Assembly: GCF_016907915.1 (NCBI RefSeq)
Contig: NZ_JAFBCW010000003.1
Coordinates: forward strand, 83,772-115,771
From: Desulforadius tongensis
Lineage (GTDB): Bacteria; Bacillota; Desulfotomaculia; Desulfotomaculales; Desulfohalotomaculaceae
Length of the DNA: 32,000 bases
Direction of reading: 5' to 3'
Part shown: positions 1 through 32,000 of the stretch, piece by piece
How positions within the stretch are numbered: position 1 is the stretch's first letter
How the letters are laid out: every line of letters begins with the position of its first letter
Notes under the pieces: generated by a model
Seen by the model: only the letters and a program-made list of their open reading frames with translations
Told to the model about the DNA's origin: nothing
The model's database searches: none
Translations under genes and position numbers: made by a program

Positions 1-1067
1 CGCTGCTGGCGGGAATGGGTATTAAATTGGAGACCAGTGCAGCAGACCCGGGGCGTCAGCATGTGGTTACCACCATCGATTACCGGATCCAGCGGGTGGT
101 GGAACGGGTAATGGATAAATATGTCCGGTGCGGTGCAGTGGTAGTGATGGATGTGCATACCGGGGACATTGTGGCCATGGCCAGCCGGCCCAATTTTCAC
201 CCGGCAAGGGTTTCCAGCCAGCTGGAAACCGCCTCTCCCGAAACCTTTGTGGATCACTGCACTGCGCTGTACCAACCGGGATCTATTTTTAAAGTAATAG
301 TGGCGGCGGCAGCGCTGGAAGAGGGAATAGTAACTGAGGATACTACTTTTACCTGTCGGGGGAAGAATTCAAAGCTGGTGAAGTGCTGGTATCATCCCGG
401 TCACGGGACCATTACCTTTGCCGAAGCCTTTGCTCAATCCTGTAATCCTGTTTTTGCTCAGGTGGGCTTGCAGCTGGGTGCCGGTAAAATAATTGACTAT
501 GCTCGTAAGTTTGGCCTGGATAATCAAACCGTTATTGGTTACCCCGTTCCGGAAGATAAGCGCCAGGACTTAAATTTAATCGCGGCACCCTACAACCTTG
601 TAAACAGCAGTATCGGTCAGGGCCCGGTGCTGGCCACTCCGATACAAATAACTGCCATGATGAACACCATTATAAATGACGGTATGTATATTCCGCCCCG
701 GTTGGTGAGGGAATTAAGAAAATCTGACGGCACCATAGTACAGCGTTTTGCCCCCGGCGACAGTTACAAAGTTATTTCCGGAGCCACTGCATCTCAATTG
801 AGGGAAATGCTTTTACTGGTGGTACAAAAGGGCGGGGGCAGAAAAGCACTGGTGCAAAATTATGGCAGTGCCGGAAAAACCGGTTCAGCGGAGGTGGAGG
901 GACAGGAACGGGTCAATGCCTGGTTTTCAGGCTATGCACCGGTGCCTAATCCCCGTTACGTGGCAACGGTGCTGGTGGAACAGGGTATCAGCGGCAGTGA
1001 AAGTGCGGCCCCTGTTTTTAGGGAAATCATGGAAGAAACACTAACCCTTGCTCCGTTGACTGGATAG
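1..1067 (+). CDS. Class B penicillin-binding protein, transpeptidase domain (FtsI/SpoVD/PBP2 type), 5'-truncated by the window edge
   Basis: The reading frame is open from nt 3, so there is no true start in the window. It carries the transpeptidase motifs SxxK (GSIFK), SxN-like (NSSIGQG) and KTG (GKTGSAE). Stop codon at 1065-1067. Confidence 0.85.
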   Translation, partial: LLAGMGIKLETSAADPGRQHVVTTIDYRIQRVVERVMDKYVRCGAVVVMDVHTGDIVAMASRPNFHPARVSSQLETASPETFVDHCTALYQPGSIFKVIVAAAALEEGIVTEDTTFTCRGKNSKLVKCWYHPGHGTITFAEAFAQSCNPVFAQVGLQLGAGKIIDYARKFGLDNQTVIGYPVPEDKRQDLNLIAAPYNLVNSSIGQGPVLATPIQITAMMNTIINDGMYIPPRLVRELRKSDGTIVQRFAPGDSYKVISGATASQLREMLLLVVQKGGGRKALVQNYGSAGKTGSAEVEGQERVNAWFSGYAPVPNPRYVATVLVEQGISGSESAAPVFREIMEETLTLAPLTG

Positions 1068-1092
1068 TAGCAATATAGTAGAATAATAGTAT
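1064..1092 (+). repeat. Three direct ATAGTA(G/T) repeats at exact 11-bp spacing; candidate operator
   Basis: ATAGTAG at 1064, ATAGTAG at 1075 and ATAGTAT at 1086. The third copy overlaps a TATAAT hexamer (1090-1095). The repeats lie 58 nt upstream of the triple-HTH regulator start. Confidence 0.5.
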
Positions 1093-1149
1093 AATTTAAG
1101 GGAATTTGGCGCATATCTAGTTAAATAGTTCACAAATGAGGTGTAGACT

Positions 1150-1917
1150 ATGATAGTTCGGGGAGAGCGTATTCGTGCATTACGGGAAGAACGGGGGTAT
1201 ACATTACAAGACCTGGCCAAAAGGGCAAAGCTGTCATTGTCTTATTTAAGTGAGATAGAGCGGGGTTCCAAGCGGCCGTCGCTGAAAACCATAGAAAAAC
1301 TGGCAGCAGCATTAAATGTTCCCAAAACCCAGCTGATTGAAGGGGAAATCACAGATACCGGCTTGGCGCTGGGTGAAAAAATTCGCATTATCCGCAATGA
1401 AAAAAACATGTCCCTGCAGGAACTGGCGGATAAAGTGGGTATATCCCTTTCCTACCTCAGTGAAATTGAGCGGGGCACAGTTTACCCGGCGTTAAATACT
1501 TTAAAGCGCGTTGCTGAGGGGTTGGGCATACCGGCCAGCGCGCTGATGGGGCATGAAGGTACACTGGGGCATAAGCTGAGATCACTGCGGGAAGAATACG
1601 GGTTAACCCAGGCCCAGCTGGCCAACCTGGCCAACGTAACCGCCGGTTTAATCGGCCAGATAGAGCAGGGAAAAGTGCAGCCTTCACTAAAAACACTGGA
1701 AAAACTGGCCGAGGTAATGGGTGTGTCGCCCTGTTACTTTATAATGGAGCCCGGTGCCGTTGACCAGATGATTAATCTGATGAATCCCGAGCTCCGTGAA
1801 CTGCTGGTGCACCCCAATGTGCAGTCTGTATTGAGTATGATTTGCAACTTAAATGAAAAGGAGCTGCAGTTTATACTCAATTTTATTCAACTGTTTAAGA
1901 GGTCTGAATTAAGTTAG
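1150..1917 (+). CDS. XRE-family transcriptional regulator with three tandem HTH (Cro/C1-type) domains
   Basis: ATG start with GAGGTG 6 nt upstream. Three internal repeats of about 60 aa each carry the XRE signature: LQDLAKRAKLSLSYLSEIERG, LQELADKVGISLSYLSEIERG and QAQLANLANVTAGLIGQIEQG. Confidence 0.85.
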   Translation: MIVRGERIRALREERGYTLQDLAKRAKLSLSYLSEIERGSKRPSLKTIEKLAAALNVPKTQLIEGEITDTGLALGEKIRIIRNEKNMSLQELADKVGISLSYLSEIERGTVYPALNTLKRVAEGLGIPASALMGHEGTLGHKLRSLREEYGLTQAQLANLANVTAGLIGQIEQGKVQPSLKTLEKLAEVMGVSPCYFIMEPGAVDQMINLMNPELRELLVHPNVQSVLSMICNLNEKELQFILNFIQLFKRSELS

Positions 1918-1948
1918 ATATATTAAATATATACTGTAGAGGTGATTT

Positions 1949-2131
1949 GTGTTGCCTACATACGAGTTTAAATGTAAAGAATGTGGAAAAAAATTTACCG
2001 TAATGGTTTCCGTAACGGAAAAGGACCAGGTGAAATGTCCGGAATGCGGCAGTGCAAAAATTCAGCAGCTCATTACCGGGTTCTTCACCAAAGGCAGCTG
2101 CGGTGATCATGCTGGACACGGCGGCGGTTGA
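1949..2131 (+). CDS. FmdB-family putative regulatory zinc-ribbon protein
   Basis: GTG start. N-terminal YEFKCKECG...CPECG gives two CxxC pairs typical of the FmdB/CxxC_CxxC_SSSS zinc ribbon. The C-terminal tail is rich in Gly and His. Confidence 0.7.
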   Translation: MLPTYEFKCKECGKKFTVMVSVTEKDQVKCPECGSAKIQQLITGFFTKGSCGDHAGHGGG

Positions 2132-2139
2132 GGAATATA

Positions 2140-2172
2140 AAATGGAGGCAGTTGGCCTCCATTTATTTTTAG
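2140..2172 (+). terminator. Rho-independent terminator after the zinc-ribbon gene
   Basis: Stem ATGGAGGC (2142-2149) pairs with GCCTCCAT (2155-2162) around a 5-nt loop. TTATTTTT follows. Confidence 0.6.
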
Positions 2173-2286
2173 TAATAAATAAATACTGATTATTAAAAAA
2201 ATTTTTATAAAACAAGGTAGCCTCTTAATAAAGATTCTGTTATTATTATAGACAGAGAAATTACGGGACTAGGGAGGGGGGTATGT

Positions 2287-2604
2287 ATGGCGGTAGAAAT
2301 AAACGAAAGCAACTTTGAGGCTGAAGTTTTGCAAGCAGATATTCCGGTGTTAGTAGATTTCTGGGCCAGCTGGTGCGGTCCCTGCCGCAGTATAGCACCG
2401 ATATTAGACCAGTTGTCCGAAGAATACCGGGGTAAAGCCAAAATATGTAAAGTAAATGTGGATATGAACCAATCACTGGCCAGGCAGTACCAGGTAATGA
2501 GCATACCAAACCTGGTGTTTTTTAAAAACGGCAAAAAAGTGGATCAGGTGGTTGGTTTTACTGCTAAGACCGAATTAGCAAAAAAACTAGATGCACTGCT
2601 GTAA
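2287..2604 (+). CDS. trxA: Thioredoxin
   Basis: WCGPC active site, about 105 aa, typical thioredoxin sequence throughout. GGGAGGGGGG RBS 5 nt upstream of the ATG. Confidence 0.92.
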   Translation: MAVEINESNFEAEVLQADIPVLVDFWASWCGPCRSIAPILDQLSEEYRGKAKICKVNVDMNQSLARQYQVMSIPNLVFFKNGKKVDQVVGFTAKTELAKKLDALL

Positions 2605-2616
2605 AACCCTGTCCAT

Positions 2617-2648
2617 AGGAGGTTCGGTTTTGAACCTCTTTTTTTTTT
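2617..2648 (+). terminator. Rho-independent terminator after trxA
   Basis: Stem GAGGTTC (2619-2625) pairs with GAACCTC (2632-2638). A run of 10 T follows. Confidence 0.75.
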
Positions 2649-2732
2649 ACGAAAAATATTCCTAAATTATATGCAACCATTACCCTTATAGTACGTCTTC
2701 TTATTAGGTAAAAAATAAAGGGGGAAAGAATT

Positions 2733-4871
2733 TTGTTTAAAAGATTACTATCACTGACCTGCGGGATAATGCTGGTTTTATTATTTTCCCAAACGGCCTT
2801 GGCTTCTCAACCGGCCATTGCCCACCGGGAGCAGGCGTTAAAAGCAGCTAAGGAACTGCTGCCCGAAATTGTGGGCGACCTGCAGTTTGAGGTGGACTAC
2901 CGGGATGGAGGTTACTGGGGAAGAAAGGTTTGGAAGCTGAGTAAAAGGGAAGAAAGATTGTACTCCTACGGTCCCGGGGGAAGTTTAGAAATAGAAATTG
3001 ATGCTGACACCGGCCAACTGTTAAGTTTATATGACAGCCGTTATACCCCAAAATCAAAAAATTATGCCTCTACAGTAATTACTAAAGATAAAGCCAGGGA
3101 AATTGCTTTAAAATTTGCTGCCCGCATGCAGCCTGATTTAATCAGCCAACTGCGCTTGCAGGAAGATAATTATGCTCATAACTATGACCGGAAACTGCAA
3201 TTGGGCTATTCCTTTTACTGGAACCGTATCGTCAACGGTGTTCCGGTGCAGGATGACGGCATTGGTGTACGGGTTGACGCCGTTACCGGAAAAATAATCA
3301 GATACCATTTTAGGTGGAACGAAGAGGCAAAGTTTCCGCCCCCGGGTAAAGAAATACTGCCTGAGGGCAAAGTAACCGATATAATACTGGAAAAAATAGG
3401 GTTATACCCTGTTTATACAACGGAACCCGGTAATAATGGTGCCCGGTTAAAAATGGTGTACCGGTTAAACAGCAGTGCATTTATGTTTGATGTGGAGACG
3501 GGAAAACCGATGAGTTTAAACGGCAGAATAAAGAATTTTAATGAAAGTAAAGCCTATAACCAGCAGTTCACTCCGAAAGCCGGGGCCGCTGGGATACCGG
3601 CACAGCAGCGCCCGGTAAAGCAGATTAGTCCCATGGAGGCACAAAAAATTGCTGAGAAATTTTTTAAGCAGCTGGGCTATAGAGGTGAAGTGCGCCGCGC
3701 GGGAAGGGGAGGTATCAGTACATCCGGGTACTATATAGAACATTGGGATTATTGTGTTGAGGATGATAAAACCGGTGAGGGCACAAAGATAGAAGTGGAA
3801 ATAGATTCTGCCACCGGTAAGGTGTTGGGCTTTCACAAGTGGAACCGTTATCAGGGCGAAAGTAAAAAAGGTAAATCCATTTCTTACTTCCAGGCCCGTG
3901 ACATAGCAGAAGAATTTATTAGAAACAGCGATTTAACGGGCAGGGATATGAAATATGTAATCAGTCAAGATATTAATCTATCCGCCGATTATCCGAAATA
4001 CAGCATTTGTTTTACCAGGTTAATTCACGGCGTACCCCTGGAGGGCAGTCAAATAAGGGTGGAGGTAGACCGTTATACCGGTGAAATAGTGAGTTACAAT
4101 AATCACTGCCTACCGGTAAAAGTGCCTAAACTGGGTCCGGTAATTAACGAGGAGACGGCCGCCAGAGCATTTAAAGCTGCCAAACCGCTGGAACTTTGCT
4201 ATGTATATCAGAGAGATGAAAGATACCGCCCGGCGGGCGAAGCTATGCTGGTATATCGAATTAAGTATACCAGCCGGGAAATAGATGCATGTACAGGCAA
4301 ACCGCTGGAAAATAGCGGTAAAGCCGGTGATGCAGTTAAAAAGCTGGCCGGCCACTGGGCCTGCGGCCCGCTGAAACTGCTGGCAGACAGCGGTTTGCTG
4401 CCGGAAAATAATTTTGATCCCGGCGGTAATGTAACCCGCAGAGATGGCTTACGCATACTGGCGGCGGCATCCGGTTATTATTACTCCCGGCAAATTAAGC
4501 TGAATTTGACTGATGTTAGTCCCAATGATCCGGATATTGAAGCAGTTAAAAAAGCCATTGTCATGGATATAATTGAGAACGGAGGAACGTTGAATTTGGA
4601 CGCCCCGCTGACCAGGGAACAACTGGCTGCCTGGCTGGTGAACGGTATGGGGTATGCAGAGGTGGCAGCTCTGCCGATAAAAATTGAAAATAATTTTCAA
4701 GACAGTGATAAAATCAGCAAACAATACAGAAACCACGTGGCCTTGGCTGTCGGGTTTGGATTTTTTAAAGGAGATAAAAACGGCTGCTTTAACCCGCGGG
4801 GAAAGGTAACCTGGGCTGAACTGGCCACCGTGGTTGTAAGAGCGGCACCAGCATTAAAATACAGGGATTAA
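2733..4871 (+). CDS. Secreted cell-wall-anchored protein with about six PepSY-like repeats and three C-terminal SLH domains
   Basis: TTG start after AAGGGGGAAAG. Signal peptide ends ...SQTALA/SQP. The PepSY-type D-x-x-TG-x-hydrophobic motif recurs (DADTGQLL, DAVTGKII, VETGKPM, DSATGKVL, DRYTGEIV, DACTGKPL). The C-terminus has three SLH-like modules, for example FQDSDKISKQYRNHVALAVGFGFFKGDKNGCFNPRGKVTWAELATVV. Confidence 0.75.
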   Translation: MFKRLLSLTCGIMLVLLFSQTALASQPAIAHREQALKAAKELLPEIVGDLQFEVDYRDGGYWGRKVWKLSKREERLYSYGPGGSLEIEIDADTGQLLSLYDSRYTPKSKNYASTVITKDKAREIALKFAARMQPDLISQLRLQEDNYAHNYDRKLQLGYSFYWNRIVNGVPVQDDGIGVRVDAVTGKIIRYHFRWNEEAKFPPPGKEILPEGKVTDIILEKIGLYPVYTTEPGNNGARLKMVYRLNSSAFMFDVETGKPMSLNGRIKNFNESKAYNQQFTPKAGAAGIPAQQRPVKQISPMEAQKIAEKFFKQLGYRGEVRRAGRGGISTSGYYIEHWDYCVEDDKTGEGTKIEVEIDSATGKVLGFHKWNRYQGESKKGKSISYFQARDIAEEFIRNSDLTGRDMKYVISQDINLSADYPKYSICFTRLIHGVPLEGSQIRVEVDRYTGEIVSYNNHCLPVKVPKLGPVINEETAARAFKAAKPLELCYVYQRDERYRPAGEAMLVYRIKYTSREIDACTGKPLENSGKAGDAVKKLAGHWACGPLKLLADSGLLPENNFDPGGNVTRRDGLRILAAASGYYYSRQIKLNLTDVSPNDPDIEAVKKAIVMDIIENGGTLNLDAPLTREQLAAWLVNGMGYAEVAALPIKIENNFQDSDKISKQYRNHVALAVGFGFFKGDKNGCFNPRGKVTWAELATVVVRAAPALKYRD

Positions 4872-4902
4872 ATCAAAGCGCGGCTTCCGCCGCGCTTTGA
4901 TT
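4871..4902. terminator. Perfect 14-bp hairpin after the SLH protein gene (terminator-like, no T-run)
   Basis: AATCAAAGCGCGGC (4871-4884) pairs with GCCGCGCTTTGATT (4889-4902) around a 4-nt loop. No U tract follows. Confidence 0.45.
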
Positions 4903-4980
4903 ATGAGCAGTTTGCTTTACCGCCATTGAATGATGAATGATTGCCGGCTCATTTGAGATAATACAAATGGAGGTGGTTTA

Positions 4981-5238
4981 ATGGAACTGGGAACGAACTG
5001 GCATAAATGGAAAGATGTTTTGGGAGAAGCGGTGCAAATAGGAGAAAAATTGGGCTTATCCCACGATAATATTGATGATATCGCTTACCGCTTGGGGCAG
5101 TTCCTGGCCAATAATTTAGACCCAGCCAATAAAGAACAGCGGCTGCTTAAAGAACTTTGGGAAAACGGTACCGAAGAAGAAAAACGCAGTCTGGCATCCA
5201 TGATGGCCAAAATGAGCAAAAGGGATTCTTTGCATTAA
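4981..5238 (+). CDS. DUF3243-family small protein (B. subtilis YmfJ-like)
   Basis: 85 aa. The pattern NWxKWKDxLG...DIAYxLGxFLAxxxxPxNxEQRLLKELW matches my recollection of the YmfJ/DUF3243 family. GGAGGTGG RBS. Confidence 0.55.
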   Translation: MELGTNWHKWKDVLGEAVQIGEKLGLSHDNIDDIAYRLGQFLANNLDPANKEQRLLKELWENGTEEEKRSLASMMAKMSKRDSLH

Positions 5239-5464
5239 AGTTAAAGCAGCCGTCACCGGCTGCTTACTTGCTGGTACGAAAATCCCGGTGTTAATTAACA
5301 ACCGGTACCGGGCCCGGCAGGATAACTTTTTCAGGGCAAGATGTACTTTTTTGTCAATTTATGAAACAATTGGGCTTTTCAAAAGGTCTATATTATGGTA
5401 AATTGTCCTAAGGTGCTTGACGTTAAAAATGAATAATCAATTAACCAGTTGAAAGGGTGACAAA

Positions 5465-5854
5465 ATGGGTACTTTTCAAAAAGAGCAGGCGAACCAAGAA
5501 TTTTCTAACCGCTCAAGGCAGAAAACCCCGCGAACAAAATTACCGGCCGTTATACTGGCGGTTGTTTTATGGGGATGTTTGATTGGCGGCGGTTTCTATT
5601 TCGCCAAGCAGTATATTGACCGTTCCATCCAGGATGTGCAGCAAACCAACGCCATAAACATACAAAGGTTGGAAAGCCGCCTGGATAATTTGACTGCCGA
5701 AATGAAAGAAGTTGAAAAGGCACTGCGGGATGCCGATCAAACTTTATCCAGTTCCGATTCCACCCAGCAGGAACTAAACGATAAAATTAACAAATTAAAT
5801 AAACAGTTACAAGAACTGGAGAAAAGCCTTAAGATTTTGAAGGAGGCCCCTTAA
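5465..5854 (+). CDS. Membrane-anchored coiled-coil protein, function unknown
   Basis: One N-terminal TM helix (LPAVILAVVLWGCLIGGGFYF) followed by heptad-rich sequence. Its stop overlaps the next ATG (TAATG at 5852-5856). Confidence 0.5.
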   Translation: MGTFQKEQANQEFSNRSRQKTPRTKLPAVILAVVLWGCLIGGGFYFAKQYIDRSIQDVQQTNAINIQRLESRLDNLTAEMKEVEKALRDADQTLSSSDSTQQELNDKINKLNKQLQELEKSLKILKEAP

Positions 5855-6909
5855 TGCGGCTAATCAACATTTTTTTTGTTTTTTTAACAGCACCATTTAT
5901 TGGTATCGGCATTGCACTGGCCGGTTTTGCAGAAAACTCTCAGGCGTTGGGGATCCCATTAACAGAAGTGAATGCGGCGGTAAGTAATGCCGAAGATGCC
6001 TTTACAGAACTGCAGAAAAATGTGACCTTTTTAAGGGAAGCCGTGGAAGAGCAGGAGCGCCAGTACAAGGAACAGGAAAAAATTCTGCGTCAGCTGGCCA
6101 GCAAAAGCCAGGAACATAAAAGTATGTCTGACCAAATTTACGAGGAACGCATACTGGCCATGCTGGGGCCGCCCATCAGAACACACCGTTCTCACCGGGT
6201 GGAAGTTAAAGTTTTTAAACTGGATGAACTGGGCTACCGGGGTTATATTGCCAAAGTAAAGCTGTTTGACCCGTCAGTTTTTAAGGTGGTGCTGGCCAAG
6301 GACAAGTTTGGCGAGAGTGAAACCACCAGTGAAGCTGTGGCCCGTACCGGGGCCATTTTGGGCATTAACGGCGGCGGGTTTTACCGGCTGGTACAAAACG
6401 GAAAGCATTATACACTGCCCATTGCTAATACCGTCATTGACGGTAAACTGCGCAACGGCGGCAACGGTTTTCAACCTTCCTATGAAGATATTTTCATTGC
6501 CGGCATTCAGAGAAACGGCAGCGTAACGGGAGCTGTGGTGCACACTAAAGAAGAGTTAATGAAGCTTAACCTGTGGCAGGGAGTTAGTTTCGTACCGATC
6601 TTGATTCAAGACGGTAAACCGTTACCGCTGCCCAAAAAATGGCAGCATGAGAAACAACCCCGCACTATAATTGGGGAATATGCCAATGGAGACTTAATCA
6701 TGATTGTTGTTGACGGCCGCCAGGCCGATTGGAGCACCGGTGTGACCCTGGAGAGGCTGCAGATTAAGCTGATTGAACTGGGGGTTAAGGAAGCTTACAA
6801 CCTTGATGGCGGCGGTTCCAGTGTCTTTATATATAACGGTGAGGTGTTAAACCGTCCCTCGGACGGGAAACAGCGTAAAGTGGCCACCAATATAGTGGTA
6901 CTGCCTTAA
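5854..6909 (+). CDS. Phosphodiester glycosidase family protein (DUF2233/NAGPA-like) with N-terminal TM helix and coiled coil
   Basis: The motifs GAILGINGGGF and AYNLDGGGSS are typical of the DUF2233 phosphodiester glycosidase family. Translationally coupled to the upstream ORF. Confidence 0.75.
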   Translation: MRLINIFFVFLTAPFIGIGIALAGFAENSQALGIPLTEVNAAVSNAEDAFTELQKNVTFLREAVEEQERQYKEQEKILRQLASKSQEHKSMSDQIYEERILAMLGPPIRTHRSHRVEVKVFKLDELGYRGYIAKVKLFDPSVFKVVLAKDKFGESETTSEAVARTGAILGINGGGFYRLVQNGKHYTLPIANTVIDGKLRNGGNGFQPSYEDIFIAGIQRNGSVTGAVVHTKEELMKLNLWQGVSFVPILIQDGKPLPLPKKWQHEKQPRTIIGEYANGDLIMIVVDGRQADWSTGVTLERLQIKLIELGVKEAYNLDGGGSSVFIYNGEVLNRPSDGKQRKVATNIVVLP

Positions 6910-6917
6910 TTAATTAC

Positions 6918-6957
6918 AGGCGCAGTGCTGGCAGGATGCCGTTACTGCGCCTTTTTT
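6918..6957 (+). terminator. Rho-independent terminator of the glycosidase gene
   Basis: AGGCGCAGT (6918-6926) pairs with ACTGCGCCT (6944-6952), with an inner GGCA/TGCC helix, followed by a T-run (6952-6957). Its 3' arm and T-run also encode the last four codons (KKAQ) and the stop of the convergent minus-strand ORF. Confidence 0.7.
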
Positions 6958-7313
6958 AATTGGGAAAGTTCTTCGGCAATAAAATTAGCAGCATAGGTGG
7001 CCAGGGAAATGTTTTCTTGATTATTGTAAGTTTTAATGGCCTTTATTAACCCGATGGTGCCGGCAAATATCAAATCTTCACCATCTACATCTAAATGTTC
7101 GAATTTTTTTACTGCCTCGGCAACTAAACTGAGGTTGCGCTCCACTAATACGTTAAGGGCTTTTTCATCGCCTTTTTTTGCCAGTTCAAGATACCCTGCC
7201 TCTTCATCACCGGCCAGAGATTGGGGAAATGTATAAGAGGAGATAAAAGAAACCAGCAGCAGCATCCCGTTGATTACAGAGATTATTGTTATTGCCCAGA
7301 GACCTGCAGGCAT
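6942..7313 (-). CDS. Truncated pro-sigma-K/sigma-E-like protein (pro-sequence plus regions 1.2-2.3 only; no region 2.4, 3 or 4)
   Basis: 123 aa. It aligns by eye with the N-terminus of B. subtilis SigK: hydrophobic pro-peptide ...SYTFPQSLAGDEEAGYLELAKKGDEKALNVLVERNLSLVAEAVKKFE...EDLIFAGTIGLIKAIKTY...LATYAANFIAEEL. GGAGG RBS 7 nt upstream of the ATG. The ORF ends inside the neighbouring gene's terminator. Confidence 0.6.
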   Translation of the reverse strand: MPAGLWAITIISVINGMLLLVSFISSYTFPQSLAGDEEAGYLELAKKGDEKALNVLVERNLSLVAEAVKKFEHLDVDGEDLIFAGTIGLIKAIKTYNNQENISLATYAANFIAEELSQLKKAQ

Positions 7314-7320
7314 AAAGATA

Positions 7321-7359
7321 CCTCCATAAAAAGTTGTTTGTAATACAATTTATGGAGGC
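7321..7359 (-). promoter_or_regulatory. 10-bp hairpin that includes the Shine-Dalgarno of the sigma-like ORF; it may also terminate the upstream ADH gene
   Basis: On the minus strand, CCTCCATAAA (7359-7350) pairs with TTTATGGAGG (7330-7321) around a 19-nt loop. The GGAGG in the 3' arm is the RBS for the ATG at 7313. Confidence 0.45.
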
Positions 7360-7417
7360 AGCAAATAAAACGTGAAAGAATATAAATACCGGAATCTAAC
7401 TTCCTTAATGAAACAGC

Positions 7418-8524
7418 TTAAACCAGGCTGCTGTTTTTTAGAATTTCATAAATATCCTTTTCTTCCGGCTTTTTAGGGCAGTTGGCTATGTTTTTGGCCT
7501 GCAGCGTTTTAGCCACATACAAATCCTGCTCCCGGGTTGTGAGTTTGATGTCCACAGGGGACAGTACCTTTTTAAGCAGGTTTCCGAACTCCTCTAAATC
7601 CTTACAGCCCATGGATTTTACTACCTGTTCCACCCTGTCCGGGCTGCTCTGGGCCAGAAATTCCAAACTGGCCTTCATTACTACACCATTGGCCAGACCG
7701 TGGGGTAAACCCTTAAAGTAGGTCAGCGGGTAACCCAGGGCATGGATCACGCCGGTGGCAGTTTGGGCAATTACAATGCCGCCCAGCATGGAGGCATAAA
7801 GAAGCTCTTCCCGCTGGCTGAGGGTAATATCGTCTTCAGTCATGGTTTTCAACAGCCGCCCGATAATGGAAATGCTTTCCAGGGCCAGCAAATCTGAAAA
7901 CACCGTGGCCCGGTTGTTTACAAACCCCTCCACACTGTGGGAAAGGGCATCCACCGCAGTATTGATTGTGATATTCCAGGGCAGGTTCCTGGTGTAGCGG
8001 GCGTCCATAAAAGCAACGGCGGGAAAGAGTTTTTCACCGGCAATGGATTTTTTAGTTTCCGCCCAATCCACCGTCAGTATGGAATAAGGGGTTACCTCAC
8101 TGCCGGTGCCGGCTGTGGTGGGCACCGCTACAATGGGCAGCGGGTCTGCGGTCCATTTTTTGTCCATTAAATCCTGTTCGCTGATGTTATTTGTGGCCAG
8201 AACGGCCACTGCCTTGGCGGCATCCATGGGGCTGCCCCCGCCGATGCCGACGATAAATTCTGCTTCCAGCTTCCTGGCCATATTGGCAGCCCGGTATACT
8301 GTTTTTAAGCTGGGGTTTTCCTCCACTTCATCAAAAACGTTGTATTGAATACCTTCTTGAGAAAAAGCGGCTATCATATCCCTTAAGGAGCCGTTTCTTT
8401 TGGATGAAGTTCTGCCGGTTACCACCAGGGCCTTTCTGCCCAGGGCAGACAGCTGCGAACTGTATTTTTGCACGCACTGTTCATCAAAAAATATCCGGGT
8501 TGGACAGCGAAAATTAAATTGCAA
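7418..8524 (-). CDS. Iron-containing (class III) alcohol dehydrogenase
   Basis: Fe-ADH family signatures include GIGGGSPMDAAKA and downstream His-rich metal-binding motifs (ALSHSVE, GVIHALGYPL). TTG start with GGGAGG 7 nt upstream. Confidence 0.85.
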   Translation of the reverse strand: MQFNFRCPTRIFFDEQCVQKYSSQLSALGRKALVVTGRTSSKRNGSLRDMIAAFSQEGIQYNVFDEVEENPSLKTVYRAANMARKLEAEFIVGIGGGSPMDAAKAVAVLATNNISEQDLMDKKWTADPLPIVAVPTTAGTGSEVTPYSILTVDWAETKKSIAGEKLFPAVAFMDARYTRNLPWNITINTAVDALSHSVEGFVNNRATVFSDLLALESISIIGRLLKTMTEDDITLSQREELLYASMLGGIVIAQTATGVIHALGYPLTYFKGLPHGLANGVVMKASLEFLAQSSPDRVEQVVKSMGCKDLEEFGNLLKKVLSPVDIKLTTREQDLYVAKTLQAKNIANCPKKPEEKDIYEILKNSSLV

Positions 8525-8740
8525 ACTAACGACCTCCCAATAATAAATTTACATCCAGGTTTATTTTACCACATTTCCTGATTTCCTTCTGTTAATCAGA
8601 AAAGATGAATTTTGCTGGCATACCATTAAAAAGATAGTTGTTTGATGGTATTAAGAAATAATTTTTTCCTGCAGGATATTGCATAATGAAAAATGAAAAA
8701 AGAATTAGTGAAAAATGGATTGTTATGGAGGGTAATATTA

Positions 8741-9331
8741 ATGAAGGCTTCAGCGGCCATACTGGCGGGGGGCAAAAATTCCCGGATGGGTACAAACAAG
8801 GCATTTTTAGAGGTGCAGAGCTGCCGGATAATTGATCACGCTCTGCATGAACTGCGGCGGGTCAGTGAAGATATCCTTATTATCACCAACAATCCCGCTG
8901 AGTACAGTCACTTGAATGTTCGCCTGGCCCAGGATATTTATCCCGGCCGCGGTCCCCTTTCCGGCATTCACTCTGCCCTGGTTAACGCTAAAAATCATAC
9001 CCTGCTGGTGGTGGCCTGCGACATGCCTTTCATTGAGGCTGAATTAGCCCGTTATCTTATTAATGCCGCCCGTGATTATGATGTGGTTATCCCGGTGGTG
9101 GAAGGTTACTTTGAACCCCTGTTTGCGGTGTATACCAAGGCCTGCCTTCCCCCCATTGAATGGTGTTTTAGAAAAGAAAAACTGCGTGTAATTGACTTTT
9201 TTTCTGCATTGAAGGTAAAATATGTAAATGAAGATGAAATTAGCCGGGTGGCAGATGTTGAGCGGGTGTTTTACAACGTCAACACCCCCAAAGAACTGGC
9301 CGCGGCTAAAAAACTAATGCACAATGATTAG
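8741..9331 (+). CDS. mobA: Molybdenum cofactor guanylyltransferase
   Basis: N-terminal ILAGGKNSRMGTNKAFL nucleotide-binding motif and a later DMPF motif. I prefer the ATG at 8741 (GGAGGG 8 nt upstream) over the ORF-track start at 8693. Confidence 0.8.
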   Translation: MKASAAILAGGKNSRMGTNKAFLEVQSCRIIDHALHELRRVSEDILIITNNPAEYSHLNVRLAQDIYPGRGPLSGIHSALVNAKNHTLLVVACDMPFIEAELARYLINAARDYDVVIPVVEGYFEPLFAVYTKACLPPIEWCFRKEKLRVIDFFSALKVKYVNEDEISRVADVERVFYNVNTPKELAAAKKLMHND

Positions 9332-9343
9332 GAGGCAGTAATC

Positions 9344-9844
9344 TTGCGTTTTTTGCACCCGGACATGTATGTTGGCAGTATAAAGAATATAGATATCCAA
9401 AAGTTAAAAAAAGCAGGTATTAAAGCCCTTATCTTTGACCTGGATAACACGCTGGTTCCCTGGAACAGCAGCGAGCTGACAGAAGAAACTTTGGCCTGGT
9501 TTAAAGAACTGCATAAAGAAGGTTTTAAAACCTGTATTGTCAGCAACAACAACCGGCAGCGGGTGACAAAACTATGTAACCTGCTGGAAATACCGGGCAT
9601 TCACAAGGCTTCCAAACCCCGCCGCAAAGCCTTTCGCCGGGCTTTGCGCATGCTGCAGGTAAAGCCGGAAGAAACAGCAATGGTGGGTGACCAGGTATTT
9701 ACCGATGTGTTGGGGGCTAAAAGGCTGGGGCTGTACACCATTCTGGTGGTACCCATCAGTAAGCGTGAATTTATCGGTACCCGTATAAACCGTCAACTGG
9801 AGAAACTGGTGCTGCGGCGCATTAAGCACCGGTTAATACAATAG
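9344..9844 (+). CDS. yqeG: YqeG-family HAD-IIIA phosphatase
   Basis: HAD motif I (DLDNTLVPW), plus SNN and GDQVFTD motifs. TTG start with AGGAGG upstream. It sits next to shikimate dehydrogenase, as the yqeG operon does in Bacillus. Confidence 0.75.
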   Translation: MRFLHPDMYVGSIKNIDIQKLKKAGIKALIFDLDNTLVPWNSSELTEETLAWFKELHKEGFKTCIVSNNNRQRVTKLCNLLEIPGIHKASKPRRKAFRRALRMLQVKPEETAMVGDQVFTDVLGAKRLGLYTILVVPISKREFIGTRINRQLEKLVLRRIKHRLIQ

Positions 9845-9846
9845 AG

Positions 9847-10728
9847 GTGAAGCAATTGCAAATTGATGGCAGAACAACTCTTTGCGGTCTTTTCGGTTAT
9901 CCGGTGGAACACTCCTTTTCACCGGCTATGCACAATGCCGCGTTCCGGGCTTTAAATTTAAACTGGGCCTATGTACCGTTTAGAGTGGAACCCGGGCACC
10001 TGCCCCGGGCGGTGGAAGCGGTGCGCTGCCTTAACCTGGCCGGGGTAAACGTGACCGTTCCTCATAAAGAGGCGGTGCTGCCTTACCTGGATGAATTAAC
10101 CCCCGCTGCCAAAACCATTGGGGCAGTAAATGTAATATTGAATAATAATGGGAAATTAACCGGTTACAACACCGACGGCCGGGGTTTTACCAGGGCGCTG
10201 CGGGAAGAAGCCGGCTTTATTCCTAAAGCTAAGAAAGCGGTCATATTGGGAGCCGGCGGTGCGGCCAAAGCGGTGGCGGTGCAGTTGGCTTTGGAAGGAG
10301 CAGCAGAAATTGTAATCATCAACCGTACCGTTAACCGGGGGGAAGGTTTGGCCCAAACCCTGGCCCAAATGGGTGCTGTCAGCCGGGTACTGACCTGGGA
10401 GCAGCGGGATCAAGCTGCTGATGCTGCTGCCGCGGCGGATCTGGTGGTGCAGGCCACCAATGTGGGCATGTACCCCGAAACAAACCAGTGCCTTCCCATA
10501 CCGGAGGAAGTTTTTAATTCCCACCAGGTGGTTTGCGATTTGATATATAATCCCGTGGAAACTAAATTTCTAAAACTGGCCGGTGCCAGGGGGGTTACCG
10601 TGGTCAGCGGTTTGGGCATGCTGCTTTACCAAGGGGTGCTGGCCTTTGAACTGTGGACCAAAACCGCTGCCCCGGTGGAAGTTATGAAGCGGGCTTTAAA
10701 TAATCAGTTAGGAGGTAGAAAAGGGTGA
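9847..10728 (+). CDS. aroE: Shikimate 5-dehydrogenase
   Basis: Carries [22 protein letters not shown] and a GAGGAA Rossmann motif. GTG start. Confidence 0.9.
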
Positions 10729-11882
10729 GATTTTTAACTGCCGGTGAATCCCACGGCCCCGCCCTGACAGCTATTGTGGAGGGGCTGCCGGCAGGATTGC
10801 CGTTAACCGAGGAATATGTAAACCAGCATTTGGCCAGGCGCCAGGGAGGGTACGGCCGGGGGGGCAGAATGAAAATAGAAAAGGACAGGGTGCGGTTTCT
10901 CTCCGGTGTGCGGGGGGGATTAACCCTGGGCAGCCCGGTGACCATGCTGATAGAAAACAAGGATTATGCCAATTGGTCTGACATTATGTCCCCCGCTCCC
11001 GGAGCGGATGTATCAAAGCGAGTGGTTACCCGCCCCCGCCCCGGTCATGCCGACTTAACCGGGGCTATAAAGTACCGGCACCGTGATATCAGAAACGTGC
11101 TGGAGCGGGCCAGTGCCCGGGAAACCGCTGCCCGGGTGGCGGTGGGCAGTGCTGCCCGGCTTTTATTAGAAGAGCTGGGTATAAAAATAATTGGTTTTGT
11201 AAAACAAATCGGTTCTGTGGCCGTAGAAGAAAAAGAATACAGCTTTACAGAGTTACGGGACAGTTTAAGCCGTTCCCAGCTGCTGTGTCCTGACCCCGGG
11301 GCCGAAAGAAGAATGATTGAAGAAATTGATCGCTGCAGGCAGCAGGGGGATTCACTGGGCGGTATTTTTGAAATTCATGCCTATAACCTTCCGGTGGGGC
11401 TGGGCAGTTATGTTCACTATGATCGCAAATTGGACGGCCGGTTGGCCGGGGCGTTGATGAGTATTCAGGCTATTAAAGGTGTGGAGATCGGGGCCGGCTT
11501 CCGTGCGGCAGCGATGCCCGGCAGTGAAGTGCATGATGAAATATTTTATCATCCCCATGAAGGCTTTTACCGCCAAACTAACGGGGCCGGCGGCATCGAG
11601 GGGGGCATGACCAACGGCCGGGCGGTGGTGGTGCGGGCAGCCATGAAACCAATTCCCACATTATATAAACCGCTGAGAAGTGTTGATCTGCATACCAAGG
11701 AACCCTTTGAGGCTTCGGTGGAGCGGTCAGATGTTTGTGCCGTGCCGGCAGCTGCCGTGGTGGGTGAAGCGGTGGTGGCCTGGGAACTGGCGGCGGCGGT
11801 GTTGGAAAAATTTCCTGGCGACAATTTGCAGGAACTGGTCAATGCGGTACAGCAGCATCGCCAGTATGTAAGGCAGGTGTAG
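10725..11882 (+). CDS. aroC: Chorismate synthase
   Basis: N-terminal [11 protein letters not shown], then GRSSARETA-like [12 protein letters not shown], and GGxSNG-like [10 protein letters not shown]. Overlaps aroE by 4 nt. Confidence 0.95.
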
Positions 11883-11884
11883 CC

Positions 11885-12403
11885 ATGGACAATATTGTTT
11901 TAATTGGTTTTATGGGCTGCGGCAAAAGTGTGGTGGGCCGGAAACTGGCTTCCCGGTTGGGCTTAAAACACGTGGATACCGATACCGAGATTGAGCGTTT
12001 AACCGGTAAAACAGTGGCTCAAATATTTGCCAAAGACGGTTCCATCCGCTTTAGATCGGAAGAAACACTGCTTTTAAAAAGGCTGGCAGGAAAAAAAAAT
12101 ATGGTTATTTCCACCGGGGGAGGCATGGTGCTGAACCGGGAAAATGTAGAACTTTTAAAGGCCGATGGTATTTTGATTCACCTATACGCATCACCGGAGG
12201 TAATTTACAACCGGGTTAAAGGCAGGCGCCACCGCCCGTTGTTAAACAGGGGGGATCTGAAACAGCGCATCATTGAACTGTTAAAGGAGCGGGCCGGTGC
12301 CTACGACGTGGCCGAACTGGCCGTGGATACGGGGAAGTATGCTGTGGATGAAGCGGTGAATCAAATAATTAAGTATTTAAAGGAAAGGAAGTATATTGGT
12401 TGA
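11885..12403 (+). CDS. aroK: Shikimate kinase
   Basis: Walker A GFMGCGKS, a DTD motif and STGGG, in about 170 aa. Confidence 0.9.
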   Translation: MDNIVLIGFMGCGKSVVGRKLASRLGLKHVDTDTEIERLTGKTVAQIFAKDGSIRFRSEETLLLKRLAGKKNMVISTGGGMVLNRENVELLKADGILIHLYASPEVIYNRVKGRRHRPLLNRGDLKQRIIELLKERAGAYDVAELAVDTGKYAVDEAVNQIIKYLKERKYIG

Positions 12404-13482
12404 AAACCGTTCTGCCGGTAAATTTGAGCGGCAAAAGCTATCACATCATAATTGGAGCTGATCTGCTGCCGCAAATTGGTGCATTTTTACAACCGTTAAA
12501 ATTAGGAAGCAAGGTACTGCTGGCCACCAATCCCACAGTGATGAGCCTGTACGGTAAAACGGTACAGCGATCCCTCCAGCAGGCCGGGTTTAAAGTTACA
12601 GTGGCGGAAGTGCCGGAGGGTGAAGAGGCTAAATCTTTGGAACAGGCCGGGGTCCTGTATGATGTTATGTTTAACGCCGGGCTGGATCGTAAAAGCCCGG
12701 TCATTGCCCTGGGCGGTGGGGTAGTGGGGGATTTAGCCGGGTTTGCAGCCGCCACTTACATGCGCGGCGTACCCTTTATACAGGTTCCCACCACTTTACT
12801 GGCCCAGGTGGACAGCAGTGTAGGGGGCAAGGTGGCGGTAAACCACCCCCGGGGAAAAAACATTATCGGGGCATTTTATCAACCCCAGCTTGTGCTTACC
12901 GATACCAAAACATTAAGCACCCTGGATAAAAGGGATGTGCTGTCGGGGCTGGCAGAAGTAATTAAAGCAGCGGTGATCAGGGATGAGCGCTTTTTTAACT
13001 GGTTGGAGGAAAATATTGACCGGGTGCTGGCTTTAGAGGAAGCGGCTCTAAATCGTATTATAGAAACCTCCTGTCAAATTAAAGCCCGGGTGGTGGAAGA
13101 AGATGAAACCGAACAGGGAGTACGGGCAGTATTAAACTACGGCCACACGGTGGGCCATGGTGTAGAAACTTTATCCGGCTACGGTACCTACCGGCACGGT
13201 GAGGCGGTGGCCATGGGCATGGTGGCCGAAGCCAGGATAGCAAAAGAGTTGGGGTTAATTAACCGGGATGTGGTACAAAGAATAGAAACTTTAATTGCCA
13301 GAACCGGCCTTCCCACCCAATTACCGGGCGATTTATCCCCGGCGGAGTTAATGGCCTCCATGTACAAAGATAAAAAAGTGTTAGATGACACGCTGACCTT
13401 TGCTTTAATTTCAAACATCGGTGAGGCGGTAATTAAAAAAGACGTTCCGGAAGAAGTTATTTTGGCGGCTGTAGAATGTTAA
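12400..13482 (+). CDS. aroB: 3-dehydroquinate synthase
   Basis: Carries GGGVVGDLAGFAAATYMRG, PTTLLAQVDSSVGGK and HGEAVA metal-site motifs. TTG start overlapping the aroK stop. Confidence 0.95.
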   Translation: MKTVLPVNLSGKSYHIIIGADLLPQIGAFLQPLKLGSKVLLATNPTVMSLYGKTVQRSLQQAGFKVTVAEVPEGEEAKSLEQAGVLYDVMFNAGLDRKSPVIALGGGVVGDLAGFAAATYMRGVPFIQVPTTLLAQVDSSVGGKVAVNHPRGKNIIGAFYQPQLVLTDTKTLSTLDKRDVLSGLAEVIKAAVIRDERFFNWLEENIDRVLALEEAALNRIIETSCQIKARVVEEDETEQGVRAVLNYGHTVGHGVETLSGYGTYRHGEAVAMGMVAEARIAKELGLINRDVVQRIETLIARTGLPTQLPGDLSPAELMASMYKDKKVLDDTLTFALISNIGEAVIKKDVPEEVILAAVEC

Positions 13483-13552
13483 TATTTGGCGTTCCATTAT
13501 TTTAAAAGATGGTTATTTGATACAATTTTTGATACAAATAACAATAAAAATC

Positions 13553-13581
13553 TTGCCTAAAATATGGTTAATATGTATAAT
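13553..13581 (+). promoter_or_regulatory. Candidate sigma-A promoter for the pilus operon leader
   Basis: TTGCCT (13553-13558), a 17-nt spacer, then TATAAT (13576-13581) in an AT-rich intergenic region. It would give a leader of about 200 nt containing the riboswitch. Confidence 0.4.
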
Positions 13582-13645
13582 ATGGCTTGAGTAAGCGTAT
13601 ATTATTATAATACTGCTAATACTGCGTACTGAACTAAATAGCTTA

Positions 13646-13723
13646 AAAGGCAAACTTACCGAAAGGTAAGGACGCAAAGCCGCGGGCCTAAGGGTGGTAT
13701 CACCTATGGCAGCCGGTTGCCTT
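13646..13723 (+). promoter_or_regulatory. c-di-GMP-I (GEMM-I) riboswitch aptamer
   Basis: The sequence reads GGCAAAC, CTTACC-GAAA-GGTAAG, GACGCAAAGCC, GCGGG, CCTAAG, GGTGgtatCACC, TATGG, CAGCCGG, TTGCC. This matches the conserved core of the Vc2-type aptamer. It includes the GAAA tetraloop hairpin, the CCUAAG/UAUGG tetraloop receptor and a closing GGCAA/TTGCC P1 helix. Confidence 0.8.
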
Positions 13724-13729
13724 AGGAAT

Positions 13730-13773
13730 AAATCCAAAACCTAAGTATAATTTTAGCGTTTTGGATTTTTTTT
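13730..13773 (+). terminator. Intrinsic terminator forming the riboswitch expression platform
   Basis: AAATCCAAAAC (13730-13740) pairs with GTTTTGGATTT (13758-13768), with an extra CTAA/TTAG extension. Eight consecutive T lie at 13766-13773, and the pilB ATG is 17 nt downstream. Confidence 0.8.
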
Positions 13774-13790
13774 TCGCGGGAGTAGGGTAA

Positions 13791-15503
13791 ATGAATATGA
13801 AAATTAATTACAAAAAAAATTTTCTCGGTACCTGGTTAGTTAAAGAAGGTGTGGTTACCGAAGCCCAGCTGGAAGAAGCATTAAATAACCAGGCAGTGAA
13901 TAAAAACAACAGAGGATTGCTGGGCAAAACTCTGGTACAAATGGGCTACTGCTCTGAAGAAGATATTGCCAGGGTGATAGCAAAACGGGCCGGGGTTCCC
14001 TTTGTGTCGCTGGAAAACTATCCGGTGGACACCGCTGCCATGGCTCTCCTTTCACCGGAGATTATTAAACGATATAAGGCGCTGCCCATTGCCTTTAGTG
14101 ATGACGGCAGGCTGATTGTGGCCATGCAGCAGCCCACCGATATTATGGCCATTGATGATCTGCGTATTCTTACCGGATATGATATAACGGCGGTTTTTGC
14201 CACTGACAGTGAATTGGAGGCGGCCATAGAAAAATACAGCCTGGGCAAATTAGATTTTGAACAGGCCGGTGATGAACCGGCTGCGGAAGATGAACCTGCT
14301 CCGGAAAATGATATTTTTCCCGGCCGGCAGGAGTCAGAAGAAAGCCCGGCGGTGCAGCTGGCCAACATGATTATCTCCCAGGCGGTGGCCGCCCGGGCCA
14401 GTGACGTGCATATTGAGCCCTATGAAAATTACTGCCGGGTGCGCTTTAGAATTGACGGTGTGCTGCACGACATGATGCAGCCCCCGCGGCGCATGCATGC
14501 CCCGCTGGTTTCGCGGATAAAAGTGATGGCCAACATGGACATAGCAGATCGGAGAATTCCCCAGGACGGCCGGACAACACTGAAAATGGAAGGAAGAACC
14601 ATTGATATCCGGGTGGCGTCACTGCCCACAAGTTACGGTGAGCGATTAACGCTGCGTCTGCTGGATCGTGCCAATAAGATAATTACCCTGGAGGAACTGG
14701 GCGTTGCCCCCCAGGTGCTGGATAAATACCGCCAGGCGATCAATCTTCCCTACGGTTTTATACTGGTTACCGGTCCCACAGGCAGCGGGAAAAGCACCAC
14801 TTTATATGCCAGTCTGTCTGCTTTAGATAAGACGGAAAAAAATATTATCACTGTGGAAGATCCGGTGGAATACCGGATTGATGAAATAAACCAGGTTCAA
14901 ATTAACCCCAAGGCAGGGCTTACCTTTGCCTCCGGACTGCGTTCAATACTGCGCAACGACCCGGACATCATCATGGTGGGGGAAATTAGGGACCGGGAAA
15001 CGGCAAAGATAGCCGTTGAATCGGCTATGACCGGCCACCTGGTTTTTTCCACCCTGCATACCAATGATGCCGCAGGAACAATTACCCGACTGACAGAAAT
15101 GGGAATTGAACCTTTTCTAACGGCTTCGTCACTGGTTTGTGTGCTGGCCCAGCGGTTGGCCCGGGTTCTCTGCCCCAACTGCAAGAAACCTTATGAATTA
15201 ACCAGGGACCAGCTGCAGAACATACCGGATTTTCCTTTAAGCAGCGGGAAAGAGCCGGTGAAGATTTACCGCCCGGGCGGCTGTATGCGCTGCAGCTACA
15301 CCGGGTATCGCGGGCGCACCGGTATTTATGAATTGCTAATGGTAACGGAAAATATACAGCGTCTGATTTTAGAGCGCAAATCGTCTAAAGAAATTAAAAA
15401 AGCTGCTGTGGCCGAGGGAATGGTTACGCTGCGCCAGGACGGTTTAGAAAAGGTAAAGCAGGGCATTACTTCGCTGGAAGAAGTGATGAGGGTGGTATTG
15501 TGA
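13791..15503 (+). CDS. pilB: Type IV pilus assembly ATPase PilB (GspE family)
   Basis: Has a T2SSE N-terminal domain, Walker A GPTGSGKST, Asp/His boxes, and the tetracysteine Zn motif CPNC...CMRC typical of extension ATPases. Confidence 0.9.
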   Translation: MNMKINYKKNFLGTWLVKEGVVTEAQLEEALNNQAVNKNNRGLLGKTLVQMGYCSEEDIARVIAKRAGVPFVSLENYPVDTAAMALLSPEIIKRYKALPIAFSDDGRLIVAMQQPTDIMAIDDLRILTGYDITAVFATDSELEAAIEKYSLGKLDFEQAGDEPAAEDEPAPENDIFPGRQESEESPAVQLANMIISQAVAARASDVHIEPYENYCRVRFRIDGVLHDMMQPPRRMHAPLVSRIKVMANMDIADRRIPQDGRTTLKMEGRTIDIRVASLPTSYGERLTLRLLDRANKIITLEELGVAPQVLDKYRQAINLPYGFILVTGPTGSGKSTTLYASLSALDKTEKNIITVEDPVEYRIDEINQVQINPKAGLTFASGLRSILRNDPDIIMVGEIRDRETAKIAVESAMTGHLVFSTLHTNDAAGTITRLTEMGIEPFLTASSLVCVLAQRLARVLCPNCKKPYELTRDQLQNIPDFPLSSGKEPVKIYRPGGCMRCSYTGYRGRTGIYELLMVTENIQRLILERKSSKEIKKAAVAEGMVTLRQDGLEKVKQGITSLEEVMRVVL

Positions 15504-16582
15504 TGGGACAAAGAGTGCCTGATTTAAACGAAATTCTTATTCGAACCGTTAAAATGGATGGCTCTGACCTGCACCTGACCACCGGTTTACCCCCGGTGGT
15601 GCGGGTTTATGGTGAGCTGGTGCCAATGGATTTGCCCCGTTTAACCCCCCAGGACATAGAGGATTTAATCTATCCTGTACTCCAGCCCCACCAGCGGGAG
15701 CAGCTGGAAAAGGAACTGGAGCTGGACTTCTCATACTCCATTTCCGGTGTCAGCCGTTTTAGGGGCAATATTATGTGGCAGAGAGGTACACTGGCTGTAA
15801 ACTTCCGAACGGTGGCCATGAGCATTCCCAAACTGGCCGACCTGGGCCTGCCCAGGGCGGTGGGAAAGCTGAGTAATTTACCCCGGGGATTGGTGCTGGT
15901 CACCGGTCCCACCGGCAGCGGTAAGTCCACCACTTTGGCGGCCCTTATTGAACAAATTAACGAGCAGCGCAGATTGAATATAGTAACCATAGAAAATCCC
16001 ATAGAGTACCTGCACCGGCATAAAAAATCGATCATCAAACAGCGGGAAGTGGGTACCGATACCCATTCATTTGCCAATGCCCTGCGGCACGTGCTGCGCC
16101 ATGACCCGGATGTAATACTGATCGGGGAAATGAGGGATATAGAAAGCATTAGTATCGCCCTTACCGCTGCGGAAACCGGACACCTTGTCTTTTCTACCTT
16201 ACATACCCAAACCGCTTCCCTGGCGGTGCACAGAATAATAGACGTGTTTCCGGAGGGAATGCGGGACCAAATTCGCCAGCAGCTTGCTGATTCGCTGCAG
16301 GCTGTCATTGCCCAGCAGTTAATTCCCAGGGCTGACGGCAGGGGCAGGACTGCTGCCGTTGAGCTGCTGCTCAGCACCCCTGCTGTAAGAAATATCATCC
16401 GGGAAGGTAAGGAACACCAGTTGTACACAGTAATGCAGACCGGGCGCAATGTGGGCATGCAGACGCTGGATCAAGCCCTGGCCGAACTGTGTTTAAAAGG
16501 ATTGATTACCAAGGAAATGGCCCTAATGCGCTGTGTTGACCAGGCCGAATTGGAGCGCTCGCTGCGCAGATGTCAATTTTAA
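15500..16582 (+). CDS. pilT: Type IV pilus retraction ATPase PilT
   Basis: About 360 aa with Walker A GPTGSGKST and the PilT signature AVRNIIREGKEHQ. No N-terminal extension or Zn motif. Its start (GTG 15500 or ATG 15503) overlaps the pilB stop. Confidence 0.9.
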   Translation: MMGQRVPDLNEILIRTVKMDGSDLHLTTGLPPVVRVYGELVPMDLPRLTPQDIEDLIYPVLQPHQREQLEKELELDFSYSISGVSRFRGNIMWQRGTLAVNFRTVAMSIPKLADLGLPRAVGKLSNLPRGLVLVTGPTGSGKSTTLAALIEQINEQRRLNIVTIENPIEYLHRHKKSIIKQREVGTDTHSFANALRHVLRHDPDVILIGEMRDIESISIALTAAETGHLVFSTLHTQTASLAVHRIIDVFPEGMRDQIRQQLADSLQAVIAQQLIPRADGRGRTAAVELLLSTPAVRNIIREGKEHQLYTVMQTGRNVGMQTLDQALAELCLKGLITKEMALMRCVDQAELERSLRRCQF

Positions 16583-16588
16583 CCGGAA

Positions 16589-17812
16589 GTGAGGAAGATT
16601 ATCTTGCCCTTGTACGCTTACCAAGTGATGGACCGGACAGGAAGTGAGCTGACAGGTAAGTTAGAAGCCGAGCACCAGTGGTCAGCCGCTGCGCGGCTGC
16701 AAAAAATGGGTTACATCGTTCTGGATGTTGCGGAAGTTAAGGAATCTTCCTTTAAAAAAGCGTTTAGTTGGCGTAAAAAAGTAAGTATCGGTGACCTGTG
16801 TTTTTTCACCCGCCAGCTGGCGGCCATGCTCCGGGCGGGAATACCGCTGACGCGAAGCCTTTTTACTCTCAGTGAACAGGCCAAAAACCCTACACTGGCC
16901 GAAGCTGTGGCTGAAATTGCCCGCGGCGTGGAAGGGGGATTGAGTTTTTCCGAAGCGCTGCGCCCCTACTCGAATATTTTTTCTTCCTTGTATGTGGATA
17001 TGGTCAAGGCCGGTGAGATGGGCGGGGCATTGGATGAGATTTTAAGGCGTCTTTCAGAACAGCTGGAGCGGGAGAAAAGTTTACGGGACAGCATTCGCTC
17101 GGCAACCTTTTACCCGGCGGTTGTTTTAGTTTTTGCCACCGGGGTGATTTTAGCGCTGATGTTTTTCATTGTTCCCGTTTTTAGCAGCTTTTTCCCCCAG
17201 GGTACCAAACTGCCGCTGGTAACGGAAATTATCCTTGATTTGAGCCGGTCGTTGAGAAGTTTTTGGTATTTCTACTTACTGGGGCTGCTGCTGGCTGTAC
17301 TGGGCCTGCGGGTGTATGCGGCCAGTGAAAGCGGCCGGGAGAGATGGGAAAAAATTAAGTTTAAACTGCCGGTATTGGGCGACCTGTTTAAAAAAGCTGC
17401 CATAGCCCGTTTTTCCCGCATCCTGGCCACTCTTTTAAGCGGTGGTATTCCCGTACTGCAGGCGCTGGAAACGGCCGGCCCGGCATCCGGCAGCAGGCAG
17501 GTCAGTCAACTGGTAAAGGATGCCGGTGCGGGTATTCAGGAAGGGCAGAGTATAGTACGGCCCTTGGAAAGAAGCGGTTTTTTCCCACCCATGCTTACCA
17601 ACATGGTGGCGGTGGGAGAGGAAACGGGGGAACTTTCCACACTGCTGGCCCAGGTGGCGGACTTTTACGAAGAAGAAGTGGCCACCATGACTAAAGGGCT
17701 CACGGCGTTAATAGAACCAATTTTAATTATCTTTATTGGCCTTGTAATTGGCGGCATTGTGATTTCCATTTACTTACCGATATTCAATGTCGTTACCTCC
17801 GTTGGGGGGTAG
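16589..17812 (+). CDS. pilC: Type IV pilus platform protein PilC (GspF family)
   Basis: Two GspF repeats and three TM segments, with the typical YxYxAxDxxG N-terminus. The real start may be the TTG at 16604 (GAGGAAG 6 nt upstream). Confidence 0.9.
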   Translation: MRKIILPLYAYQVMDRTGSELTGKLEAEHQWSAAARLQKMGYIVLDVAEVKESSFKKAFSWRKKVSIGDLCFFTRQLAAMLRAGIPLTRSLFTLSEQAKNPTLAEAVAEIARGVEGGLSFSEALRPYSNIFSSLYVDMVKAGEMGGALDEILRRLSEQLEREKSLRDSIRSATFYPAVVLVFATGVILALMFFIVPVFSSFFPQGTKLPLVTEIILDLSRSLRSFWYFYLLGLLLAVLGLRVYAASESGRERWEKIKFKLPVLGDLFKKAAIARFSRILATLLSGGIPVLQALETAGPASGSRQVSQLVKDAGAGIQEGQSIVRPLERSGFFPPMLTNMVAVGEETGELSTLLAQVADFYEEEVATMTKGLTALIEPILIIFIGLVIGGIVISIYLPIFNVVTSVGG

Positions 17813-17845
17813 TCAAAAGACCTCGCAAGGAAGTGATAAGCTGTA

Positions 17846-18886
17846 ATGGGGTTATTTAAATCATCCACCGCTGTGGGTCTGGAGCTGGACACCGGTGTTA
17901 TCCGGGTTGTTCAGCTGAAGGGTACGCCCCAAAATGCCGTCCTTGCGGCGGTGGAACAGATAGAAATCCCGGAAGAAGCGGTGGTTGAAGGGGTGGTGGC
18001 TGACGGCAGCGCGGTGGCCGGTGCTTTGGAAAAGCTGTGGGTAAAAGCGGGTATTAGAAAACGTGATGTGGTGCTGGGTATTTCCAACCAGGGCGTATTG
18101 ATGCGAATGGCCGCACTTCCCAGCATTCCGGAAGAAAAGCTGGCCCAGGCTATGCGCTTTCAGGCCGAAGAATATTTTCCCATTCCCATTTCTGAAATGG
18201 TATTGGACTTTTCGGTGGTGGGCCGGTGGGATGGCGAGAACGGTCCGGAAATGGAAGTGCTGCTGGTGGCCGCCCGGCGGGATATACTGGACAAAAGTAT
18301 TAATGCTTTAAAACTTGGCGGTTTAAACCCGGAAATTATCGATGCTTCTCCCCTGGCCCTGATGCGTGTTTTACCGGAAGAAAAACTTACCGGCACGGTG
18401 GTTTTGGTGGACATTGCCAACGGTTTGAGCACCCTGCTGCTGGTTGATAATGGTGTGCCGCGCTTTTCCCGGGTGCTGTCCCGTTCTGTGCAATCTTACG
18501 CTGAGAAAAATAATGTTCGGCTTGCGGAATTTTTTACACTGCCCGGTGCAGCCGCTGCGGCGGAAGGAAAAGAGGATATCGGCAGCGGCGGTATTCCGGC
18601 GGAGTGGGGAATTGCCTTGGCCGGTGAGATTAGGGTATCCATCAGCTATTATTTGACCCAGACTAAAAGCGGTTCGGTGGATTATATATATTTAAGCGGC
18701 AGCGGTACCCGGGTGAAAGGACTGCCCGGGCTTTTGCAGCGGGAGTTGGATGTGCCGGTGGAAGTGATCCAGCCGTCAGCCAAACTGAAAAAAATAACCG
18801 GGGTCCCAGGGACAGACATAGAAAAAGAGGGGCCGGACTTTGCTGTCAGTGTTGGTTTGGCCCTGCGGGGATTGGGGGAACCCTAA
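17846..18886 (+). CDS. pilM: Type IV pilus assembly protein PilM (actin-like ATPase fold)
   Basis: N-terminal VGLELDTGVIRVVQL, IDASPLAL and SGSG motifs. Typical size and position upstream of pilN. Confidence 0.85.
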   Translation: MGLFKSSTAVGLELDTGVIRVVQLKGTPQNAVLAAVEQIEIPEEAVVEGVVADGSAVAGALEKLWVKAGIRKRDVVLGISNQGVLMRMAALPSIPEEKLAQAMRFQAEEYFPIPISEMVLDFSVVGRWDGENGPEMEVLLVAARRDILDKSINALKLGGLNPEIIDASPLALMRVLPEEKLTGTVVLVDIANGLSTLLLVDNGVPRFSRVLSRSVQSYAEKNNVRLAEFFTLPGAAAAAEGKEDIGSGGIPAEWGIALAGEIRVSISYYLTQTKSGSVDYIYLSGSGTRVKGLPGLLQRELDVPVEVIQPSAKLKKITGVPGTDIEKEGPDFAVSVGLALRGLGEP

Positions 18887-18889
18887 GCA

Positions 18890-19501
18890 ATGGAAATTAG
18901 AATTAATTTATTACCTCCAGAGTTAAAAGCCCGGCAGAAAAAAATACGCCGGCAGCGGCTGCTGCTGGCAGCCGGTGGTGCTGCTTTAGTATTTCTTCTC
19001 ACTGTCTACAGCATACTGCTCACCGCCACTTTCCAGGCCAGGGCCGAGGTTGTAAAGCTGCGGGCAGAGAGAGAGGCCTGGGAGAAAAGGGTTCAAACCT
19101 ATGAACCGTATGCTCAGCTGCAGGCCCGGGCAGAGAAGGCAGACCGGTTGATAAGCCGGGCCGAGGCTGGGCATCCCCACTGGGTACAGCTGCTGTATGA
19201 TATCGGCCTGCACATTCCCCCCTATGTTTGGCTCACCGATTTAAATGCCAGTTATAAAGCGGATAAAAATTCCGGCCGGTTATCCCAGGGTGAAATTGTA
19301 CTGAAGGGTTTTACCCTGGATCACGTTTCAGTGGCCCGCTGGCTGGAAGAACTGGGCCGGGTGCCGGGGTTGAAAAATGTTCGCTGCCAGTTTTCTTCCC
19401 AGGAAAATGCTGACCGGCAGGCACTGGTCCAGTATGAAATCAAAGCTGAACTGCTGCCCGGCAGAAACCGGCAGGATACAGCGAAAAGGGCGGGAGAATA
19501 A
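18890..19501 (+). CDS. pilN: Type IV pilus assembly protein PilN
   Basis: The conserved N-terminal INLLP motif that binds PilM, then a single TM helix and a coiled coil. Confidence 0.75.
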   Translation: MEIRINLLPPELKARQKKIRRQRLLLAAGGAALVFLLTVYSILLTATFQARAEVVKLRAEREAWEKRVQTYEPYAQLQARAEKADRLISRAEAGHPHWVQLLYDIGLHIPPYVWLTDLNASYKADKNSGRLSQGEIVLKGFTLDHVSVARWLEELGRVPGLKNVRCQFSSQENADRQALVQYEIKAELLPGRNRQDTAKRAGE

Positions 19502-19504
19502 GGG

Positions 19505-20038
19505 ATGGTACGGGAAAAAAGGTCTGGTTTTTGGATTATAATCTTGGGTGCTGTTTTACTGGCCCTGGTATTATTTTTGGTGTATAACCAGCTGGGGGCT
19601 TTAAATGCAGCCCGGGAGGCCGCTGCCAAAGAGCGGGCAGCCATTGTGGATGTTCAGCGTCGTTTACAGCAGCTGACAACGGTTAAAAAGCGGGCCCAGG
19701 ATTTAAACCAGCAGTTAAAGCGCTGTAACCGGCTGCTGCCGCCGGAACCTAACGAGGCGGAACTGATTAATGACATAAAGAACTATGCTTACAGGTCTAA
19801 TGTACATTTTATTCAAATTCGTTTTCAAAAGTATGTACCTAAACAGGGTTATGTGGAGATGCCCTTTAAAATGGTGCTGGAGGGAGAATATCACCAGCTG
19901 CTGAATCTGCTGCAGTACCTGCAGGATGGCCCGCGCCTGGTGCGCATAGATGAAGTGAAGATCGGCAAAGGCAGGGAAGAACTGCCGGTGGTTAGAGTTG
20001 ATATTTCCGGCAGTGCCTTCTATGCGGGCGGACAGTAA
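19505..20038 (+). CDS. pilO: Type IV pilus assembly protein PilO
   Basis: N-terminal TM helix and coiled coil, then a ferredoxin-like C-terminus with the PilO-typical pattern LPPEPNEAELINDI...YVEMPFKMVLEGEYHQLLNLLQYL...RLVRIDEVKI. Confidence 0.7.
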   Translation: MVREKRSGFWIIILGAVLLALVLFLVYNQLGALNAAREAAAKERAAIVDVQRRLQQLTTVKKRAQDLNQQLKRCNRLLPPEPNEAELINDIKNYAYRSNVHFIQIRFQKYVPKQGYVEMPFKMVLEGEYHQLLNLLQYLQDGPRLVRIDEVKIGKGREELPVVRVDISGSAFYAGGQ

Positions 20039-20175
20039 GTACCGTTTCCTGGTTAAAAAAGGGTGAAAAACCCCATCTATTGGCAGGAACGAGCATTTTT
20101 TCGGTGTACTGCAAAAACCACCGGCTTGGCAGGATAGCTATGGTAATTAATAACGGTTAACCGGCAAAGGGAGGG

Positions 20176-20760
20176 GTGGCCGTGATTAATGAAAAGCAGA
20201 AAATTAAAGATATACTGACCAAAGAAATCAAATTTAGCGACATAGTTAAATACATTAAGAAAAATAAAATAAAAACCGCTGCAGCCGGTGTCCTGGCAGC
20301 GGTTTTGGCCGGAGTAATTTTTCTGGTACAGGTAAAACCGGGTTTTTGGAGTGATGCTGCCGGCCAAAGTGAGGATACACTGGCGCTGATCCAAAATGGG
20401 GAAATTAATGGGGAAATTAATAAAGAGGAAAATAGCTATACATATTTACCGGAAACCCAAAGAGAAATTGAAGACTTCTCCAGGGCAAGAGATCCCTTTG
20501 CCGGAACAATGGAACTGCAGGGGGTCGTTACCGGCGGCAGGGGAAAGAACATAGCTATTATCAGGGTGGGCAGCAAATCCTTTGTGGCCGGTGAGGGAAC
20601 CCAAATAGCAGGTAATTTAACGGTGCAGGAAGTGAGAAACAGTACGGTAATTTTGAGTTCCCCGGGTGAAAAAATATACCTGGAACTGGGCGGAAAAATG
20701 AAATTGGAAAAAATAAAGCCGGATAAAAAAGATGTAAAAGAAACGGGGGATGAGAAGTGA
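20176..20760 (+). CDS. PilP-like membrane-anchored protein (RDPF motif plus beta-sandwich-like C-terminus)
   Basis: One TM helix and an acidic linker, then RDPFAGTMELQGVVTGGRGKNIAIIRVGSKSFVAGEGTQIAGNLTVQEVRNSTVIL. This resembles the PilP/GspC-HR pattern (R/N-PF...L.G.....A.i......v..G..i......V..I....V.L). The start is probably the GTG at 20182. Confidence 0.45.
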   Translation: MAVINEKQKIKDILTKEIKFSDIVKYIKKNKIKTAAAGVLAAVLAGVIFLVQVKPGFWSDAAGQSEDTLALIQNGEINGEINKEENSYTYLPETQREIEDFSRARDPFAGTMELQGVVTGGRGKNIAIIRVGSKSFVAGEGTQIAGNLTVQEVRNSTVILSSPGEKIYLELGGKMKLEKIKPDKKDVKETGDEK

Positions 20761-21830
20761 TGGTTACAGGCAGCACCGTTGGTTTTTTCAGGCATATTAT
20801 AAAAGCATCCCCGGGAACGCTTATTACGGCAGTACTGCTGGCAGGAATACTGGCTTTAACGGTGGGAATTGATAGGGCGCCAGCAGGGCAGGCGGAAAGG
20901 GCTGCTAACGCCCCTTCGTTACTAGATACAGTTTTTGCCGAAACGGGGAATACAATTACCCTGAACGTACGGGAAGCCTACCTGCAGGATGTGCTGTCCG
21001 CCCTGGCCATTAAAATGGGGGCAAACATTGTGCTGCTGGACAGCAAACCGGTGAAAGTTACATTTAAGGTGGAAAATGTATCCCCCCGGCGGGCCATGGA
21101 ATTGATTATTCAAAGCAGCGGTCTTTCCTACCTGCAGAGCGGCAGTGTTATTATCATCGGCCCAGCGGATAAACTGCAGCAGAATTTCTTCAACCACATG
21201 GCTTTAACCAGGTTTGACACCCGGTATATAGAAAGTGACGAAATTCAGAATATGATTAATAAACTGGGGATTAAGGGGGTTAAAACCATCATTAAAGATG
21301 ACAACCCCCACGCCATTTGGGTGCAGGGCACGGCACAGGCGCTGGATAAAGTGAGGGAACTTATTTCTGCGGTGGATATAGAAAAGGAACCTTTTGAAGA
21401 AAAACAATCCCGGTTTTTCTACACCCTGGAATACACGGCGGCCGGTGAGGCGGCAGAAAAATTAAAACAGTTCGGCTTTGGGGATAATGTAAAGGCGATA
21501 ATCGGTGAGGGGGATAAATTTGGCAGAGAATTACTGGTACTCTGCCCTAAGGATATTGAAGGCCAGGTGATGAGTGCCCTGGATGCCATCGACATGCCGG
21601 TGAAAAAGACCCGGGTTCCGCTGCTGACGGAACGGGGGGAGAACGCCCATCAAAGGCTCAATGCCACCCGCCACCTGCTTAGTGAGTTGAGCGGCGTGCC
21701 GGTGGGCAGCTTGCACATTTCCAGAAATCTGGGCAGCAGAGATAATCCCCTCTATGTGCTTTGGGTGGAAGAAACGCCGGATAAATCTCAACTGCTTAAA
21801 AACTTGGTGGATGAGATGGATTTGAACTAA
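20757..21830 (+). CDS. Secretin N-domain-only protein (N0/STN-like plus repeated Secretin_N/ring-building-motif-like domains, no secretin beta-barrel)
   Basis: Signal anchor, then ITLNVREAYLQDVLSALAIKMGANIVLLDSKPVKVTFKVENVSPRRAMELIIQSSGLSY...VIIIG (STN/N0-like). Next comes LTRFDTRYIESDEIQNMINKLG...KTIIKDDNPHAIWVQGTAQALDKVRELISAVD (Secretin_N-like) and two more alpha/beta repeats. The protein ends at 357 aa. Its start overlaps the upstream stop. Confidence 0.5.
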   Translation: MMVTGSTVGFFRHIIKASPGTLITAVLLAGILALTVGIDRAPAGQAERAANAPSLLDTVFAETGNTITLNVREAYLQDVLSALAIKMGANIVLLDSKPVKVTFKVENVSPRRAMELIIQSSGLSYLQSGSVIIIGPADKLQQNFFNHMALTRFDTRYIESDEIQNMINKLGIKGVKTIIKDDNPHAIWVQGTAQALDKVRELISAVDIEKEPFEEKQSRFFYTLEYTAAGEAAEKLKQFGFGDNVKAIIGEGDKFGRELLVLCPKDIEGQVMSALDAIDMPVKKTRVPLLTERGENAHQRLNATRHLLSELSGVPVGSLHISRNLGSRDNPLYVLWVEETPDKSQLLKNLVDEMDLN

Positions 21831-21907
21831 ATTAAATTAGTTAACTAACATATAACATTAACAGGAAAAGTTTTTTGTTAAGACAGCTGATGAAAGGAGG
21901 TGAAACA

Positions 21908-22324
21908 ATGTTTGACAGAATTTGCCGCAGTTTAAAAAACCGCCGGGGTTTCACTCTTGTGGAACTGATGGTGGTGGTGGCGATAATCGGTATCCTGGTG
22001 GGTATTGCAGTGCCGCTGTTCAATAAGTCGACAAGTTCGGCCGAAAAGAAGGCCTGCCATGCCAACCAGCGGATAATAGAAGGTGCCGCCATGCAGTATT
22101 ATGCTGAGAAAAATACATGGCCCAGTGACGTTGAGGCACTGGTAAATGAGGGGTACTTACAGGAGGAACCTAAGTGTCCCTTAAGTAAAAGTGGTTATAC
22201 AATTAATGATAAGGGCAAAGTAACTGGTGTTAAACCACCAGGCAGCGGCGGTACACAGTGCAACCACGGGTATTACGCCAATGATGGCGGCCAGTTCCCG
22301 GGTTCAGGCAGCAGCAGTCCATAA
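21908..22324 (+). CDS. pilA: Type IV major pilin (prepilin with class III signal peptide)
   Basis: AAGGAGG RBS 8 nt before the ATG at 21908. Leader MFDRICRSLKNRRG, then cleavage-site sequence FTLVELMVVVAIIGILVGIAVPLF with Glu at +5. Three Cys in the globular part. A hairpin follows the gene. Confidence 0.85.
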   Translation: MFDRICRSLKNRRGFTLVELMVVVAIIGILVGIAVPLFNKSTSSAEKKACHANQRIIEGAAMQYYAEKNTWPSDVEALVNEGYLQEEPKCPLSKSGYTINDKGKVTGVKPPGSGGTQCNHGYYANDGGQFPGSGSSSP

Positions 22325-22375
22325 CAGTGGTAACAACGGTAATAACAGCTAAGTGCCGGGTATTTTAATGTTAAG

Positions 22376-22406
22376 GGGAGTATTTTTGTATAAGTACTCC
22401 CTTTAA
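22376..22406 (+). terminator. Weak hairpin after pilA (possible attenuator between major and minor pilin genes)
   Basis: GGGAGTA (22376-22382) pairs with TACTCCC (22395-22401), followed by TTTAAT. The U tract is poor. Confidence 0.35.
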
Positions 22407-22515
22407 TGCTACCCTGAAAAATGGTATCCTGCTGAGTCCGCCTGCTTTTCATTCTCTGATGGTGTCATTACGGCAGTTTTCACTTTTTAGTTAATCGGTA
22501 AAGGGGAGCTCCCAA

Positions 22516-24021
22516 ATGCTGCAGATGTTTGATTATAGGAATAAAAGCCGCCGGGGTTTTACTTTAATAGAAGTTTTAATTTCCCTTACAATACTGCTTA
22601 TCGTGGCGCTGGCATTGGTGCCCCTGTTTTCCTTTGTGGCCCGGTCCACCCAGGCCAACAGGGCCCGTTTGGTGGCCATGGAACTGGCGGCCGGCAGAAT
22701 GGAAGAAATAAGACAAGCGGATTACATTACTCAAATTGGAGAAGTTGGGGGTACTCCGGTGGGAATTTTTCCCTCCACCGAAACCAGAACCATCGGCGGC
22801 ATTGAGTACACCATTAATACGGAAATTGTGTGGAAGGATGACCCCAGTGACGGCACCGGTGACGGTGATGTCGTTCCTTTTGATTACAAGGGAATACGGG
22901 TTACTGTTTCTGCTCCCGGTGTCTTTAATGGGAAAGTGACGCAGTATGCTGATTTTAATTCCCTGGCGGCAAAGGAAGAGGGAGAATCCATTATACCTGT
23001 CCTCAAAGTGCGGGTAAACCGCGGGTGGGTGGATACCCCGGGCGTTACCGTACCGGTGGAAGGGGTGCGCACTACCCTGCTGACCGGTCCGGGAGCACCG
23101 CGCAGCCAGTTTACCGGTGCAAACGGGGAAAGTATCTATGATATAAATTTATCCGGCAGTGATTACGGTACAGTAACAGTTAAAGTGACCCCTCCCCTGG
23201 GAATGATAGTCCGCCCGGACATGGCTGGCGGACAGAGTGTAGCGGTGGCCAAAGGCACAACTTCAACCGCCGTTTTTGAAGTTGAGCGGCCCTGCGCGCT
23301 GGAATTTTATTCTGACAGCACCGGCAGGATGATATTGAAGCAGCCCTACGGCGGCGACATTACCCAGGAAGTGCAGGAAGGGAATAATAAAGTTGAAAAT
23401 TTATGGCCGGTGGGTGACGGGGCAGAGGGTACTTATAAATTGACAATTATTGATGAGGCCTATGTTCAGAATTTTGATGGCCCCGGCAGCTATACCGTTG
23501 AAAAAGAGATTGGGTGGGGGGGTAACCCTTCGTGGGAATTTGGAGAGCCCACCACTGGTCCCCGTGGTGCGCATACCGGCTCCGGTGTTTGGGCCACTAA
23601 TCTTAACGGTAATTATAAACCCGGGGAAAGAAGCTGCCTGGTATCGCCGGAAATAGACCTAAGGGGCTTTGCGGGTGCAGATTTTAAATTGAGCTGGTGG
23701 CAGTGGCTGCAGACGGAAGAAGGGTATGACTATGTGTATGTGGATGTAAATAAAAACGGCGGAGATGAAAATGACTGGGTTACCGTATATAAAGAATCCG
23801 GAGATGTGGATTTAAAATGGGCGGAGAAAGAGATTACTTTGGATTCCTCCTATGCCGTAAAAAATTTCAAGGTGCGGTTTCGGTTTCAGTCTGATGGCAG
23901 TATACAGTTTCCCGGCTGGTATATTGATGACATAGCTATTTACCGTGAAAGGGAGCATGATTGGGATGGTAAGTTTAAAGCTCCCGGCACAACGGTGGAT
24001 CCCTTTAATGTAACTGAATAG
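22516..24021 (+). CDS. Large PilV-like minor pilin fused to a C-terminal jelly-roll (MAM/InhA-like) putative binding domain
   Basis: Prepilin motif KSRRG/FTLIEVLISL. The C-terminal 170 aa or so show the pattern GPRGAHTGSGVWATN...CLVSPEIDL...FKLSWWQW...YDYVYVDV...WV...KWAEKEITL...FKVRFRFQSDGSIQFPGWYIDDIAI. That pattern is typical of MAM-like/M6-InhA accessory beta-sandwich domains. Confidence 0.7.
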   Translation: MLQMFDYRNKSRRGFTLIEVLISLTILLIVALALVPLFSFVARSTQANRARLVAMELAAGRMEEIRQADYITQIGEVGGTPVGIFPSTETRTIGGIEYTINTEIVWKDDPSDGTGDGDVVPFDYKGIRVTVSAPGVFNGKVTQYADFNSLAAKEEGESIIPVLKVRVNRGWVDTPGVTVPVEGVRTTLLTGPGAPRSQFTGANGESIYDINLSGSDYGTVTVKVTPPLGMIVRPDMAGGQSVAVAKGTTSTAVFEVERPCALEFYSDSTGRMILKQPYGGDITQEVQEGNNKVENLWPVGDGAEGTYKLTIIDEAYVQNFDGPGSYTVEKEIGWGGNPSWEFGEPTTGPRGAHTGSGVWATNLNGNYKPGERSCLVSPEIDLRGFAGADFKLSWWQWLQTEEGYDYVYVDVNKNGGDENDWVTVYKESGDVDLKWAEKEITLDSSYAVKNFKVRFRFQSDGSIQFPGWYIDDIAIYREREHDWDGKFKAPGTTVDPFNVTE

Positions 24022-24054
24022 TTTACAGAGCATAATTCCCCATATTTTAAAAGG

Positions 24055-24636
24055 GTGGTTAATGTGGTGAAAAGAAAGATAGAGATAATAAAATCTCTTT
24101 TTTCCAGCGAGAAAGGTTTTTCTTTGGTTGAGCTGATGATGGCCCTGGCTTTAATGGGCCTGGCCCTGGCCGGAATATACAATATCTTTTTCTTTGCCCA
24201 CAGCAGTTTTAATCACGCCCGGTTAGAAAATCAGGTGCTGCAGGAAGTAAATTTATTTTTAACAACCATCGGGGCGGAAATAAACTCTGCCCAAAGGCCA
24301 AATGACAGTACAGAAGCTGTTGCGGTTAATGGGAACGGGATAGATATATACCGTGTAAATAAATTTACAAATAACTGGGAACGGATTCAATATCGTATTG
24401 CCCATGGAAAGCTGCAGCGCAGGAGTGCTGAACTTTCGGAAGAACTGGGCACCTGGCAGACAGTGGTAAGCGGGGTAGATAACACCGGTATTTTTCAAGT
24501 TTCCCCTGTGCCAAATTTTGAAGATTGCCGCCGGGTGAGCATTAATTTAAAGGTAAGCGGTGCGCCCACTCCCTTGAATAAACCGCTGGAAATCAGTACG
24601 GTTTTTATATCCCGCAGCAGGGGGGGAGAGGAATGA
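24055..24636 (+). CDS. PilW-like minor pilin (prepilin-type N-terminal cleavage/methylation domain)
   Basis: Carries SSEKG/FSLVELMMALALMGLALAGIY. About 190 aa. The start codon is uncertain (GTG 24055 or 24064). Confidence 0.65.
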   Translation: MVNVVKRKIEIIKSLFSSEKGFSLVELMMALALMGLALAGIYNIFFFAHSSFNHARLENQVLQEVNLFLTTIGAEINSAQRPNDSTEAVAVNGNGIDIYRVNKFTNNWERIQYRIAHGKLQRRSAELSEELGTWQTVVSGVDNTGIFQVSPVPNFEDCRRVSINLKVSGAPTPLNKPLEISTVFISRSRGGEE

Positions 24637-24685
24637 CGCTGCATTATGTGAACTTTGCTGAAGCGTAGTTATCGGGAGGGTAACT

Positions 24686-26326
24686 ATGAAGAACTTTTTT
24701 AATAATGAAAAGGGAATAGTTCTGCCCATTGTGGTGGTGATAATTGCCATTGTTACCGTGCTGGGCTTTTCGGCGGTATTTGTGGTAAACAGTGAAACAA
24801 ATATGATTAAACGCAGTGCCGGTGCCCGGGATGCCATTTACTATGCCGAAGCGGGAGTGCATAAATATCTATGGCATTTGAATAAAGATTCTACCTTTTA
24901 TCAAACAGGTACCGGAACGGGGCTGGTGCCGGTGGAATTTTATCCCAACGGATACCCCAGGAAATACCAGCCCACTGCATATGAAGATGGCTTTTATCAA
25001 TTAATTATTGAACCACCTCAATATATTGAGGATTCTGCCGAAACAGAACCCTTTTTAACCATTATTTCCACCGGCTGGACAAAGAGCAGCCCGGCCGACA
25101 GGCGCACCATTAAAGTTAAGGTGCAAAAGCGTAAGTTTACCCAGTACGGCATGGTTACCAATAATGAAATAAATGAATATGGCGAGCGCTTGTATTGGGT
25201 TAGCGGAGAGAAATTTTACGGTCCGCTGCACAGCAATGACATTCTTTATATTTCAGGCCGCCCTACCTTTTACGGCCCGGTTACCTATACCGGGGGAATA
25301 GATGGTGCGGATAAAGACAATAAAAATATTTTTAAGCAGGGAGCCGCGCAGGCCGACCCCTTAACCTTTCCGCCCGGCAACAGTGATTTAAAGGCCTGGG
25401 CCACAAGCCCCGGCGGTCATTATTATAACGGCCGCACCTGTATTATGTTAAGGGGGGATAAATATGATGTTCGCACCTATGATAGAGATTCCGGTCAATG
25501 GAAGTATAACGGCGTACCGTACCGGTATAAAGCGGGTAAATATATAAACGAACTGACTAATGAAAGTTATAATAATTTTTCCGATTTTGCTGCCGCCTGT
25601 CCTTCTTTAGATCTGCCGGAAAATGGAGTTATTTATGTTGATGGTGAAACATACGATCAGCGGCACGCGGATAATCATCCATTTACTTATTGCTGGCGGC
25701 CGGAGTACGGCAATGTTTTTATTTCCGGAAAATTACAGGGGCAGCTGACCGTTGTGGCGGCAAATGATTTATTTATCACCGGGTACAACCCCACTGACTG
25801 GCGGAACCCGAGATACAGCAGCCTTGAGCGTACAGAAGGGGTTACCTATGAAAAAACAAGTTTTACCCAGGTTATGGATGATTCCGGTTGGTTGCGCACA
25901 AGGGTTCATGTGGACGCCGGCTATAACGGTGTAGATATGCTGGGATTGGTGGCGGGCTTTAAGATACGGATACTGCATTATAACTGGCCTGCTCAAAAAG
26001 ATCCCTTTTATTGGGGATCCCGCTGGATACCAATTGACGTGGCCCCCTATAACATTACCATTCATGCCGCTTTGTATGTTCCCCATTCTTCCTATGGTTT
26101 TCAATATGCTGAAATGGGTAAAAGAAAGGGAACGATTACTCTGGTGGGGTCAATTACCCAAAAATACCGGGGTTTTGTGGGCAGCACGGGGTTAATAGGT
26201 GGTACGGGATATAAAAAAGTTTATTCACACGACCCCCGGATGAAATTTGACAGTCCTCCCCATTTTACCGACCCGGCCAATTCCGGCTGGAGGAGTATTT
26301 CTTGGCAGGAAGTTGCCCCGCCGTAG
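24686..26326 (+). CDS. Large PilX-N-domain protein (pilus-associated, 546 aa)
   Basis: The N-terminus NNEKGIVLPIVVVIIAIVTVLGFSAVFVVNSETNMIKRSAGARDAIYYAEAGV matches the PilX N-terminal pattern (a hydrophobic helix without Glu5, then AxxxAEAG). I do not recognise the rest, which is rich in Gly, Tyr and Asn. Confidence 0.55.
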   Translation: MKNFFNNEKGIVLPIVVVIIAIVTVLGFSAVFVVNSETNMIKRSAGARDAIYYAEAGVHKYLWHLNKDSTFYQTGTGTGLVPVEFYPNGYPRKYQPTAYEDGFYQLIIEPPQYIEDSAETEPFLTIISTGWTKSSPADRRTIKVKVQKRKFTQYGMVTNNEINEYGERLYWVSGEKFYGPLHSNDILYISGRPTFYGPVTYTGGIDGADKDNKNIFKQGAAQADPLTFPPGNSDLKAWATSPGGHYYNGRTCIMLRGDKYDVRTYDRDSGQWKYNGVPYRYKAGKYINELTNESYNNFSDFAAACPSLDLPENGVIYVDGETYDQRHADNHPFTYCWRPEYGNVFISGKLQGQLTVVAANDLFITGYNPTDWRNPRYSSLERTEGVTYEKTSFTQVMDDSGWLRTRVHVDAGYNGVDMLGLVAGFKIRILHYNWPAQKDPFYWGSRWIPIDVAPYNITIHAALYVPHSSYGFQYAEMGKRKGTITLVGSITQKYRGFVGSTGLIGGTGYKKVYSHDPRMKFDSPPHFTDPANSGWRSISWQEVAPP

Positions 26327-26366
26327 ATAAAGGAGTGCGTTAAAGCTGTACTCCTTTATTTATTTA
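26327..26366 (+). terminator. Terminator at the end of the pilus locus
   Basis: ATAAAGGAGT (26327-26336) pairs with ACTCCTTTAT (26350-26359), followed by TTATTTA. Confidence 0.55.
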
Positions 26367-26450
26367 CCGTAATATTTTTCAGGGAAGTTTCCGGCATAAA
26401 AAATCCCTGTTTTAATAACATGGTATAAAAGGTTAGTGGGAGGGGATTGG

Positions 26451-26774
26451 ATGACCTTTGAACAAAAAATGGTCATCATTTTTTTTACCGCCCTGGGGGT
26501 TGTATTGGGAGCGTCAATAATAGGCTCTGCCTCCGCCGTTTTTGTACGCCAGCCGCCTGCCACCACCATGGTTAGACTGGCCGGTGAAATAAAAATTTGG
26601 GCCATTGTGGCAGCCATAGGCGGCACCTTCACTGCCATTGAAGTGCTGGAATCCGGAATTTTTGCAGGCGAAATCCGGGCCGTTTTAAAACAATTTTTGT
26701 ATGTAATCAGCGGTTTTGCCGGAGCACAGGTGGGTTACTTTTTAATACTGTACTTGGCGGGGGGCAAAAATTGA
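26451..26774 (+). CDS. ytrH: Sporulation membrane protein YtrH-like
   Basis: About 107 aa. The core LAGEIKIWAIVAAIGGTFTAIEVLESGI...GAQVGY matches my recollection of B. subtilis YtrH. ATG at 26451 with GGGAGGGG upstream. Confidence 0.65.
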   Translation: MTFEQKMVIIFFTALGVVLGASIIGSASAVFVRQPPATTMVRLAGEIKIWAIVAAIGGTFTAIEVLESGIFAGEIRAVLKQFLYVISGFAGAQVGYFLILYLAGGKN

Positions 26775-27262
26775 ACCGGTTGATGATAAGATTATTAGCT
26801 GCGGTGTTAATGGGTATAATTTTAGGCAGTTCCGGTATGAACCTGTATATCAGCAGGCAGTTTGAAGAATTGACCGCTAAAAATCGCACTTTGGAAGAAG
26901 AACTAAAGACTGCCCGCAATGATGTGGAAGAGTTGAGAAAACGGCTGGAAAAACAAGAACAAAGAAAAGAAATTACCGATATAAAACCAAATGTGCGGCT
27001 GGAAGCAGAAGAAAAGGATAATTTACCCAGTTTTGAGGCTATCAGCGTTAAATTAAATGGGCAAAAAAAAATAAAGCAGTTATTACTGCCGCTAAAGGGG
27101 CAGGAAATTAAAAATGTAGATTATAGTTTAATACCCCGGGTAATAGATGGCAGGGAATTTGAAAGTGAAGGTAGAAGATATGTTTTAAAAGTTGATATAA
27201 TAATAATAACCAATGAACTGCATGTTTATGCCACCGCCAAATTGTTAAAGCAAAATAAATAA
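26771..27262 (+). CDS. ytrI: Sporulation membrane protein YtrI-like
   Basis: N-terminal TM helix, a coiled coil, then the C-terminal segment ISVKLNGQ...YVLKVDIIIIT. It overlaps ytrH by 4 nt, matching the ytrHI operon arrangement in Bacillus. Confidence 0.45.
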   Translation: MNRLMIRLLAAVLMGIILGSSGMNLYISRQFEELTAKNRTLEEELKTARNDVEELRKRLEKQEQRKEITDIKPNVRLEAEEKDNLPSFEAISVKLNGQKKIKQLLLPLKGQEIKNVDYSLIPRVIDGREFESEGRRYVLKVDIIIITNELHVYATAKLLKQNK

Positions 27263-27327
27263 CTTAAACATAACTGCCAGCACTTTGGACAAAATATATT
27301 TATAATTTGTAAATCATATTTAAAGGA

Positions 27328-27561
27328 GTGTTGGCGGTGGAAGAGTATATTCGTTCTCGAGTTCCCTGGACCACAGAACCAAGTTTGGTTACCAAAACCG
27401 AAGAAGTAGGGGTAGATTTTGACCGGTTTATTGACGGGCTGAAAAATGACCGCACGGACGCAGAAATAGCCCAAGAATTTGGAGTGAGTGAAAAAACAAT
27501 TGCCCATCTCAGAAATCATTTTATGAGATACGGTATAGGTTCCACCATGGGACAGGACTAA
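27328..27561 (+). CDS. Small helix-turn-helix protein (sigma-70 region-4-like HTH)
   Basis: The C-terminal segment DAEIAQEFGVSEKTIAHLRNHF is a typical HTH. The likely start is the GTG at 27337 (AAAGGAG 9 nt upstream). Confidence 0.45.
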   Translation: MLAVEEYIRSRVPWTTEPSLVTKTEEVGVDFDRFIDGLKNDRTDAEIAQEFGVSEKTIAHLRNHFMRYGIGSTMGQD

Positions 27562-27601
27562 TACAGGGGGCCGCCCGGCCCTCTTTCCATTAATAGGGGG
27601 A

Positions 27602-28003
27602 TTGCCGATGTTAGCCAAATTATTGTTTTTGTTTATATTTATTCCCTTTGTGGAATTAATGATTTTAATTCGTGTTGGAGATTATATAGGATTTTGGCCC
27701 ACATTGGCCCTGTTAGTAGTGATGGGCTTACTGGGATTTGCCATGGTGCGCTCCCAGGGATTTTATGTGGTGCAGCGTATCAAACAGGATCTGGCCCACG
27801 GAATACCCCCGGCCCAATCCCTTATGGACGGGCTTTATGTATTTGCCGGAGGCCTGCTGTTAATTACCCCCGGATTAATAACTGATATGGTGGGGCTGCT
27901 GCTGCTGTTTCCGCCATCCCGCCTGGCAATAAGTAAAATTATTACTCCCTGGCTGGTGAATAAATTGCTGTATTCCAGGCACTGGCATATACATCGCTGG
28001 TAG
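27602..28003 (+). CDS. fxsA: FxsA-family cytoplasmic membrane protein
   Basis: The pattern PFVELMILIRVGDYIGFWPTLALLV...RSQG...ITPGLITDMVGLLLLFPPSR matches the FxsA family. The start may be the ATG at 27608. Confidence 0.8.
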   Translation: MPMLAKLLFLFIFIPFVELMILIRVGDYIGFWPTLALLVVMGLLGFAMVRSQGFYVVQRIKQDLAHGIPPAQSLMDGLYVFAGGLLLITPGLITDMVGLLLLFPPSRLAISKIITPWLVNKLLYSRHWHIHRW

Positions 28004-28035
28004 CATGTTTACATAAATTTAACCATTTATTAACT

Positions 28036-28063
28036 TTTACATGTATAACATTTGTGTTATAAT
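28036..28063 (+). promoter_or_regulatory. Candidate sigma-A promoter with extended -10 for guaB
   Basis: TTTACA (28036-28041), a 16-nt spacer ending in TGt, then TATAAT (28058-28063). It lies 40 nt upstream of the guaB start. Confidence 0.5.
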
Positions 28064-28069
28064 ACGTAA

Positions 28070-29557
<1,488 letters not shown>

Positions 29558-29579
29558 CAGCTGGAGGAAAGGAAAACGG

Positions 29580-29629
29580 AAACAGCCTTGAGATATTCCC
29601 ATTTAGTATCTCAAGGCTGTTTGTTTTTT
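29580..29629. terminator. Bidirectional terminator between convergent guaB and acuA
   Basis: A 16-bp perfect stem, AAACAGCCTTGAGATA (29580-29595) pairing with TATCTCAAGGCTGTTT (29607-29622). It is flanked by an A-rich 5' side and GTTTTTT on the 3' side. Confidence 0.8.
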
Positions 29630-30302
29630 ATAAATATTTGCTTTTAAAGGTAAGCTCTTCAAAACGCTGAATGGCTTCTTTGGGAACGTTTTTACCGTGC
29701 CTGACCATTAACACATTGGCCGGGTGTTCCAAAATATCCGGGTCATCGGTGGCACGTTTTTTAAACCCCACACTGCCAAAGAGCTTGGTTAACATTTTTT
29801 GATAATCCCACATGGTCAGCTCACTGCCCCGCAGGTCCCAGTGCCAGCAGTATTCTATTGTAATAATTATAAAATCCTCTATAAAGCTGTGGCTAAAGGC
29901 TTCCTGCATCAGGTGGTAAGCCACCCGGTATTTGCGCCACTGTTTTGTAACTTCAATGGCACCTAATTCTAAAACCCAGGGGTGTTTGTGCCAACGGCTG
30001 TATTCGTCTGGGTGATGGAAGGTTATGTAACCGATGATTTCTTTTTCATGGCGGGCAATAAATACCCTGCCGTTGGGCAAGTTGGTAATGGTAATTAAAG
30101 CTTCCTGCTGATTTTTAGCTGGACGAAAATTGTTTAACCCTTCATGCATTGATAACCGGGATATGTATTCTCCTGTTACCGGCCCTTCCAGGTGTATTAC
30201 ATCTTCTTCGGGAGTAAATATTAAGCCTTTAGCAATATGGATTTTTTTTTGATCAATGTTTTTTTCGTTGGGATCATAAAAAGCCATATTCAAACCCATC
30301 AC
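29628..30302 (-). CDS. acuA: Acetoin utilization protein AcuA-like GNAT acetyltransferase
   Basis: Strong similarity by eye to B. subtilis AcuA along its whole length: LEGPV...FRP...QEAL, GYITF, ELGAIEV, EYCWHWDL, DDPDILEHPANVLMVRHGKNV, FEEL. The exact start is uncertain. Confidence 0.8.
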   Translation of the reverse strand: MMGLNMAFYDPNEKNIDQKKIHIAKGLIFTPEEDVIHLEGPVTGEYISRLSMHEGLNNFRPAKNQQEALITITNLPNGRVFIARHEKEIIGYITFHHPDEYSRWHKHPWVLELGAIEVTKQWRKYRVAYHLMQEAFSHSFIEDFIIITIEYCWHWDLRGSELTMWDYQKMLTKLFGSVGFKKRATDDPDILEHPANVLMVRHGKNVPKEAIQRFEELTFKSKYL

Positions 30303-30614
30303 CTTTTCAAGAGTTCACTTTAACTTCACTGTTTAAAAACACCCGGTACTCATTCTGGAGTTCTTCTTACATTATATTCTAATTGTTAGTTCAATTACAA
30401 CACTGTTGCTAATTTTTAGCTAAATTTCAATAACTAACATTTACTGCGGCATGTTATTCCATGGTTGGGGGATATGTAAAATTGTGTTGTAAAAAACTGG
30501 AAAAAAAATAATTTGACTACGCAGGGATATTTCCTTTTATAGTGAATATAAATAATAGGTTAAAATTGTAAGTATATCCAGAATGACACTATTAAGGAAG
30601 GTGATGGTTGAAAG

Positions 30615-32000
30615 GTGAGCGGTAAGCTTAGTTCTTTAACAGATGTGTTGAAGAAAACCTTATTCTTTTTTGATGGGTTATCCATACCGGAGATAGCGCC
30701 TTATGTGCATCAAAAAATGCTGCGGGATTACACGCTGGCTCAAGTGGAGGAAAAGGTTCAGCTGTGCTTGAATCAAAATCCCTGTTTCTATACAGACAGT
30801 TATGGTTTGTGGTATCTTAACACAGATGGAAATAAAGAAAATGCAAACTTCTATAAAACGCTGCAAAAAAAGAAAGAACCCATGAGTATTCGCCAGGTGA
30901 GTAAAAATTCCAGAACCAAAAAAGCTAAGATAACTAAAAAGCTGGCTGAAGAAGCGGCTTTGGTTGTTGATGGCCGTTTTGTGCAGTTGGAAAATGGCCA
31001 TTGGGGGTTGACAGAGTGGGATCTTGAAGCGGGGCAGTATTCTCTTAAGCATTTAGTAATTAAAGCCCTAAAAATGCACCCTAATGGCCTTTCGGTACAG
31101 CAGGTGCTGGAAGTGGTTCAGCAGTGGAAGGATACTTCTGCAGGTGCCGTTAAACAAATACTGCATAAATTTCCTTACTTTGAAGAAATAGAAGAGGACT
31201 TATATACTTATAATCAAAGCCTGCAGATACTGCATGATAAAATGGTTAAACGTTATTTGGACATTTTGCGCCGGCAGAAGCAGAAATGGTATTACGACCG
31301 GGAACGCTGGAATATAAAAATTAACAACTTAAAAAAACAACTGGAGGAGGTATCTGCTGCTCAGAAAGAGGCCGCTGCAGCAATGGCGGAACGGATTTCA
31401 ATTGTTGATCAGTACCATCACTTGGCGACACAATTATCAGAAAAAGATTTGCTTCTATCCATGCGCAAAAAGGAAATATTAAGGTATCGGGAGCAGCTGG
31501 CCAAACTGGAGCGAAAGGCCAATAGTATACTGCATCAATGCCGCTTATGGGTGCGGCGCACCGAGGAAAGAGACAGGGAACTTAAAAAATTAAAGGAATA
31601 TAACCAAAAGAATCAAGTCAGTTTGGAAACAATGTTTTCTAAGCTGCAGCAGTATAAGGAGCGGGATCGGGTAAATAAAGCCAAAATAGCGGAGTTAAAG
31701 GAGCATTACACCACCCGGATCGCAGAATTGCAAACGGAAATTGTGGAGTTAAAACAAAAGTTAGAGCGTACCCGTGAGAAAAGCGAGCAGGAAGAAAGGC
31801 ATTTGTACCAAGACCTGAATAACATGTCTAATGACTTGAAGGAGGCATTGGAAACCAGTGAAGAACTGCAAAAATCCATCCGGCTGCTGCAGCAGGAACT
31901 GGATCAGGCCCAGGAGGAAAAACGGCGGCTGGAGATGAAGCTGCGCCCCCTGCCGGTGCGAGTTGTGCTGAGGGTGTGCAGTTTATTTGGAATATGTTAA
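30615..32000 (+). CDS. HARE-HTH (RpoE-delta N-terminal-like) domain protein with a long C-terminal coiled coil
   Basis: The segment VVDGRFVQLENGHWGLTEWDL closely matches the DGRFxxLxxxxWGLxxW signature of the RNAP delta/HARE-HTH domain. Weaker copies flank it (SYGLWYLN). Residues from about 210 to 445 are heptad-rich (Lys/Glu/Gln/Leu). The stop TAA occupies the last three bases of the window. GTG start with a weak RBS. Confidence 0.55.
   Translation: MSGKLSSLTDVLKKTLFFFDGLSIPEIAPYVHQKMLRDYTLAQVEEKVQLCLNQNPCFYTDSYGLWYLNTDGNKENANFYKTLQKKKEPMSIRQVSKNSRTKKAKITKKLAEEAALVVDGRFVQLENGHWGLTEWDLEAGQYSLKHLVIKALKMHPNGLSVQQVLEVVQQWKDTSAGAVKQILHKFPYFEEIEEDLYTYNQSLQILHDKMVKRYLDILRRQKQKWYYDRERWNIKINNLKKQLEEVSAAQKEAAAAMAERISIVDQYHHLATQLSEKDLLLSMRKKEILRYREQLAKLERKANSILHQCRLWVRRTEERDRELKKLKEYNQKNQVSLETMFSKLQQYKERDRVNKAKIAELKEHYTTRIAELQTEIVELKQKLERTREKSEQEERHLYQDLNNMSNDLKEALETSEELQKSIRLLQQELDQAQEEKRRLEMKLRPLPVRVVLRVCSLFGIC

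Follow-up and report, generated by a model that had tools for sequence, protein, structure and literature searches.

The pilB leader of Desulforadius tongensis is predicted to act as a c-di-GMP-responsive transcription attenuator, a reading to which we assign a probability of about 0.9 and in which ligand binding and switching are predicted from sequence, fold and conservation. A transcript starting at approximately position 13588 of the window (the whole stretch of 32,000 nucleotides of DNA that was analyzed) would fold into a c-di-GMP-I aptamer at 13639-13724, and c-di-GMP would decide between a stop at the terminator at 13730-13774 and read-through into pilB and the pilus genes behind it. 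The proposed switch consists of two complementary elements, namely, B (13721-26), the 3' tail of the aptamer, and C (13740-45), which lies inside the 5' arm of the terminator. Pairing of B with C would create an antiterminator, since the 6-bp B:C helix confines the remainder of that arm to a 13-nt loop.

Both the c-di-GMP-I (GEMM-I) family and the association of GEMM elements with pilus genes (pilM, pilO, pilQ, pulF) are known, the latter from the first description in 2007, and the D. tongensis leader adds a member with an unusual expression platform. Less ordinary are the subgroup that it represents, which lacks a canonical closing helix P1 and carries two invariant complementary hexamers abutting the ligand pocket, the replacement of platforms among orthologous pilB leaders, and a possible response of both RNA and protein to c-di-GMP. 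No description of the D. tongensis pilB leader or of the genus Desulforadius was found in a literature search.

A c-di-GMP-I aptamer in the 5' untranslated region of pilB

A search of the whole window with Rfam cmscan returned RF01051 (c-di-GMP-I/GEMM-I) as the sole match, at 13639-13724 of the + strand, with 86.3 bits (gathering score 35), an E-value of 5.8e-16 and a full-length alignment (model positions 1-87 of 87); no other Rfam family reached its gathering threshold in the window. This covariance search had been proposed in an earlier, sequence-only reading of the same DNA, which had recognized a conserved GEMM-I core. The alignment agrees with that reading in the placement of the GAAA tetraloop and its CCUAAG/UAUGG receptor, and all of the motifs that it had listed lie where it had placed them (Table 1). 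The features of the family are present, i.e., two hairpins, the AAA joint and a GNRA tetraloop with matching receptor, and a hairpin GGTG-GTAT-CACC also lies within the aptamer region. The ligand is contacted by G20 and C92 in the Vibrio cholerae c-di-GMP-I riboswitch Vc2 (tfoY), where A47 is a further ligand-contact residue; by Rfam alignment to Vc2 numbering, the equivalents of all three are intact in D. tongensis. Among 14 related aptamers, RNAalifold recovered the family fold with 21 pairs, 14 of which have compensatory double changes. At the level of sequence, the presence of a genuine c-di-GMP-I aptamer in the D. tongensis pilB leader is confirmed.

Table 1. Features of the D. tongensis pilB leader and pilus cluster (positions of the window)
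Feature	Position	Strand	Details
Sigma-70-like promoter, TTGCCT-17-TATAAT	13553-13581	+	consensus match only, 10/12
G14-equivalent; C93-equivalent	U13643; C13721	+	
G20-, A47- and C92-equivalents	G13649; A13676; C13720	+	Rfam alignment
GGCAAAC	13649-13655	+	
Aptamer core pairs	G13650-C13675; C13651-G13674	+	
CTTACC-GAAA-GGTAAG	13655-13670	+	stem 13655-60/13665-70, GAAA tetraloop 13661-64
GACGCAAAGCC	13671-13681	+	
Conserved AAA	13676-13678	+	joins the two hairpins
Second aptamer stem	13678-13718	+	carries the receptor
Tetraloop receptor, CCUAAG / UAUGG	13687-92 / 13705-09	+	
TTGCC	13717-13721	+	
Element B, CUUAGG	13721-13726	+	3' tail from the C93-equivalent; proposed switching strand
Intrinsic terminator (predicted)	13730-13774	+	stem 13730-13745/13752-13768, loop 13746-51
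Element C, CCUAAG	13740-13745	+	complements B; inside terminator 5' arm; followed by U13746 opposite C92
Ribosome-binding region GGGAG and first pilB ATG	13778-13793	+	GGGAG 13778-82, ATG 13791
pilB, type IV pilus assembly ATPase	13791-15503	+	T2SSE 480 bits and MshEN; TIGR02538 643 bits
Rest of pilus cluster, pilT to 546-aa protein	15500-26326	+	
Terminator-like hairpin AUAAAGGAGU...ACUCCUUUAU, then UUAUUUA	26327-26366	+	read from sequence; ends cluster

The aptamer is predicted to be of the c-di-GMP type because G13649 is a G at the position of Vc2 G20, and c-di-GMP rather than cGAMP is the ligand that the sequence supports. GEMM-Ib aptamers, which sense 3',3'-cGAMP, are hardly distinguishable by overall fold, and the riboswitch of Geobacter pilM, which also sits on pilus genes, binds cGAMP. 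Sensing of cGAMP is nevertheless considered very improbable for D. tongensis, as cGAMP-type aptamers have A where G13649 matches Vc2, and G occupies the G20 position in 18 of 18 aptamers of the pilus loci collected.

Leader layout and terminator

The aptamer lies in the 5' untranslated region, with a promoter-like site upstream and the pilB ATG 67 nt downstream. Transcription probably starts near 13588-13590, and a related leader (L001) has TTGATA-17-TATAAT at the place equivalent to the promoter-like match of D. tongensis. Behind the aptamer, a 16-bp stem with a bulged C13757 (-15.1 kcal/mol, RNAfold, 13730-13768) is directly followed by a U9 run at 13766-13774; a stable hairpin and then a U-run, by sequence and fold, are what characterizes the predicted terminator. 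An 11-bp, extendable hairpin with a T-run had been noted here from the sequence, and it is this hairpin that folds as 16 bp with one bulge. The T-run had been placed 17 nt before the pilB ATG; it is present, and it ends at 13774, which is 16 nt from the ATG at 13791 and 22 nt from the second ATG at 13797, where the deposited PilB starts. The PilB encoded here is 100% identical to a protein of D. tongensis, family Peptococcaceae. A consensus terminator scan missed the 13730-13774 terminator; its sole report was an artefact on the minus strand, namely, the GAAA hairpin of the aptamer. The bulge is presumably the cause, as a stem that stops there has 11 uninterrupted bp and encloses 17 nt, a loop that is beyond the limit of the scanner.

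Terminators were found in all seven leaders of the platform type to which D. tongensis belongs (see below), with energies from -10.6 to -15.6 kcal/mol. Their stems occur as CCAAAAC/GUUUUGG, as CCAUGAC/GUUAUGG, with one compensatory change and one change from A-U to G-U, and as ACGAAACC/GGUUUCGU, which is in a different register and leaves UAAG of element C in the terminator loop. The three stem versions with their compensatory changes lend the terminator support from covariation.

The pilus operon downstream

The gene upstream of the leader is aroB. Downstream, a run of 12 co-directional genes, all on the + strand and with short gaps, begins with pilB-pilT-pilC-pilM-pilN-pilO, and continues with a GspC-like gene and a gene for a protein with secretin N-terminal domains only. 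The major pilin (149 aa) is encoded at 21875-22324 (+), and 3' of it lie two genes with a prepilin N-terminus and one for a 546-aa protein. The sequence-only reading had the riboswitch gate this operon as a whole. The co-directional run, the short gaps and the terminator-like hairpin at the end of the cluster fit with that, and no convincing internal terminator was found on the + strand of the cluster (15 candidates on both strands, 18.6 expected from shuffles). On the other side, a hairpin whose U-tract is poor lies behind the gene for the major pilin (approximately 22376-22406), and internal promoters are possible. Riboswitch control of the whole pilus operon is therefore regarded as plausible.

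Related pilB leaders and their expression platforms

Loci of pilB were gathered from reference genomes, from metagenomes and by exact-protein look-ups of the closest PilB relatives; the metagenome scan with PilB yielded one close relative (L081). Most relatives with 68-78% PilB identity have a GEMM-I aptamer upstream of pilB, and in more distant Syntrophomonadaceae loci a GEMM-I aptamer is located between pilB and a pilin-like gene. Several platform types were distinguished among the leaders, namely, I) the window type, shared by D. tongensis and six relatives (L001, L002 from Desulforamulus putei, L163, L168, L170 and L171); II) a second type (L162, L165, L166 from Peptococcaceae BRH_c8a, L167 and L169); and III) the singletons L160 and L081. 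In addition, L161 and L164 have a decayed aptamer, of which the 5' half is lost, and a terminator that is kept. In L162, L165, L166 and L169, a canonical P1 strips the base of the terminator: when the pocket and the G14-C93 pair are enforced, leaders of the second type form a 5-bp P1 (ACCUG/CAGGU), the terminator base is removed and the hairpin is detached from its U-run. In these modelled folds, the second-type pilB leaders are of the classical ON design. The comparison of sequences indicates that orthologous pilB leaders have kept the aptamer and that their expression platforms have been replaced in the course of evolution.

The window-type signature can be written as GCCUUAGG-N8-25-CCUAAGU downstream of a GEMM-I core. 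A search of 0.92 Mb for window-type signatures in other gene contexts gave no further instance. Six matches to the signature on viral contigs were discarded, as the GEMM core is absent in 6/6.

A missing P1 and two invariant hexamers

P1 is not included in the consensus structure of Rfam and is present in Vc2, where G14 is part of the closing helix and gives an NOE to the ligand guanine that is paired with C92. From these two observations, the top pair of P1 is taken to be G14-C93 (Rfam positions 5 and 84), which leaves five nucleotides unpaired ahead of G20. The D. tongensis aptamer has U13643 at the G14 position and the contiguous pairs of a canonical P1 are absent. The same position is U or A in all seven window-type leaders and G in the 11 other GEMM-I aptamers of the same pilus loci, and canonical P1 is possible in none of the seven. 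Of the 11 others, eight have a correctly anchored 3' tail and in 8/8 of these the tail is able to start a G14-C93 helix; the canonical P1 of L162 and L165 was confirmed separately by folding. CTTAGG (element B) had been read from the sequence as overlapping the 3' strand of P1, an assignment that does not hold for a canonical helix in view of U13643 and its counterparts in the other six leaders. Absence of P1 is no bar to membership of the family, since Cd1 of C. difficile is an accepted c-di-GMP-I riboswitch without P1, and the D. tongensis aptamer is, by its sequence, a P1-less variant like Cd1.

The complementarity of CTTAGG and CCTAAG and their coordinates are as the sequence-only reading had given them. 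GCC-UUAGG (with B) and CCUAAG-U (with C) are invariant in 7/7 window-type leaders, and their flanks have a mean pairwise identity of 56-65% (56% in the 13-17-nt spacer, 62% in the region after C). CCUAAG occurs 19-23 nt 3' of C93 in all seven and in 0/11 of the other aptamers. The B:C hairpin comprises 6 bp with -4.0 kcal/mol, in which the C93-equivalent can pair with G13745 of C. In every canonical relative C93 is partnered by a G, and in the window type the last base of C is the sole conserved G available. A U faces C92 in 7/7 leaders, and the B:C helix ends exactly at C93; B:C would therefore never enter the pocket. Element C is also unchanged where the terminator leaves it unpaired, as in L170 with its UAAG in the loop. 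The constancy of C is unexplained by the terminator, and pairing with B appears to be the simplest reason for it. Both strands are invariant in the seven leaders, which share descent and represent approximately six independent lineages, and B:C accordingly offers no covariation.

Two other partners of B were considered and rejected. An anti-aptamer helix of 7 bp with the receptor CCUAAGG (13687-93) has a probability of 0.0 whatever the length of the transcript, and L163 and L170 have an altered receptor with a constant B. A P1 formed as CUUAA 13642-46 with UUAGG 13722-26 would be off the canonical register, and its probability is approximately 0 in the bound-state proxy described below.

The selection on the platform that is implied by invariant B and C between diverged flanks also bears on the possibility that the leader does not switch, i.e., that an intact aptamer is combined with a terminator serving as a constitutive attenuator or leaky stop, or with control by RNA stability or translation. 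The aptamer further argues against this, with its 86.3 bits, level with the best members of the family, and all ligand-contact positions intact. Favoring it, a terminator persists in L161 and L164 although half of the aptamer (5') is lost, a possible promoter 3' of the L001 terminator could bypass it, and the energetics of the alternative folds are modest and inconsistent among leaders. Overall, a leader that does not switch is judged improbable.

Direction of the switch

Platforms of both the ON and the OFF type are documented for GEMM. We lean towards ON for D. tongensis, i.e., towards a ligand-bound pocket that releases or stabilizes a weak B:C antiterminator, a tentative choice held at somewhat short of an even chance and one that reaches beyond sequence, fold and conservation. 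Without ligand, B would be engaged in a helix that zips up across the unoccupied pocket or, alternatively, B:C would be too weak against the terminator, and transcription would terminate. Upon binding, c-di-GMP would take G20 and C92 and the zipped helix would open. B would then pair with C beneath the ligand-C92 pair, where a canonical GEMM-I aptamer has G14-C93 and P1; RNA polymerase would then read through.

Pairing probabilities were computed in a bound-state proxy, in which the native junction was enforced and G20, A47 and C92 were blocked, with nearest-neighbour models that leave out tertiary contacts and ligand stacking. In six of the seven window-type leaders, P(B:C) was 0.94-0.98 in the proxy versus 0.00-0.37 for the free RNA, in whose ensemble B is occupied by the helix across the unoccupied pocket. 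The exception is D. tongensis itself, with 0.85 in the free ensemble and 0.57 in the proxy, which runs against ON. With -4.0 kcal/mol against -15.1 kcal/mol for the terminator, B:C has the strength of a ligand-dependent P1 and not that of a default antiterminator. The ON design of the orthologous leaders L162, L165, L166 and L169 likewise supports ON, as do known systems: Bc2, from a Firmicute, is a class-I ON switch that has a terminator, and both experimentally studied cyclic-dinucleotide riboswitches of pilus genes, Geobacter pilM and C. difficile pilA1, are ON.

The opposite direction was the weak call of the sequence-only reading and resembles Cd1: B:C would form in the absence of ligand and allow read-through, and upon binding of c-di-GMP the pocket would capture GCC, B:C would be lost and the terminator would fold, possibly along with a weak shifted helix between CUUAA 13642-46 and UUAGG 13722-26, and the pilus operon would be turned off. 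Such an OFF switch is a serious possibility, which we consider somewhat less probable than ON. Aptamer and terminator do not overlap and are able to coexist, which is the arrangement of Cd1, and most leaders have short 5' complements to UUAGG. In the free ensemble of the D. tongensis leader, P(B:C) is 0.65-0.85 from the transcription of C until most of the terminator 3' arm is out. Cd1, the sole P1-less GEMM-I that has been examined in detail, is a precedent against ON, in that tail pairing from the C93-equivalent onward antagonizes the ligand: a helix growing from there towards the pocket weakens binding, and the K_D of 0.25 µM at 88 nt rises to 0.6 µM at 135 nt and 7 µM at 146 nt, until binding is lost at 148 nt. 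Cd1 acts as an OFF switch, and the class I switches of C. difficile are uniformly OFF.

Against OFF, canonical P1 is impossible, the candidate 5' partners of UUAGG lie in differing registers and are absent in L163, and pairing of UUAGG with the 5' flank reaches only 0.00-0.03 in the bound proxy of 7/7 leaders. The invariant U keeps B:C from extending to C92 or G91, whereas the Cd1 antiterminator does extend that far. By default, a hairpin of -4 kcal/mol would hardly hold off terminators of -11 to -15 kcal/mol, and the second-type leaders of orthologous pilB genes follow an ON design. The earlier OFF call is not favored by the modelling, by the weakness of B:C or by the ON-type orthologous platforms.

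A further proposal within the ON reading, which we regard as a real possibility but less likely than not, is that of a transposed, ligand-stabilized closing helix: C93 and the tail would pair with a downstream strand in the 5' arm of the terminator, and this surrogate P1 would itself be the antiterminator. If true, orthologous pilB leaders would share ON logic via two unrelated platforms, one with a canonical P1 that overlaps the terminator and one with a downstream P1 that loops out a terminator arm.

Comparison with known systems

Among the closest known systems is Cd1 (Cdi-1-3), the proven OFF riboswitch upstream of flgB in Clostridioides difficile. Like the D. tongensis leader, it is a Firmicute class I riboswitch with a GAAA tetraloop and receptor, the tail GCC, an undetectable canonical P1 with U at the G14 position, and a terminator clear of the aptamer; its antiterminator uses the tail beside the pocket, as proposed for D. 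tongensis. It differs in that its antiterminator, as reconstructed from the published sequence, has 9 bp (G86-G94 with C140-C148) instead of the 6 bp of B:C, joins the tail to the terminator loop and the adjoining bases on either side of it instead of to the 5' arm, and invades the pocket (G147-C87, C148-G86) where B:C stops at the C93-equivalent. Cd1 controls flagella, whereas the D. tongensis riboswitch precedes pilus genes.

The pilM riboswitch of the deltaproteobacterium Geobacter metallireducens, a cGAMP-sensing GEMM-Ib of ON design, shares the GEMM-I fold, the type IV pilus assembly genes and transcription termination, the last of which is predicted for D. tongensis. It has A and not G at G20, it forms a ligand-dependent P1, and its terminator shares sequence with the aptamer, so that the C that pairs with the ligand is sequestered when the terminator forms. 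Cdi-2-4, the proven ON riboswitch upstream of C. difficile pilA1, is also a c-di-GMP riboswitch before a Firmicute type IV pilus operon that contains pilB, with control over read-through into that operon, but its aptamer is of class II (c-di-GMP-II) and its first gene encodes a pilin, whereas D. tongensis has a class I aptamer with pilB as first gene. Vc2 shares G20, A47, C92, the GAAA tetraloop and the CCUAAG/UAUGG receptor; its control is described as translational and its canonical P1 (G14-C93) is needed for tight binding, whereas the D. tongensis leader is without G14 and has a terminator. Lastly, Bc2, upstream of cap in Bacillus thuringiensis and experimentally ON, is a Firmicute c-di-GMP-I aptamer with an intrinsic terminator close behind, as in D. 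tongensis, but it has A at the G20 position and is followed by the gene for a collagen adhesin.

A possible second c-di-GMP input and biological meaning

PilB residues 12-65 match NF053729, an MshE-related c-di-GMP-binding domain of NCBIfam, with 55.1 bits (cutoff 38). The published MshEN motif is a tandem of 24 residues, RLGxx[LVI][LVI]xxG[LVI][LVI]xxxxLxxxLxxQ, with a 5-residue linker. In PilB, the double motif reads FLGTWLVKEGVVTEAQLEEALNNQ, 8 residues, LLGKTLVQMGYCSEEDIARVIAKR: the initial Arg of the two half-motifs is replaced by F11 and L43, and the linker has 8 residues and not 5. Binding of c-di-GMP by PilB itself is plausible but uncertain, and since it is uncertain it was given little weight in the argument on polarity. 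RNA and PilB protein may both respond to c-di-GMP, and binding by the PilB ATPase would then be a possible second layer atop the control at the RNA level.

Through the predicted attenuator, c-di-GMP would directly control, at the RNA level, the production of type IV pili in a spore-forming sulfate reducer of the deep sea and in its relatives, and it would extend the link between c-di-GMP and pili that is known from Geobacter and C. difficile. For the mechanics of riboswitches, the related pilB leaders, with the same aptamer and differing expression platforms, represent natural variants. They raise the questions of whether P1 can be substituted by a helix whose second strand lies downstream and whether c-di-GMP acts in the same or in opposite directions on orthologous operons, and the platform of the D. 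tongensis leader may thereby be informative on the workings of P1-less GEMM-I switches.

Leader and platform variation among orthologous pilB loci

In modelling, the window departs from its orthologs because the leader motif UGCGU pairs with ACGCA in the aptamer core. The two motifs are complementary, and the minimum-energy structures predicted for the window transcript as it grows show them paired. This complementarity may be a chance match.

Five of the pilB loci collected for comparison (L162, L165, L166, L167, and L169) carry an aptamer of the same class as the window at the orthologous position, roughly 70-190 nt upstream of pilB, with a different platform, in which the 3' strand of a canonical closing helix P1 (ACCUG/CAGGU) is common to the 5' arm of the terminator. 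This second platform type is a classical ON design. In Syntrophomonadaceae-type loci (L028, L029, L096, and L092), the GEMM-I aptamer is located 3' of pilB. The L028 and L029 aptamers have a canonical P1, each precedes a pilin-like gene by approximately 190-200 nt, and no terminator is found right behind either of them. Two further orthologous pilB leaders, L161 and L164, appear to be decayed riboswitches; their aptamer has been reduced to its 3' half, and a hairpin with a U-run is still present. In L001, the closest relative, about 110 additional nucleotides separate the riboswitch terminator from pilB, and this insert contains TGATATAAT, which resembles an extended -10 element and is possibly a second promoter that would bypass the riboswitch.

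The platform of Cd1, the c-di-GMP-I riboswitch upstream of flgB in Clostridioides difficile, contains a hairpin between aptamer and terminator (sequence from the PMC9262584 supplement). Its arms resemble elements B (CUUAGG) and C (CCUAAG), the complementary hexamers of the window platform, and from this likeness the two platforms may be of common ancestry.

Positions and sequences of features in the window, the comparison loci, and Cd1
Feature	Locus	Position	Sequence
Leader motif	window	13624-13628	UGCGU
Aptamer core motif	window	13672-13676	ACGCA
In-frame pilB ATGs	window	13791 / 13797	
PilB double motif (residues 11-65)	window	13821-13985	
STN/Secretin_N protein	window	20757-21830	
Hairpin	window	22376-22406	GGGAGUA...UACUCCC
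501-aa protein	window	22516-24021	
ytrH	window	26436-26774	
GEMM-I aptamer	L028	4937-5028	
GEMM-I aptamer	L029	2479-2570	
GEMM-I aptamer	L096	~2493-2580	
GEMM-I aptamer	L092	~2789-2875	
Apparent decayed riboswitch	L161	~1040-1130	
Apparent decayed riboswitch	L164	~1050-1120	
Insert before pilB	L001	2886-2996	
Terminator stem	second-type leaders		AGGUGCGG/CCGCACCU
Platform hairpin	Cd1	nt 98-120	CCUAGGUGUA-UUG-UAUACCUAAG

PilB and other products of the pilus cluster

PilB is the first protein encoded after the riboswitch, and its N-terminus matches the c-di-GMP-binding double motif of the MshE type with a score above the NCBIfam cutoff. The motif-initial arginine is replaced in both half-motifs (F11 and L43), and the linker between them comprises eight residues versus five in the MshE-type motif; PilB itself may serve as a receptor for c-di-GMP, or it may not. 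Two in-frame ATG codons, 6 nt apart, are present at the pilB start, the second of which is the start of the deposited D. tongensis PilB (568 aa).

Also encoded inside the cluster is a protein of 357 aa with STN and Secretin_N domains and no secretin C-terminal (pore) domain; its host is a Peptococcaceae species in which sporulation genes (ytrH) are also present. Directly 3' of the major pilin gene, a hairpin with a tail of only UUU could act as a partial terminator, or as a stabiliser lifting pilin transcript levels relative to those of the downstream genes. A 501-aa protein combines a prepilin N-terminal methylation motif with an InhA-like MAM domain; it is unusually large for a pilin-like protein and is possibly a tip adhesin.
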